The notes under the pieces were generated by a model that searched no databases, was not told where the DNA came from, and worked only from the letters and a program-made list of their open reading frames with translations. Both the position numbers and the translations under genes were made by a program. From assembly GCA_947494155.1 (NCBI GenBank), contig CANLTW010000007.1, positions 1 to 64,000 on the forward strand: a stretch of DNA of 64,000 nucleotides, read 5' to 3'. Source of the stretch: Chlamydiota bacterium (GTDB lineage Bacteria; Chlamydiota; Chlamydiia; Chlamydiales; RGXB01). Numbering within the stretch: position 1 is the first letter of the stretch; each line of letters begins with the position of its first letter. Positions 1 through 64,000 of the stretch are shown in pieces.

Positions 1-119
1 GTAGAGACTGAAGGGATAAAATATTTATTATTATAAAATATTTATTGCAAAGCGGTTTTTTTATTTTTTGAGGGATCCAAATAAACTATTGTTGGAAATA
101 AATTTTTCAAACTATGCGC

Positions 120-170
120 CTCTCATCCATTTATGTGTCTAGAACCAACAGGGAGTAAAACGGATGAGAG
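120..170 (-). terminator. Stem-loop downstream of ORF 193..861 (terminator or 3' stabiliser)
   Basis: CTCTCATCC (120-128) and GGATGAGAG (162-170) form an inverted repeat, extendable with one G-U pair on the minus strand; the loop is large. Confidence 0.3.
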
Positions 171-192
171 AGCTTGAAAGAAAAGGGACAGA

Positions 193-861
193 TTAAGCTA
201 AATTTCTTCGATCTGATTGAGGATTCCTTTTTTCGGCAAAAAGAGCAAATGCACGTGCTGAGATGACTTTTGTGGCTGCTGCTGCTACATGACCGACAGT
301 ATTTGCTGTAACTGGGTGCATGCCTCTAAAAAAGCCTAGACCAAAGCTTGAAACAAAAAATGTAACACTGGCTAAGATTTCACTCCGTTTCTCAGTATGA
401 AATAAACCTTTGCTAGATAAAGATTGTAGAGCAGAGGGTAGCTGAAGCCAAGTCGCAAATACTTTTCGAAGAGTGATCAACCCAGCCCAGTCCCCAAAAG
501 GGATATTGGTTAATAACCCCAAAGCATAGGAGTGCCATCCAAAAACCGCCCCTTTTAGAAACGAATTGGGCGCGGCCTTATACATAGCCCGACCTGCAAG
601 TGTCATTATCGAGATCCCTAAAGCAGGGGCTAGCCAGGAAATTTTTCGGTGAATATTTTTATTTGATCCTGCTAATTTGTTTACTGTATTAGATGGATAA
701 AATAGAACATCCAAGAGTCTGGTATTTGACAAAATTAGAGGGCTAGTTAATGCTGCAAAGCCATAAGCAAAAGGTCTTGGCGCTCGAAGAGATTGACTCA
801 TAACAGAAAAAAAATTCGCTGTGCTGTGCTGGATCGAACAATCTAATGGATGTGTTACCAT
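193..861 (-). CDS. Hypothetical membrane protein
   Basis: 222-aa ORF with several hydrophobic Gly/Ala-rich segments; no recognised motif. Confidence 0.6.
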   Translation of the reverse strand: MVTHPLDCSIQHSTANFFSVMSQSLRAPRPFAYGFAALTSPLILSNTRLLDVLFYPSNTVNKLAGSNKNIHRKISWLAPALGISIMTLAGRAMYKAAPNSFLKGAVFGWHSYALGLLTNIPFGDWAGLITLRKVFATWLQLPSALQSLSSKGLFHTEKRSEILASVTFFVSSFGLGFFRGMHPVTANTVGHVAAAATKVISARAFALFAEKRNPQSDRRNLA

Positions 862-1024
862 AATTAACCTTAATTAGTTATCTTTTTTAGTTAATATATC
901 AGCGCTTAATTAATTGATAAACCCCTAAATCAAAAAGCTTAATATAATATAAAAAAGGGCATCTGTATTTAATATAATTTAAGCTTTGAAAGGATAATTT
1001 CACTCATTTTTAAATGATCCAAAA

Positions 1025-1202
1025 GAATTTTCTTTTGGGGGTAAGCGCTCGACAGTGTTTGGGCTTTTCTCAAAAAAAGGATCTTCGAGATTAGGAATCA
1101 AGATTCGGTCTTTTCAATCTTTTTGAATAGTTAGCTAACAGGTTAAGTTTGTCTCTGATTCTACCTTTAGTTTTTTTTGCAGCAGATTTTAGCGCTATTT
1201 TC
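1025..1202. repeat. Composite repeat copy: segment B (1025-1096) joined to segment A (1094-1202)
   Basis: B matches 2379-2453 with a few substitutions and indels; A matches 3530-3638 with 3 substitutions. Confidence 0.9.
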
Positions 1203-1218
1203 CATTTCAATTTGAGAA

Positions 1219-2043
1219 TTAAAGAAAAATCCAATGAGGCAAAGGGTTATGCCAGAACGGGTGATAAAGAATGATCCCATCGGAAATTAACGCTGCAGCA
1301 TAGCTAAAACTACTTGCTGACATTACCAGGGTGTCAGCAAAAACCATGGATGCAAAAGAGGTTTCAAGGCTTTCATTGAGATGAAAAACTACATTTTCTA
1401 ATTTTTTTAATGGTTGAAATTTTTCGATATTTCCTTGGGAATAAACATGAAAAATTATCTTTTTCTTGTTGTGTTCAAATTGTTCAATTTTTTCTATTTT
1501 TTTTAAAAAATAATCGAGTGATGTATTTGTACCTTCTGTTCTATTGTCATGCTCGTTAAATCTTCTGATGTGTACGGCAACATTAAAATAGTCATGACTA
1601 AAGTAGTCTTGGTACTTTTTATTTAACCTAAAAATAGTTTTAATTTTCTTTAGGATTGATGTTTTCGCGCATCGATCTATATTGTTATCGAAAAAACTTC
1701 TTGAGTGATTTTGCTGATGAGTTTTTTGGTTTGTATTTAGCTCAAAATTACCTATAAAATTTATTAATTCCTCCTTTTTTTGTATGAAATCAGGGTCGTT
1801 ATCATAATTATGCTCCATCGCCTTAAAAGGGGTATAAACAAATTTTTTGTTGTTTAATTCAGCAAAGACTGCTGTAGCAATAATGTTTTGGAATTGAGAT
1901 CCGAATCCATCGCTATCAGTTCGATTAGTGATTGTATCCTGACCTTTCAAGGTTAAAAAAAAAGGGTTAAAAACAAAAAAGGTATAAATTTTTTTTAAAT
2001 TCACTTCGTATCCTGGTAGTTTTTTGAGATAATTTAGTTTCAA
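1219..2043 (-). CDS. GT11-like (alpha-1,2-fucosyltransferase-like) glycosyltransferase
   Basis: DGFGSQFQ, VAVHIRR and SASSFSYAAAL match the three GT11/GT23-type motifs; very AT-rich; alternative GTG start at 2004 with AGGA upstream. Confidence 0.7.
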   Translation of the reverse strand: MKLNYLKKLPGYEVNLKKIYTFFVFNPFFLTLKGQDTITNRTDSDGFGSQFQNIIATAVFAELNNKKFVYTPFKAMEHNYDNDPDFIQKKEELINFIGNFELNTNQKTHQQNHSRSFFDNNIDRCAKTSILKKIKTIFRLNKKYQDYFSHDYFNVAVHIRRFNEHDNRTEGTNTSLDYFLKKIEKIEQFEHNKKKIIFHVYSQGNIEKFQPLKKLENVVFHLNESLETSFASMVFADTLVMSASSFSYAAALISDGIILYHPFWHNPLPHWIFL

Positions 2044-2094
2044 AATATTTATACATAATCTTTCAATTTTAATAAAACGGATTTTAAACCTATA

Positions 2095-2430
2095 AGATGC
2101 CGGGAGCTCAAGAACATAAAGGGTGTCGAGTTTCGACGAAAAGTATACCTCTGCTTGAGTTTCTGAATAGGTTTTTTCGAAAAAGATGGATTAGATGAAT
2201 GTAACTACTTTATCATGATTCATCCAAATTACATCTATTAAAAAAAGCATACCTTTCTGTGAAATTGCTTGTAACTCTGCTGTATCGAAAATGGACAGCA
2301 TTCTAGAACTTGAACACAAATTTTTTCGACCATCTAGACCTAGCTTACGCAGAAAATCATTATCTGCAATTTCCACTTGAATTTTTTCCTTTGGAGGTAA
2401 AGCGCTGGACAGTATTTGGGCTTTTCTCAA
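2095..2430 (-). pseudogene. DUF192 family pseudogene
   Basis: VEIADN..LGLDGRKNL..MLSIF..GMLFLIDVIW, then an in-frame TAA at 2191-2193, after which the frame continues to YVLELPA (DUF192 C-terminal motif). Confidence 0.7.
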
Positions 2431-2453
2431 AAAAAGGATTTTCGAGATTAGGA
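2379..2453. repeat. Segment B copy (5' end of the DUF192 remnant)
   Basis: GCGCTGGACAGTATTTGGGCTTTTCTCAAAAAAAGGATTTTCGAGATTAGGA closely matches the 1044-1096 region. Confidence 0.9.
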
Positions 2454-2506
2454 TGTTTTTTCATCAAGATTAGCTAAGGATTTCGATTTTTTTTAAAAAG
2501 GGGTAT

Positions 2507-2779
2507 TTAAAATCTCATGCATCGTGTGTGTTGAAGTATTCTAGTTATGCGGTGCATTGTACACACCCCCGTCATAATTATTAAAGAAGAGAGGACTATT
2601 GAGGCATCATTCTGGTTATGATCTTCTACTTGAGATAAAAGCCCGCAGCATAGAACGATAACGGACAAAGCCATGAGAGTTCGCTCTAAGTGATCTCTTT
2701 GCAGGCTGGCATTATGGAATCGATAGTAATCATCAATCCAATGGATGTCGTAAATTCTAGACACTTCATTTTCTATCAT
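2507..2779 (-). CDS. Small hypothetical membrane protein with two hydrophobic segments (Inc-like topology possible)
   Basis: The track ORF 2507..2971 overlaps the GNAT gene; ATG at 2779 gives 90 aa with a paired hydrophobic C-terminus. Confidence 0.45.
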   Translation of the reverse strand: MIENEVSRIYDIHWIDDYYRFHNASLQRDHLERTLMALSVIVLCCGLLSQVEDHNQNDASIVLSSLIIMTGVCTMHRITRILQHTRCMRF

Positions 2780-2873
2780 AGGGGCCCTTTTTAAGGTTTT
2801 ACTGGTAAATCGACCCTTAATAATAGATTGTGCCCCTATTTTATTTCCTCTTTTATTGTATTCAGCAAAAGGT

Positions 2874-3443
2874 TCAAGGGTTATTTGACCGATTTTCCCA
2901 TTCTTTTTTGGTGATACGATAGAGAACCTGCCTGCCGGCAACCATCTTTTGATTAATGGAAATGGCATCAAAATCGTCTTTGGGATTATGGTGCATCCCG
3001 AGCTTTTCCATCACGTGGATTGATCTAGCGTTTTCATAATGACAAAAAGCGACGATTTCCTCTAATTGGAGTACTTTGAATCCATAGTCTAATACTGCTT
3101 TTGCCCCTTCTGTTGCATACCCTTTACCCCAGTGCTCAAAAGCAATTCTCCATCCTACAGCAACTGTAGGTGTAAAGGGGAGGGGATATGTCTCGTGATC
3201 TAAAGGGTATATGCCTATTGTCCCAATAAATTCCTCACTATCACGGAGGGAAACTGCCCATCTTCCCCAGCCTTCTTTGTCGATTTCTTCTTTTCTCTCG
3301 ATTGCCAGATTATCGCTTTCTTCTTTTGAACATTTAGCAAGGTACACCATTACGCGCGGATCAGAATTGAGCTTAGCAAAGGCTGGAAAATCCTCTTCTT
3401 TCCAATTGCGTAAAACTAACCGATTAGTCTTTAAAACAGTCAT
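2874..3443 (-). CDS. GNAT acetyltransferase, RimJ/RimL family
   Basis: LKTNRLVLR, VGWRIAFEHWGKGYATEGA, NARSIHVMEKLGM. Confidence 0.9.
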   Translation of the reverse strand: MTVLKTNRLVLRNWKEEDFPAFAKLNSDPRVMVYLAKCSKEESDNLAIERKEEIDKEGWGRWAVSLRDSEEFIGTIGIYPLDHETYPLPFTPTVAVGWRIAFEHWGKGYATEGAKAVLDYGFKVLQLEEIVAFCHYENARSIHVMEKLGMHHNPKDDFDAISINQKMVAGRQVLYRITKKEWENRSNNP

Positions 3444-3529
3444 CTCTTTTTCTTCCAGGCTTTTAGGGTCAAGAGGGTTTTTTTTTTTGAATTACTAAAA
3501 CAAATATTTTTTCACTACAGAAAAGAAAA

Positions 3530-3638
3530 GGAATCAAGATTCGGTCTTTTCAATCTTTTTGAATAGTTAGCTAATAGGTTAAGTTTGTCTTTGATTCTAC
3601 CTTTAGTTTTTTTTGCAGCAGATTTAAGCGCTATTTTC
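3530..3638. repeat. Segment A copy
   Basis: Matches 1094-1202 apart from 3 substitutions. Confidence 0.9.
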
Positions 3639-3683
3639 AAAGAAAGATTGAATTTTTCTAGAGGGTTGGAACTTTCCAATAGA

Positions 3684-4724
3684 TCAAACAGCTGTTGTTG
3701 TGACCTGTTTTAGTTCTAAGCTATCTCTTTTTTCGGTAAGGTGAGGGAAGGGGATGCGCGTTTTTGGTTCGATATCAAGAGGGGAGGGGCCTAACTTTTT
3801 GTATTGTAAAAGACCCAAAGCGCCAATCATGGCTCCATTATCAAGTGCAAGCTCTTTGGAGGGGAAAAAAACGGGGCAGGGAAAATCTTTAAAATAACCC
3901 CTTAAACTCTTGCTAGAAGCAACACCACCCCCAAAAAAAACCGCTTTGGCTTGAAATTTTTCTACTGCCAAAATCGCCTTTTGATAGAGGTCTTTGAATA
4001 CTACATGCTGAAAGGAGGCGCAAATGTCTTCGACTTGGTAGAGTGGATTTTTTTTAGCATAAAGAACTTGCGTCTTCAGTCCGCTAAAAGAAAATGATAA
4101 AGGGGCATCCCGTACTTTACAGCTTTTAAGGGGAACTTTTATCAAGTCTCCTTTTGATGCAAGTTTTTCAACATGGGGCCCTCCCGGATAAGGGAGATCG
4201 CAGATTTTTGCGCACTTGTCAAAACACTCACCCATCGCATCGTCTATTGTAGAACCGATTGTTTCTACGTCAAGCGGAGTCCTCATCCAGTTAATTTGAG
4301 TGTGCCCCCCCGATATCACGATCCCTATCGCTCCAAAAAGGTCGAAGGCCCCTTTATTTTCCAAAAGAGGAGCCACAAGATGCGCATGCACATGGTTTAC
4401 AGCTACAAAAGGGGTATTAAGCGTTAGCGAGAGCATTTTTGCAAACGTTAAACCAATAGAAATCGAACCAATGAGCCCCGGACCATAAGCGGCACATATT
4501 AAGGAGAGATCCTCCTTTTTCACTTGAGCTTTTTGAAGGGCCTCCTCAAAACAAGGGAGAATTTTTTCTACGTGCTCTCTTGCGGCCAGCTCAGGAAAAA
4601 CGCCCCCAAACTGGCTGTGTAAGTCAACTTGGGAATAGATCACATTGGAAAGAACCTCAAAGCGGTCATTGATAACAGCTATCGATGTCTCGTCGCAGGT
4701 GCTCTCTATTCCCAGTACAATCAT
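3684..4724 (-). CDS. tsaD: tRNA N6-threonylcarbamoyltransferase
   Basis: VLGIESTCDET, GGVFPELAAREH, HVHAH, ISGGHT, DDAMGECFDK, DNGAMIG. Confidence 0.97.
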   Translation of the reverse strand: MIVLGIESTCDETSIAVINDRFEVLSNVIYSQVDLHSQFGGVFPELAAREHVEKILPCFEEALQKAQVKKEDLSLICAAYGPGLIGSISIGLTFAKMLSLTLNTPFVAVNHVHAHLVAPLLENKGAFDLFGAIGIVISGGHTQINWMRTPLDVETIGSTIDDAMGECFDKCAKICDLPYPGGPHVEKLASKGDLIKVPLKSCKVRDAPLSFSFSGLKTQVLYAKKNPLYQVEDICASFQHVVFKDLYQKAILAVEKFQAKAVFFGGGVASSKSLRGYFKDFPCPVFFPSKELALDNGAMIGALGLLQYKKLGPSPLDIEPKTRIPFPHLTEKRDSLELKQVTTTAV

Positions 4725-5119
4725 TTTATATCCAGAAGTTCGATTTCAAAGACAAGATCTTCACCAGCTAAAAAATGGTTGGCGTCAAGAGTTACGCTCT
4801 CTGCATCTAATGCAGTAATGGTTACTGGTTGGCCACGAATTTCTAGCATGGATCCCACCTCTAGTTCGAGATCCTTTGGAAAAAGTTCCCTTTTTAATCG
4901 TCCAATAAGATCCGGATTTTTTGGTCCGTAACCCTCACTAAAAGGGATCTCAAAAGTTTTTTTCTCACCAACAATTAGACTCAATACGGCCTTTTCAAAG
5001 CCCTCGATGACCTGTTTTTGCCCCATCTCAAAAGTAAAAGGTTCTCTATCAACTGAAGAGTCAAATGTTTGGCCGTCCTTTTTTTTGCCTGTATAGTGCA
5101 CAGTTGCAATTTTAGACAT
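4721..5119 (-). CDS. FKBP-type peptidyl-prolyl isomerase (SlyD/FkpB-like, no His tail)
   Basis: VHYTG, FDSS, VIEGFE, LDANHFLAG. Confidence 0.92.
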   Translation of the reverse strand: MSKIATVHYTGKKKDGQTFDSSVDREPFTFEMGQKQVIEGFEKAVLSLIVGEKKTFEIPFSEGYGPKNPDLIGRLKRELFPKDLELEVGSMLEIRGQPVTITALDAESVTLDANHFLAGEDLVFEIELLDIK

Positions 5120-6053
5120 GAATGCCCCCTTGTAGGTTGGTTTTTTTTACTAAAGCTCGAGAAAGTCTCTCTTGAATTGGGGCATAAAGACCATGAGAGG
5201 GGATATCTAGATCGACGAAGGCCTTTTTGATTTTATCAACATCCAGACGGCGCAGCATCTCGTATAGATTTCTAGCAATTCCACTAGGGTCTTGTTTGGA
5301 ACCAAGATTATACAGGGGGAGATTCCATTGATAGGTAACGTCGCCATATCCGACAATCGCTTCAAAGTCTGCAGAAATATTGGTGGTTAATTCGCAGTTG
5401 GGCGAGTAGTGGCGCAAGAGTTGCCCTGGGCAAATAGGTGCAGATTCCACAGAATTAGTTGTGTGAATAATAAAATGCTCTCGGAGGCACTCAATCGGTG
5501 TGGCCCCCAATCGACCTATCTCCAAATAGCCCTCTTTTTGGATGATGATCGTCGACTCTAACCCATGAATCGGGGGCGCACCCTCAACCATTGGGACCTG
5601 CCCATCGTAATCCTCTTCAATATGCCAAGCCCGTGTTGCGGATGGGAGGCCTGAGCGGTTGGCCGAAGGAGCTGCCAAGGGGCCCACTTCCCGTATCAAA
5701 TCTAAAAATACCGGATGATTGGGAATCCTTACCGCCAGAGTATTCAACCCAGCGGTGATAGCTGTGTCGAGCTCTTTTTTTAAAGGGGCCACTAAGGTAA
5801 GGGGACCAGGCCACATGGATTTTAGGTATACTAAAAGTTTAGCATCGATATCCACAAACTCCAAAATCTGTTCAACGGAGGAGAAATGGACAATTAAAGG
5901 GTTAATTGGTGGGCGCCCTTTTAAAGAAAAAATTTTACGTATGGCTCTAGGGGAGTGGATGGACGCGGCCAATCCAAAGACCGTCTCACTGGGGACAGCT
6001 ACCACCTCGTCATTTTTCAAAAGTTTTACGGCTTCGTGAAATTTAACAATCAT
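5112..6053 (-). CDS. sua5: L-threonylcarbamoyladenylate synthase, Sua5 type
   Basis: PSETVFGL, KGRPPINPLIVH, AAPSANRSG, and the PGQLLRHYSP linker into the SUA5 domain. Confidence 0.95.
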   Translation of the reverse strand: MIVKFHEAVKLLKNDEVVAVPSETVFGLAASIHSPRAIRKIFSLKGRPPINPLIVHFSSVEQILEFVDIDAKLLVYLKSMWPGPLTLVAPLKKELDTAITAGLNTLAVRIPNHPVFLDLIREVGPLAAPSANRSGLPSATRAWHIEEDYDGQVPMVEGAPPIHGLESTIIIQKEGYLEIGRLGATPIECLREHFIIHTTNSVESAPICPGQLLRHYSPNCELTTNISADFEAIVGYGDVTYQWNLPLYNLGSKQDPSGIARNLYEMLRRLDVDKIKKAFVDLDIPSHGLYAPIQERLSRALVKKTNLQGGIHV

Positions 6054-6219
6054 ACTCGGCTGAAAATAGTACCAAAAAAAACCAAAAGGGGGAAGGGATT
6101 AAAGGGACATTTTCAGAGCCTTGATCAAAAAAGGGGGATGTGGCGCTTAGTTCAGGGTTTTCTTAAAGGTGAGCTTTTTGTTAGTATTCCCCATAACTTA
6201 TTCATAGTAGGGAGGGTAC

Positions 6220-7266
6220 ATGCTCAAAGCCTGTTTTTTGTTTGGAGGGAAGTCCTTTGAACACGAGGTGTCGGTGAGCTCGATGCGCTCCGTTTTTTTA
6301 GCCTACATTTCTAAAAAATTTGATATAACTATCGGCGGATTGGATTTAGAGAATAGACTTCAGTTTTTTTCTCACGAGGAATTTCTTGAGCAATTTCAGG
6401 AATACAGCAGATTTGAAAAAGCTGACCGTCCAGCAAATTATGAGGATTTAAAAAAATTTGACGTAGTGTTTCCCTTGATGCATGGAGACTATGTAGAGGA
6501 TGGATCCCTGCAAGGCCTTTTTTCTCTATTTGGGATCCCTTTTGTGGGACCTAGTGTCCTTTCGTCATCTGTCTGTATGGATAAAGAGGTCGCTAAAAGA
6601 CTCCTGATTCAAGCTGGGTTAAAAGTTGCCGATTGGATTTCTGTGGGCCCTTTTGAGATGTTAGAAATTGAGGAGGTAACAGAAAAAATAGGCTATCCCT
6701 GTTTTGTAAAACCCGCATCAAGCGGATCCTCCTGCGGAGTCTCAAAAGTACATTCAGCAATTGAGCTAGAGAAAGCGGTTTTGGAGGCGCGCCGTTTTTC
6801 GAAAAAGGTTCTGATTGAAAAAGCGATTACCGGAATGGAGTTGGAGTGCGCCGTTTTGGGTTTGGAGGATCTATTGGCGTCTCGAGTTGGACAGATCATT
6901 CCGCAAAAAGAGTTCTACGATTATGAATCAAAATACGTATTGCGTGAAGCTGCGGTGATCGAGGCTCCGGCAAATATTCCCGATAGCCTAGAAAAAGAGA
7001 TCAGACAGGTCGCTTTGAAAGTTTTTAGGGTTCTTGATTGCGAAATGATGGGGCGTGTCGACTTTTTTTATGATGGGGAACTTTATGTAAGCGAGGTCAA
7101 TACGATTCCGGGATTCACTCCGATAAGCCTCTACCCTAAACTGCTCGAACTTACAGGTATCGGGTACAACGAATTGATTGATCAATTACTGGAAATGGCG
7201 ATCAGGTCTCATCACCATAGAGAACGTCAAGCTCCATTAGCTCCCAATTCTCTATGTCTCCCTTAA
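6220..7266 (+). CDS. ddl: D-alanine--D-alanine ligase
   Basis: FGGKSFEHEVS, HGDYVEDG, FYDYESKY, EVNTIPGFT; GGAGG RBS. Confidence 0.95.
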   Translation: MLKACFLFGGKSFEHEVSVSSMRSVFLAYISKKFDITIGGLDLENRLQFFSHEEFLEQFQEYSRFEKADRPANYEDLKKFDVVFPLMHGDYVEDGSLQGLFSLFGIPFVGPSVLSSSVCMDKEVAKRLLIQAGLKVADWISVGPFEMLEIEEVTEKIGYPCFVKPASSGSSCGVSKVHSAIELEKAVLEARRFSKKVLIEKAITGMELECAVLGLEDLLASRVGQIIPQKEFYDYESKYVLREAAVIEAPANIPDSLEKEIRQVALKVFRVLDCEMMGRVDFFYDGELYVSEVNTIPGFTPISLYPKLLELTGIGYNELIDQLLEMAIRSHHHRERQAPLAPNSLCLP

Positions 7267-7528
7267 GATAATAGACGTTCACATCAACCGCTTTTTCAAG
7301 GTACTCGGCAGCTCGTTTAGCTCGAAACCCGTGAGCACAATGGACCACTAATGTGGCGGTCGTTGGCAACGTCTTATAAAGTGCGGGAAGTTTATCTAGT
7401 GGGATATTTATTGCTCCACGTATACGCTTGTCAAAATGCTCTTGGGGAGTTCTTACGTCAAGAATAACCACAGAGGGGCAGGTTGATGAGAGCAATTGTT
7501 TGAATTGCCCTAGAGTCAATGGTTCCAT
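7202..7528 (-). CDS. Rhodanese-like domain protein
   Basis: LDVRTPQE, IRGAINIP, and the CAHGFR active-site loop. Confidence 0.9.
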   Translation of the reverse strand: MEPLTLGQFKQLLSSTCPSVVILDVRTPQEHFDKRIRGAINIPLDKLPALYKTLPTTATLVVHCAHGFRAKRAAEYLEKAVDVNVYYLKGDIENWELMELDVLYGDET

Positions 7529-7672
7529 ATTTACCCCGAGATTTTTTTAACCTTCAAAAGGGGGAAAGGTTAATTCAAAAAGAATATTTTGTCACCTTAA
7601 AATTAGTGAGAAAATCTAGGTGAGTAAGTACCTTAAAAGGGAAAATTAGAGAGAAGATTATTATTTTCTTCA

Positions 7673-7701
7673 TTGAAATTTTCTCAATATTAAAGTATGT
7701 T
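7673..7701 (+). promoter_or_regulatory. Sigma66/70-type promoter
   Basis: TTGAAA-N17-TATGTT. Confidence 0.5.
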
Positions 7702-7739
7702 TGTTTTATTCCCCAACCAAAAGTAATTGGAGTGATAAT

Positions 7740-7931
7740 ATGAAAATTCGATCAATTTTAGCTGCGGCTTTAGTTTCACTACTTTCTATCAATGCTTATG
7801 CATCTGATGATGAACACAAAGAGAAAGATGATATCGTTGTAGAGAGTGTTTTTTCTACAGAAACAAATGATGATGAAGAAAAAGAGGAAACTGTTGTCGT
7901 AGAACCCGACGCACCTGCAGAGAATTCCTAG
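7740..7931 (+). CDS. Small acidic exported protein
   Basis: GGAG RBS, signal peptide ending AYA, Asp/Glu-rich mature part; 63 aa. Confidence 0.75.
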   Translation: MKIRSILAAALVSLLSINAYASDDEHKEKDDIVVESVFSTETNDDEEKEETVVVEPDAPAENS

Positions 7932-7942
7932 GTAGATAAATT

Positions 7943-7972
7943 CTTACCGGCGTCTTTTATACCGCCGGTAAG
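7943..7972 (+). terminator. GC-rich stem-loop
   Basis: Perfect 10-bp stem CTTACCGGCG / CGCCGGTAAG; no U-tract. Confidence 0.55.
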
Positions 7973-7982
7973 TTGGCCAAAC

Positions 7983-8267
7983 ATGCATAAGATAAAAAAA
8001 TATCGCTCCTGGTTTTGGGTTGTAATTTTTGTTCTCATGATCCACATAACCGGAAATTCCCTTGTTCATCAGCGGTGCCTTGAATCTCAAACCTCATTTT
8101 CCAAAATAGAACAACTAAATCAAGCTATAAAGGTTGCAAAACAAAGAAAAGAGGAGCTATCACGAGAAATAGAATCTTTACAAGATCCCCTTTGGCTTCA
8201 AGAGGTGGTAAAAGAGGAACTTGGACTGGTGCGCCAGAAAGAGACAAAAATTGTGTTTAGGTCTTAA
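7983..8267 (+). CDS. Septum formation initiator (FtsB/DivIC-like)
   Basis: Short basic N-terminus, one TM, coiled coil, LQDPLWLQEVVKEELGLVRQKE. Confidence 0.75.
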   Translation: MHKIKKYRSWFWVVIFVLMIHITGNSLVHQRCLESQTSFSKIEQLNQAIKVAKQRKEELSREIESLQDPLWLQEVVKEELGLVRQKETKIVFRS

Positions 8268-8273
8268 TAATTT

Positions 8274-9527
8274 ATGTGGCTAATTCTCTTTATACTTCTT
8301 CTTGTAGTTCTGATTGCCCTTTCCGGTTTTTTATCTGGTTCAGAAACGGCATTTTTCTCCCTATCATCATTAAAAGTGCATCTTTACGAAAGAGATCCCC
8401 ACCCAAAAAAGCGCCTAATTGCCGAACTCCTTAAAACGCCCCATCAGCTTTTAGTAAGCCTTCTGATCCTTAATATTGCAGTCAATATTCTGATCCAAAA
8501 CGTGGTGGCGAATGTTTTTGGTGGGGATGGCTCTTTTTTACTATCGGTGGGTGTACCGCTTGTACTGGTACTAGTTTTTGGGGAGATGATCCCTAAGGCG
8601 ATCGCTATTCGCTATAACAAAGAGGTTAGCCTTCGGGTGGTCTCCATCATCAACTTTTTCAAGATTATTTTGTCCCCGATTAGGTTTCTTTTATCGGGTG
8701 TTGCCCTTTTTGTAAGCAAAATCCTTTTTTGTTTTCTGCCGCGCGAAAAAGAGATTTCGGTCAAAGAATTGGAGACAGCTATCAAAAGCTCCAAAGAGTT
8801 AGGGGTAATCAGTCCCGATGAGATGCACCTAATGAGGGGTTATCTTGATCTGGATGACCATATTGTCAAAGAGTTGATGCGCTCGAGACACGAAATCATT
8901 GCTTATGACGTACAGTCTCCCATCGAGAACCTTTTAGAAACAATGATAAAAAAAGAGTGCTCCAAGATGCCTGTTTATGACGGCAGCTTAGAAAAAATCC
9001 TCGGATTCATCTTTTCAAGAGATCTTTTTTTGCATAACCGAGGGTTTCGCAAGGGTTATGATGTTGTTCCCCTTTTGAGAAAACCCTTTTATGTGCCTGA
9101 GTCGGTTTCGGCAAGGAATTTGATGCAACAGTTCCATTTTCGTAAAGAAGAGATCGCTATAGTCGTCGATGAGTATGGATCTGTCGCGGGACTGATAACA
9201 CTTGAGGATTTGATGGAGGTGGTGGTTGGGCCCATTCAAGATAAGATAGACCCTCCTAATCCTCTATTGGAATCTTCCCAAGACATTTTAATTTCGAACG
9301 GACTATTGGAGATTGTGGAGCTAGAAAATCGCTTCGAGGTGGATTTACATAGCCCGTCGAATATGGTCACAATCGGGGGCTGGCTCACCGAAAAACTCGG
9401 AGATATTCCTAAGGTAGGGGATCGAGTGATTGTCGAGCCTTTGCTTTTTCATGTTCTGGCGGCTGATGAAAAAATGGTGCATAAGGTCTATATCAGAAAA
9501 TTGCCCACAAGAGGGGAGGAGTCATGA
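8274..9527 (+). CDS. HlyC/CorC (CNNM-CBS-CorC) family protein
   Basis: SGSETAFFSL, FGEMIPK, IVVDEYGSVAGLITLED, TIGGWL. Confidence 0.93.
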   Translation: MWLILFILLLVVLIALSGFLSGSETAFFSLSSLKVHLYERDPHPKKRLIAELLKTPHQLLVSLLILNIAVNILIQNVVANVFGGDGSFLLSVGVPLVLVLVFGEMIPKAIAIRYNKEVSLRVVSIINFFKIILSPIRFLLSGVALFVSKILFCFLPREKEISVKELETAIKSSKELGVISPDEMHLMRGYLDLDDHIVKELMRSRHEIIAYDVQSPIENLLETMIKKECSKMPVYDGSLEKILGFIFSRDLFLHNRGFRKGYDVVPLLRKPFYVPESVSARNLMQQFHFRKEEIAIVVDEYGSVAGLITLEDLMEVVVGPIQDKIDPPNPLLESSQDILISNGLLEIVELENRFEVDLHSPSNMVTIGGWLTEKLGDIPKVGDRVIVEPLLFHVLAADEKMVHKVYIRKLPTRGEES

Positions 9528-10735
9528 ACATATTTTTAGTCTCCACGATTCTGTGTCTTGTGTTTCAGGCTTTTTTTGCGATGATGGAGATGTCCATTGT
9601 CTCTTTCAATCGGGTGAGGCTACAGTACTTTCTGGTTAAAGGGAGCAAAAAAGCAAACTGGATTAGCCGGCTCCTTTTAGATCCCACCCGTCTTTTTGCT
9701 ACAACGCTTTTTGGGGTAAATACTGCTTTACAGCTAGGCTCCGAGTGCTCGAGACGGGTCTATGCCTCTTATGGTCTGGATCCTGATCTTGCTCCGATAA
9801 CGCAAATTCTTTTTGTGTTGATTTTTGCCGAGTTGGCCCCTTTGTTTGCAGCGCGCAGACATCCCGAATCGGTAGCGATGCTAGGAATAGGGCCTCTCTA
9901 TTTTTTATCGATGATTATGCGCCCTATCACCTGGATGTTAGGAAAATTTCTTCAGTTAATCGATACTATTTTTGGAAAAGAAAAGGGGCATCCCCCTTTT
10001 ATCTCTAAGGAAGAGCTCCAAAAAGCGATCGAGTCCTTAGAGGAAAAGCATACGGTTAGCGAAAAAGAGGAGTTTAATCATCTGATTAATGCTATCTTTA
10101 GCCTCAAATCGAGGACGCCTAGGGACTTCATGACCCCAATCGATTTGGTGGAGATGATCCCCACCGGCACTAGAATTAAAGATATCAAAAGACTTATTCG
10201 TGATAAAAATATTGAACACTTGCCCGTTTATTACCATCAACGCAACTCGATTGTCGGAATAGTTAGTACCCGCAATCTTCTTAAATCGCACGACGATAGC
10301 CGTTGTGATCTATTCATGCAAGATGGCTGGTTTGTGTCAGAGAACGAGTCGGTTTTTAAGGTGATAGAGGGGTTTCGAAAAAACGGTCAACCTCTAGCTA
10401 TAGTGGTAGGAAGTACCGGCACGTCTGTTGGGGTAATCCATTTGGATCAGATTTTACAAGCGATGTTTTTGTCGGAGAAAGAGTTAGGATCACTAGGACA
10501 TATTCTTATCGATCGCTCATTTGATCCCTACACAGAGGTTTCTAAAATTAACCATGAGTTTGATTTGGATCTCCCTTTAGAATATGGGGATACTCTTATA
10601 GAGATGATGGAAGAAATTCTAAAGCATCATCCGCATAAAAATGAAACGGTAAGAATAAAAAATCTTGAACTTTCCTTCAAGGAGGGGGATTTACTCGATG
10701 ATTCTAGAGTGCACATCCGCACAATTCTTCCTTAA
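9524..10735 (+). CDS. Second CNNM-CBS domain protein
   Basis: FFAMMEMSIVSFNRVRL, FAELAPLFAARRHPE, CBS pair; ATGA overlap with the upstream paralog. Confidence 0.88.
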   Translation: MNIFLVSTILCLVFQAFFAMMEMSIVSFNRVRLQYFLVKGSKKANWISRLLLDPTRLFATTLFGVNTALQLGSECSRRVYASYGLDPDLAPITQILFVLIFAELAPLFAARRHPESVAMLGIGPLYFLSMIMRPITWMLGKFLQLIDTIFGKEKGHPPFISKEELQKAIESLEEKHTVSEKEEFNHLINAIFSLKSRTPRDFMTPIDLVEMIPTGTRIKDIKRLIRDKNIEHLPVYYHQRNSIVGIVSTRNLLKSHDDSRCDLFMQDGWFVSENESVFKVIEGFRKNGQPLAIVVGSTGTSVGVIHLDQILQAMFLSEKELGSLGHILIDRSFDPYTEVSKINHEFDLDLPLEYGDTLIEMMEEILKHHPHKNETVRIKNLELSFKEGDLLDDSRVHIRTILP

Positions 10736-11807
10736 TCAATGTCGCAGCCTGAAACATCTCCTCAAAAGTATTTTTACGGCTAACAGAAAAACGTAGACTC
10801 GAGCGGGCCCGATTTCTATCTAAACCCATTTCTAGCAAAACCCGTGATGGTTCAATGGAGCCGCTCGAACAGGCAGATCCCATGGAGGCCATAACCCCTT
10901 TTTGATCCAAACGGATCATTAGGCTCTCTGCATCGAAAGAGTCAAATGCGATGTTGAAGGTATTGGATATAGTTTTTTTAGACCCGTTCAAACGCCCGAA
11001 AGGGAGTAGCTCTTGTAAGAGACTATTCTTAAGGCTCTCCATATAGAGGAAGTGGGAGGGCTCAATCAGTTCAAGAGCCTTAGTCAATCCAAAGATTGCC
11101 GCTACATTTTCGGTTCCTGCCCGGTGATGCATCTCCTGATGACCCCCCAAAAGTAACGGCTTGAAGGGGAGGTTTTTCCTGCAAAAAAGGAGCCCTGCAC
11201 CCAGGGGGCCATGAAATTTATGTGCCGAGAGGGCAAAGGCACTGACTCCTCTAAATACACAGAAAGGGGCTTTGCCGATATGTGCAGTTGCGTCAATGAT
11301 CAGGGGGATGTTCTTATGGTAGAGAAACTCACTAATTCCCTCTAGATCCAGCATAGCCCCCGTTTCGCTGTAAACACTGGAGAGAACCACAAGCTCCACT
11401 TGGGGATGGAGGGCTTTTTCCAGGGACTCCAGGGAGGGAGCACCCTCCTCTTTTACGATAACAGTATCGACTTGAACCCCATGTGAGGGTAGCTCTTTTA
11501 AATGGGCGTCGATGGCGTTATGTTCGATCCTGGTAGATAAAATTCTTTTTATCCCCTTAGCTTTGATATGACCTAAAAGGATGGTCGATAAAGACTCCGT
11601 ACTCGAAGAGGTAAAATAGAGCTCGTTTGGAGATACTTGAAAAATAGCCGCTATTCTGTCCCTGCAATTTAAAATAATTTCTTTTGCTCTCTTACCTAGT
11701 CGGTGTATAGAAGAGGGGTTTAACGGGCCCATCGAATAGATTTGGCGCATCGCCTCTTCAACAAGAGAGTCCAGCGGGGTTGTGGCATTATTATCCAAGT
11801 AGATCAT
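10704..11807 (-). CDS. Cysteine desulfurase (NifS/IscS group I)
   Basis: IYLDNNATTP, SAHKFHGP, RAGTENV, SMGSACSS. Confidence 0.95.
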   Translation of the reverse strand: MIYLDNNATTPLDSLVEEAMRQIYSMGPLNPSSIHRLGKRAKEIILNCRDRIAAIFQVSPNELYFTSSSTESLSTILLGHIKAKGIKRILSTRIEHNAIDAHLKELPSHGVQVDTVIVKEEGAPSLESLEKALHPQVELVVLSSVYSETGAMLDLEGISEFLYHKNIPLIIDATAHIGKAPFCVFRGVSAFALSAHKFHGPLGAGLLFCRKNLPFKPLLLGGHQEMHHRAGTENVAAIFGLTKALELIEPSHFLYMESLKNSLLQELLPFGRLNGSKKTISNTFNIAFDSFDAESLMIRLDQKGVMASMGSACSSGSIEPSRVLLEMGLDRNRARSSLRFSVSRKNTFEEMFQAATLIKEELCGCAL

Positions 11808-11816
11808 AGCGTACCT

Positions 11817-11845
11817 ATTTTAGGGTTATGTACACTTAAAGACAA
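11817..11845 (-). promoter_or_regulatory. Sigma66-type promoter with near-leaderless geometry
   Basis: TTGTCT-N17-TAAAAT-N9-ATG. Confidence 0.55.
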
Positions 11846-11968
11846 AAAAAATAACCGGGGACCCCCTTTTATTTTCTGCAAAAAAACCAAAAGAGATTGT
11901 GAATTAAAAAATATAAAAAAAATTTCAACCTGCTATATTGTAGTTAATTTTTCAAATAAAGGTTAAAA

Positions 11969-12442
11969 ATGAAAAAGTTTTTTTTACTTTTGGTAACCGC
12001 TACTCTCTTTGGAGATATTTGCATCGACTCGACTCTATTTCGTCTTCCTCAATGGGAACAGGCCCTTAAAGAGATCACTCATCCCAATTTTTTTGCTGAA
12101 GGTGTCACTTTCCGATCTTTTAGAGACCCCCAGTCGCTAACCATAGTCTACCTAGCTGCAACGAATGGAACTATTTCTCCCCAGGAGTTGGCCGCCTACC
12201 CTCTTTTTTCTAAAAAGCATACCCTTGAAGAGGAGATTTTAACAGAGAAGGGGTGCATCCTATTTTTTAAAAAAGACCCACAAAAATGCTCTTGCAACTG
12301 TTGCAATCCCAACCCGATTACTGTAAGAATCGATTACCTTCCTCAAAGGACCGCTCTTGCTGTTGTGCTCCATCGATTGGAACAAAAAGAGGCGGTAAGA
12401 AATATTTTGGGATATCTCGAAATTGAAAACCATTTAAGTTAA
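11969..12442 (+). CDS. Hypothetical exported protein
   Basis: Signal-peptide-like MKKFFLLLVTATLFG; Cys cluster CSCNCC. Confidence 0.65.
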   Translation: MKKFFLLLVTATLFGDICIDSTLFRLPQWEQALKEITHPNFFAEGVTFRSFRDPQSLTIVYLAATNGTISPQELAAYPLFSKKHTLEEEILTEKGCILFFKKDPQKCSCNCCNPNPITVRIDYLPQRTALAVVLHRLEQKEAVRNILGYLEIENHLS

Positions 12443-12485
12443 AAATATCTTTTAATTTAACCCGAGATTTCTTTAAAATATTTTT

Positions 12486-12917
12486 GTGAAATCTTGGGTT
12501 ATTCTTTTTTTCTTTAGCTCACTGTTCGGAAAGATGGATGTGGGGGGAGTGTGTTTGGAAACCTGTCTTGAGCCCACCTTGTGGAAAAAAAATACAAGGG
12601 GGTCTGCCTATGTATTTGAAAAAAATTGGTCCCTTTTAGTGATGCGTAGGCTTGAGAATAGAGAAGAGGGGAAGAGGGTGCTAGAAAAACTGGAAAAAAA
12701 TTTGGCTCCACTCAAGTTTGCTAAGGTGAAAATGTCCACAGGCAAACTTTTACATGTCGGAAGCTATACCGATCCTTTTTTGTTTCCCTGGATTTTTGTT
12801 GCAAGAGTGATTGAATCCAAAAAAAAGCTTGTGCTGGCTTTGGCTCTTTTTCATGAAGAAAAAACAAGGCTCGATTTTTTCAGCCTTTTAGATCACCTGG
12901 AGATTCTGTCGGTGTAG
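12486..12917 (+). CDS. Hypothetical exported protein
   Basis: Signal-peptide-like MKSWVILFFFSSLFG; C-terminus resembles that of the previous ORF. Confidence 0.6.
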   Translation: MKSWVILFFFSSLFGKMDVGGVCLETCLEPTLWKKNTRGSAYVFEKNWSLLVMRRLENREEGKRVLEKLEKNLAPLKFAKVKMSTGKLLHVGSYTDPFLFPWIFVARVIESKKKLVLALALFHEEKTRLDFFSLLDHLEILSV

Positions 12918-13659
12918 TGATATTCAGCACAATCGCCGTAATATTATCACGCCCCCCTCGATTCAAAGCGGCATTTATTAATGCATGTGTGGCCTGTTTG
13001 GCATCGCTATTTTTTAATAAAAGGAGCTCCATCTCTTTGGTGGTGACATAATCGGTCAAACCATCTGAACAGACGATAAAGCGGTCAAGGGGGCAAATCT
13101 CGTCAGAGTGGATGCGAGCTTCACACTCCACAGTTGTTCCGATCGCTTGAGTAAGGTACCTTCTACGTATTTCACCCAGTTGATCCTCGTCGACACTCAC
13201 CTCATTAGCATGATCATTTGTCATAAGTGTAAGCACTCCGTTCCGATAGCGGTAGATACGGCTGTCCCCAACATGAAAGGCGGTAAATTGGTTTTGACGG
13301 ATCCAGAGAGAGGCGATGGTAGTGCCCATCCCTTTCTGCTCTGGACTTTTTAAAGAGGTTTCGTAGATGTGTTGCGAGGTCTCTTTAATGATGGAGCGTA
13401 TGGTGTTTTTCACCTCCTCCTGTTCCCCTTTCAGGGCAAGACGAACATGATCAATTTTATGAGCTATGGTCTCGACAGCCATGCGTGAAGCGACCTCCCC
13501 AGCATTATGCCCTCCAAGGCCATCGGCTACAATGAACAAATCCTGGAAGATAGCAAAATAATCCTCATTATTTTGCCTAAACAATCCTTTATCAGAGTGT
13601 CCAAAAGCGTTGAGATCAAAGCTTGCATCCATCATTAAGCTCAGATTAGAGGTCATCAT
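12880..13659 (-). CDS. PP2C-family Ser/Thr phosphatase (CT259/CppA-like)
   Basis: RQNNED, VADGLGGH, HVGDSRIY, CSDGL, GGRDNIT. Confidence 0.95.
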   Translation of the reverse strand: MMTSNLSLMMDASFDLNAFGHSDKGLFRQNNEDYFAIFQDLFIVADGLGGHNAGEVASRMAVETIAHKIDHVRLALKGEQEEVKNTIRSIIKETSQHIYETSLKSPEQKGMGTTIASLWIRQNQFTAFHVGDSRIYRYRNGVLTLMTNDHANEVSVDEDQLGEIRRRYLTQAIGTTVECEARIHSDEICPLDRFIVCSDGLTDYVTTKEMELLLLKNSDAKQATHALINAALNRGGRDNITAIVLNITTPTESPGDLKG

Positions 13660-13763
13660 TTTATTTTGTAAAGATCTTTTTTTAAAAAATCTTTTGTAAA
13701 GATGGAAATTTTGGAAGAATTCCTAGCAGACTACTCCATGTTCATCTGCTCTTAATTGTTCCT

Positions 13764-14546
13764 TTAACCTATGAAGAGTACCTGAACAAAAGTAAGGGTA
13801 TTCATCAAGGAGTGGTAAGTAATCGAGGCTACAAGGGAGCGTTGCCTCTCGTAAGCAAATCCTAGATACATTGATGAAATAAAGGTTGAGGCGAGAACAA
13901 TAATTTTTCCTGCTACTGTATCAATCGTAAAGAAATGGCAACTTGCAAAAAAAACGGAGGTGAGAAAAATAGCCCAAAAAGGGGAAAAAGTATTTTTCAA
14001 CCAGGTTTGGATATTAGCGCGGTACAAAAACTCCTCGAAAGCAGGGACCAAAACACAGATAAGTAAAAAGATAAACAGGAGCAAAGGGATGTTATCTCTA
14101 ATTTGGCTAATCATATCGACAATATACTGTCTCGGAACCTCCATCTGAAAATAGTAAGACAATATTATCTCGAGCGCATTCCCCACAAAAGAGAGCAAAG
14201 GGAGAGAGACGATGAAGAGGGTAAAACCTATAAGAACATCCCAAAGTAAAGAGGTTTTAGGCAACGTCTTTTGATCTTTTAATAAGGAAAAGAATTGCTC
14301 TTTATGTCCTAGGGCAAAATACATTAATAACACTATGAATGGTGCATACCAGGGGATTAAAGGGACCGAAAACATATAGCATAAGATAGTAATAAGGGTA
14401 AGGATACCCCCCCAAACCGGATAGAGTTGAATTTGATAGGTGATTTTTAAGAGGCTGAACAGATTTTTTTTGTAGCCTGCCCAATGGGTAAAAACAATAA
14501 GTAAAAAAAGAAAGAGCCCCTGGGCTAGATAATTTGCTTCGTCCAT
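13764..14546 (-). CDS. CPBP (CAAX protease/Abi) intramembrane protease, CT254-like
   Basis: PAFEEFLYR, FFASCH, HSLMN motifs; multiple TMs. Confidence 0.9.
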   Translation of the reverse strand: MDEANYLAQGLFLFLLIVFTHWAGYKKNLFSLLKITYQIQLYPVWGGILTLITILCYMFSVPLIPWYAPFIVLLMYFALGHKEQFFSLLKDQKTLPKTSLLWDVLIGFTLFIVSLPLLSFVGNALEIILSYYFQMEVPRQYIVDMISQIRDNIPLLLFIFLLICVLVPAFEEFLYRANIQTWLKNTFSPFWAIFLTSVFFASCHFFTIDTVAGKIIVLASTFISSMYLGFAYERQRSLVASITYHSLMNTLTFVQVLFIG

Positions 14547-14555
14547 GATTTTGTC

Positions 14556-15218
14556 CTACTTATATTTTGCTACAAGGATATATTCTTCGATCCGCTCAGC
14601 CAAAGCGTTACAAAAATCTGTATGCGCTATCCCCAAAGGGAGGACGGAAAATGAGGCTGAGCCCCAGGTATTGCTTCTATAATCAATTAAAGACAATGAG
14701 CCTAGAATATCTGTCTTTTTCTCAAATAACTCCTGAAGAATGATACGGGGGGTTTTACCTTTTATATCTATGATTCTTACCCGAATCGCCATGTCAAGCT
14801 TTTCAGTCAAAGAGAGCGTCTCAGAGGCTTTTTTGAGGTCATGTTTGATTAATTCCATGAAAACGACGTATTCGGATTGCAAGGGGAGATTATGCAGTAC
14901 TTCCAAATTCTGCAGAAAGGGTTTGTAATTTCTATCCTGGGATAGAAGGTAATTTACTAAAGGGTAATCCTGTACGAGATAGAGCTGGCGAGACTGCATG
15001 ATTTTTTGTTGAATTTGCGTTGAAAATTCTTCTGAAAGACTCCATGGTAGATCACTCATAGAAGAATCAAAAACGCCTAGCAAGCAGACAATAGGTTTTT
15101 TTCGCCCGTCATCGTGGTAAGCAGTTTGATCTTGAAAATGCATTTGTGAGCAGCTCAGTAAAAAAAGGGGGGTGACTCCTCTGAAGAAAAGGTAAAAATA
15201 TCGCCAGTACAAAAACAT
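14556..15218 (-). CDS. CT253-family lipoprotein
   Basis: Lipobox LLSC; DGRKKPIV, LPWSLSEEF, RIILQE; chlamydial synteny. Confidence 0.75.
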   Translation of the reverse strand: MFLYWRYFYLFFRGVTPLFLLSCSQMHFQDQTAYHDDGRKKPIVCLLGVFDSSMSDLPWSLSEEFSTQIQQKIMQSRQLYLVQDYPLVNYLLSQDRNYKPFLQNLEVLHNLPLQSEYVVFMELIKHDLKKASETLSLTEKLDMAIRVRIIDIKGKTPRIILQELFEKKTDILGSLSLIDYRSNTWGSASFSVLPLGIAHTDFCNALAERIEEYILVAKYK

Positions 15219-15297
15219 ATTTTTTACAATAACCGCTTGATAAAAATGTTTCCAACAAATTCCTCTTGTAACAGGATTTTAAGGGGAGGAAAAGAGT

Positions 15298-17070
15298 CTA
15301 ATGACGAAAATGGGTCCTGGCAATCAAAAGGGTGTTATGCTCAAGAATAAAGGGGTTTTCAGCTGTGGTTAAAAGAATTTCCCATTCCCCGTTATCCAGG
15401 GCTGGAAGCGAGATCTCGATAGGATCTTTCCAGCTATTTACAGCCACGAAAATAGATCCACTATCATCTGTTTTCGTAATCACGAATAGGTGGTCATTAT
15501 GTTGCAGTCCTAGTTCATCAGGATTCTGCCCACTAAATTGCACCAGGGCTAAAGGATTCGATAGGGGTGTTGTTTTGTAGATATGGATCAGTTTTTTGGT
15601 AAAATCTACAAAACTTGGATAGATTTGTCGATTCCATTCAAGGTAGCTAATACGGTTGTCTTGATTGAAGGGATTATTATTTCCGTAATGAGTGCTCAAA
15701 AATTCGTCGCCAGCATTCATAAGAATAGGACCGGTAAAACAAAAAAGCATGGCGTAGAGGGTCTCGGCTCGTCGGATCCTTTTTGTAAGAATTGCTTCAT
15801 TTTTGGTCTCCCCCTCAAAACCACAGTTAGAGCTAAAGTTTCCGTTGTGCCCATCCCGATTTTTGTAGCCATTGAAGAGGTTATGTTTTGTCTCGTAACT
15901 TACAAGATCATAAAGGGTGAATCCATCATGGCAGCTGATCATTTTTACTGCATTGGGGCTGTGAAAGTTTTCAAAAATCAATGGGATTTGCCCCTCATCC
16001 ATTTTGGCAAATCTGCGGATCGTATCCCGAATCTGATCATCCCAAACAAGACCATTTTTCGTTGGGAAATCTTTTAAACGATATCCTGCAGTATCCCAAG
16101 GTTCGTAAAATATTTTGATCTTTTTTTTGAAGAGATTTTCCAACTGGTGGATAAAGGGGGGGTCAGCGAGAATTTCTCCATTCTCATCCCGACAAAGAGC
16201 TAGCCCCAAATCGAAACGGATTCCATCTATATGGAATGTCTGGACAAATCTTTTGACCGCTTCAAGTAAAAGTAAAGTCATGATCGGATGATGGACGTTA
16301 AGGGTATTTCCACAGCCAGTGGCGTCATAGTTTTTAAGATAAAAATTCTCGCAAAAGGGGAATAGGGTGCTCTCCATGGAATCGGTATGGTTAAAAACTA
16401 GATCTAAATAGACCTCAATCCCTTTTTTATGCGCTTGCTCTACAAGCATTTTAAGACTTTTCACAGGGTCTCTATCTTGAGATAAATGAGGGGCTAGAGC
16501 CATAAAGTGGCGGGGCATGTATCCCCACAGTTGTGAGGGATGAAAAAGTGTTACTGGGAGAAGCTCTATTGCGTCAACCCCAAGCCACTGAAGATAGTCG
16601 AGCTTTTCAATAACACCTTCAAAGGTTCCCGGTGCCTGTACATTAGCGGAAGCATCCTTGGTAAAAGAGCGGACACACAGTTCATAGATTACGAGATTGT
16701 GCGTTGAATGAGAGGGGCGGCTCGAAAAAAAATGGAAAGGCTCCTCCACTTTGTAAAGGCTTTTCGTCCCTGTAGGATCAGTAAAGGGGGCAAAAGGATC
16801 CAAAAGATCACAAAAAAAATCTCCCCCCTTCAGAATGTTGTACACATAATGAAACGGGGGGGTCAATTCTTCAAAAAAGATGGTGTAGGTGTTCGGACGC
16901 ACAGGCGCTTTTTCCATCGGATATTCGATATCATTTAGGGAAAGGGTAATCTGCTCAATATTTTCTGCGTATACCAAGAAACGAAAGCCCCCAGCTTCCG
17001 GTATTACCCCGTAACCACAATTTTCGTGAAATTCTTGTTTCATCCTTAAATCTCTATTAATCAAAATCAT
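15298..17070 (-). CDS. glgX: Glycogen debranching enzyme (GH13)
   Basis: VIYEL, WGY, DLVFNHT, TGCGNT, DGIRFDL, EPWD, CHDGFTLYDLVSY, GNNN. Confidence 0.9.
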   Translation of the reverse strand: MILINRDLRMKQEFHENCGYGVIPEAGGFRFLVYAENIEQITLSLNDIEYPMEKAPVRPNTYTIFFEELTPPFHYVYNILKGGDFFCDLLDPFAPFTDPTGTKSLYKVEEPFHFFSSRPSHSTHNLVIYELCVRSFTKDASANVQAPGTFEGVIEKLDYLQWLGVDAIELLPVTLFHPSQLWGYMPRHFMALAPHLSQDRDPVKSLKMLVEQAHKKGIEVYLDLVFNHTDSMESTLFPFCENFYLKNYDATGCGNTLNVHHPIMTLLLLEAVKRFVQTFHIDGIRFDLGLALCRDENGEILADPPFIHQLENLFKKKIKIFYEPWDTAGYRLKDFPTKNGLVWDDQIRDTIRRFAKMDEGQIPLIFENFHSPNAVKMISCHDGFTLYDLVSYETKHNLFNGYKNRDGHNGNFSSNCGFEGETKNEAILTKRIRRAETLYAMLFCFTGPILMNAGDEFLSTHYGNNNPFNQDNRISYLEWNRQIYPSFVDFTKKLIHIYKTTPLSNPLALVQFSGQNPDELGLQHNDHLFVITKTDDSGSIFVAVNSWKDPIEISLPALDNGEWEILLTTAENPFILEHNTLLIARTHFRH

Positions 17071-17274
17071 TAGTTTTTTGCTAGGATAAAAAAAGAATTT
17101 TTGATAATAAAAAAATTAGGTTATTGAATTGTTTATAAGAGTCAATTGTTGCAAAATTGACGATTTAACATCGAAGTTTTGTAAACAATTTATTTTAAGT
17201 AAATTAAGTGTAAAAACAAAAGATGGGTACATCGCCGTTTAAATCAAGAATTTGTTAAAACAAGCAACAATTGT

Positions 17275-17304
17275 TTGATTTTCATAGATGGTTTGAGCTA
17301 TAGT
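17275..17304 (+). promoter_or_regulatory. Sigma66-type promoter of slc1
   Basis: TTGATT-N18-TATAGT; AAGGAGG RBS downstream. Confidence 0.5.
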
Positions 17305-17339
17305 CTCTGTATCCCAATCTCTTAAGGAGGACGACAGAC

Positions 17340-17882
17340 ATGTCTTTGGAAAACGCTACTGCAAATCTTAAGGAGTTCGGAAAAGAACTGAACCTCGAGG
17401 GGCTCGCTTTTGATGAAAACCACACCTGCATTCTTGGCATAGACAATGTTTTTTCATTACACTTAACGTATGAACCAAACTCTCAACGCCTATATCTTTA
17501 CGCTCCAATACTGGATGGACTTCCCAAAGATAAAGAGACCCTTTGTCTACTATACGAAGTACTTCTTGAGGGCTCGATGCTTGGTGGACAAATGGCAGGT
17601 GGCGGCGTTGGTGTTGCCGTAAAAGAAGAGCTCATCTTAATGCACGCTGTAATTGAAATGGTAGCTGCCGACACATCTAGTTTGAGAAGATTTGCTCCAG
17701 TTTTTGTAGAAGCTGTAGAAAAATGGCGAGATATCGCAAAAAGAATTTGCGAAGGTCGCTACGATGAGAAAAAAGAGCGAGAGGCTCTAAGACCCTATCA
17801 TCAAGGACCAGGAGCTTCAAATCAGCCCTCACCAGGTCAAGGACCACAGGGTAAGCCTGGAGACCTCTTTAAAAGAGTCTAG
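17340..17882 (+). CDS. slc1: Type III secretion chaperone, CesT family (CT043)
   Basis: AFDENHTCIL, SLHLTYE and LLEGSMLGGQMAGGGVGVA, which I recall as nearly identical to chlamydial CT043. Confidence 0.92.
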   Translation: MSLENATANLKEFGKELNLEGLAFDENHTCILGIDNVFSLHLTYEPNSQRLYLYAPILDGLPKDKETLCLLYEVLLEGSMLGGQMAGGGVGVAVKEELILMHAVIEMVAADTSSLRRFAPVFVEAVEKWRDIAKRICEGRYDEKKEREALRPYHQGPGASNQPSPGQGPQGKPGDLFKRV

Positions 17883-17905
17883 TACTTATTTTTTTCTTCC
17901 AATAA

Positions 17906-17939
17906 CAAAATGGTTCAGTTGAATAGCTGAACCATTTTG
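17906..17939 (+). terminator. Intrinsic terminator (possibly bidirectional)
   Basis: CAAAATGGTTCAGTT-GAAT-AGCTGAACCATTTTG. Confidence 0.8.
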
Positions 17940-18498
17940 ATTTAAAAAATTGCTCTAAAGATTGCAGATGGTATTACTGGTGCTGGAAGAGTCACATTCC
18001 CCCCCCCTTTTTTTTTCTACTTTCTTCTTGGGTTCTTTTTTGCTTACGTCGTTAACAGTCTTTTTTTTCATAAATATCCACTGGTTTTCTATCGCTTTTA
18101 ATTACTACTAGTCAATTAAATCATCTATTAATATTTTTAATAATTAAGGATTGGTAAGTTCGATTCTTGTTAGAATTTAGAAGAACAGGATCCGTTTATA
18201 GGATTATAAAAGCTTTAAGCAAATAAACTTTGGGTCTGCTTCACCTTTTTTTGCTAGTTTCCTGTTGAAAGCTTTAATGGAATACTCTTGAGCTTTATTA
18301 GCCTATTGTTTTGCAACTTAATATCCTGGTTGACTACCTAGCATAAAGAATACTGTTTAGTTGTAATAAAAAGACCTGAGATTATTAGCTAAATTTGAAG
18401 GGTTTTTTGTTTTCTTGTGCTTGATCCGAATAGGGGGGAGCTTCGGATAGTAGAGGGGCTTTTTTTAGATCAATAACAGGTTTTTTAAGAAAATCTTT

Positions 18499-19827
18499 TT
18501 AGCCTAAGGAGACAATTTTTCGTTGTATTTGCCCCATGTGAAACATAAGATCCTGACTTTGCTTCTCTAGACCTTTAGTAATCTGGCGGATACTTGACAT
18601 CACTGTGGAGTGGTCCTTATCAAAGTATTTTCCGATCTTCAGGTAGGGCATTTTTAGTAGAGAACGGAGAAGATACATCGAGATTTGGCGTGGAAGAACC
18701 GATTCCCTTGCCTGAGATTTATTTAAAAGATCATCGGGTTGAATCCCAAACGATTGTGAAACAATATCGAGAATTTTCTCTGCGTTTAAAACCTCTTTTG
18801 TCTCTTGGACAATCAGCTGATCGATAATTTTTTTAATATCCTGCTTGGATTTTTTTTGGTTATGGGCCAAAGAGAGCGATTGGACGACTTTTTCTATCGA
18901 TTTAGGGGTTTTCATCTCCAAGATGACTTTGTCTATGAACTCTGAGTCGAGTTGCAATTTGAAACGTTGCATTTTAAGCTTGAGGACCTGGTAAAGCTCC
19001 TCTTGCGTCTGGAGCCGCTCCACAGACAAGACAATTCCCCACTCAAATCGGCTGATTAATCGCTCTTCAATCTCCTCAAGTAATTGAGGGGGAGAGCTTG
19101 AGGCTAAAATAATTTGCTTCTCATGGATATGTAAATGGTTGAAGGTGTGGAAAAGCTCCTCCTGGGTAGCAAAACGTTTAGAAAAAAGGTGCACGTCATC
19201 GATAATTAAGGTATCGATTTTTCTGTAGCAATTTCGGAAATCCTCCATGCGAGAGGAGCGAATTGCACCTACAACATGTTGGGTGAAGGTCTCTGCTGAG
19301 ATATAAAGAACATTTTTTCCCAACCCCTCAAGAAGCTTTTTCGCCCCTTGTAATAGGTGGGTTTTTCCCGATCCGGTTGGCCCATAAAGATAGATTGGAT
19401 TTAAGAATTCGAATGTTTGTAAAAGAGCGCTTTTGAAAAGCTTAACCGTCATGTCTGTGTTCGAATTCGTGGCAAACGTTTCAAATGTATGGTCGGGGTC
19501 TACTGTGTCGGAGATAAAAGAGAGAATTTTCTGATTGGTCTCATGGGGCGATTTTTTTGTGTCCTCAGAGTGCGAGGGGCTCTGAGTTTGCCCAATTTTG
19601 ATGTGAACCTGAATCTTTCTTCCGTTATTGTTGAGAAGGCTTTTATCGATTTTAGATTCTATGTGCTCTTTAAACCAGTTGATTTGCAGGGCATCATCCG
19701 CCTCTAGATGGAGGTTGCAAGAATTGAAATTGACAATTTTAAGGGGGCGCAACCACCTATCAACCACCTCTCTGGAGAGGTGTTTTTCTTGTTCTAAGAG
19801 GAATTCTTCCCAAATACGCGGTATCAT
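18499..19827 (-). CDS. dnaA: Chromosomal replication initiator (CT250-type paralog)
   Basis: NPIYLYGPTGSGKTHLL, TQEELFHTFN, RLISRFEWG, KDHSTV. Confidence 0.96.
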   Translation of the reverse strand: MIPRIWEEFLLEQEKHLSREVVDRWLRPLKIVNFNSCNLHLEADDALQINWFKEHIESKIDKSLLNNNGRKIQVHIKIGQTQSPSHSEDTKKSPHETNQKILSFISDTVDPDHTFETFATNSNTDMTVKLFKSALLQTFEFLNPIYLYGPTGSGKTHLLQGAKKLLEGLGKNVLYISAETFTQHVVGAIRSSRMEDFRNCYRKIDTLIIDDVHLFSKRFATQEELFHTFNHLHIHEKQIILASSSPPQLLEEIEERLISRFEWGIVLSVERLQTQEELYQVLKLKMQRFKLQLDSEFIDKVILEMKTPKSIEKVVQSLSLAHNQKKSKQDIKKIIDQLIVQETKEVLNAEKILDIVSQSFGIQPDDLLNKSQARESVLPRQISMYLLRSLLKMPYLKIGKYFDKDHSTVMSSIRQITKGLEKQSQDLMFHMGQIQRKIVSLG

Positions 19828-21650
19828 TTCTTTAGGATTTGTATCTTAGGTTTTTGTGAAATTTTCATCATCAAAAATTGTTGTGCTACCCCTAGGAACG
19901 TGGAAAAAGCAAAATAGATATTTAGTCCTGCAGCTAGGTTATAGAAAAATAGCGTTAGTATAACAGGCATTAGCATTTGCATGGTTGCTGCTTGTCGTTG
20001 ACTCTCCTCTGTTGATGCAGTCATTGCCGGTGAGGATAGTTTAGTCTGCACAAACATGATAAGGCCCGTGATGATTGGAAGTAGATGGAACTCATTTCCA
20101 ATGAAGGGGAGTGGATAACCCCAGCTAAAAAGGATATCGGGAGCGGCAAGGTTCGGGATCCATGAGGGGATCAAAAACGGGACACCTCTTAATTCAAAGT
20201 TGGTCTTCAATAGATCAAAGATACCGATCAAAAAAGGGATCTGTATCAGGTTGGGTAAACATCCCATAAGAGGATTGATCTTTTTTTCAGAATAAAGCTT
20301 CATGATTTCAGCACGAAGTTTCGTTGGATCTTTTTTATAGCGTGCCTCAAGCGCCTTGACTTCAGGCTGGATTTGGGCCTGAGCTTGCATCGCTTTTGTG
20401 GAGTAGTTATTCAGAGGCGAGGTCAATAGTCTTAAAACAAGGGTAAAGGCCATGATAGAAACACCCCAGGAATTTGTAAATGCATAGCATATTTTCATGA
20501 TGAAAAACATGAGACGTACAAATGGGGCAGAGATAAAGCTAAACCAGCCTTGCACCGCTTGAGCCTGTGCAAATTGGGGGTTTTGGGTGTAGTTTTCTTG
20601 AGCCATAGTAAGCATTTTTTCCTCGTAGGGGCCGGCATAAAAACGGAATGTGAAGCTGCCATTTTGCGGAATAATTTGCTTACAGACTTGGTAGGCAGGA
20701 TAGGACTTTACCGGATAAAGGTCATATTTTTGGTCAATAAGGTGGAGTCTAGTAGGGCAATTTTCCCCCTCAATTTTACGCGCGATGAATCCTGGTTGGG
20801 CGGTGGTATTGTCTGGGCTTAGAATTGTACCGAAAAACCCATTCGAACTGGAAATCCAAAGAGAGTTTTGTGAGGGGTAGTCTCCCACATCCTTAGACGG
20901 GAGGTCTGTTTTCTCCAGGTAGGTTTTTTCCCCTCTCACCTGCAGGGTCTGAATCTTAGGGTCATAAGAGCCTGAAATAAGCTCGACTTCGCCAATCCCG
21001 TTGCTCAAATAAAGCGCTTTTGTATTGGCGTTTTTCAAACTTACAGTCATTTCAAAGCCATAGGGTGAAACGAGCTGATAGTTTTTAACAACTTTTTGGC
21101 CGTTGATTGTTCCACTAAACTCAATCGAATCGGCTGTAAGCTTGGTCATCTGGAAAGTTTCCCCCTCATATTCCCCCTCCTGGTTAAGGAGCTGCCCCAT
21201 GTAGAATTTAGGGGCTATTAGGTAGCTAAATCCCGAAGTTTTGTTCTTGACAGAGCGTCTTAAAAGGGGAGTATAGCCCCCATTTTGGGGAGTATAGGGC
21301 TCAATCGTCTCGCTTTTTTTGTCAAAAAAGGTTGCAGGCATCAAAGGGTAAAGGGCATTTTGTGGCGATTCTTTTTCAATTTCGCGGTCAAACTCGATGG
21401 GTCGCACAATACTTAGCGTGTCCTTACCTGTCTGAAAAGGGAGATTGATCTCTTTGATGGCTCCACCAAAATTGGAGAAAACAATCTGCTGTGTTGCATT
21501 TTCGAGAACATAAAATCTTTCGGCAGGGTTTTGCTGCAAAGACACAGGCTCCACCACTTGTGGCTCGACTATGGGGGGCAAAATCCAAACATTCACAAAG
21601 AAAAGGGCGATCGACAGAGCCAAAATAAAAATAAATGATCTTTTATCCAT
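19824..21650 (-). CDS. yidC: Membrane protein insertase
   Basis: FSNFGGAI, FYAGP, SWGVSI, INPLMGCLP, WIPNLAAPD, AGLNIY. Confidence 0.95.
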   Translation of the reverse strand: MDKRSFIFILALSIALFFVNVWILPPIVEPQVVEPVSLQQNPAERFYVLENATQQIVFSNFGGAIKEINLPFQTGKDTLSIVRPIEFDREIEKESPQNALYPLMPATFFDKKSETIEPYTPQNGGYTPLLRRSVKNKTSGFSYLIAPKFYMGQLLNQEGEYEGETFQMTKLTADSIEFSGTINGQKVVKNYQLVSPYGFEMTVSLKNANTKALYLSNGIGEVELISGSYDPKIQTLQVRGEKTYLEKTDLPSKDVGDYPSQNSLWISSSNGFFGTILSPDNTTAQPGFIARKIEGENCPTRLHLIDQKYDLYPVKSYPAYQVCKQIIPQNGSFTFRFYAGPYEEKMLTMAQENYTQNPQFAQAQAVQGWFSFISAPFVRLMFFIMKICYAFTNSWGVSIMAFTLVLRLLTSPLNNYSTKAMQAQAQIQPEVKALEARYKKDPTKLRAEIMKLYSEKKINPLMGCLPNLIQIPFLIGIFDLLKTNFELRGVPFLIPSWIPNLAAPDILFSWGYPLPFIGNEFHLLPIITGLIMFVQTKLSSPAMTASTEESQRQAATMQMLMPVILTLFFYNLAAGLNIYFAFSTFLGVAQQFLMMKISQKPKIQILKK

Positions 21651-21803
21651 GGAGTTTGAACCTTATTTTTTCAAAAATAGTACCAATTTTCGATTAACCT
21701 GTATAGAAAGAAACTGCTTGAAAAAAGGGAAATAAAACAGACGAAGGGGAATGAAAGAGAAATAGACTGGTTTTCTTTCTTTTTTGTTTTAGATAAAGGA
21801 AGA

Positions 21804-21828
21804 AGGGCCCCTTACGGAGCCCCTTTTT
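21804..21828. terminator. GC hairpin downstream of the TPR gene
   Basis: GGGCTCC-GTAA-GGGGCCC on the minus strand; T5 run on the plus side. Confidence 0.6.
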
Positions 21829-21840
21829 AAGGAGAATATT

Positions 21841-23505
21841 TTAAGATTCTGCGCTATGATTGTTCCATAAAGTAAGCAGGTGATGGAACTCATCTGTTTT
21901 TCTTAAATTTTCGAGCCAGGTATCCTCAAGAAGCTCTTGCATCGGTGGTAAAGCGCCGATAGCTCGTGCTTTTTTCATCCACTCAAGAGCTAGATTTTTT
22001 TGGTTACGCAAAGAGTAGAAGCATGCAATTTGGTAGTAGGCTTGGTTATTACCCTGTTTGGCGCTACCTAGAAGCTTCTCCTCCGCCTCACGCATAATCC
22101 CCTCGGAGCGCTCCATATCTTGCACGCAATCGTTATAGTGGATCAAGGCTAAGGCCCAATCCAGCAGAACGAATTCATGATCAGGATTATTTCTGTAAGC
22201 TAATCTAAAATGGCAAAATGCGCGCATAAAGTGCTGTGCATCGTTCGTAATACAGGCCAGATGGGAAATAGTTAAACCGAGTCGATGATGTACGTCAGGG
22301 ATATTTGGATCAAGAATAAGCACCCGGTTGAATTGGTCTACAGCATGAATAAGAAGGGATTCATCATCTTTTGCTTCTCCCATTGCATCAAGAAGAAGTC
22401 CATATTCAAAAATCCAATCAGCCGGAAGAAACGGAGAGCTTTTTTCTATAGAAAAAGCGGTTTCAAACCAGACTTTGGATTGTTCAAGATGCTCAATTGC
22501 CCGATCAACTTCATAAAGTCGTGCGTTTGCGATAGCAAGTTGCACGAACGTCTCGGCATTCGGATCATGTTGGATCGATTTTTGGAAGAACTTGATCGAT
22601 AACCTTAAAAATCGATCATGCTCGACCGCTTCAAACAATAGAAAAAAGGCGATTCCCAGGTAGTGCCAACCTAGAGAAAAACTCCTGTCAATAGAGGTTG
22701 AGCGTTGGAAATAATAGATGGCATTCTGGATCTCTTCTAAATCTGAGGAGTAGATGCCGTAACATAATAAGGTGATGCCTTTCGCATAAAGCTCTACCGG
22801 CAGATGCTCAGAGAGGAGTTGACTTTTGTAGATAGACTCGGAAATACGGTCTGCATCTTCATGAAACAGGGCATGGAAGGCGCTACACACAATACTGAGC
22901 GCTTTTGCCTTTTGATTTTTGGGGTCTATAAGAACAATTTTTTCATATTGCTCTTGAGCCAAAAGGAGAAATTTAGGCTCTTTGTTCCTTCTGCCATACT
23001 CTTGGTATAAATCCGCTCTTACGAATTGCAATTCCGTATCTTGCGGGGATTGCTGAATAAAGCGACTCGTTTTCTCTAAACAGAGTTGAAAAGACTCCTC
23101 ATCGCGCACTCTGAGGTATTTTTCTAGAAGAGTTTCGGCTATGATATGCGGATTTAAGGAGTTCTTAGCGCTATATACAGCCTTTTCGAGACTCTCTATC
23201 GACCTGGTTTTTTCGTAAACTAAACGGTACACGCTGGATAGTTTCAACCAGTCCTCTTTATTAAGAGGGTATTGCTCTTGCAAAAGCTTATCATAAAAAC
23301 GTATTGAAGTCAGAGCATCAGTAATTTCTGATGAGTATAATGAGGTCAGGGCATAAGCAGAGGCCAGTAGTGAGGTATGTGCGAGCTCTTCTTCCTGTTT
23401 GGGGGCATAATTTTTGAGGACGGATAGGGCTTTTTCGATCAGCTTACCAGGTTTACCCCTGGATATGGCTTGAAAAAGTTGACCTGTTTTCCTGAACGGA
23501 GTCAT
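21841..23505 (-). CDS. TPR-repeat protein
   Basis: Repeated TPR-like helices; C-terminal YYQIACFYSL..ALEW..KA..LENLR TPR end-of-group-like motif; GGAGGTG RBS. Confidence 0.85.
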   Translation of the reverse strand: MTPFRKTGQLFQAISRGKPGKLIEKALSVLKNYAPKQEEELAHTSLLASAYALTSLYSSEITDALTSIRFYDKLLQEQYPLNKEDWLKLSSVYRLVYEKTRSIESLEKAVYSAKNSLNPHIIAETLLEKYLRVRDEESFQLCLEKTSRFIQQSPQDTELQFVRADLYQEYGRRNKEPKFLLLAQEQYEKIVLIDPKNQKAKALSIVCSAFHALFHEDADRISESIYKSQLLSEHLPVELYAKGITLLCYGIYSSDLEEIQNAIYYFQRSTSIDRSFSLGWHYLGIAFFLLFEAVEHDRFLRLSIKFFQKSIQHDPNAETFVQLAIANARLYEVDRAIEHLEQSKVWFETAFSIEKSSPFLPADWIFEYGLLLDAMGEAKDDESLLIHAVDQFNRVLILDPNIPDVHHRLGLTISHLACITNDAQHFMRAFCHFRLAYRNNPDHEFVLLDWALALIHYNDCVQDMERSEGIMREAEEKLLGSAKQGNNQAYYQIACFYSLRNQKNLALEWMKKARAIGALPPMQELLEDTWLENLRKTDEFHHLLTLWNNHSAES

Positions 23506-23531
23506 AGTTCACCTCCGGGGCTTTTGAGCTC

Positions 23532-23560
23532 AGTATAGGCATGGAGTGGGGTCTTGTCAA
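23532..23560 (-). promoter_or_regulatory. Near-consensus sigma66 promoter of the TPR gene
   Basis: TTGACA-N17-TATACT. Confidence 0.85.
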
Positions 23561-23766
23561 TTTTGTTTGTGGGATTTTTTTTTCGTGAAATTTTGCTCGG
23601 AAAAAAAATAAAATTTGATTATGTTATCTGCTTTTCAGAACGCTCAAAAGCGTTTTGGAAAAAATGTATAGCTTCAATATAATCATAAAACTAGGTCAAA
23701 TAAATAAATTGTTTTAGTTTTATTTATGCTCTTTTTGGGCTGGTTTGCTATTTATAAGGGGAATTT

Positions 23767-24135
23767 ATGTGGAAAAAACATCGTCATGAGGGGGCCATTT
23801 ATATCCGCGATACCGATGTCAGTGGACGCGTTTTTTGCCCTCGCCCAATCGAGTGGGTGATTGAAGCTTTTGAAAAGGTTTGTCTCGAGCAGGCAAAAGA
23901 GGATAAAGATTCTAGAGATTTGGTGGTTGTGAAGGCGGGTGTGCATTTTTACTCCCCTTTATCGTGGCTGGACCCTTACATTCTAGAACTTTCTATTATT
24001 AGGGTTTCAAACCGCTCATTTGACCTCAAGGGGGAGATTTTCCATGAGGGGAAAGTCACGGTCCAGGTGGAGATCACCTTCGTTGTATCGATTTCAAGTG
24101 CCGACTATTTAACTCGCTATTGGCAAAAAGCTTAG
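23767..24135 (+). CDS. 4HBT-family acyl-CoA thioesterase, probable DHNA-CoA thioesterase
   Basis: IYIRDTDVSGRVF hot-dog motif; convergent on the men operon, which has no other thioesterase. Confidence 0.7.
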   Translation: MWKKHRHEGAIYIRDTDVSGRVFCPRPIEWVIEAFEKVCLEQAKEDKDSRDLVVVKAGVHFYSPLSWLDPYILELSIIRVSNRSFDLKGEIFHEGKVTVQVEITFVVSISSADYLTRYWQKA

Positions 24136-24143
24136 GTAAATCT

Positions 24144-25973
24144 CTAGAAGTTCTGGACGTTTGTCAAAAGTTGCAAAAGATACCCCTCTGAGGGCTTAGA
24201 GGGATAATTTTTTGGGAGCTCTACCCAGTTTTTGGGGATTTGATGGGGTAAAAGAACCTCTTTCAGGAAAAGACGAATTTTTTCTACCTCAAGTTTTTCC
24301 TCAAAGTCGTAAGCGATACATAAAGCCTCACCCCAAACCGGATCCTCTTTGCCAAAAAGAAAAAAACATCCTCTTTTAAAGTGTTGAGATAAGAGCTCCT
24401 CAAGCGCATCAAGATGAATTTTTTCTCCACCCGAGTTGATGACCCTATCGTATCGTCCCGTTATTGCATAGACACCATCTTTGTAATCCAGCAAGTCATT
24501 TGTCGAATAAAAACCCTCTTCATCTGGATTAATCGAGGAGGATACCCCTTTTTTTTGGATCGCTAGGCACCCTTTTTTGTCTTTTTTTACGATTCCGCTG
24601 CCGACAGGACTTCCGTTAATTAAGCAGGTACCAAGTTCTGTTGAGGAGTAAATCAGTAAAGGATGTACCTGAAAGCCCTTTATAGCCTCCAAAAGAGCTT
24701 CAGAGCATTTGGCTCCGCCAATCAGAAGGTTTTTTGCTTTAAAGGGTTTATGCAGATTTATATTCTTTTGAACTTGTGTGGGTACTACGCTTTCAAAACA
24801 GGCTTCAGCATCCCCATCCAAAACAAATACCCCGCCACTCATTAAAGGGCGAAGAAATGCTGTAAGTCCGCCCATGCGGCTTAAATCTAGACTAGTTTTG
24901 AAACTGTTTCCTCTAAAAAGGGGATATGTGTTGTATTGCTCCTCGATATTTAAAGAGAGCTGCTCCCAGCTCCAACATACAGTTTTTGGAGACCCGGTTG
25001 TTCCGGAGCTTTTTAAAAGAATTTTGGTGTTGAGAGGAATCGTTTCAAAAGGGATAGGATGAAGTACGCAAGAAAGGGGGAAATCTATCGTCTGCCCTGT
25101 ACGCAAAAGCCAAAAAAATTTCACAATAAATTCGATTCTAGAATCCAAAGCAAAATAAAAATCCCTGTTGTTTATTTCTCCCTTAATTAAACTATTAAGT
25201 TCTTGGTAAGAGATCTCTTTTGTTTTTGTGCGTAGGGCTATGTTTTCCCCAAAAGCTGAGGCTATAGGGCAGGCTACTATTTTTTCTTTAAATCTTTCAA
25301 CATCGATACCTAGCGGTTCATTAAAAAGGCCAAGATGGGTTGCAAGCTTGATGATGGGGACAAAATCCTCTAAGGTGCTACTCAAGACGATCCTTTTTTT
25401 TAAAAAAAGGGCGAGATCCACAATAGGTCTATAGAAAACCCTGTAAGGTTTGACTACAGCTGCAATGACTTGGGGATAATGGAGTCTTTTTTCCCAACCG
25501 GCATCTAGAAAACTTTCGTCTAAGGCAAGAGGGATACCCAAATCCAGGACATCCTCAATGTTTTTTGTCGGCTCTTCAAAGAAATCGAGTCTCTCAAGGG
25601 GAATCAGTTGAGCGATGATTTGCACCTGATCCCGATTTAAAGTCCGGTTGGCATCAACACGAATTTTCGCGTGTGTTTGATCTAGAACTAACCCGATAAG
25701 CTCAAGCCCCTCAAAAAAATCGAGATGGGTAATTTTTATTTTTACTGTTGTGGCACAACGGGCTCTTTCAATATCCCTTTTGTCGGCAATAAAAAAGGCT
25801 GTTGGTAGGGGAGCTGTTGGTTGGTGGGCTGTTTTTTCTAAATGGGCCATTTCAAGGGGAAAATGGACTTGGGGAATATAGGGAAGGTCTATGGTTTTGC
25901 CTTGATAATTCAGGTGAAGAATCGATTTCTCCCCCGTAAAAGGGAGTCTAAGGCGATAGTGTCCTATTTCCAT
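24144..25973 (-). CDS. menC-menE: o-succinylbenzoate synthase / OSB-CoA ligase fusion (MenC-MenE)
   Basis: N-half: KIK, RVDANR, FFEEP, LALDES, VVKP (enolase superfamily). C-half: SSGTTGSPK, YSSTE, ITGRYDRVINSGGEKI, PHQIPK (ANL family). Confidence 0.85.
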   Translation of the reverse strand: MEIGHYRLRLPFTGEKSILHLNYQGKTIDLPYIPQVHFPLEMAHLEKTAHQPTAPLPTAFFIADKRDIERARCATTVKIKITHLDFFEGLELIGLVLDQTHAKIRVDANRTLNRDQVQIIAQLIPLERLDFFEEPTKNIEDVLDLGIPLALDESFLDAGWEKRLHYPQVIAAVVKPYRVFYRPIVDLALFLKKRIVLSSTLEDFVPIIKLATHLGLFNEPLGIDVERFKEKIVACPIASAFGENIALRTKTKEISYQELNSLIKGEINNRDFYFALDSRIEFIVKFFWLLRTGQTIDFPLSCVLHPIPFETIPLNTKILLKSSGTTGSPKTVCWSWEQLSLNIEEQYNTYPLFRGNSFKTSLDLSRMGGLTAFLRPLMSGGVFVLDGDAEACFESVVPTQVQKNINLHKPFKAKNLLIGGAKCSEALLEAIKGFQVHPLLIYSSTELGTCLINGSPVGSGIVKKDKKGCLAIQKKGVSSSINPDEEGFYSTNDLLDYKDGVYAITGRYDRVINSGGEKIHLDALEELLSQHFKRGCFFLFGKEDPVWGEALCIAYDFEEKLEVEKIRLFLKEVLLPHQIPKNWVELPKNYPSKPSEGYLLQLLTNVQNF

Positions 25974-26791
25974 AAAAAAAACGCGTGCAAAATGTATAGA
26001 AAGGTGAATAGTATATATGCGGCCCCAATTTTTCCAAGAAGAGCGCCTGTCTCTTCACCATTCCATAATTTTTTTAGAATATCAAACAAGAGAGGGATAA
26101 GGAAAATATTGAGAGGAGAGGGGGTGATAATGAATGGGGCTAACAGTGCTAAGGTGATCTCCATTTTCCCAAAACGCTCCCCAAACCTTACAACAAGGGT
26201 GTTTTTTTGAGTCATCCGATCCTCTTCCACATCCCGCAAGTTATTCAAAGCTAAAAGTGCCACGGAGAAAAATCCTGGAGAAAGTCCTGCAAGAAGGGGA
26301 TAGAAAGAGAACTCCAGATTCTGCAGATAGGTGGTAAAAAATACCGCTATTGAGCCAAGAAAGAAAAGAACGATCGGTTCGCTAAGCCCTTTGTAGGCAT
26401 AATTAACTGGACCTTTAGTATAAAAAACACCTAAAACAACCGCCAGAGCATACATTACCAGGATGATTGGCCCGCCCCTAAAGATCAGAAAAAGGCTTAA
26501 AAGAAATCCCACAAAGAATGTGGATGCCATCATCCAAAAAAGGGAGGTTTTACTGACAAGTCCCGATTGTCCCAAACGGACGGGCCCTTTTCGTAAAAGG
26601 GTATCCCTACCCTGGATACAATCGTAATAGTCGTTTGCTAAGTTAGTGCCCATCTGAATAAAGAGGGCACAAAATAGGGTGATGAAAAAGACGACAATAT
26701 TAGGTTTTTGAGACAACAGCGTCCCGATGATCACAGGACTGATCGATGCTATCCAAGTCTTGGGGCGAGTCCCTTGTATCCAAATGCGCAT
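25964..26791 (-). CDS. menA: DHNA polyprenyltransferase
   Basis: [36 protein letters not shown]. Confidence 0.95.
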
Positions 26792-27581
26792 GTTTTCCTC
26801 TAAAACGTTGAAAATCTGGGGAGCGTTTTTCTAAAAAAGCCTGCTTACCCTCTTTTGCCTCATCGGTCTTGTAATACAGCATGGTGGCAAGACCGGCTAA
26901 TTCTTGAATCCCAGCTTGCCCATCAATATCGGCATTAAACGAGGCTTTCAAGCAGCTAAGGGCAATCGGGGAGTGGGATAAGAGTGTATTACACCACTCT
27001 ATTGTTGTAGATAGAAGCTTTTCGTAGGGGACGACAAGATTAACCAGTCCCATCGCTTGAGCCTCTGGAGCAGAATATTGTTTGCACATGAACCAGATTT
27101 CACGCGCTTTTTTTTGCCCGACAATATGCGCAAGATAGCTCGCTCCAAATCCCCCGTCAAAAGAGCCGACTTTAGGACCCACTTGTCCGAAAATAGAGTT
27201 GTCTGCAGCTATTGTCATATCACACAGCACATGCAACACATGCCCCCCACCAATCGCATACCCAGAGACCATCGCAATTGTGGGTTTGGGGCAGGAGCGT
27301 AATTTTTTTTGGAAAGTCAAAACATTCAAACTCTCCCGACCTTGTTGATCCCGATAACCCTCGTCTCCACGCACGCTTTGGTCACCTCCGGAACAAAAGG
27401 CCTCTTTTCCCCGACCGCTTAATACAACTACACCGACAGCAGGGTCTTCGATTGCATCATCTAAGGCTTGAATCATTTCTTTCACTGTTTTAGGCCTAAA
27501 TGCGTTTCTTTTATGCTCTCGATTGATAGTAATCCAGGCAATTTGATTCTCTTTATAATAAAGGATATCTTCAAAATTCAT
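26700..27581 (-). CDS. menB: 1,4-dihydroxy-2-naphthoyl-CoA synthase
   Basis: [33 protein letters not shown]-terminal extension runs into menA. Confidence 0.97.
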
Positions 27582-28306
27582 TCTAATACCTTTTTAAGTA
27601 AACGAGCTAAATGACACGGTTGTTCTAAGTGCACAAGGTGTCCACTCTCATCGAGGTTATGCAGAAATATAGGCTGAAGAGACTCTTTAAAGCAATATTG
27701 CATTTCTAAAAAAAGGGGGTCTTTTTTTCCATAGATCAGATGAATAGGTTGAACAAAAGGTGCGTAAAACGGTTTTTGATTTAAAATACTCAAATTTTGA
27801 AACTGCTCCAGAAGTGCAGATGTCCCCAAGGCAATTTTTGCCTCGATAGATTTTTTAGAGGGGACGAATCCCCCAAAAAGGGGTAGAGAATACCACCATT
27901 CAAAAAACCTATCAAGAGATAGTGTGGAGAGCTTTTCTACAACTTTTTTCTCGAATTCCCATCTTGATAGGGCGTCAAAAGACTCAAGTTTGACTCGAGA
28001 GGACAAACAGATGACTTTCTGAAAAAGTTGAGGGGTAGTTCTTGCAAGTTCTAAAGCGATCCTTCCACCCATCGAGTATCCGATCACCGGTATAGCCCCT
28101 AGAGAAAAGGTCTCTAGGAAATGGAAAATTTTCTCTTGAACCCTCTTTATATCCCCTTGCGGTAATAGAACGCAAATTGGGCTGCACCACGACTTCATCT
28201 CTTGAATTAGAGGGTCAAAATCAAGTGTTGTAGAGGCAAACCCACCTAAAATAAGGACAGGGTTTCTTATGGATACATGAGCTGGTTTTGTTCGTGGAGA
28301 TTCCAT
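27578..28306 (-). CDS. menH: SHCHC synthase (alpha/beta hydrolase); start uncertain
   Basis: [32 protein letters not shown]; position in the operon. Confidence 0.85.
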
Positions 28307-29964
28307 TCGATAAGCTGTTTTAATCGTTGAATATGGGTTAGGTCATCTTGCTGGTTCGTTTTTACCTCTAAAAGAATCGGCCTCTTTTTTTCGATAAGGG
28401 TATCTATACACACCTCCTCATCCAAAAAATGGTATTCTAAATGGAACATCTCGGCGACTTTTTTATAGTCTATCTCGTGGGGAATCAAGAAAAGCTCTTC
28501 TTTCTCTTCAAGCTCTTTTACCCCATCAAGGTAGTTGAAAATTTGGCCACCGCCATTATTGAAGACAATTATCAGTAGGGGAACTGGATGTTTTTTTAAA
28601 AAAAATAGGGAGTTGAGATCGTGCCAAAAAGTCATGTCCCCTAAAAGGGCGACAGTTGTGCGCTCTTTTTTTAAGGCTACACCGATTGCAGTAGCTATAT
28701 TCCCCTCTATCCCGGAGTGCCCCCGATTAGCAAAGATGTCTCCGCGGAAAGTTTCGGGATAAAAAACGCGGTCAACATGCCTGATGGGCATACTGTTACC
28801 AACAAATAGATTAAAATAGACAGAGGATTTAGATAAAAGTCTTATCAGAGCTATTTCAGAGATGAGAGGTTCTTCAAAAAGGGCTTTGTCTATAGTTTCT
28901 CGCGAAAGATCAGACAGTTCTAAAAGGTTTTTGATGTTACTTGAAGGGACTCGTGCCGGTGTGTATTGTATAAGGTCATGTATGAATTGGGCCGGCTCCA
29001 TCAAAATACGGTGTGTTATCGCATGCTCAGGGTCGCTGCGCTCGGTATGGGGGCTTACGTAAACGACCTGGTCTATGCTGTTTAACCAAAGGTCAATTTC
29101 TTTACAGACAAATCGGTCTCCGAATTTTATGGCGATATCCGGTTTGATCTGTGAGAGGATGTTTTCGTAGTTTTGTAGAACGTAACGGTTAGAGCTCATT
29201 TTTCTACAGTTTGATAACGGATCCAAAATCATAGGCCAGCCGAGGTGCTTGGCCAGTTCAAAGAGATGTTTTGATTCTAAAGTAGAGCATTCGCCTACGA
29301 CAATTACCCCTTTTTCATAACACAGAATCCTCTTTTGGATCTCAATAGCCTCTTTTTCGCTTAAAGTCCTTTTTACAATGCTGAAGGTTGTTTTAGGCTT
29401 AAGAAAAGGGCGTTCTTTTACTGCGGCATGGATGAGTGGAGTTCTGAATTGACAATTCAGGTGAACAGGCCCCCCGTTTTCTGCTGTAGCAGTGAAAACA
29501 GCATGGGCTACCATTGATTTGGTAAAACTCTCGGGGATCTCTGGCGACGGCGGGGGAAACTGGAAATGCAAGCGCACAAAGGGATCATAAAAATCATACT
29601 GTTCTATCGTTTGATTTGCCATCGATTGCTGGAGTTCAGGGGGGCGATCAGCTGTGAGTAAAATTAGAGGAAGGCGCGTGTGAAAAGCCTCAATCACGGC
29701 AGGTAAAAGGTGAGCCAAAGCACTTCCCGAGGTGACAATAAGCGCTACCGGCTCCTTGAATGCCTTACAAAGACCTAGTGCTATATATCCAAGCCCCCTC
29801 TCATCGAAATGGGAGTGAAAAACTGCCAAAGGATTCCTTTTGGCAGCAAGCGCTAGCGCAGAGGATCTAGATCCAGGGGCTATACAAAAATGACGCACAT
29901 TTTGTGCAACTAGTTCTTCGACGATATTTTCCGAAAAAAGGGTATTCCAGTACGCGGTATTCAT
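28267..29964 (-). CDS. menD: SEPHCHC synthase
   Basis: IAPGSRS, HFDERG, TSGSA, LTADRPPEL, NSMPIR, NRGHSGIEG, GD..F.HDLN, NNGGGQIF. Confidence 0.96.
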   Translation of the reverse strand: MNTAYWNTLFSENIVEELVAQNVRHFCIAPGSRSSALALAAKRNPLAVFHSHFDERGLGYIALGLCKAFKEPVALIVTSGSALAHLLPAVIEAFHTRLPLILLTADRPPELQQSMANQTIEQYDFYDPFVRLHFQFPPPSPEIPESFTKSMVAHAVFTATAENGGPVHLNCQFRTPLIHAAVKERPFLKPKTTFSIVKRTLSEKEAIEIQKRILCYEKGVIVVGECSTLESKHLFELAKHLGWPMILDPLSNCRKMSSNRYVLQNYENILSQIKPDIAIKFGDRFVCKEIDLWLNSIDQVVYVSPHTERSDPEHAITHRILMEPAQFIHDLIQYTPARVPSSNIKNLLELSDLSRETIDKALFEEPLISEIALIRLLSKSSVYFNLFVGNSMPIRHVDRVFYPETFRGDIFANRGHSGIEGNIATAIGVALKKERTTVALLGDMTFWHDLNSLFFLKKHPVPLLIIVFNNGGGQIFNYLDGVKELEEKEELFLIPHEIDYKKVAEMFHLEYHFLDEEVCIDTLIEKKRPILLEVKTNQQDDLTHIQRLKQLIEWNLHEQNQLMYP

Positions 29965-29967
29965 ATT

Positions 29968-31002
29968 TTACCATAAGTAGGGCGAAATTTTGTGGTTGAG
30001 CTCGTTCCATTCTTGATCTATTGTCGAACCCTCGACGAGTCCGCTGCCGGCAAAAAGATAGAGGTGGTCATTTTTCAACAGAATCGAGCGGATGGCAACT
30101 GAAACAAGGGTGGTGCCGTCCATCATAAGTGCAAAAGGGGCAGCGTAAAGTCCGCGATCAAAAGGTTCAACATGATAGAGCTTTTCTAGAGCGCTAACCT
30201 GTGGATACCCGCTTACTGCACTTGTGGGATGCAATAACTCTATGAGCTCTTGATCGTTAACACCCTCCTTGAGAGTCCCCTCCATAGAGGTTTTTAAGTG
30301 GTAAAGATGATGCGATGTCAAAATACAAGGATGCTCATCAATTTTTACCTCTTTGCAGACTTTCAGAAGTTTTTCTTTCAGATCAGCCACCACAAACTGA
30401 TGCTCTTTAAGATCTTTTTGGGACTCATAAAGCAAAGCGGGGCTAAGGTCTACGGACAGAGTACCTGCAATAGCAGCGGTAAAAATTTTATCCCCCTTTC
30501 TTTCATAAAGCCGCTCAGGTGTCGCTCCCATAAAAGCCGCCCCTTTTTCGGGCATAAAAAAGAAAATATCTTGTGAGCGAAAGATGGAGAGGTGATTATT
30601 GATTAGATGTTTTGCCTCAAGGGGTGAAGAGAATTTCAATAAGGTTTTCCGCGCAAGAACAATTTTTTCAATCCCTTCAAACCCATTTTCTACTGTTTTT
30701 GTATAAGCCTCTTTGTCGGGAAAATCTTTTCTATCTACTGCCTTCTCAAGGGGTTCTATCACCGGATAAATCCTGGACTCTACCCTGTAAGAATTAGGTT
30801 GTACCCACATCTTGTCAGGAAAGGTATTCCATAAATCGCTTTTGCGCTTGAAGGGGAAGAAATCTCTAAAACCGATGAGGGGATATACTTCGCTAGAGGG
30901 TGTATCGAAGCTTGCCTTGATCCCATGACCTCCAAAAATAAATTGGGGAGTAGCAAAAAGAAACTTAGGATAGACATCCTCTTCAAAAAGCCAATCGATC
31001 AC
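29968..31002 (-). CDS. menF: Isochorismate synthase
   Basis: KIVLAR, GATPERL, KDLKEH, LHPTSAVSGYP, FDRGLYA, VAIRS. Confidence 0.92.
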   Translation of the reverse strand: MIDWLFEEDVYPKFLFATPQFIFGGHGIKASFDTPSSEVYPLIGFRDFFPFKRKSDLWNTFPDKMWVQPNSYRVESRIYPVIEPLEKAVDRKDFPDKEAYTKTVENGFEGIEKIVLARKTLLKFSSPLEAKHLINNHLSIFRSQDIFFFMPEKGAAFMGATPERLYERKGDKIFTAAIAGTLSVDLSPALLYESQKDLKEHQFVVADLKEKLLKVCKEVKIDEHPCILTSHHLYHLKTSMEGTLKEGVNDQELIELLHPTSAVSGYPQVSALEKLYHVEPFDRGLYAAPFALMMDGTTLVSVAIRSILLKNDHLYLFAGSGLVEGSTIDQEWNELNHKISPYLW

Positions 31003-31718
31003 TGTTTTACTCCCGTGTAAATGGTAACGATACCGAAAAAAGTCGATTTATAACTCGCCTCATCAAAAGAGGCCTGTTTGAGGATACTCACAAACTCCTC
31101 CCGTTGGGCAAAAGTCTCGATAGTTTGGTGCAGATAATTGTAGGCCTGCAAGTTTGAGGTGATGAAAGCACCAATCCGGGGGAGAATATAACGGATGTAA
31201 AATAAGAACAGGCCCCGCACAGGTTTAAGCAAAGGGGTCGAAAATTCTAAAATGTGCACTGATCCCCCTTTTTTAAGAATACGGTGAATTTCGGTAAGGC
31301 CTTTAAGGGGGTCTTTAAAATTGCGAATCCCAAAACTTAGAGTTGCGACATCAAAAGAATTATCTTCAAAAGAGGTGTTTTCTCCGTTTTCTATTTTCAA
31401 ATCGACAAGATCGCCCAAACCTTTTTGAAGGACTTTTTTCATGCCCACTTTAAGCATCTCTTTGGATACATCGATACCTGTAGCTTTGCGGATGTTGGGT
31501 CGATGCTCCATACAGCTCAAAAGCTGGTCACAAGTGCCAGTTGCGATATCTATGAGCTTCAGGGGGCGATCCTGGGGGATTAAACGCACCAACGCTCTAC
31601 GAAACCAGGGGTCAACTCCAAAAGAAATGCAACGGTTGGCAAGATCATAAAGTTTGCCTATTGAGTCAAACATCGACGCAACGTTATCTCTGGATGGAAT
31701 ATTTTTTTTAGCTTCCAT
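30999..31718 (-). CDS. menG: Demethylmenaquinone methyltransferase (UbiE/MenG)
   Basis: MFDSI..YD.AN..SFG, DIATGT, FGIRN, ILEFS, AYNYL. Confidence 0.93.
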   Translation of the reverse strand: MEAKKNIPSRDNVASMFDSIGKLYDLANRCISFGVDPWFRRALVRLIPQDRPLKLIDIATGTCDQLLSCMEHRPNIRKATGIDVSKEMLKVGMKKVLQKGLGDLVDLKIENGENTSFEDNSFDVATLSFGIRNFKDPLKGLTEIHRILKKGGSVHILEFSTPLLKPVRGLFLFYIRYILPRIGAFITSNLQAYNYLHQTIETFAQREEFVSILKQASFDEASYKSTFFGIVTIYTGVKQ

Positions 31719-31890
31719 AATGGGTTTTTTACCATAAAGATTTTATATACACAACCAAAAACCCTCTGAGAGCAGGTTATAAAGCCTTAAAGGGACCTAA
31801 AGGACTCTTTTAAAAAACCAAAATATAACTTAACAATAAACACAAAGCTATGTTAATAAAATATTGAATATAACTCAGCGGACAATTTTT

Positions 31891-33090
31891 ATGATGAATA
31901 CAGCTATCACAACTCTTGCACAAGGGGGATTAACCGAGGGGAGCGAATCTCTTCCGATGGGTAGGGAAGTATCGTCGCCAAAAGGGCCCGAAAATATGGA
32001 TTTAGAGTCGGGGCAAATGCGATCGCGGCAAGCAACAAGCGATTCAATGCAAAATCGGAATCAGTATTTCAAGGATCGGGCTGCAACGATGATAACTATC
32101 TACCAGGGAACCTCCGGGGTTGCTGCTGTTGCGGGTGTAGTTGCTTTAATTGCAGGGGTTTTATTGAAAGACCCTTATGTGGCGACTATGGGGATATGTT
32201 TGATCTTTTTGGGCTCCGGAGGATGCATTATCGCGGGTAAATATCGGGATCTTAAATCTCATAATCAGATTTTTGAGGATATGTTAGAGGAGAATAGCCG
32301 ATTAAAGGGGCAAGTCCATTTTTTTGAAGACCAAAACAAAAATCTTGAGCAATCGAATAACCATCTTAAAGGTCAGGTCGGGGAGTTGAGCAATAAGGTT
32401 GTGGCTCTACAACAAACCGTAACTCGATTTGACCAGGAGAATGAGGAGCTTAAAGAATCTAACGCGCAACTTTGTTTGCAAATTGCGGATTTGAGTGAGA
32501 AGTTGAAGGAGCTTCTGCAAAATGTTAGAAGGTTTGATCAAGAAAACGAGGAGCTAAAAACCTCTAACCAAAATTTGCAAGGGCATGTGGCTTCTCTTGA
32601 ATCTATGAGTGGAAAATTCGAAATCAGTGTGGGCGAAATGGTAAAAAATGAGCAGTCATTCAAGCTTTTAAAAGACCAGTATGAAACATTACAACGTCAA
32701 TTTTTGAGCGCACAGGAAAAAGAGATAGCTCATGATAAAGAGAGGCAAAAAATCGATGGGATACGCCAGGATAGAGAGGAGCAAATGCTCTTAAGAGAGG
32801 AGGAGGGGATTCGCCAGTTGCAGCTTTTGGCGGAGAAAGAAGAGGCGTTATTGCGGCAAGAGGAGGGGTTGGTCAGAGGGTTGCAATTTTTGCACGAAAA
32901 AGAGACACACCTCAAGGAACAGGAGGAGAAGATAGTGAGGTCTTTTACAGAATTTGCTCTGGAAAGAAGGGATCTCATACGCCTAAGAGATCTTATTTCT
33001 AAGATGAGGGTGCGCTTTCCGCAGGCGGTTGCTGAGGTGGAGGGGGATTTAGTTTCGTTTGTAGATATTCCAAAAGATTTTCTAGCTTAG
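31891..33090 (+). CDS. IncA-like inclusion membrane protein candidate
   Basis: Bilobed hydrophobic domain followed by a long heptad coiled coil with internal repeats; ATG at 31891 preferred over TTG at 31864. Confidence 0.65.
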   Translation: MMNTAITTLAQGGLTEGSESLPMGREVSSPKGPENMDLESGQMRSRQATSDSMQNRNQYFKDRAATMITIYQGTSGVAAVAGVVALIAGVLLKDPYVATMGICLIFLGSGGCIIAGKYRDLKSHNQIFEDMLEENSRLKGQVHFFEDQNKNLEQSNNHLKGQVGELSNKVVALQQTVTRFDQENEELKESNAQLCLQIADLSEKLKELLQNVRRFDQENEELKTSNQNLQGHVASLESMSGKFEISVGEMVKNEQSFKLLKDQYETLQRQFLSAQEKEIAHDKERQKIDGIRQDREEQMLLREEEGIRQLQLLAEKEEALLRQEEGLVRGLQFLHEKETHLKEQEEKIVRSFTEFALERRDLIRLRDLISKMRVRFPQAVAEVEGDLVSFVDIPKDFLA

Positions 33091-34717
33091 GGAAGATATT
33101 CTCTTTAGGCAAGGACTCCATCAAAGTAGAATTTGTGATTGTTTCATAGCAATCCTCATTGAGTTCTACAAAAAAGAGCTGCCCACCCTCTTTTATGGTA
33201 TCGTCTGCAAACCCCTTTAAAAAAAAGAGGGCTGTACCATCGATGGTGGTTATCTGGTTAAAACGAAGGGCAATATATTTCTTATAGCGACCCAACTCGT
33301 GAAATGTGAGGTCAAATTTAGCGTAAGCGCCAAAAAAAAGAGCCCCTTGAAATTCAAAAACATCAAGTTCAGGGGGGATTTTGAGAGATTTGATATCGGT
33401 TGCCCCCCCTTTTTCATTTGATGTGCTAGTAACGGTTTGAAATTCCCCTTCAAGTTTTTTCACAGAAGCGGCGTTAGCCATCCTATCTACGAAAAGAAAC
33501 GCAGACATTAAAACACCCACCTGGATAGCAGCGATAAGATCCAAAAAAACGGTGATAGAAAAGGTTAAGAGAAAGACCATAAAATCGGCTTTTGTGGACT
33601 GGTAAATATGCCGCCAACTTTTCCATTCCGACATGTTATATGACACAATCATAAGTACACCGGCAAGGGCTGCCATCGGGATATAGACCACAAAGTCTTC
33701 AAGAAATATAATAATACTCAATAAAAAAAAGACGTGGCTTAAGCCAGCTAAAGGGGTTTTAGCTCCGGCTCTTACATTCGCAGCTGTTCTGGCGATAGCA
33801 CCGGTAACAGGTAATCCCCCAAAAAGAGGGGTAGCTATATTACCTAATCCTTGCGCGATTAGCTCGGTGTTTGAGCGGTGCCTCTCTCCCACCATACCAT
33901 CTGCCACCAAAGCACAAAGAAGCGATTCGATGGCCCCTAAAATAGCAATTGTCAATGCTGCGGGGAACAAAAAAGTGATTGTGTCTAGGTCCAAAGCGAA
34001 CAAGGGGACAACCTCCAGGGACAACGAAAGTTTTCCGAATCGAGAGAGAATAGTCTCTACAGGGAATTGAAAGTAATAGGTGACAAAGGAGACTGTGATA
34101 AGTGCTATAAACGCTGCCGGATAGGTTTTTTTGAAGTAGTGAATTGTTTGTATGAGCCCAAATGTGAGAACCACGGTCAAGATGGCATAAGGATTTACAG
34201 AGTCTATATTTTGCCAAAATGCGTACATCTTGTCTGTAAAATGGGGAGGGACTTGCCCCATTTCAAGCCCCAATGAATCTTTTATTTGCCCGGTAAAAAT
34301 GGTGACAGCGATTCCGGAGGTATACCCCACCACAACAGGCCGGGAAATAAAACGTAGCCAGGAACCTACCCCGCTTGCCCCCATTCCGATTAAGATAACC
34401 CCCGCAATAAACGTGGCTTGCATCAAACCAATAAAGCCGTACTCGCGCAGTATGTCATACACAATCACGATAAAAGCGCCTGTGGGGCCTGCAACTTGGA
34501 CGGAACTTCCGCTGAACAAAGAAACAATAAAACCTCCAATTAAGGAGGACATAAGGCCTGAAGCGGGGGTGACCCCGCTAGCAATTCCAAAAGCGATCGA
34601 GAGCGGTAGGGCTATGATAGCCACAAGTACGCCCGCTAAAAGATCTTTTACCAATTTGTTCCATGAGTAACCTGCAAAAGAGGTGAAAATCATGGGATAA
34701 AAACGATCTTTCAGCAT
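32999..34717 (-). CDS. SulP/SLC26 anion transporter with STAS domain
   Basis: DLLAG..ALPLSIAF, GPTGAF, ELIAQGLGN, TGAIART, GALFFG. Confidence 0.95.
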   Translation of the reverse strand: MLKDRFYPMIFTSFAGYSWNKLVKDLLAGVLVAIIALPLSIAFGIASGVTPASGLMSSLIGGFIVSLFSGSSVQVAGPTGAFIVIVYDILREYGFIGLMQATFIAGVILIGMGASGVGSWLRFISRPVVVGYTSGIAVTIFTGQIKDSLGLEMGQVPPHFTDKMYAFWQNIDSVNPYAILTVVLTFGLIQTIHYFKKTYPAAFIALITVSFVTYYFQFPVETILSRFGKLSLSLEVVPLFALDLDTITFLFPAALTIAILGAIESLLCALVADGMVGERHRSNTELIAQGLGNIATPLFGGLPVTGAIARTAANVRAGAKTPLAGLSHVFFLLSIIIFLEDFVVYIPMAALAGVLMIVSYNMSEWKSWRHIYQSTKADFMVFLLTFSITVFLDLIAAIQVGVLMSAFLFVDRMANAASVKKLEGEFQTVTSTSNEKGGATDIKSLKIPPELDVFEFQGALFFGAYAKFDLTFHELGRYKKYIALRFNQITTIDGTALFFLKGFADDTIKEGGQLFFVELNEDCYETITNSTLMESLPKENIFPKLENLLEYLQTKLNPPPPQQPPAESAPSS

Positions 34718-34728
34718 AAGCCACTCTT

Positions 34729-36546
34729 CTAGAGGGCGCTGCGCCCTCTTCTTTTTCTTTCGTTTTCGGTCAATTCCTGCTTACGCAGACGGATTGTTTT
34801 AGGAGTAACCTCAATCAATTCGTCCACCTCAATAAAGTCAATTGCTTGCTCAAGATTGAGGATGCGGGCAGGGGTTAAAATAATATTTTCATCAGAACCC
34901 GAAGCGCGAATGTTTGTCAATTGTTTTCCTTTCACGGGATTCACTACCAGATCGTTATCTCGGTTGTGCTCCCCAATCACCATCCCTTCATAGATTTCTT
35001 GACCCGGCTGAATAAACATCACCCCGCGATCTTGAAGACCGAAAATAGAATAGGCTGTAGCTTGACCGGCAGAATTGGAGATGAGTACCCCATTGTGGCG
35101 CCCTTCGATCTCCCCCTTGTGAGGCTCATAAGCATGGAATAAAGAGGTAAGGATCCCTTTCCCTTTTGTTTGGGTGAGAAAGTCGCTACGATACCCCATG
35201 AGACCTCTCATCGGCATCAAAAATTCCATAGCGCTTATTCCGTGCTCATTTGTCGATAGATTTTGCATCTCCCCTTTTCTTTTGGATAGGGTCTCAATAA
35301 CAGTACCGGAGAACTCTTCGGGCACCTCGATAAACACTTTTTCGAAGGGTTCGTGAATCTCGCCCTCCACTTTTTTTAGGACTACAACCGGTTTGGAAAT
35401 AGAAAATTCATACCCTTCGCGGCGCATCGTTTCAATTAAAACAGACAGGTGAAGCTCACCTCGTCCACAAACCTCAATCGCATCATCGCCCGAGTCGTTG
35501 ATTCGATAAGAGATATTGGCTCTTTTCTCTTTCAAAAGACGTTCACGGATTTTGTTCATTGTTACGTGCTTGCCGTCTCTGCCCACAAGCGGGCTGGAAT
35601 TTACCATGAATTTTACAGAGATTGTCGGCTCATCCAGCGGAATGGGGGGAAGTCTTTTGGAATTGTTCGGATCGCTCACAGTATCACCGATCATGGCGTT
35701 AGTAAGGCCGCTTATACAAATAATGTCCCCGGTCGAACCCTCTTGGAATTCGACTTTTTTGATTCCGCGGTAGCCTTCCACTTTTGTGACTTTGTAAAGC
35801 TCCGATTTCCCCTGGGCTCCTGACAAAAGAACCTGTTGACCTGGTTTTACCGATCCGCTCAGAACCCTGCCTGTCACTTGACGCCCCATATAATCGGAAT
35901 AGGAGAGGGTGCTCACCTGCATTAAAAAAAGTGCATTCTCATCACCAGCAGGGGGCTCAACAGCTTTGACGATCATGTCAAAAAGGGGAGTCATGTCTTT
36001 TTTCTCGTCTCCCATTTCATTGATCGCATAGCCGCCGATTCCCGAAGCGTAGATGTGTTTGAAATCGAGTTGCTCATCGTTAGCGCCAAGTTCAACAAAA
36101 AGGTCAAAAGTAAGGTTCAGTGCTCTGTCTACATTTGCGTTAGGTTTGTCGATTTTGTTGATGACTAATATGGGTTTAAGCCCCATTTTTAACGATTTAC
36201 TTAAAACGAATCTGGTTTGCGGCATGGGACCCTCTTGTGCGTCGACAAGAAGAAGAACCGATTGCACCATCCCTAAAACCCTCTCAACTTCCCCGCTGAA
36301 ATCGGCGTGACCCGGGGTATCGATGATGTTGATAACAGTATCGTTGTAGGGAAGGCTGGTGTGTTTGGCAAAAATAGTGATCCCGCGCTCTTTTTCAAGG
36401 TCGTTAGAATCCATCATTCGCTCGTCGGTTGCCTCATTCTCCCTAAAAAGGTTGGCTTGTTTGAGGAGTTGGTCAATGAGGGTTGTTTTCCCATGGTCGA
36501 TGTGGGCAATGATCGCGATATTGCGAATATTTTTGCGTTGGGTCAT
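34729..36546 (-). CDS. typA: Translational GTPase TypA/BipA
   Basis: IAHIDHGKTT, EKERGITI, GRGELHL, KQLTNIRASGSD. Confidence 0.98.
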   Translation of the reverse strand: MTQRKNIRNIAIIAHIDHGKTTLIDQLLKQANLFRENEATDERMMDSNDLEKERGITIFAKHTSLPYNDTVINIIDTPGHADFSGEVERVLGMVQSVLLLVDAQEGPMPQTRFVLSKSLKMGLKPILVINKIDKPNANVDRALNLTFDLFVELGANDEQLDFKHIYASGIGGYAINEMGDEKKDMTPLFDMIVKAVEPPAGDENALFLMQVSTLSYSDYMGRQVTGRVLSGSVKPGQQVLLSGAQGKSELYKVTKVEGYRGIKKVEFQEGSTGDIICISGLTNAMIGDTVSDPNNSKRLPPIPLDEPTISVKFMVNSSPLVGRDGKHVTMNKIRERLLKEKRANISYRINDSGDDAIEVCGRGELHLSVLIETMRREGYEFSISKPVVVLKKVEGEIHEPFEKVFIEVPEEFSGTVIETLSKRKGEMQNLSTNEHGISAMEFLMPMRGLMGYRSDFLTQTKGKGILTSLFHAYEPHKGEIEGRHNGVLISNSAGQATAYSIFGLQDRGVMFIQPGQEIYEGMVIGEHNRDNDLVVNPVKGKQLTNIRASGSDENIILTPARILNLEQAIDFIEVDELIEVTPKTIRLRKQELTENERKRRGRSAL

Positions 36547-36595
36547 AGCTATTCAATAAAAAAATTGTTTCGGCTCATGAGTATAACACAAACGT

Positions 36596-37840
36596 CTAAT
36601 AAAAGGTATAGTTTGCAACTTTTGCCTCAGGAGATTTGGGTAAAGTTTCTTTATAAATCCGGTCTATATGGTCAATCGCTTCGAGGGTAGGATTTTTGCG
36701 AACAGACATTTCAATATTTTTTTTATACAGATGCATATGGGTTAAAATTTCCCCAAATTTTTGTTGAAAAACCTCAAAATTTTCCCATTTGTCCCCAAAT
36801 TTTTCTTCTAAAACCCAGTCTAAAACACTCTCTTCTTGCTTCATAAGATCCATACCGCCCCTTAAGAAAACGGGGAGGTGGCAATGGATAGCCTCCGTCA
36901 CCATCCCAGGTCCCGGTTTTCCAATAAGGAGGTGACACGCCTTCATGTATTCATGCAGGTTATCCACAAATCCTAAGATTCTGGTGTTGGGTTTTGCGCT
37001 CTTGCTAAGCTGGTGGTAGAGTTTCTTATTAGTTCCACAAATAAAAATTGCCTGAAGCCCTTCATTAAGATTAAAAAAATGCAAAAGGTCTTTCATCTCT
37101 TCACTCCCATATCCCCCAAAGGCTACTAGAGCGGTGGGTTTGGTGATGCTAAGCCCTAAAGAATCAAAAATTTTATAACTCTTGGTTTTTTCGGCAGAAA
37201 ATGCGGAGCGGATGCACATTCCGGATATGGGATAGAGGTACCTGGGGTCTATGTTGTTTTTTAATTTGGCATGAGTCTTGATTATGTAGTGAGTACCGTT
37301 ACCGGGTCTGGTCCACATTACCTCTTGAGCCTCATCAAAATCGCTCATTACAACAATAAAAGGGGCGTTGATATCTCCATATTCCAGAGCGTTTTTCAAA
37401 TGTTTGTTGATAAAAGAGGCTGTAGAAATCACAAGATCTGGTTGTTTTTTTTTAAAAAATTGGATCAACGGGTGCCTCTCTTTTTGTAGGAGCATTTGCC
37501 TTTCAGAGAGATATTCTAATATTTTGGTGATTGGATTGATGATCCAATCTCCATACAATCGATTTAAAAGACGACCTACGGGGGAGCCAAGATTTTGGGT
37601 GTATATTTTTTCCAGACCCTTAAAGCGCTCCTTTTCAAAAAAATTTCCCGAACAATCACTGGTACAAATAAGTTCGATTTGTGCCGATTCGTAACGTTCA
37701 CTGAGTGCAGATTTCAAAGCAGAAGCTGTAGCGATATGACCCCCTCCAGCCTCAGTATAAAAAATTAAAATTTTTTCAGGTTGTTGTCCAAATAAGGCAA
37801 AAGAAAACAAGAATACAAAGGTTATATAGAAAACTTTCAT
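36596..37840 (-). CDS. MGDG synthase/UgtP-like GT28 glycosyltransferase
   Basis: GGGHIATA, PDLVIST, VVMSD, ICGTN, LGFVDN..YM...LLIGKPGPG..TEA, QEE. Confidence 0.85.
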   Translation of the reverse strand: MKVFYITFVFLFSFALFGQQPEKILIFYTEAGGGHIATASALKSALSERYESAQIELICTSDCSGNFFEKERFKGLEKIYTQNLGSPVGRLLNRLYGDWIINPITKILEYLSERQMLLQKERHPLIQFFKKKQPDLVISTASFINKHLKNALEYGDINAPFIVVMSDFDEAQEVMWTRPGNGTHYIIKTHAKLKNNIDPRYLYPISGMCIRSAFSAEKTKSYKIFDSLGLSITKPTALVAFGGYGSEEMKDLLHFFNLNEGLQAIFICGTNKKLYHQLSKSAKPNTRILGFVDNLHEYMKACHLLIGKPGPGMVTEAIHCHLPVFLRGGMDLMKQEESVLDWVLEEKFGDKWENFEVFQQKFGEILTHMHLYKKNIEMSVRKNPTLEAIDHIDRIYKETLPKSPEAKVANYTFY

Positions 37841-37995
37841 CTCTATATTTCAGCGCATGGAAGAAAAGTTATCAAGCGGATTTTTCAAGGATGGGTAATT
37901 GCCACTATTCAAAAGAGAGCGCTTTTGAAGCTGAGATTGCCGTGATCTTCTTGGTTGCAGTTTTGGTTACGATAGACTACAATTGCAACTTATCA

Positions 37996-38334
37996 ATGAG
38001 TCATAGGATTAAACGTATTCCCTTTGGATATGACGGCCCCCTACCTACGGGCCGAACCTTACAACGTCTTCTGCCAAAAATTATGGCGGGGATTGAGGAG
38101 ACTCAAGAACAGCAACCGAACGTTGTTTTGGAGGCATTTCAACAAATTCTCGGAAACGAACTGTCAAAAATCGCTACAGCAAAGAGCTTTGTTGACGGCG
38201 TGTTATTTGTAGTTGTGAAGAACTCCACTTTTTTGAGTGTATTGCACATGCAAGAAAAGGGAAGAATCCTCGCGCAGTTAAGAGAAAAATGCCCCAGACA
38301 TCGGTTCAATAATATCGTATTTAGGGTGGGTTAG
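37996..38334 (+). CDS. DUF721/DciA family protein
   Basis: Sits before gyrB as in chlamydiae; GVLFVVVKNST..L; ATG at 37996. Confidence 0.8.
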   Translation: MSHRIKRIPFGYDGPLPTGRTLQRLLPKIMAGIEETQEQQPNVVLEAFQQILGNELSKIATAKSFVDGVLFVVVKNSTFLSVLHMQEKGRILAQLREKCPRHRFNNIVFRVG

Positions 38335-40812
<2,478 letters not shown>

Positions 40813-40815
40813 AGT

Positions 40816-43266
40816 ATGTCATATACGGAAAACGAACAGATTGTAAATCGTAACGTCGAGGAGGAGCTCAAGGAGAGTTACCTCAGATACTCGATGTCGG
40901 TTATTATCTCCCGCGCTCTGCCTGATGTTCGGGATGGGCTTAAACCTTCGCAGCGTAGAATTCTCTATGCCATGCGGCAATTGAATCTTAGCCCGGGTGG
41001 CAAACACAGGAAATGTGCTAAAATCGCCGGTGATACGTCGGGAGATTACCACCCTCATGGTGAATCGGTGATCTATCCGACGCTTGTGCGTATGGCACAA
41101 GACTGGGTGATGCGCTACACGCTGGTGAATGGTCAGGGAAACTTCGGCTCCATTGACGGTGACCCCCCAGCTGCGATGCGTTATACAGAGGCGAGATTGA
41201 CCCATGCATCGGTTGCATTGATGGAAGATCTGGATAAAGAAACTGTCGATTTTGTCCCAAACTATGATGAGACAAAGAAAGAACCGACCGTTTTTCCCTC
41301 AAAATTTCCTAACCTTATCTGTAACGGCTCCTCCGGAATCGCCGTGGGGATGGCTACAAACATCCCTCCGCATAACCTTTTGGAGCTCTCAAGAGCTGTT
41401 CAGCTGCTGATTGATGATCCCTCGATCACAATCGATCAGATCATGGAGGTGATGCCTGGACCCGATTTCCCGACAGGTGGAACCATTTGCGGTTATAGAG
41501 GAATAAAAGAGGCCTATTACACCGGCCGCGGAAAACTCACTTTGAGGGGCGTACTTCGTTCCGAAGAGATGGAGGGGGATCGCTCGAGAATTATCATCGA
41601 CGAGCTCCCTTACAACGTAAACAAGGCTCTTTTGATTGAGAGAATTGCTGAGCTTATCAACGACAAAACGATGGCAGGGATCTCCGATATTCGGGATGAG
41701 TCGGACAAGGATGGGCTGAGAATTGTCCTTGATCTGAAAAGAGGGGAAATTCCCGATGTTACGATCAACCAACTCTACAAGTTTACCGACCTACAGGTAA
41801 CCTTCGGTTGCAACATGCTTGCTTTGGATAATGGTTTCCCAAAAACCATGAACATCAAGCAGATGATGCAAGCTTGGGTGGATCACCGTATCGAGGTGGT
41901 GCGCCGTCGCACCCGCTACGAGCTGAATAAAGCTGAGGCGCGGGCTCACATTCTAGAGGGCTATCTCAAAGCGCTTGATCATTTAGACGAGATCGTCAAG
42001 ATGATACGCCAATCGCCCGATCGCCATGTGGCTCGGGTGGAGTTGATCCAAACCTACCATTTTTCAGAGCGCCAAGCCGATGCGATTTTAGAGTTGAGAC
42101 TCTATCAGCTTACAGGTCTTGAGCGGGAAAAGATCGAGAATGAGTACAAAGATCTCCTTTTAAAGATCGAGAATTTGCGTGCGATTTTAGCTGATGAAAG
42201 ACTTGTGCGCAATATCATCAAAGAGGAACTGGCCGATATTGAGCGCAATCATAAAGGGATTAGAGCTACTAGGATTGTTGCCGCCGAAGGTGAGCTGCAA
42301 ATGGAAGACCTTATCCCAAATGAGACTGTGGTAATCACAATCTCATCTGACGATTACATCAAAAGAATGCCAGTCGATACATTCCGTGAACAAAAACGGG
42401 GTGGAAGCGGCGTGATTGGTGCTGATCTTAAGAAAGAGAGCGATGCTGTTAAAGATGTTTATATCGTAGACACCCACGATACGTTGTTGGTATTTACAAG
42501 TCTGGGGCGCTGCTACTGGCTTAAAGTCTGGCAAGTTCCTGAGGGGAACCGCCGATCGAAAGGGAAACCCCTTATCAATCTTTTAGAGGGGTTGACTAAA
42601 GATGAGCGGATTGCTGCGATTTTGAATATCAAGTCCTTTGAAGATCCTGGAGCGGTGATTTTTGCGACTAAGCAGGGTACAATCAAAAAGACTCTTCTTG
42701 ACGCCTACAGCTCGCCGCGCAAAAAAGGGGTATACGCGATTGCGATCGACGATGGCGATGAGGTGATAGCTGCAAGACTTGTACGTCCTGGCGAACAGGT
42801 AATGTTGTTTACCCGAGATGGGATGGCGGTTCGCTTTGATGAAGACCGTTGTCGACCAATGGGTCGTGTGGCTCGTGGAGTTAGGGGAGTAACTCTCAAA
42901 GACAAAGAGGATTTCGTCGTTTCTTGTGAAGTGGTGAAATCGACCGATACCCTTCTTCTTGTATGCGAAAACGGATTTGGAAAACGTTCCGACGTTGAGG
43001 AATTCCGCCATACAAATAGAGGAGGCAAAGGGGTTAGAGCCATCATGATCAATAAGCGCAACGGCTATTTAGTTGCAGCTTTGAGAGTGGACGAAAAGGA
43101 CGGGATCTTAATGATGTCTGAAGGGGGGCAAACCCTAAGAACGTTGATTAAAGATATCCGTGTAATGGGCCGTTCTACCCAAGGTGTTACGCTTGTGCAT
43201 CTCGGTGTAGATGATAAACTAGTTGCAGTCCAAAGAATCAGCGAGGGTGAAGAGAGTGGCCAATAA
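40816..43266 (+). CDS. gyrA: DNA gyrase subunit A
   Basis: [19 protein letters not shown], GyrA-box QKRGGSG. Confidence 0.99.
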
Positions 43267-43876
43267 TTCGCTCTTTATCACCTTTGAGGGGATTGACGGA
43301 TGCGGAAAATCGACACAGCTTTTAAAAGCTAAACGATTTTTCACTCAAAAGGGCTACGAAGTCTTAGAGACTAAAGAGCCCGGTGGCACTATGATCGGAC
43401 GCCATTTAAGAGCGCTTCTTTTGGAAGAGGGGGCTAAAATTCAGCGCTCTGAAGTTTTAATGTTTATGTTGGATCGCTCAGAGCATGTGAGGCAGGTGAT
43501 CCAACCTGCATTAGAGCAGGGAAAGGTGGTGCTTTGTGACCGTTATATTGATTCGACCCTTGCCTATCAGCACGATTATTCCTTTGAGGTTTTGGACGCT
43601 TTAAATCAATTCGCAACCGGCGGTCTTAAACCCGATTTGACTTTCTATTTTGATCTGCCCTTGGAAACGGCGATTAATCGCAGAAGATCCCGCATTCAAG
43701 CGGATCAGATCGAGTCAAGGTCTCATGCGTATATGGAAAATGTGCTTGCTAGATACACAAAAATTTGTCTAAAAGAGCCACACCGGATAAAGGTGATTCC
43801 CTCTGATCGCTCGATTGAAGAGGTAACAAAATTAATGGAGGTGCATTTGCGAGGTTCGATTGCATCCAACCATTGA
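43256..43876 (+). CDS. tmk: Thymidylate kinase
   Basis: FITFEGIDGCGKSTQ, EPGGT, VLCDRY; GTG start at 43256. Confidence 0.95.
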   Translation: MANNSLFITFEGIDGCGKSTQLLKAKRFFTQKGYEVLETKEPGGTMIGRHLRALLLEEGAKIQRSEVLMFMLDRSEHVRQVIQPALEQGKVVLCDRYIDSTLAYQHDYSFEVLDALNQFATGGLKPDLTFYFDLPLETAINRRRSRIQADQIESRSHAYMENVLARYTKICLKEPHRIKVIPSDRSIEEVTKLMEVHLRGSIASNH

Positions 43877-44528
43877 AAAACTTAAAAACCAAAAAGAGTT
43901 GTTGACCCCTCTTCTGATCGTTTCCACCCAAAATGCAGAGCTTCTTGAGGAGACAAAGGCTCTTTGTCATACGTTTTTAAAAAGAAAAGCGATCGACCAT
44001 CCAGATTTACTGGTTTTTCATCCCGAACCGGGCTCAAAAACCTATGCGATGGATACGGTTCGCTCTCTTATACAGGAGGCAAATTTGCCCCCGTATGAGG
44101 AAAAATTCCGTTATTTTGTTTTGGATAGGGTGGAAACAATGCTGCCTGTACACCAAAATGCTCTTTTAAAAGTGCTTGAAGAGCATCCGCCATTTAGTAA
44201 ATTTATTTTACTTGCAACCAGTACAGCACCCCTCCTACCCACAGTCCTTTCAAGATTAAAAAAAGTATTTTTACATCAGGAAAACGGATCTCGCTCCCTT
44301 TTTCCCGATTTCTCTCTCCCTTTTTCTCACCTTCACCAGAGTCTGCAAAACATTTTGGAGAGCAGTTCTTTTGTTGATTTAAAGAATGGGGAAGAGGTTC
44401 TGCATCAATTGAGCGAGGATTCTCTTCTCTGGACCCTTGAAGGGCAAAGGGCTGAGGAGCTCAATATCAGAAAAAAAAATCTCTTGGAGGCGCTGTATGC
44501 CAAGCTTAAGACCCAAGGTGAAAACTAA
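43860..44528 (+). CDS. holB: DNA polymerase III delta-prime-like (short)
   Basis: HPDL, QNALLKVLEE, LLPTVLSR; follows tmk. Confidence 0.8.
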   Translation: MHPTIEKLKNQKELLTPLLIVSTQNAELLEETKALCHTFLKRKAIDHPDLLVFHPEPGSKTYAMDTVRSLIQEANLPPYEEKFRYFVLDRVETMLPVHQNALLKVLEEHPPFSKFILLATSTAPLLPTVLSRLKKVFLHQENGSRSLFPDFSLPFSHLHQSLQNILESSSFVDLKNGEEVLHQLSEDSLLWTLEGQRAEELNIRKKNLLEALYAKLKTQGEN

Positions 44529-44540
44529 AGCAAAATCCCC

Positions 44541-44569
44541 TTGTATTGGGGGATTCTAATCGGTATACT
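44541..44569 (+). promoter_or_regulatory. Sigma66 promoter of nusB with leaderless geometry
   Basis: TTGTAT-N17-TATACT-N7-ATG; the -35 box sits in the loop of an AATCCCC/GGGGATT inverted repeat. Confidence 0.7.
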
Positions 44570-44576
44570 ATCTTGA

Positions 44577-44993
44577 ATGTCTCTCAATCAATCTAAATTA
44601 CGAGAAATCGTCTTTCATTTTTTATTTGCGCGCCCCCAAACTACTGACGAGGTAGATCTACTAGTAAAATCTTTAATGCACTATCACAAAACTACAAAAA
44701 AAAATGTGATGGAGGCGTTTTCCCGGTACGAAAAAATTTTACCAAGCGTAGAAGCCATTGACCGCTCTATTCAAAAATCCTCAAAAGAATATGATGCAGA
44801 GAGGATTACCAGAGCAGAGAAGGTGGCGATAGAACTTTGCGCCTACGAGATGCTTTATGACGAGGAGATACCCGAAAAAGTGGCGATTTCCGAGGCGATT
44901 AGGTTAACTAAGAAGTATGGGAGCAAGGAGGGAGCCGGATATGTCAACGCCATCATGGATACCCTCTATAATAACCGAGAATCAGAATCTTAA
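44577..44993 (+). CDS. nusB: Transcription antitermination factor
   Basis: KLREIVF, PEKVAISEAIRLTKKY, YVNAIMD. Confidence 0.93.
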   Translation: MSLNQSKLREIVFHFLFARPQTTDEVDLLVKSLMHYHKTTKKNVMEAFSRYEKILPSVEAIDRSIQKSSKEYDAERITRAEKVAIELCAYEMLYDEEIPEKVAISEAIRLTKKYGSKEGAGYVNAIMDTLYNNRESES

Positions 44994-45852
44994 GGACTAT
45001 ACGACGCTTAAGGTGGGGGGGGTAGCCCGCTATTTTGCTGAGGTGAAAAGTATAGAGGAGCTTTTTGAGGTTCTAAGTTTCAAAAAAAAAGTGAGCCTCC
45101 CCCTTTTTGTTTTGGGAAAAGGGTCGAATCTGATTCTTGGGGATGGGGAGCTTGAGGCTATTTTTATTGTCAATCGTATCCATTTTCTCTTTTTTGAGAG
45201 CGATTCTGTTGAGGTAGGAGCCGGTGTCCATGTCTCTTATTTGGCTCAAAAGGTCTCAAAGTTGGGGTTTGGCGGTTTGGAATTCTTTTCCGGCATCCCG
45301 GGGACTGTGGGGGGGTGTATTGTAATGAATGCCGGTGCCGCTAAAAAAGAGACCGCTTCGGCTTTGATAGAGGTCACAACTCTCGATTATGAGGGGATTA
45401 AGCGGACTTACGGGGCTCAGGAGCTGGAGTTTGGCTATAGAAAAAGCCCGTTTTTGGCGAAAGAAGAGATCATCGTATCGGCGAAATTTCGCCTAGAACA
45501 GGATAGAGACTCTGAAAAGAAAAGACAGGCATTACTAGCTAGCAGATTAAAAACTCAGCCCTATTCCCTACCGACAGCGGGTTGTATGTTTAAAAATCCT
45601 GTAGGTGACTCTGCGGGGAGGCTCATCGATTCCTGTGGATTGAAGGGTTTACAGATAGGAGGAGTGCGCGTCTCCTCAAAGCATGCAAACTTTTTTGAAA
45701 ATGTGAGCGATGCGACAGCGAAAAATATCCTTGATCTGGTAGATCGGGTCCGTTATGAAGTGAAAATACAAACAGGAATAGAGTTAGAGTTAGAAGTACT
45801 TCCATGTTTTACGACTTGCACACCCATACAACAGCATCCGATGGGCAACTGA
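44941..45852 (+). CDS. murB: UDP-N-acetylenolpyruvoylglucosamine reductase
   Basis: TTLKVGG, LGKGSN, GIPGTVGG..MNAGA, FGYRKS, AGCMFKNP, KHANF. Confidence 0.95.
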   Translation: MSTPSWIPSIITENQNLKDYTTLKVGGVARYFAEVKSIEELFEVLSFKKKVSLPLFVLGKGSNLILGDGELEAIFIVNRIHFLFFESDSVEVGAGVHVSYLAQKVSKLGFGGLEFFSGIPGTVGGCIVMNAGAAKKETASALIEVTTLDYEGIKRTYGAQELEFGYRKSPFLAKEEIIVSAKFRLEQDRDSEKKRQALLASRLKTQPYSLPTAGCMFKNPVGDSAGRLIDSCGLKGLQIGGVRVSSKHANFFENVSDATAKNILDLVDRVRYEVKIQTGIELELEVLPCFTTCTPIQQHPMGN

Positions 45853-46619
45853 CCCCTTTTGAGCTCATAGACGAGGCTGTAAAGAGAGGGGTTCCTGGTA
45901 TTTGTATCACGGATCACGACACAATCGATGCCTACACAAAAGATGTAATCAAGTATGCAGAGAGAAAAGGGGTATTTCTTGGTACCGGAATTGAGATATC
46001 GACCGTATTCCAAGAGACCTCTATCCATATTCTTGGATACGATATTGATGTTGACTCCCCAGCAATCAATCGCTTTATAGATCATACTCAGGCAAGTCGG
46101 GTGGATCGTAATCGGAAAATGGTCGAACTGCTTAGGGACATGGGTTATAAAATCGATTGGGAGGACAAGGAAAACCTAGGCCGCCCCCACATCGCGTCAA
46201 AGCTGATAGAAAAGGGCTATTTTTCCAGTATGCGCGATGCTTTTGACCTATTGCTTGGGGAGGGGAAACCCGCTTTTGTGATGGGGGAGTTTCCCTCAAC
46301 TTTGGAGGGGATTCAGCTCATTCACGCGGCAAAAGGGAAAGCTTTTTTAGCCCATCCCCACGTGATCAAACCAAAAAAACTTGTACGCAAATTATTGGAG
46401 CTCCCTTTTGATGGTATGGAGGTCAACTATGGAGTCTTTTCAAGAGAGGACAATATCTATTTCGAAGTTTTGGCAAAAAGCAAAAAGCTAATTATAAGTG
46501 GCGGAACAGATCACCATGGATTACAAACAATCCCTCAGCTGGGAGAACGTGGAGTTGGCCTTAAAGAGGTCAAGGATATTTTCCCCTCAAAATTCGCAAA
46601 TGTCCCTGCCAAAGCCTAG
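45804..46619 (+). CDS. PHP domain phosphoesterase (YciV/TrpH-like)
   Basis: DLHTHTTASDG, ITDHD, HILGY, GRPHIA, LAHP, GGTDHHG. Confidence 0.92.
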   Translation: MFYDLHTHTTASDGQLTPFELIDEAVKRGVPGICITDHDTIDAYTKDVIKYAERKGVFLGTGIEISTVFQETSIHILGYDIDVDSPAINRFIDHTQASRVDRNRKMVELLRDMGYKIDWEDKENLGRPHIASKLIEKGYFSSMRDAFDLLLGEGKPAFVMGEFPSTLEGIQLIHAAKGKAFLAHPHVIKPKKLVRKLLELPFDGMEVNYGVFSREDNIYFEVLAKSKKLIISGGTDHHGLQTIPQLGERGVGLKEVKDIFPSKFANVPAKA

Positions 46620-47658
46620 CTTTCTCTCTATCCACGTTATAGGTACGAATGGCAAAGGATCTGTCAGCACAAAAATTGCGTATGCCTTAGAAAAGGCGGG
46701 CTATAAGGTAGGTTTATTCACCTCACCGCATCTAGATTGCATTACGGAACGTATCCAGATCAATCGAAAACCAATAGAAAAAAACCATTTGGAGGGGCTT
46801 TTTGAAAGTGCCCCAAGTATGGAGAGTTTTTTTTCTCAGTCGTTTTTTATCGCTTTTAATTACTTTCAATACCATTCTGTCGATTTTGTGGTATGGGAGG
46901 CTGGTATAGGGGCAAGGCTTGATCCGATACGGCTCGTGGACCCTTTTCTTACCGTGATCACCTCTTTAGGTTTTGATCATACCCAGATTCTTGGCTCTAC
47001 TCTGGAAAAAATTGCTAGAGAAAAGGGGGCGCTTTTCACTAAAGATTTGGTGATTTCCAGGCAAGCTTTAACCTCAACAATCGTGACCCTTGCACTTGAG
47101 AGAAAGGCAAATGTTGCTGTTGCAGAAACCGATGAAAAAGATTATCAAGCTTCTAACACCTATACCGCCCTCAAAGCGGTAGAATTTTTTCGAAAAAAGG
47201 GGATCATTCCGTTCTGTATGGAATTTAAAGAGTTCTACTCCATACTACCTAAAGGGAGGTTTGAGGAGGTCAAAGAGGGGATTATTCTTGACGTAGCTCA
47301 CAACCCTCAGGGGCTTGAGGCTCTGATTTTGAAATGTCGTGAAAAATATGCAGAAGGGGGCACCCTGCTTTTGGGCGGGTACCGAGATAAAGACCTGGTT
47401 TTGATGGTAAAAAAGCACCATAGCTATTTTGAAAAGATCCTTGTTTGGGATGGAGGAAAAAAGAATCTAAGGATGTATCCTAAAGAGGAGCTGAAAGAAC
47501 AATTAGAAAAGCTTACAAGTAGAAGCATAGGTCTGGTCCAAGATTTGGATCTAGAACACTATTTAGGGGAGGAAAAAAGAGGTTTGTTATTGATTACCGG
47601 TGGGTTTGCGATCGTAAGAGAGGCTAGAGAGCGACTTAGAGGTCTTCTAAATCCGTAA
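46600..47658 (+). CDS. folC: Folylpolyglutamate/dihydrofolate synthase (short)
   Basis: IHVIGTNGKGS, GLFTSPHL, EAGIGARLD, DHTQILG, LDVAHNP; ATG at 46600. Confidence 0.88.
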   Translation: MSLPKPSFLSIHVIGTNGKGSVSTKIAYALEKAGYKVGLFTSPHLDCITERIQINRKPIEKNHLEGLFESAPSMESFFSQSFFIAFNYFQYHSVDFVVWEAGIGARLDPIRLVDPFLTVITSLGFDHTQILGSTLEKIAREKGALFTKDLVISRQALTSTIVTLALERKANVAVAETDEKDYQASNTYTALKAVEFFRKKGIIPFCMEFKEFYSILPKGRFEEVKEGIILDVAHNPQGLEALILKCREKYAEGGTLLLGGYRDKDLVLMVKKHHSYFEKILVWDGGKKNLRMYPKEELKEQLEKLTSRSIGLVQDLDLEHYLGEEKRGLLLITGGFAIVREARERLRGLLNP

Positions 47659-48202
47659 AATCTTGCTCCATCATGTCGATCTCCTCTTGAGTGAGATAGG
47701 GGCTTCGTGCCCCCTTAGTGATCGCCAGTTCAGCCAGCTCGGCCAGAGCTTGGATTATCGGAATTTTTTGGCTTTGCACCGTTTGAATATCCATAGCTTT
47801 TACCAGTTGAACCAGATCCCCCCCTGCCCGTTCAATCTCTTGATATAAAACCCACTTCACTTCGCTGCTTAAAAGTTCCAGTCTTTGGATAAATTCCAAA
47901 AGGTGCTCTTTTAAGATGAGTTGGAGCATCTCAAAAAGAATCTCAGCTACGTCCGCTCTCTCAAGTTCATCAAAATCGGGAAACGGATCGGGCTCCATCC
48001 TATTTGTTGCTCGGGCAATCTCTTGACGCTCCTCGGAGGTGAGGCTCTCGTTTTTGCGTAACTGGATCACCAGTGCATCTGTAGGGAGCCCCATCTTGGC
48101 AACTTTTTGCATTTTTTGGATGGTTTTTTTTACGACATCCTCTTTTGGGGGAACAGAATTTAAATCATCCATAAAATACCCAACGGGTAACTTTACCATC
48201 AT
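47636..48202 (-). CDS. Hypothetical protein
   Basis: 188-aa helical-looking ORF preceded by TTGCAG-N18-TAGGAT-N8-ATG. Confidence 0.6.
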   Translation of the reverse strand: MMVKLPVGYFMDDLNSVPPKEDVVKKTIQKMQKVAKMGLPTDALVIQLRKNESLTSEERQEIARATNRMEPDPFPDFDELERADVAEILFEMLQLILKEHLLEFIQRLELLSSEVKWVLYQEIERAGGDLVQLVKAMDIQTVQSQKIPIIQALAELAELAITKGARSPYLTQEEIDMMEQDFTDLEDL

Positions 48203-48249
48203 ACTTGCTGATCCTAAGCGACTCTTTGAGTTATCTGCAATCTAATTTC

Positions 48250-48278
48250 TTGATAAAAATTGGGGGAGCGAGTATCAT
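48250..48278 (+). promoter_or_regulatory. Promoter of tRNA-Val
   Basis: TTGATA-N17-TATCAT. Confidence 0.7.
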
Positions 48279-48293
48279 GATGACCCATCTTTT

Positions 48294-48367
48294 GGGGTGC
48301 TAGCTCAGTTGGTTAGAGCGTTACGTTGACATCGTAAAGGTCAGTGGTTCGAGTCCACTGCATCCCA
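48294..48367 (+). tRNA. tRNA-Val(GAC)
   Basis: Acceptor stem GGGGTGC/GCATCCC; anticodon arm TTACG-TTGACAT-CGTAA; T-loop TTCGAGT; CCA not encoded. Confidence 0.97.
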
Positions 48368-48377
48368 TGTTCTCGCA

Positions 48378-48944
48378 TCATATTGCATCAAGAATTTCTT
48401 TTATAGAATCAAGTATCCAATCTGCTCTAGAGTCTACACTCCCTTTTGGAACTTCAAGAAGTTCGTAGCCGAATTTATAGTAGATGTTTTTTACATGATT
48501 AGAGGCGAGGATAGACTCCTCAAAGGTCTCTTCCCTTTCGGGGTCTTTAGAAAAAATCTCTTCCCATGGGGGGAAAAAAAAGACTTTATTATTGTAGACA
48601 AGCTTTGTAGCGAGATCCTCTATTTTTTGAGAGTGGGGAGTTTTGCGATAGATGTCGAACGCTATAATATCTATTATCGCCCGATCAAAAAAAGCAATTT
48701 TTTGGGGTTCAAGCTGCGCTTTTTTGTAAAATTCTATATCTTTTTCCAAAATTCTATCCCGAAAGGCCAATAGATTTTTTTTGGGGTGGGCATCATGTAG
48801 TCCCCTATTGGCTCCTCGCATCAAGGAACGGGCAGATTCGGGGAAGGTTTGATACCCCCTTTTTTTTAGAGCCTCCAAGGTCGTTGATTTACCTACGCCT
48901 GGGCCACCTGTAAATATAAAAAAGGGGGGGTAAGAGGTTTGCAT
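48378..48944 (-). CDS. AAA_28-type P-loop NTPase/kinase
   Basis: TGGPGVGKST, FFDRAIID, FFPPWEEIF..D.ER.E.FEE. Confidence 0.85.
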   Translation of the reverse strand: MQTSYPPFFIFTGGPGVGKSTTLEALKKRGYQTFPESARSLMRGANRGLHDAHPKKNLLAFRDRILEKDIEFYKKAQLEPQKIAFFDRAIIDIIAFDIYRKTPHSQKIEDLATKLVYNNKVFFFPPWEEIFSKDPEREETFEESILASNHVKNIYYKFGYELLEVPKGSVDSRADWILDSIKEILDAI

Positions 48945-49031
48945 ATTTTTTATTTACCCCCTTAGGGCTTTTTTTTTATATGATAGAAAATCTTAACTAA
49001 AAAAAAGGGGGTATTTTAGGCCCGATAGTAC

Positions 49032-51416
49032 TTAAGGACAGCTAAAAAGTTTGGAGGCTAAAAGGATCTGTAAAGCCCCTTTTTCAGTGAGGCTCCAGTC
49101 GTTTTCTTCATCCCAAAATTCGATGAGCTCTTTACCTTCGGACAGCCCGTTCAGGGCATGAAAAAGGGCGTTTTTCTCCTTTGCATCAAGACCTTTATAC
49201 CCTTGCACAAGGGTATGGAGCAGATCTTCAGTGGAAAATTGCGAAAAAAACCTCTTCAAAAGCTCTTGGGGGGTGTACTGCAAGATCTTTTTGATCAATA
49301 CCCCGGTAAAGGGATCGAATTGTACTGTATGTGATAAACCAAGGAAACGGGCGATACGGTTTTTCACATAAAGGACATGATGAGGGAGCTCGGAGACTTT
49401 GTGAAATACTTTAGGTCTCAATAGCTCTTTGATCCAATTATGATTTTCCAACCCTTTTTCAAAATAGGGAGATAAGCACGCTTCCAGAAAATTATCCAAA
49501 GGCGCTTCTAGAAATTCCCCTTTATGCCTTTTTTGGAACTGTTGGGGCAAATATCGGTAGGCTTGCGAAATACCAAATTTTTTCCCTTCAGAACAGTTAT
49601 TTATACAAGCCGAAATCTCCATCAAAGCCCGATCAAACAAAGATAGCGCCCCTGGTGAGCTTGATTCCCGTTCCAGCGTTTCTAGCCAAAGGATGATTTG
49701 AAACAGTTTGACAACATAGGAGGGGACTTGGTGCTGATTTTTTTTCGAGGTCGAGAGAGTTAGCTCAAAAAAAGGATCTGTAAGATTCGCCTTAAGCTGG
49801 GAAAAGTTAAGTCCTGTCAGCGTATGGATTTCGTCAAGAAGGGACTGTTTGTCTTTTGAAGAAAGCTCATCTAACCTTGTCGCCAAAATTCCCACTTTAT
49901 CGGTAAAATAGCTTGGAGCAATCGTACTGGGTAATTGGGCAGAGCTAACGAGTGTTTGTCGCATTTTTTCAAGCCCCTCGCTCGGGAGGAAAAAAATCTT
50001 GTCTTTTGACCCGGCAATAGGGATCGGGGGGATGAAAGGGGGTGCTTTTGCAAGCTGTTGGTGCTCGCTGTAAATTCTATAGGGGTTAAGAACGTTTTGT
50101 TGGGTAATCTCATTAAGCTGGGTGATTTGTAGCGCTTTCGAGAATAATGGGCTCTCCTCATCAATCCCCAGGCTCACGTGTTGGTCCAAAATGAAATAGG
50201 CAACTTCAAGCACATCTTCGAGATTCTGCTCATGCTCATTAAGGTACTCCTGAAAAAAAGAGAGATGCAGCTGGCCGAATAAGGGGTGCTCATCGATTTT
50301 TAAAAGGTAGTCCACCCCTTCCATAAAACGGGGGCGTATGTTGTTTAGATAAGAGCTTATTTCCACTAGGGTTTGGGGTTGGCTACGCGGTTGTAGCCAT
50401 TGGCAAAAAGCTTGCAAATCTAAAGTTTTGTATTGCAAAAGCATCTTGATAAAATACACAGGATCCAAAGCCCCCTCTAGATGAAAAAATGGGGTAAGGA
50501 TGGAGCATATAGCCTCCAGTTTATCTGCGGGAGCTTTGAGCAGTAGAAGATAAAACTTCCCTTTTTCTGTTGTTTGGATGTGCTCTTTGAAAAAGGATAG
50601 GTGGTCAAACTTTTTGAGTGTATTGAGGCAACTGTCGTTTAAAATTGCTTGAAGCAGATCCGATTGGTTCGAAGAGTCCACCTCGTTTAAAAGACTGCAA
50701 GTAGTAGCGCAAAAACGTTGTCTATGCTCTTGAGGTAATAAATGCACCCCTTGAATAAGAGTAATACGATCCTTTAGATCCATATCGCTATGCATCAGAT
50801 GTTTTGCTAAAGTAAGAACCTCTTCATTTACGTCTGTTTTAAACTCCTGCAGTTTATCAATCAGTTCCACTTGTAAAATGGAGCTGTCTTTTCCCGAAGT
50901 GAATGGGAAAGCCTGCTTAAGGAAAATGCGCCGCTTGTCGGGGGGGAGACGTTCAACGCCGTTGATCAAGTGGCACTTGTCTTGAAAGCTTTTCAGCTGT
51001 TCTAGAAAGGGTTTGATATCGAGAATAAAAGGGATCTGATCTGAAACAGATATTTTCGAAAGCATGGAAAGGATTTTCGACCTTTGAGCCACATCTTTCA
51101 CATCTTTTAGAAAAGGGGCTGTGATTTGTGAAATCGTCGATAGCTGGTCTCTTGGAAAAAGTTGTGCGATTTTTAAAATTTTCCAATGGTGTTTTTTTTG
51201 TATCCCATTAGTCAAACGGGAAAAACTCTCTTGAAAATCGTTGTGCAAGGGGGAACAAAGAGGATCATACTCCTCATGAAGATGGTTTGTATCTAAACCG
51301 ACATCGTTATCAACAACTTGGGTTTGCTCTGCGTTAACCCTGCTAGGGGGCTCTTGGTCGACAGGGGGCTGGATTGCCTCTAGAAATCGGGTGGGGGTGT
51401 TGCTCTTAATGATCAT
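49032..51416 (-). CDS. Large hypothetical protein with 35-aa helical repeats (effector candidate)
   Basis: 794 aa; disordered N-terminus; about 8 degenerate 34-35-aa repeats; TTGCAT-N17-TAAACT-N6-ATG upstream. Confidence 0.7.
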   Translation of the reverse strand: MIIKSNTPTRFLEAIQPPVDQEPPSRVNAEQTQVVDNDVGLDTNHLHEEYDPLCSPLHNDFQESFSRLTNGIQKKHHWKILKIAQLFPRDQLSTISQITAPFLKDVKDVAQRSKILSMLSKISVSDQIPFILDIKPFLEQLKSFQDKCHLINGVERLPPDKRRIFLKQAFPFTSGKDSSILQVELIDKLQEFKTDVNEEVLTLAKHLMHSDMDLKDRITLIQGVHLLPQEHRQRFCATTCSLLNEVDSSNQSDLLQAILNDSCLNTLKKFDHLSFFKEHIQTTEKGKFYLLLLKAPADKLEAICSILTPFFHLEGALDPVYFIKMLLQYKTLDLQAFCQWLQPRSQPQTLVEISSYLNNIRPRFMEGVDYLLKIDEHPLFGQLHLSFFQEYLNEHEQNLEDVLEVAYFILDQHVSLGIDEESPLFSKALQITQLNEITQQNVLNPYRIYSEHQQLAKAPPFIPPIPIAGSKDKIFFLPSEGLEKMRQTLVSSAQLPSTIAPSYFTDKVGILATRLDELSSKDKQSLLDEIHTLTGLNFSQLKANLTDPFFELTLSTSKKNQHQVPSYVVKLFQIILWLETLERESSSPGALSLFDRALMEISACINNCSEGKKFGISQAYRYLPQQFQKRHKGEFLEAPLDNFLEACLSPYFEKGLENHNWIKELLRPKVFHKVSELPHHVLYVKNRIARFLGLSHTVQFDPFTGVLIKKILQYTPQELLKRFFSQFSTEDLLHTLVQGYKGLDAKEKNALFHALNGLSEGKELIEFWDEENDWSLTEKGALQILLASKLFSCP

Positions 51417-51544
51417 ATATCCAGTTTAAGATTATTCTGGGTATAATGCAAAAAGTTCTTTTCAAGATCTTTAAAGATTTGAAGGTTGTCTAGGTTCCTC
51501 CATCGATTCAAATAACCCCAGAAATTTTAAAAATAAACTCGCCT

Positions 51545-52297
51545 TTAAGTTACCGGGGAGGATAGAAAATCCAATCCACAAATAGTGAAGTTTCGTGCAC
51601 TCATGGATCCGTTTTGTTTTTTGGCTCTTCGATAGGAGCAAAAATCGTTGTTTTCAGCGGTGCATAAAGGGGATATTTCGATATTGCTCTCTAAAAGACC
51701 TTGCGAAAGAAACTGCTCTTTTGCAATTGCTTTCAAGTCAAAATGGTGGGGAAAGACCTTTTTTCGGTGATAGACTTTCGGGATCTCGTTTCTATAGTTC
51801 TCAAAGGCGGCGTGTTTGAGGCCTAGGCTTGGTCCGAGAAAAGCTAAGAGGTCGGTGCTTTTAGAACCGAGCGAACACATTTTTTCTATTGTTTTTATGT
51901 AGATATTTCCAAAAAGGCCCCTCCAGCCTGCATGTACCGCGGCAAACCTTTTTTTTCGAAGGTCATAAATGAGAGTTGCCTGACAGTCGGCATGGGTGAG
52001 TGCGATCGCTACTTGAGGAATGTCTACAATAATACTATCTGCTGGGAAAGTTTGAGTAAGATCGAAGTCAAAATTTTTAAGGTGGTAGACAGTTGTGGAA
52101 TGGGAAAGCTGGAGTTTGATCAATCGAGAAAATCCCATCTGCTTTGCCCCCTCCTCGATACTTTTTTTCAGATTTTCAGACGCAAAAAGTTCTCGGTTTT
52201 TTTCTAAATTACCTGGATAAAAAACTTGCCCTTTAAACTCAGGATAAGAGGAAAAAAGGGTAGGGGTATATCGGGGTGTTTCTTCGTTTAAGCCCAT
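51545..52297 (-). CDS. YfiH/PgeF (laccase-domain, purine nucleoside phosphorylase) family
   Basis: QLSHS, THADC, AVHAGWRG, FLGPS, CT, FCSYRR; ATG at 52297 avoids overlap with the divergent gene. Confidence 0.9.
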   Translation of the reverse strand: MGLNEETPRYTPTLFSSYPEFKGQVFYPGNLEKNRELFASENLKKSIEEGAKQMGFSRLIKLQLSHSTTVYHLKNFDFDLTQTFPADSIIVDIPQVAIALTHADCQATLIYDLRKKRFAAVHAGWRGLFGNIYIKTIEKMCSLGSKSTDLLAFLGPSLGLKHAAFENYRNEIPKVYHRKKVFPHHFDLKAIAKEQFLSQGLLESNIEISPLCTAENNDFCSYRRAKKQNGSMSARNFTICGLDFLSSPVT

Positions 52298-52377
52298 TCT
52301 TTCATCATAAAGGGAAAACACTGATTTAAAAAAAGTTTTTTTGTACCATGATCCAAAATCATTTTTCAGGACAAAAC

Positions 52378-53574
52378 ATGAAAAATTTAGCTCAATTGTT
52401 TTTATTAATAGGGATCTTATTTTCACTAGAATCGACTGAAAGAAAAAAAATTGTTCTGAATATGATTTTAAAGAATGAAGAAAAAGTGATGGAAAGATCT
52501 CTCGGATCGGTCAAAGAGTTTATCGACTACTGGGTGATTGTCGATACGGGCTCCACCGATAAAACAATCGAAGTGATCCAAAAATTTTTCAAAGATAAAC
52601 CCGGGGAGTTGCACCAAAGACCTTGGGTCGATTTTGCCTATAACCGGCAAGAGGCGTTAGAGCTTGCCAAATCCAAAGGGGATTATATCCTATTCATGGA
52701 TGCCGATGATACCCTCACATTTGAGGAGGGGTTTGAACTGCCTGAGCTCAAACTCGATTTTTACGGAATTTTCAATAAAACGGCCCAGCAGCAATGGCTT
52801 ATACCCCGCCTGGTGAATGCCAAATTGCCCTGGAAATGGTTGGGCGTACTGCATGAATATATATGTTGCGACTTCCCAACAAGCGGAGATGTATTAAAGA
52901 AAATTTCTTACAATTATCTTGGGGGGGGAGCCAGATCTCAAGATCCTCTCAGGATTGAAAAAGATATTCAGGTGCTCAAGTCGGGTCTTGTCAAAGAGCC
53001 ACAAAATCGCAGATACCTCTACTATCTTGCCACGACCTGTGAAACGGGGAGAAGATGGGAGGAGGCGCTCAGTTGGTTCAAACAAAGAGCTCTTTATCCC
53101 CATGAGGGGGATCCCGATGAGGTGTTTTTGTCCCTGTATGGTATCGCAAGGTTGTACCAGCAATTGCATATGGATGAGAATCTGATCTTATCCAGCTTCA
53201 TGGAAGCTTATGCGTTTTTACCCACCCGAATCGAGCCGTTGTTTTATATTTTGCATATTTTATTGAATCAAAATCGGCTGGATGAGGGATACGATTTGGC
53301 CACAAAGGCGCTACTGCTGCCAAAGAGGGGAAATTTCCAGCTTACAGACCACTGGATAGAGGACTATGGAATTTTGGCAATTTACGCAGAAATCTGCTGT
53401 AAAAAAGGGTTGTTGAAGGAGTCTTTATGGGCGATGCAAGACCTTTTGGCTATAGAAAATCTGCCCGAGAGTTTACGTTCACAGGTGCAAGCGATGCGTA
53501 AACAAATTTTGGAAGTGAAAACGAAAGACATACAGGAACCGATCCTCGAAAAATTAAAAAAAATAATAGACTAG
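52378..53574 (+). CDS. GT2 glycosyltransferase with C-terminal TPR
   Basis: LNMILKNEE, IVDTGSTD, DFAYNR, MDADD, W.GVLHE; N-terminal hydrophobic segment. Confidence 0.9.
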   Translation: MKNLAQLFLLIGILFSLESTERKKIVLNMILKNEEKVMERSLGSVKEFIDYWVIVDTGSTDKTIEVIQKFFKDKPGELHQRPWVDFAYNRQEALELAKSKGDYILFMDADDTLTFEEGFELPELKLDFYGIFNKTAQQQWLIPRLVNAKLPWKWLGVLHEYICCDFPTSGDVLKKISYNYLGGGARSQDPLRIEKDIQVLKSGLVKEPQNRRYLYYLATTCETGRRWEEALSWFKQRALYPHEGDPDEVFLSLYGIARLYQQLHMDENLILSSFMEAYAFLPTRIEPLFYILHILLNQNRLDEGYDLATKALLLPKRGNFQLTDHWIEDYGILAIYAEICCKKGLLKESLWAMQDLLAIENLPESLRSQVQAMRKQILEVKTKDIQEPILEKLKKIID

Positions 53575-53670
53575 CGGTTTGGGGAAAAAAATCCGAAAAG
53601 GTATTCTCTATGTAAGCGAGGTATAGCTCTATCCTCATAATCCTTGGGTATGCTATTCTCTATCTCTTTT

Positions 53671-54705
53671 ATGTACACCAAACAAGACCATTTTTTAGGG
53701 CAGCTACTCGCCGCATCGATAGAGCTGATGGTGGGGGCTAAGGCGCTCATTCCCCATGCAGGGGGGTGCCCCTACGGATTTTATGCAGATGTCTACGCCC
53801 CATTTCTTCTTGGGGAGGGATATTTCGAGCCACTCAAAGAGCACATGATCCGTTTTTGCCAAAGCGACAGGATTTCCACCTTTACTATGGAAAAAAAGAA
53901 TGCCGAGGCGTTTTTAGAGCATAAGGGGAAAAAAAGGCTCAAAAAAAAGCTTGAAGAGATTTTAGAGAACCAGGTTTGTCTTGTTCAGATCGAAGACAGC
54001 ATGTTTATTTCAAAAGATAAAGAGCCCTCATGGGAAAATCTAGGGGATTTTTCCATCGATAAAATGGAGCTTTTGGATCGGGGAGGGGTGCGATTTTTTG
54101 GAAAAAGAAAAGGGGTTGCGTCTCAACAGAATTTTCACCTTGCGGGGTTAGGTGCTTTTGGAGATTGGTACCAGCAGGAGTTTTTGTGGAACCGCAAAGG
54201 GATAATCCTCAAAAAAAGGTGGAGAGAACTATTCGAAAAATTCCTTGAAAAAGAGGGTTTTGAGTGGATTGATGTGGGCGCTTTATCAAAAGATACGTTT
54301 AAAAAGGTAAAGCACCTAGGTTTTTTAAAACCCGTTCATTGGGTTGAAGAGAATACACTAACGGAACAAGACCCTTTTTTTGGATGGAAAGGGCTCAACC
54401 AGCGCACCCAAGACCGCTTTTTTTATCTTGTTGAAAATCAGAATGTTCGAGAGGCGATGACTTCATGCTTGCGTTTGATTGAAAAATGGACTAAAATTCT
54501 CGGAATCCGTGGAAATTTCACCGATAGCGATAGAGGGAGAGTTTCCTGGATGGTTCAAGATCCGTTTGGTGCTACCTTTGAGGGGCCCTATGTGGAGCGC
54601 CACCCTAGTGGATGTTTGACCGGATCAATTATGGGCCCGTTAGAATTACTGATTGCAATCCATGCAGAGGAGAAGTTCACCTGGAATCTAGAGAATCAAG
54701 AATAA
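53671..54705 (+). CDS. Degenerate threonyl-tRNA-synthetase-like protein
   Basis: Collinear eroded ThrRS motifs (see findings); occupies the thrS position upstream of infC; ATG at 53671 (track start TTG 53644). Confidence 0.7.
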   Translation: MYTKQDHFLGQLLAASIELMVGAKALIPHAGGCPYGFYADVYAPFLLGEGYFEPLKEHMIRFCQSDRISTFTMEKKNAEAFLEHKGKKRLKKKLEEILENQVCLVQIEDSMFISKDKEPSWENLGDFSIDKMELLDRGGVRFFGKRKGVASQQNFHLAGLGAFGDWYQQEFLWNRKGIILKKRWRELFEKFLEKEGFEWIDVGALSKDTFKKVKHLGFLKPVHWVEENTLTEQDPFFGWKGLNQRTQDRFFYLVENQNVREAMTSCLRLIEKWTKILGIRGNFTDSDRGRVSWMVQDPFGATFEGPYVERHPSGCLTGSIMGPLELLIAIHAEEKFTWNLENQE

Positions 54706-55223
54706 ACGAGCAAATCCGCGTTTCACAAGTCCGCTTGATTGATGAACACGGCGAGCAGCTCGGAATTGTACCGACCTACGATGCTAGACGTCAGGCGCAG
54801 GAGAAAGGGCTCGATCTAGTTGAGATCGCCCCCCAAGCGCAGCCCCCTGTATGCAAGATCATGAACTACGGTAAATTCCGCTATTCAAAAGAGAAGCAAG
54901 AAAAAAAGAATCGGAAAGCGCAGATAAAAGTCAAAGAGCTGAAATTGCGCCCCGGTATTGCTGACAATGACATCATGATCAAAGTCTCTCATGCAAAAGA
55001 ATTTTTGTCAGAGGGGAACAAAGTCAAAGTTACCTGTATGTTCCGTGGCCGTGAAATGGCGCATACAGAAATCGGTGAAGCCGCTATGCAGCGCTTTGTC
55101 GATGAATTAAAAGATTTCGCAACGGTAGAAATACCGCCGAAAATGACGGGTAGGAGCTTATGCCTAGTGCTTGCGCCCGCAAAACAAACAAAAGGAGACG
55201 ACCGTGCCAAAAATGAAAACTAG
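54681..55223 (+). CDS. infC: Translation initiation factor IF-3 (probable CUG start)
   Basis: [37 protein letters not shown]. Confidence 0.95.
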
Positions 55224-55398
55224 GAAGGCATATGCCAAGCGTTTCAAATTGACCGCTACCGGTAAATTGAAGCGCACCAGACCAGGTAGAAGACACATTC
55301 TTACTAAGAAGTCCTCTAAACGCAAGAGATCTTTAGCGACACCTGCATTGGTGGATAAGGGTCAATTGAAGACATACAAAAAATTGATGTGCGTGTAG
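55204..55398 (+). CDS. rpmI: 50S ribosomal protein L35
   Basis: [28 protein letters not shown] start after AAGGAG. Confidence 0.97.
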
Positions 55399-55408
55399 GA
55401 GGGTACTA

Positions 55409-55768
55409 ATGAGAGCAACGAATGCTGTCTACAGCCGTAGACGTAAAAAACGCTTGTTAAAAGCTTGTAAGGGTTACTTCGGTGATCGTAAGAACCACTA
55501 CAGAAACGCGAAAAATGCACGCATGAAAGCGATGTATTACGCTTACCACCACCGCTTGATCAAGAAAAGATCTTTCCGCCGCCTTTGGATTGTACGTATC
55601 AATGTAGCAGCCCGTCTTTATGCCGGTCTTTCCTACTCTGCGTTCATCCATGGACTGAAGAAAGCTTCCATCGATTTAGACAGAAAAGTATTGGCTTTCC
55701 TCGCTGTTGAGGATCCACAGGCGTTCCAACAGATCGCACTGCAAGCTAAAGCTGCGCTAGTAGCTTAA
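55409..55768 (+). CDS. rplT: 50S ribosomal protein L20
   Basis: [26 protein letters not shown]. Confidence 0.97.
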
Positions 55769-55804
55769 ACTCGAGTTGTTTTTAACGAACGGAAATTTTT
55801 TCCT

Positions 55805-56836
55805 ATGATGACTGACAAACCCTTTGATCTTCACTCTTTAAAAAAAGAGTTTCACAAAAGACTTCACCAAGCCGAAAGCTTGGAGGGGTTAGAAGAGATA
55901 AGGGTTTGTTATTTTGGGAAAAAAGGGGTTATCCAGGATCTGATGGGAACCTTACGTTCTGCTCCTAAAGAGAAAATTCCCCAGCTCGGAAAAGAGATCA
56001 ATCTTTTCAAAGAAGAGCTTACCCAGGAGCTTGAAACCAAAAAACGAGATGTAGAAGAGCGTCTTCTTTCTTTAAGTATGGAAAAAGAAAAGTTTGACGT
56101 TACCCTTCCTGGTAGGTTCCGCCCAAGAGCGCATAGCCATCCAGTGCTCGATTTGATCGAGAAAATGACCGATATTCTCCGCTCGTTGGGTCTTAAAGAG
56201 GTCCATTCGAATGAGATTGAGGCAGAAGAGGTCAATTTTGATCTTTTAAATTTTCCGGCAGACCATCCGGCTAAAGACATGCAGGATACTTTTTATCTTA
56301 ATGACAGCATGCTTTTGAGAACCCATACGACAACTTTTCAAGTCCCTATGATGCGTCGAAGCCAACCTCCGATGGCCCTTTTTTGTGCCGGAAGGGTATT
56401 TCGGAACGAAGAGGTGACATCTAGATCCCATCAACAATTCAGTCAAATTGACGCCTTCCATTTAGGAAAAGGGGTGAGTTTGGCAGATTTGCACTCTCTA
56501 TTAAAGTTGTTTTATCGCCGATTATTTGGGGATAATGTGGTTTTAAGATGTAGAAAAAGCTACTTCCCATTTACTGAACCCAGTGTAGAAATTGATATCA
56601 GCTGTATCCGCTGTGGGCAAAAAGGGTGTCCTATTTGCAAGCATACCGGTTGGCTTGAAGTTGCAGGTGCAGGGATGATCCATCCAAATGTGATTCAAGC
56701 GGGTGGTCATGATCCTGAAATTTACACAGGCTGGGCATTTGGCATGGGAGTTGACCGCACCTTGATGCTTTATCATAACATCCCAGACATTCGGATGCTT
56801 TGGGAATCTGATGCCCGTTTCCTTCGACAATTTTAA
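55805..56836 (+). CDS. pheS: Phenylalanyl-tRNA synthetase alpha subunit
   Basis: HPAKDMQDTFY, LLRTHT, YFPFTEPS, GWLEVAGAGMIHP. Confidence 0.98.
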   Translation: MMTDKPFDLHSLKKEFHKRLHQAESLEGLEEIRVCYFGKKGVIQDLMGTLRSAPKEKIPQLGKEINLFKEELTQELETKKRDVEERLLSLSMEKEKFDVTLPGRFRPRAHSHPVLDLIEKMTDILRSLGLKEVHSNEIEAEEVNFDLLNFPADHPAKDMQDTFYLNDSMLLRTHTTTFQVPMMRRSQPPMALFCAGRVFRNEEVTSRSHQQFSQIDAFHLGKGVSLADLHSLLKLFYRRLFGDNVVLRCRKSYFPFTEPSVEIDISCIRCGQKGCPICKHTGWLEVAGAGMIHPNVIQAGGHDPEIYTGWAFGMGVDRTLMLYHNIPDIRMLWESDARFLRQF

Positions 56837-56863
56837 AAAAAGCTTCTCCTGAAACCTTTAAAA

Positions 56864-57769
56864 TCAACCCCAGATCAATCTGTGTCGCACAGGATCGAAG
56901 GCTTTATTTGAGGCCTCGATTTGGATATTGTGAGACTCCTGACCCTCTCTAAAGTCGATAGTTTCACAATAGTGGTAAAGAGGGATAGGCATGTCAGCCG
57001 GCTCTTTTTTGACGGGTGTCACAAGAACATATTCCGATTCTTTTTCAATGCTAACACCATTTTGGTACACGTGCCATTTTACAATGCACAGATGGGGTAA
57101 GTCGCTCAATACTTTTTGGGGCGGACTTGCAAGATCTAGAACATGGATCACGTTTTCTTCCCCATCGGGATTAACAGCCATATGGGCAAACGAGGAGATT
57201 AAAGAGTTTGAGAGAAGCTCGAGCCTATCGACCGGATTGGGTATTTGCTTTAAAAGATTTAAAAGCATCTCTTGAGAAAATATTTCGTGTTCATTGATTT
57301 GAAGCGCTAAAAACCCTTTTTGAACCCTGTAAAGCACCTCATTAATCAGATCGATTTCATTTTGACCGAAGGGGAGGGGGTTGACCTGAAAATAGGGCTC
57401 CTCTTGCTCTTTTTTTAGCGCTGCAGGTTCTTGAGTGTGTACCTCATTTCCGAAAATATCTTTCAACACCTCTTGCACCTGATTTTTGAATTCCTCCTCT
57501 TCCTTTAAAGACATAGGGGGGGTGGGGTGCGTGTTTGAGGGGTGTTTAGGCATAGAATTTTCCCTTTCAAGGGCCCTTTGTTCGTGCTTAAAGCCCTCTT
57601 TAAGGTGGGGGTTGGGTATGTTGTTTTTTTGTAAAATACCTAAAGAAACTTGAGAACCTTTCGACGAAAGTTTCGTAATAACAGATTCCTTTGAAAGTAG
57701 TTGAAAGCGATTTTGCCCCTCTGGAGGGTACTTTTCGGGTGGTTGAGGGAGATTGGGGTTGATTTCCAT
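56864..57769 (-). CDS. Hypothetical protein (Pro-rich N-terminus)
   Basis: 301-aa ORF; no recognised motif. Confidence 0.65.
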   Translation of the reverse strand: MEINPNLPQPPEKYPPEGQNRFQLLSKESVITKLSSKGSQVSLGILQKNNIPNPHLKEGFKHEQRALERENSMPKHPSNTHPTPPMSLKEEEEFKNQVQEVLKDIFGNEVHTQEPAALKKEQEEPYFQVNPLPFGQNEIDLINEVLYRVQKGFLALQINEHEIFSQEMLLNLLKQIPNPVDRLELLSNSLISSFAHMAVNPDGEENVIHVLDLASPPQKVLSDLPHLCIVKWHVYQNGVSIEKESEYVLVTPVKKEPADMPIPLYHYCETIDFREGQESHNIQIEASNKAFDPVRHRLIWG

Positions 57770-57774
57770 AGATG

Positions 57775-58341
57775 TTAACCTGTTCCTTTAATTTCTATCG
57801 AGCTCGGATTAGTAGGAGAGCTAGCACTTGCTTTTATTGCTACAGCTATACGACGAAAAGAGGCGTTCTCCTCTTTTATTTTCCAATCGACTAGAACCGG
57901 TTTATGTAGGGTATGGTGCAGATTTTCTAAAGAGTACGATTCCATGTTGAGCGTTTGATCGTACGCGTCATAGAAAAAAGTGGCGTGTAAAACCGCCTCT
58001 TGTGTCTCTAAAGAAAAATTTTTGAAGGGCGATTTCATCAAATCCTCCACCTGTTGGCCATTCAGTTTTAAAACAATCGCTTTTGATTGGATCAATTGGT
58101 TAAGTATTTTGATTTGTTGCTCTAAAGGCAAGTGGGTCTGTTTCCCCCTAAGATCCTCTAAAATGCGTTTAAGAGCATTTTTATAGGTGAGGAGCTCTTT
58201 TTTTGACATTGTGCCGACTGAAGAATCCCTGATACTTGCAAGCAGATGGGTAGTTGGGTCAAAAGATTTAGCCTCTTTCGTTTTGGAAAAATGGGGTTCT
58301 TGAGGGGAGGGGCGGCCTCTTCTATCAATAGGTGCACTCAT
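57775..58341 (-). CDS. Hypothetical protein
   Basis: 188-aa ORF ending 5 nt before the next gene's start. Confidence 0.6.
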   Translation of the reverse strand: MSAPIDRRGRPSPQEPHFSKTKEAKSFDPTTHLLASIRDSSVGTMSKKELLTYKNALKRILEDLRGKQTHLPLEQQIKILNQLIQSKAIVLKLNGQQVEDLMKSPFKNFSLETQEAVLHATFFYDAYDQTLNMESYSLENLHHTLHKPVLVDWKIKEENASFRRIAVAIKASASSPTNPSSIEIKGTG

Positions 58342-58564
58342 ATCTTATCTATAACCTCCCGTTAAATAAATAAAAATATTTATTTTTATTGGTTGAATTT
58401 GATGGAGTTAGGGAAAAAAGGGGATGCACCCAGATTTTTTTAGACAAAACTTAGGAGCCTAAGGGGAATAAACAGAGAGTTATAAGATAAAACATGTTGA
58501 TAAAAAGGGACTTAGAATGATACACTCTTGTACATAGTTTCCCGCTAAAACTACCAGTCCTAAT

Positions 58565-58649
58565 GGAGGGATGGCAGAGCGGTCGATTGCGGCGGTCTTG
58601 AAAACCGTTGAAGGGCAACCTTCCGGGGGTTCGAATCCCTCTCCCTCCG
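58565..58649 (+). tRNA. tRNA-Ser(TGA)
   Basis: Acceptor stem GGAGGGA/TCCCTCC; anticodon loop CTTGAAA; long variable arm; T-loop TTCGAAT; promoter TTGATA-N18-TACACT at 58497-58526. Confidence 0.97.
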
Positions 58650-58698
58650 TTTTTCCCCCCTTTACCCTAAAAACAATGACAATTATTTTTTTGGTTTC

Positions 58699-58727
58699 TT
58701 GTCAATTATCTATTGGCGGACTATAAT
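58699..58727 (+). promoter_or_regulatory. Near-consensus sigma66 promoter
   Basis: TTGTCA-N17-TATAAT. Confidence 0.8.
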
Positions 58728-58756
58728 ATTTGTAATTTTACAATTTAGAGATCGTT

Positions 58757-59881
58757 ATGACAGCCCCTATAACTGCCTTACCCTCGCCGTGTTTATTTGA
58801 TTTGTTGCCTGATGACGCCCTTCTTCACATAATGGATAGAATAGACCACCCTTCCCCAGGATTGGCTTCTACGGTAAAAGGGGGTACGTTGCCCAACTTT
58901 GCACTTTCCTCAAAAAGAACGTATCAGATTTTTCAAGACACATTGCAGGCAAAAGATTCCCAAGAGCGCAAATTGCCTAGAGGGATTGAATGGGAACGGA
59001 CGATGGCAAAAAGCTTTTTGAAAAGGGGGGGCGATTTCAAAACGCTTGCTCCATGGCTCCAATCCGACCCTCTCACTGTCATTGAAGCAATTAGGCATGG
59101 ACAGCTATCTTGGCAAAATTGGGAAACTCTCGACTTTAGTTTAAAAACCGATCCAGAATTCGTTTTACGTCAACTTTTTTCTCAACAACTGAATTTACGT
59201 GATCTAGGTGCTCAATCATCGAAGGCTGAATTAATGGCTCTCTTTGGTTTAAAAGACGGGGAGAAGATTACACCACAACGTTTGCAATCTATGCCTTTGA
59301 GTCGATTTAAAATCGCTATTTTATACTCGATTCATCAAGTTCACGAGGTCTATGATCTATACCCTGTGACGTATAGCTCGCACTTAAATCGTTTTCTGGA
59401 TGAACTTTTTTCTCGGCAGGATTTTGATTTTTCAAGTGAATTCTTCAGAATTCTTTGGGATATAAACCCTCGATTAGGTACCCTTTTTCCGGATAAAGAG
59501 CCCGTTATAAGAAATATTGTTTCAGTTTTTCCCCGTTTTTATCAGGAGCTCAACAAAAGCTGGATTAGAACCCCATCTATAGCTTTAGCCGCAATTGGGC
59601 ACAACCATAACTATCTTCTCGATGTGGGCTCTTGTAACCTAAATGATGAGGATTTTCTGCTGGATGCGATCCAAGCAAATAAACTTTCTATAGCCCATAT
59701 CGACATCAAAAAAAGAAATGATTTTAATTTTATGCTCAACGCCTGTCAAGTAAATGACCTTTGTTTCCGTTATATCGGGATGGAGCTGGAAAAAAATCGT
59801 CAATTTTTAGATGCCGTAGACCCATTTATCACCAATCCAGATATGCGAACTAAGCTCGGAAACAAAAAAACACGTTGTTAG
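58757..59881 (+). CDS. F-box-like plus DUF4116-like repeat protein (effector candidate)
   Basis: N-terminal FDLLPDDALLHIMDRI; repeats of the type L..D.EF.L.A...N. Confidence 0.65.
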   Translation: MTAPITALPSPCLFDLLPDDALLHIMDRIDHPSPGLASTVKGGTLPNFALSSKRTYQIFQDTLQAKDSQERKLPRGIEWERTMAKSFLKRGGDFKTLAPWLQSDPLTVIEAIRHGQLSWQNWETLDFSLKTDPEFVLRQLFSQQLNLRDLGAQSSKAELMALFGLKDGEKITPQRLQSMPLSRFKIAILYSIHQVHEVYDLYPVTYSSHLNRFLDELFSRQDFDFSSEFFRILWDINPRLGTLFPDKEPVIRNIVSVFPRFYQELNKSWIRTPSIALAAIGHNHNYLLDVGSCNLNDEDFLLDAIQANKLSIAHIDIKKRNDFNFMLNACQVNDLCFRYIGMELEKNRQFLDAVDPFITNPDMRTKLGNKKTRC

Positions 59882-59908
59882 GTGCAAGAATTTCTGAATA
59901 AAAGGGGG

Positions 59909-60646
59909 TTAGCCCCCTTTTTTGATGCGACTAAGTCCACCGTCAATCGCTAAAATTTGCCCTGTTACCCAATCATTTTGGGGATCAAGGAAAAATTCTA
60001 CTGCAGCCGCAATATCTTTGGGCTCCCCTAAACGACCAATAGGGTGCATTTTTTCAGAGATATGCAGTGATTCACTATTCTTAAAAAGATGTTCTGTCAT
60101 GCTGGTGCGTGTGAGCCCAGGGGCTACCGCATTTACGCGGATCTTTTTTGCGGCATAGGTTGCAGCTGAGGAGAAAGTAAGCGCATTTATCCCCCCTTTG
60201 GCAGCCGCAATCGCCTCATGGAAAGGGAGGCCCTCAAGACTTGCCGCTGAGGATAAAAGCACAATACTTCCCCCCTGATCCATAACAGTGCAAGCGGCTC
60301 TAACAAGGGCAAAAGCACTTGTGAGCGATGCTTCTATTGTTTTTTGGTACTCCTCAAACGTTGTGGAGTGGGCCCCTTTTAAAAGCAAAGAACCCGAAAA
60401 ATTCACCGCCCCGTCCAAGCCTCCCATTTTTGCCTTCGCCTCTTGTGCCACCTTGAGCACCCCATCAAAATTAGCAGGATCGATTATGGCGTATGGTGCA
60501 TGCGTCAGCTCCAAAAGAGGGGCTATTTTTTCTTCGCTTCTCGAGGTGAGAAAAAGTTCATGACCTTTTTGGTGCAGTCTTTTTGCGACTTCGGTTCCGA
60601 TGCTGCTTGTAGCCGAGATCAATAGGTAACGAGCCATACTATCCAT
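59909..60646 (-). CDS. SDR family oxidoreductase
   Basis: ISATSSIG, IAAAKGG (catalytic Tyr absent), IRVNAVAPG, WVTGQILAIDGG. Confidence 0.92.
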   Translation of the reverse strand: MDSMARYLLISATSSIGTEVAKRLHQKGHELFLTSRSEEKIAPLLELTHAPYAIIDPANFDGVLKVAQEAKAKMGGLDGAVNFSGSLLLKGAHSTTFEEYQKTIEASLTSAFALVRAACTVMDQGGSIVLLSSAASLEGLPFHEAIAAAKGGINALTFSSAATYAAKKIRVNAVAPGLTRTSMTEHLFKNSESLHISEKMHPIGRLGEPKDIAAAVEFFLDPQNDWVTGQILAIDGGLSRIKKGG

Positions 60647-60766
60647 TTTTTTGGGTACTATCCCTTTTTAGCTAACAAAAAAGGTTAAATCTTTAAAGGA
60701 TATTCGCTATATGTTAAAATAATTTATCAAAATAGGCCCCCAGGGGCTTTAACCAAGGGAGTTATT

Positions 60767-60835
60767 ATGCTGTTTTATGCCGGTATGTTAGCGGGATGTA
60801 TCTTTCTCATTCAAAAGATTTTAAGGTCAAGATAG
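60767..60835 (+). CDS. Putative 22-aa membrane peptide
   Basis: MLFYAGMLAGCIFLIQKILRSR; AAGGGAG RBS; extended -10 TGTTAAAAT at 60712-60720. Confidence 0.45.
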   Translation: MLFYAGMLAGCIFLIQKILRSR

Positions 60836-61462
60836 CTCTTTGTAAGTCTTAAAATGGAGCTTGGCTATTGAGGGAAAAAGCTCGTCTCCGTGGATCTGTT
60901 TCAGCTCTTTGGCTTGGTTTTGTACCAAAGCCGAGGCCCCCTTTCGCAAGGGCGTTCCTATCGAGTCGCTCAAAGCCTTGAGCCCCTCTACAAAGGCGTT
61001 TCTGGCCAGAATAGAGGCTGCCGCGACGGCAATATCCGTCTCTGCCTTCGGATACATCCTTAAGTTCAGTTTGAGCCCCTTTTTCTTCAAATACTGCTCT
61101 ACCAGAGGCTCTTGAGTGAATTGGTCCACCAGCACCTTTGTAGCCCCTGTCTTTTCGGATACTGTTTTGATTACTGCAGCATGGCACCAGGCTAAAAGGT
61201 GGTTGAGGTTTTTGAACTTATAGTAGAGCTCATTATAGGTTTTAGGAAAAAGTACGATCTGGTCATAAGGGATTTTTTGTCTGATAACAGAGGCCAAAAG
61301 ATCAATTTTCGTATCGCTCAATTTTTTAGAATCTTTGACACCGATAGTTTTCAGGATCTCGACAGTCTCTTCATTGATCGCAATCGCTGCTACCACAAGT
61401 GGGCCGAAAAAATCCCCTTTTCCCGCTTCATCGGAGCCGATATACAGACCTTCAAATTCCAT
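60827..61462 (-). CDS. rnhC: Ribonuclease HIII (catalytic domain only)
   Basis: IGSDEAGKGDFFGPL, VKDSKKL, LNHLLAW.H, DQF, VAAASILAR, KLHFKT. Confidence 0.9.
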   Translation of the reverse strand: MEFEGLYIGSDEAGKGDFFGPLVVAAIAINEETVEILKTIGVKDSKKLSDTKIDLLASVIRQKIPYDQIVLFPKTYNELYYKFKNLNHLLAWCHAAVIKTVSEKTGATKVLVDQFTQEPLVEQYLKKKGLKLNLRMYPKAETDIAVAAASILARNAFVEGLKALSDSIGTPLRKGASALVQNQAKELKQIHGDELFPSIAKLHFKTYKELS

Positions 61463-61616
61463 GACACCATCTTAGCAAACAAAGAAATGAAAAAACATAA
61501 AAAGAGTTTTTCTTGGTGAGGCTTTAAAAAAAAAGAGAGAGAAACATCCTCTTATATCATCCTACAACCAATCATTTTCACAAATAATCTAAAACTTGCT
61601 AAGTTAAAACTCTTCA

Positions 61617-62048
61617 GTGGTTTATAGGGTGCTTAAAGCGATGCAAGAGGAAATGATAAAACTAGGTCGCCTTCTTAAGGCTATACGCGAGGATAAGAGG
61701 ATCTCTATCAAGGAGGTTGAAAGCTCTACCTCGATTAGGGAGAGCTATCTTGTGGCTTTGGAAGAGGGTAAAGAGGCGTCCGGCTTGAGCGACATTTATC
61801 GATTCGGTTTTTTACGACAATACGCAAGCTATCTCGAGATGGATATGACCGACTTGGAAAAAAAATATCCCCATCTTTTTCAGAATACACCGCAAAAACA
61901 CGATTTTGCCTATGGAATAGGAACTCTTGAGATGCGCAATAACGCTGGTCAATCGGGACGTTCGATGCCAGGGTTTATGATGGTAGGGGCTTTTGTAGTT
62001 ATGATATACCTCGCTTGGCAACTGGCAAAATATCTGCAACTTCTCTAG
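61617..62048 (+). CDS. RodZ-like HTH membrane protein (CT009-like)
   Basis: LG..LKAIRE, T.IR.SYL.ALEEG, GFLRQYA.YL, C-terminal TM. Confidence 0.85.
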   Translation: MVYRVLKAMQEEMIKLGRLLKAIREDKRISIKEVESSTSIRESYLVALEEGKEASGLSDIYRFGFLRQYASYLEMDMTDLEKKYPHLFQNTPQKHDFAYGIGTLEMRNNAGQSGRSMPGFMMVGAFVVMIYLAWQLAKYLQLL

Positions 62049-62054
62049 GTGCAA

Positions 62055-64000
62055 ATGGAAATCAATAGAAATAGATTAAGGGATCAGGGATCTCCTTACT
62101 TGAGGGAACATGCGGATGACCTGGTATTTTGGCAGCCCTGGTGCGAAGAGGCATTTTTGGCAGCTAAAAAATACGATCGCCCTGTTTTTCTGTCGATTGG
62201 GTATAAAAGTTGCCATTGGTGTAAGGTGTTGCAAGAGGAGTCTTTTAAAGATTTGTCCATAGCCGAAATCATAAACGACTCTTTTGTCCCCATTTTAATC
62301 GATCGTGAGGAGATGCCTCATATCGATCGACTTTACATGGACTTTGCCCAGCTACTTACGCAACACCCGGCAGGGTGGCCCTTAAATTTGATTCTTACCC
62401 CGGATAAAGCCCCTTTTTACGTTTTTACCTATTTGCCCCCTATGACGATTGATGGGTATATAGGTCTCAATGATATTCTTCATGAGCTAAAACATCTGTG
62501 GAATTCCGAAGATAAAGAGGCGATTTTTGAGCAGACGGAGCACCTTGTAGAAATTTATAAAGAGGCGACTCTTGATGTGGTTTCAGCTATGCCCTCAAAA
62601 GAGGGGCAGCTCCACATTTTGAAAACTTTGTTTGAGAGTTTTGACCGGGAACAGGGTGGTTTTAAAGGCGAGGTAAAATTCCCCCTCTCATTTCAAACCT
62701 CCCCACTTATCCATCTTTCAGAAATTTTCGAGGACCAAAGACCGCACTATTTTGCCGAGACCACTCTTGAAAAGCAGCTATTTAGCCCACTGTATGATCC
62801 TATTTTGGGTGGGTTTCGACGTTACACCTCTGACGAAGCGCGATTAGAGCCCCATTTCGAAAAAATGTTATCGGATAACGCCTTTTTAATGGAGGCGTAT
62901 GCGCACCTGTACTTTGAAACGGGCAAAATTTTGTACCGCGACGTTGCCTACGAACTTAATTTGTTTTTCGAAAACGTTCTCAAAACCGATTGGGGATATG
63001 CCTCTTCTTTAAGTGCGGATCACGCCAATGAAGAGGGGGGGCACTCTTTGTTTACCTACGAGGAGTTGCAAGACCTTTTATCGCAAGAGGAGTTGGCTTT
63101 CGCCATCCGCTATTTGGGGGCTGCCCAGCAGGGGATTTTTGATGGGGATAACATCCTCTTTTTGGTTGAAGAAACACCTGAGGAAAAAAAGGGGGTTTTC
63201 CGTTCGGTGCAAAAAAAACTCCGGGCTGTAATCGAACAAAGAGATACGTTAGATATTGATCGTAAAATCCTTTTGGGAGCAAATGCCAATCTAGCTCATG
63301 CGCGCATTCGAGCCGGTTGCTATCTTAAAGATCGAGCGCTAATCCATTCCGGGGTGTCGCTTGTGAAAGAGATTTTAAAACGCTTTTTTGTGGGAAGCAG
63401 GCTCCACCATGCGCTTGTTGGAGAGGTATTTGTTGGCAAGGCTCTGTTGGAGGATTTTGCAACATTGATTAAAGCGCTTCTCACCGCTTTTGAAACGGGG
63501 GAATTTCCAGAAAGCTATCCGATAATCCACGAATTGATTGACGAAGCTGACAGAATTTTCAGGTGTAAAGAGGGGGGGTATTTTAGTACCGCTTTGGATG
63601 ACACCTTTCTAGTGCGTATCAAACCCTTTTTAGATGGGGTCGAACCCTCGGCGAATGCTCTTATGGCAGAAAATTTTTTGCGCCTGTACAACATTAGTCA
63701 CAAGTACGAGTATTTGAAACAGGCCGAATCCATTTTAAAATTGGGGGTTGAGAAATTGACGCACCATCCGGCGTCGATGCTCTCTTTTTTCCTAAATGTG
63801 CTCTATTTTGTCTCAAAAGATAAAAAAACTATTTTTCTAAAAAAGGATCTTGAAGATAATACGAACTATTGCTTCTGTCACCCTTTTACCTCTGTGGTAG
63901 TCTGTCACCCATTGTTGACAAAGTTGATTCCGGCGATTGAGGGGAAATCGTGTATCAATAATAAAACTACCGTTTACGTGTGCACCCCCTCGAGCTGTAG
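62055..64000 (+). CDS. YyaL/SPATA20 (DUF255) thioredoxin-domain protein, partial (runs off the window, so absent from the ORF track)
   Basis: Translated by hand: NRLRDQGSPYLREHA, VFLSIGYKSCHWC, IDREEMP, GWPLN, PHFEKMLSDNA. Confidence 0.92.
   Translation, partial: MEINRNRLRDQGSPYLREHADDLVFWQPWCEEAFLAAKKYDRPVFLSIGYKSCHWCKVLQEESFKDLSIAEIINDSFVPILIDREEMPHIDRLYMDFAQLLTQHPAGWPLNLILTPDKAPFYVFTYLPPMTIDGYIGLNDILHELKHLWNSEDKEAIFEQTEHLVEIYKEATLDVVSAMPSKEGQLHILKTLFESFDREQGGFKGEVKFPLSFQTSPLIHLSEIFEDQRPHYFAETTLEKQLFSPLYDPILGGFRRYTSDEARLEPHFEKMLSDNAFLMEAYAHLYFETGKILYRDVAYELNLFFENVLKTDWGYASSLSADHANEEGGHSLFTYEELQDLLSQEELAFAIRYLGAAQQGIFDGDNILFLVEETPEEKKGVFRSVQKKLRAVIEQRDTLDIDRKILLGANANLAHARIRAGCYLKDRALIHSGVSLVKEILKRFFVGSRLHHALVGEVFVGKALLEDFATLIKALLTAFETGEFPESYPIIHELIDEADRIFRCKEGGYFSTALDDTFLVRIKPFLDGVEPSANALMAENFLRLYNISHKYEYLKQAESILKLGVEKLTHHPASMLSFFLNVLYFVSKDKKTIFLKKDLEDNTNYCFCHPFTSVVVCHPLLTKLIPAIEGKSCINNKTTVYVCTPSSC

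Follow-up and report, generated by a model that had tools for sequence, protein, structure and literature searches.

What is the protein encoded by the open reading frame that stands just 5′ of infC in this freshwater chlamydia, and what keeps its gene there? In the window (the whole 64,000-nt stretch of DNA that was analysed), the frame occupies positions 53671–54705 of the + strand and is intact, with 344 codons plus TAA. The ORF listing gives a longer frame, 53644–54705, which begins at TTG; this start was rejected because every homologue begins at the Met of 53671, and ATG 53671 is the start common to all nine close homologues (344–356 aa, 51–100% identical). Frames are uninterrupted in 9/9 protein clusters and in the nine orthologous DNA copies read. 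Downstream, also on the + strand, lie infC, encoding IF3 (54681–55223; TIGR00168 E = 1.4e-63, with IF3_N and IF3_C; the 5′ limit is putative), rpmI, encoding L35 (55171–55398 as listed, the true start probably lying later), rplT, encoding L20 (55409–55768), and pheS (55805–56836 in the ORF listing, with a weak PF00587 match at C7:56309–56626); the rpmI and rplT translations were recognised by eye. The initial annotation had described an intact frame of about 344 aa, collinear with threonyl-tRNA synthetase (ThrRS), at the head of infC–rpmI–rplT–pheS. The gene order bears this out, and collinearity was recovered by MAFFT, hhalign and fold comparison.

Recognition of the relationship to ThrRS needed intermediates, profile–profile comparison or fold. 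The query alone had no ThrRS match in Pfam (no tRNA-synt_2b, no tRNA_SAD), NCBIfam or the PDB sequences, and a 9-row family profile had none in the PDB sequences. By BLASTP, residues 7–125 align with residues 69–180 of the genome's own ThrRS with 27% identity (as a one-pair comparison, E = 0.021). When the 9-row family was compared with a 13-row ThrRS profile in hhalign, 271 columns were collinear at E = 2.7e-5, with a probability of only 74.5%. The motif-by-motif correspondence drawn up in the initial annotation is reproduced in a MAFFT alignment of the query, 36 further paralogs and six chlamydial ThrRS. In this alignment HFLGQLLAASI is placed on HSSAHVLAQAI, PYGFYADV on EQGFYYDF, VRFFG on TRVYG, EWIDVGAL on motif 1 (IEIKTPIL), GWKGLNQRTQDRFFYL on motif 2 (GLFRVRSFVQDDAHIF), MVQDPFGATF on ILDALDRKW, and GSIMGPLELLIAI on motif 3 (GSIERFLGIM).

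The AlphaFold2 model of the paralog (pLDDT 88.4, pTM 0.80) supplied the structural match to ThrRS that had been proposed as a check. The top Foldseek matches are full-length ThrRS (1qf6_A, E = 3.3e-15, followed by 6vu9 and 1nyq), and VIA-align superposes residues 3–335 of the model on residues 69–529 of 1qf6_A (Z 16.8, 323 aligned). The chain comprises an N2 (editing-type) domain remnant (53671–54114, +; residues 1–148), which aligns with residues 67–224 of the ThrRS editing domain 1tje (Z 16.3, 146 aligned, rmsd 3.1), and a class II catalytic-core remnant (54130–54678, +; residues 154–336), which aligns with residues 242–530 of the E. coli ThrRS core (Z 17.0, 183 aligned, rmsd 2.7). Taken by itself, the class II core matches those of ProRS, GlyRS and SerRS equally well (Z 16–18); both domains are matched by ThrRS chains only, N2 followed by core and collinear as in ThrRS. 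A sequence link to ThrRS is provided by more distant relatives of 410–584 aa that retain HGTP_anticodon. One of these, L026, also retains tRNA-synt_2b above the Pfam cut-off and is 35–38% identical to genuine ThrRS of several phyla. Descent of the paralog from ThrRS is virtually certain.

The descendant has neither a TGS domain nor an anticodon domain (no HGTP_anticodon match in Pfam), and the chain stops just past the motif 3 helix. At the editing site, HFLGQ keeps a single His of HxxxH and SMFISKDKE replaces FFDLCRGPH, so that HxxxH and DxCRGPH are both lost. The threonine-site zinc ligands, which we take to be the Cys of KPMNCP, the His of QDDAH and the His of HRA, are gone as well: the KPMNCP loop is deleted, DRFFYL stands at QDDAHIF and GCLTGS at HRAILGS. 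The ATP-binding arginines of motifs 2 and 3 are replaced (GWKGLNQ for GLFRVRS; PLELL for SIERF), and PLEL is found at the motif 3 IER(F) throughout the query clade. Across the paralogs, in every row covering the column, HxxxH has lost its first His or both, and DxCRGPH is missing; the Zn-Cys loop is deleted in all rows except L026, in which Ala replaces Cys and which alone keeps the RxR of motif 2. Most paralogs of other families keep the motif 3 arginine and the anticodon-binding domain and lack the Zn site. The Pfam scan and the alignment therefore confirm the earlier remark that the editing, Zn, arginine, TGS and anticodon features are absent; judged by these residues, the protein very probably has no catalytic activity.

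Threonyl-tRNA synthesis falls to a second, full-length thrS. As the initial annotation had anticipated, it lies elsewhere in the same genome, on contig C1, and encodes 638 aa with tRNA_SAD, tRNA-synt_2b and HGTP_anticodon; copies 96–97% identical to it are present in three genomes of the same genus. Dead ThrRS paralogs form a series across the order, from about 340 to about 610 aa, at whose most reduced end stands the gene in the window; 29 related loci carry open frames of 344–606 aa. In the tree, 32 paralogs fall on one side of a branch, apart from genuine ThrRS (SH-aLRT 100), the support being provisional as the tree was built by a quick method, is unrooted and drew long-branch warnings. 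By this tree the anticodon domain was seemingly lost several times, in the query clade and in at least two others. A profile tally of 301/301 genomes mixes in genuine ThrRS (E 1e-17 to 1e-21) and is not a count of paralogs; among the rows listed, those with E ≤ 5.4e-34, which alone are safely paralogs, have open frames of 195–613 aa and cover roughly half of the genomes (an approximate figure). The Chlamydiaceae-like genomes examined have lost the paralog entirely: it is absent from all four in which the infC neighbourhood was read, where a spacer of 300–470 nt and a divergent gene stand upstream of infC. Some longer relatives are annotated as threonine-tRNA ligase by their sources, though the Zn site is missing. 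No description of a dead ThrRS paralog in chlamydiae was found in the literature outside subscription journals.

Selection on the gene was measured by the Nei–Gojobori method for five orthologues (10 pairs), 55–75% identical as proteins. Whole-gene dN/dS is 0.11–0.24 for the paralog and 0.013–0.024 for genuine ThrRS from these same genomes, a difference of roughly ten times; dN is 0.18–0.28 and 0.024–0.032, respectively, between the same genomes, giving the paralog a non-synonymous rate 6–12 times that of genuine ThrRS. Selection on the paralog is thus purifying but relaxed by comparison with genuine ThrRS. The ratios are well below 1 and the orthologues are intact, as opposed to the near-neutral ratio or broken orthologues for which a check had been suggested. 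Synonymous sites are saturated over codons 1–264 (pS 0.67–0.87), and over codons 285–324 the protein is near-invariant while third positions are free (pN 0–0.10, pS 0.22–0.89). We are confident that the paralog is selected at the protein level. Its fast change, variable length, domain losses and absence from the Chlamydiaceae-like genomes together resemble gradual decay more than the fixation of a new function.

Two short blocks of the gene behave differently, their DNA being near-invariant among the five orthologues even at synonymous sites. Block 1 (54466–54522, +; pS 0–0.08) encodes CLRLIEKWTKILGIRGNFT, and block 2 (54643–54728, +; pS 0–0.28) spans the last 21 codons of the paralog and the first codons of infC. 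Block 2 contains AGGAG (54668–54672, +), a Shine–Dalgarno candidate for infC, 8 nt before CTG (54681–54683, +), which is in the infC frame and is a candidate non-AUG start. Other families have TTG or CTG as the infC start, 7–9 nt past a purine-rich site. An ATG at 54612 was rejected as the infC start, since the N-terminal extension that it would give infC is not conserved in that frame and the ATG is missing from two orthologues. The overlap with infC stated in the initial annotation exists, but with CTG 54681 as the infC start it measures about 25 nt and not the 94 nt counted from ATG 54612. Gene order and junction are also conserved. infC lies directly 3′ of the paralog in 29/30 related loci, the exception being a contig-end fragment, and in 24/28 loci the paralog stop is found −3 to +7 nt from the codon for the Ile of INxxIR, a motif of IF3; in 7 of those 24 a TGA stop lies inside the TTGA of an infC TTG start. 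At the window's own locus the offset is +3, the TAA stop (54703–54705, +) overlapping the infC Ile codon ATA (54702–54704).

Block 1 holds a candidate promoter, TTGCGT–17 nt–TAAAAT (54469–54497, +), a lead read from the alignment that agrees with the sigma-70 consensus at 8/12 positions but at just 3/6 in the −35 hexamer. A consensus promoter and terminator scan of 53400–55000 did not list this site and found no terminator; it returned two promoter-like sites, both on the minus strand, where 2.1 were expected. Contigs from RNA libraries start at 54515–54517 (+) in three of the four runs (54517 in X16, 54516 in X17, which has an adapter-like loose end, and 54515 in X18), where an infC transcript may have its 5′ end. 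X15, the fourth run, has a contig covering 54313–54672 that passes straight through these positions, and the starts lie 18–20 nt past the −10 hexamer of the candidate promoter rather than the usual 7. The starts could be assembly breaks, given that position 54546, exactly 30 nt 3′ of 54516, differs between strains, and as a sign of a transcript end they offer a weak hint. Parts of the ORF are uncovered by these contigs, but such gaps tell nothing about expression; contig depth cannot rank genes and may include DNA carry-over. A search of 53500–55900 against Rfam at a permissive E-value gave three chance-level matches only, with no L20-leader or other family. A 13-bp hairpin is predicted at about 54505–54551, and RNAalifold over 54499–54740 in the five orthologues gave no support for a conserved structure (compensatory change in 3/68 pairs, covariation term +0.6). 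Taken from sequence conservation, blocks 1 and 2 are probably infC expression signals; part of the C-terminal invariance of the paralog would then be a nucleotide-level constraint from embedded infC signals.

The gene, a ThrRS descendant in the thrS slot of thrS–infC–rpmI–rplT, is without TGS and anticodon-binding domains and very probably without aminoacylation or editing activity; we propose that two things keep it. In cis, the last third of the ORF would be the expression platform of infC. Block 1 may act as an internal promoter or 5′-end determinant, like the infC promoters inside E. coli thrS, and block 2 would supply the ribosome-binding site and the non-AUG (CTG) start. Because the paralog stop lies inside the first infC codons, ribosomes finishing the paralog could be passed to a weak infC start; we give such translational coupling an even chance. 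In trans, purifying selection on the two-domain protein (N2-like plus class II core) points to a non-catalytic role, our best guess being that it would bind RNA or protein of the translation apparatus, and a specific role in translation control is doubtful. That the cis platform and a non-catalytic trans role together keep the gene is the explanation we modestly favour.

It is improbable, by comparison, that the protein is idle and the gene a relic kept for its cis signals alone, its frame held open and foldable for ribosome delivery to a weak infC start and for the infC promoter and leader, with amino-acid selection merely avoiding toxic misfolding. The freezing of synonymous sites in two blocks, the stop–start overlap in 24/28 loci, the raised non-synonymous rate, the variable length with repeated domain loss, and the disappearance of the gene from the Chlamydiaceae-like genomes examined would all follow. 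Yet coupling requires an open frame near the end alone, not 344 conserved codons. The low dN/dS takes in the first 264 codons, far from infC and with saturated synonymous sites; a 40-codon stretch is near-invariant as protein while its third positions vary; the length of 344–356 aa is kept in 9/9 close homologues; and the fold is predicted with confidence. Neutral drift of a pseudogene that happens to be open, which the loss of all catalytic motifs and the fast evolution might suggest, is far less probable still, in view of the intact clusters and DNA copies (9/9 each), the dN/dS of 0.11–0.24 and the open frames in 29 related loci. A second active ThrRS or a free-standing editing factor is the least probable reading of all. 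In its favour is the threonine-tRNA ligase label that sources give some longer relatives; against it, the alignment shows loss or replacement at each of the three Zn-ligand positions, at both arginines and at the editing His/Cys motifs, and the query has no anticodon domain and no Pfam synthetase match.

The initial annotation had proposed a factor acting in trans, a repurposed RNA-binding, ribosome-associated or operon-regulatory protein. The purifying selection seen at the protein level and the constant linkage to translation genes agree with this, as does the retention of the anticodon-binding domain and motif 3 arginine without the Zn site in most other-family paralogs, a combination that fits RNA binding without catalysis. 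One form of such a factor would be a repressor recognising a tRNA-like fold in the infC–rpmI–rplT or thrS mRNA; E. coli ThrRS represses via the tRNA-like fold of its own leader. The anticodon domain, however, was lost in the query clade and, by the tree, in at least two others, structured RNA beside the gene was searched for and none was detected, and the Chlamydiaceae-like genomes examined do without the gene, so that we consider this proposal unlikely. Similarly unlikely is a dedicated regulator that would be made in step with IF3 by stop–start coupling, bind RNA or protein of the translation apparatus, and adjust, in environmental chlamydiae, how much initiation factor or ThrRS is available. 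Targets named for such a regulator are tRNA(Thr), the thrS or infC–rpmI–rplT leader, ThrRS itself and the ribosome. A complex prediction of the query with the genome's own ThrRS core (residues 236–530) gave 'no answer' (score 0.00), which weighs on neither side. Our preferred reading remains the combination of infC platform and non-catalytic protein.

Bacterial ThrRS is one of the closest known systems. The E. coli (1qf6) and S. aureus (1nyq) enzymes have the same body of N2 editing-type domain and class II core in the same order, and graded intermediates link the paralog to them; TGS-less ThrRS forms of about 560–590 aa also exist. The paralog differs in having no TGS domain, anticodon domain, Zn site, motif 2 and 3 arginines or editing residues, and is about half as long. 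E. coli thrS occupies the same chromosomal slot before infC, and the E. coli infC promoters P0 and P0′ sit within thrS, according to one study (PMC6511841). Conserved nucleotide elements likewise lie in the upstream coding sequence here, and the start codon of infC is apparently not AUG; in contrast to E. coli, the chlamydial host gene is no longer an enzyme, and the promoter assignment is only a candidate. E. coli IF3 autoregulates through its AUU start codon.

Other non-enzymes derived from synthetases are HisZ (HisRS-like), mL39 (ThrRS-like), the HisRS-like domain of GCN2 and the GlyRS-like accessory subunit of DNA polymerase gamma; in all of them, as in the paralog, the class II scaffold outlives aminoacylation. 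The ribosome-bound mL39 consists of TGS and an N2-like ThrRS N-terminal part without the catalytic core, whereas the paralog has N2 and core without TGS, the two architectures having been set apart by inspection. The partner and function of HisZ are known. AlaX and ThrRS-ed share the ThrRS editing-domain fold with the N-terminal 148 residues of the paralog, which differs from them in having no metal-binding/catalytic HxxxH and CxxxH and in carrying an attached class II core.

HisZ and mL39 are textbook examples of enzymes that were given new tasks; to our knowledge few synthetase-derived non-enzymes are known in bacteria. The chlamydial series runs from a 584-aa form, 35–38% identical to real ThrRS, to a 344-aa form beyond recognition by sequence search, and presents the stepwise decay of an essential enzyme gene once a second copy takes over, the relic probably being held by the signals of a downstream essential gene within its coding sequence and by residual selection on the protein. 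It also carries a warning for annotation, as longer members are called threonine-tRNA ligase despite the missing Zn site. If a regulatory role is true, it would be a new link between a synthetase and the control of translation initiation; and if the protein is a regulator, the paralogs would represent a regulatory family, undescribed so far and spread over the whole order, that arose from the original thrS gene.

The ThrRS-derived paralog occupies positions 53671–54705 of the forward strand as an uninterrupted ORF of 344 codons. It is followed on the same strand by infC (TIGR00168, E = 1.4e-63), then by the rpmI and rplT ORFs, recognised by eye, and, next in operon order, by pheS. Upstream lies a gene for a family 2 glycosyltransferase of 408 aa that contains TPR repeats (52348–53574, forward strand), for which the top NCBIfam match is a SunS-type peptide S-glycosyltransferase model far below its cut-off (E = 2.4e-12; 46 bits against 350). 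On either side of the operon, at 49032–51416 and 56864–58341, are large reverse-strand ORFs (794, 301 and 188 aa). Public data hold nine protein clusters of 344–356 aa with 51–100% identity to the query; they are named hypothetical throughout by their sources (one is from 'Chlamydiia bacterium'), and all begin at the Met corresponding to 53671.

Used by itself, the query gave no ThrRS match in Pfam, in NCBIfam or among PDB sequences, and a profile of the nine-homologue family gave none among PDB sequences either. Descent from ThrRS is supported by four independent lines. An exhaustive HMMER search yielded 11 relatives, three of which (410, 432 and 512 aa) retain both the linker that follows motif 3 in ThrRS and a Pfam HGTP_anticodon domain; a further one, of 393 aa, has a weak tRNA_SAD match. 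Other chlamydial families carry a longer gene at this position, mostly 480–540 aa with HGTP_anticodon, and the least decayed paralog (L026, 584 aa) exceeds the Pfam cut-off for tRNA-synt_2b besides HGTP_anticodon and shares 35–38% identity with genuine ThrRS from Thermodesulfobacteriota, Armatimonadota and Acidobacteria, among others. With hhalign, the nine close homologues alone matched a 13-row ThrRS profile over 271 collinear columns (probability 74.5%, E = 2.7e-5), and BLASTP placed query residues 7–125 on residues 69–180 of the same genome's ThrRS (E = 0.021). Finally, the AlphaFold2 model of the query (pLDDT 88.4, pTM 0.80) had full-length ThrRS (1qf6_A) as its top Foldseek match (E = 3.3e-15). 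In VIA-align, model residues 1–148 matched 1tje, the editing domain of ThrRS (Z 16.3, r.m.s.d. 3.1, 146 aligned), and residues 154–336 matched the ThrRS core (Z 17.0, r.m.s.d. 2.7, 183 aligned). The query core alone placed ThrRS level with the ProRS, GlyRS and SerRS cores (Z 16–18); both domains were covered by ThrRS chains only (1qf6_A, Z 16.8, model residues 3–335 on chain residues 69–529).

The query was aligned with 36 paralogs and six chlamydial ThrRS; the catalytic, editing and zinc roles of the aligned residues are those of the ThrRS literature. A single His is left of the editing HxxxH motif, DxCRGPH is absent and the KPMNCP loop has been deleted together with its zinc cysteine. At motif 2, GWKGLNQRTQDRFFYL stands in place of the ThrRS GLFRVRSFVQDDAHIF, with loss of the zinc histidine and of the two arginines; the HRA histidine is replaced by Gly and the motif 3 arginine by Leu. 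The query has neither a TGS nor an anticodon domain. All three zinc-ligand positions are already substituted in L026. A 638-aa ThrRS carrying all three Pfam domains is encoded on contig C1 of the same genome and is the working enzyme. We regard both the ThrRS ancestry of the paralog and its loss of catalytic function as established. With the ancestral zinc ligands gone, Cys33, His156, Cys266, His311, Cys315 and His331 are invariant across the nine close homologues and could form a new metal or redox site.

The family profile matched 301 of the 301 genomes searched in the phylum, all of one order, a count that includes genuine ThrRS (E = 1e-17 to 1e-21). Matches listed at E = 5.4e-34 or better are paralogs; these open frames of 195–613 aa are spread over about half of the genomes. 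infC lies directly 3′ of the paralog in 29 of 30 fetched loci, the remaining one being a contig-end fragment. Three Chlamydiaceae-like genomes (G009, G018 and G028) and G086 gave genuine ThrRS only in the profile search. In the former three and a fourth genome of that family (G050), a 300–470-nt empty spacer and then a divergently transcribed small gene precede infC; a murB-like frame also flanks this slot. In G086, an unrelated same-strand frame of 240 aa lies ahead of infC. The relic therefore can vanish altogether, and has been deleted in the four Chlamydiaceae-like genomes read. A fast maximum-likelihood analysis of 50 rows, which gave an unrooted tree with long-branch warnings, places the whole set of 32 paralogs to one side of a single branch (SH-aLRT 100). 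The chlamydial ThrRS, six in number, group as a clade (100) amid 12 ThrRS of other phyla, and the least decayed paralogs sit closest to the enzymes. This topology is compatible with a single origin but does not indicate the original copy; together with the domain content of the relatives it implies that the anticodon domain was lost independently three or more times. Sources annotate longer members as threonine–tRNA ligase and short ones as hypothetical. For paralogs of 570–584 aa without any of the zinc-ligand residues (L026, P0036 and P0062), the ligase label probably marks a mis-annotated dead copy. A full-text literature search found no paper on such a chlamydial ThrRS paralog.

At the DNA level, two blocks of the ORF, 54466–54522 and 54643–54728, are near-invariant, third codon positions included. 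Block 2 contains AGGAG (54668–54672) followed 8 nt on by CTG in the infC frame (54681), which seems to be the infC start, and extends into the first conserved IF3 codons. ATG 54612 was rejected as an ORF-calling artefact: residues vary freely in its frame and two orthologues lack it. A conserved nine-codon mini-frame (ATG CAG AGG ... TAG, 54662–54691) lies in the third frame of block 2 and overlaps the Shine–Dalgarno candidate; its conservation is shared by all of the surrounding sequence. Non-AUG starts seem to be used in other chlamydial families also, mostly TTG AGA ATT AAT, or CTG, 7–9 nt past a purine-rich site (L009–L035). At 24 of 28 loci the paralog stop falls between −3 and +7 nt relative to the Ile codon in the INxxIR motif of IF3, and at seven of those 24 a TGA sits inside the TTGA of a TTG start; the remaining four loci have gaps of 10–73 nt. 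The arrangement is as expected for translational coupling. In the window, TAA (54703–54705) overlaps the infC Ile codon, and in orthologues with ATC instead of ATA the frame reads on for 11 further codons, so infC codon choice fixes the exact C terminus of the paralog.

Block 1 contains a candidate promoter (TTGCGT, 17 nt, TAAAAT; 54469–54497) with three of six consensus matches in its −35 hexamer; a consensus promoter scan did not list it. In E. coli, thrS contains two infC promoters (PMC6511841), and by this analogy we read block 1, on limited support, as a probable internal promoter or 5′-end determinant. Neither an Rfam search nor covariation analysis supported a structured leader. A predicted 13-bp hairpin (54505–54551; one compensatory pair among five sequences) lies just 3′ of the candidate −10 hexamer and spans the RNA-contig starts. 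Six lake metatranscriptome runs, whose study codes may share one campaign, contain 41–48% of sampled words, and contigs (rather than reads, and possibly including DNA) from four were placed on the window. Contigs start at 54517 in X16, at 54515 in X18 and at 54516 in X17, where they follow 22 letters recognisable as the tail of an Illumina adapter; they are deeper than the low-depth upstream pieces (53471–53691, 53706–54044, 53932–54144 and 54224–54390). An X15 contig (54313–54672) crosses these positions unbroken, and strains differ at position 54546, which is 30 nt 3′ of 54516 and could break 31-mer assembly exactly at the contig starts. The starts lie 18–20 nt past the −10 hexamer, so they may mark a processing site rather than transcription initiation, and are a weak hint of an infC transcript 5′ end. 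One X18 contig, which has the same adapter-like loose end, starts within infC at 55057, and depth in X16 and X17 peaks over the rpmI start (55182–55343); a second 5′ end or processing site may precede rpmI–rplT.

Nei–Gojobori counts were made for the ten pairs of five codon-aligned orthologues (the window and four metagenome loci, with protein identities of 75, 65, 61 and 55%). dN/dS over the whole gene is 0.11–0.24, and the relic is thus under purifying selection. Codons 1–264 have saturated pS (0.67–0.87) and pN of 0.17–0.44; pS drops to 0–0.08 in block 1 (codons 266–284) and 0–0.28 in block 2 (codons 325–344). Codons 285–324 combine pN of 0–0.10 with pS of 0.22–0.89, which marks a stretch of protein under strong constraint. 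For genuine ThrRS within the genus, dN is 0.024–0.032 between the window's genome and its relatives (dN/dS 0.013–0.024 over all pairs); the relic has 0.18–0.28 between corresponding genomes, a non-synonymous rate 6–12 times that of its parent enzyme.

The variable length of the family, repeated loss of the anticodon domain, fast evolution and outright loss in some lineages argue that any protein role is weak or dispensable. A relic kept for its cis signals alone, its protein merely harmless, therefore stays a serious rival, improbable as we judge it; codon statistics show that selection acts on the protein itself, in a putative non-catalytic role. That this role is regulatory or RNA-binding, as the initial annotation proposed, is a putative reading that we hold equally doubtful. 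The frozen blocks are probably infC cis signals, and for coupling of paralog translation to infC the chances appear about even. We propose that the last third of the paralog would carry cis signals of the essential infC, in the two blocks and the stop–start overlap, and that the gene would be kept by two overlapping constraints, these signals and selection on its protein.
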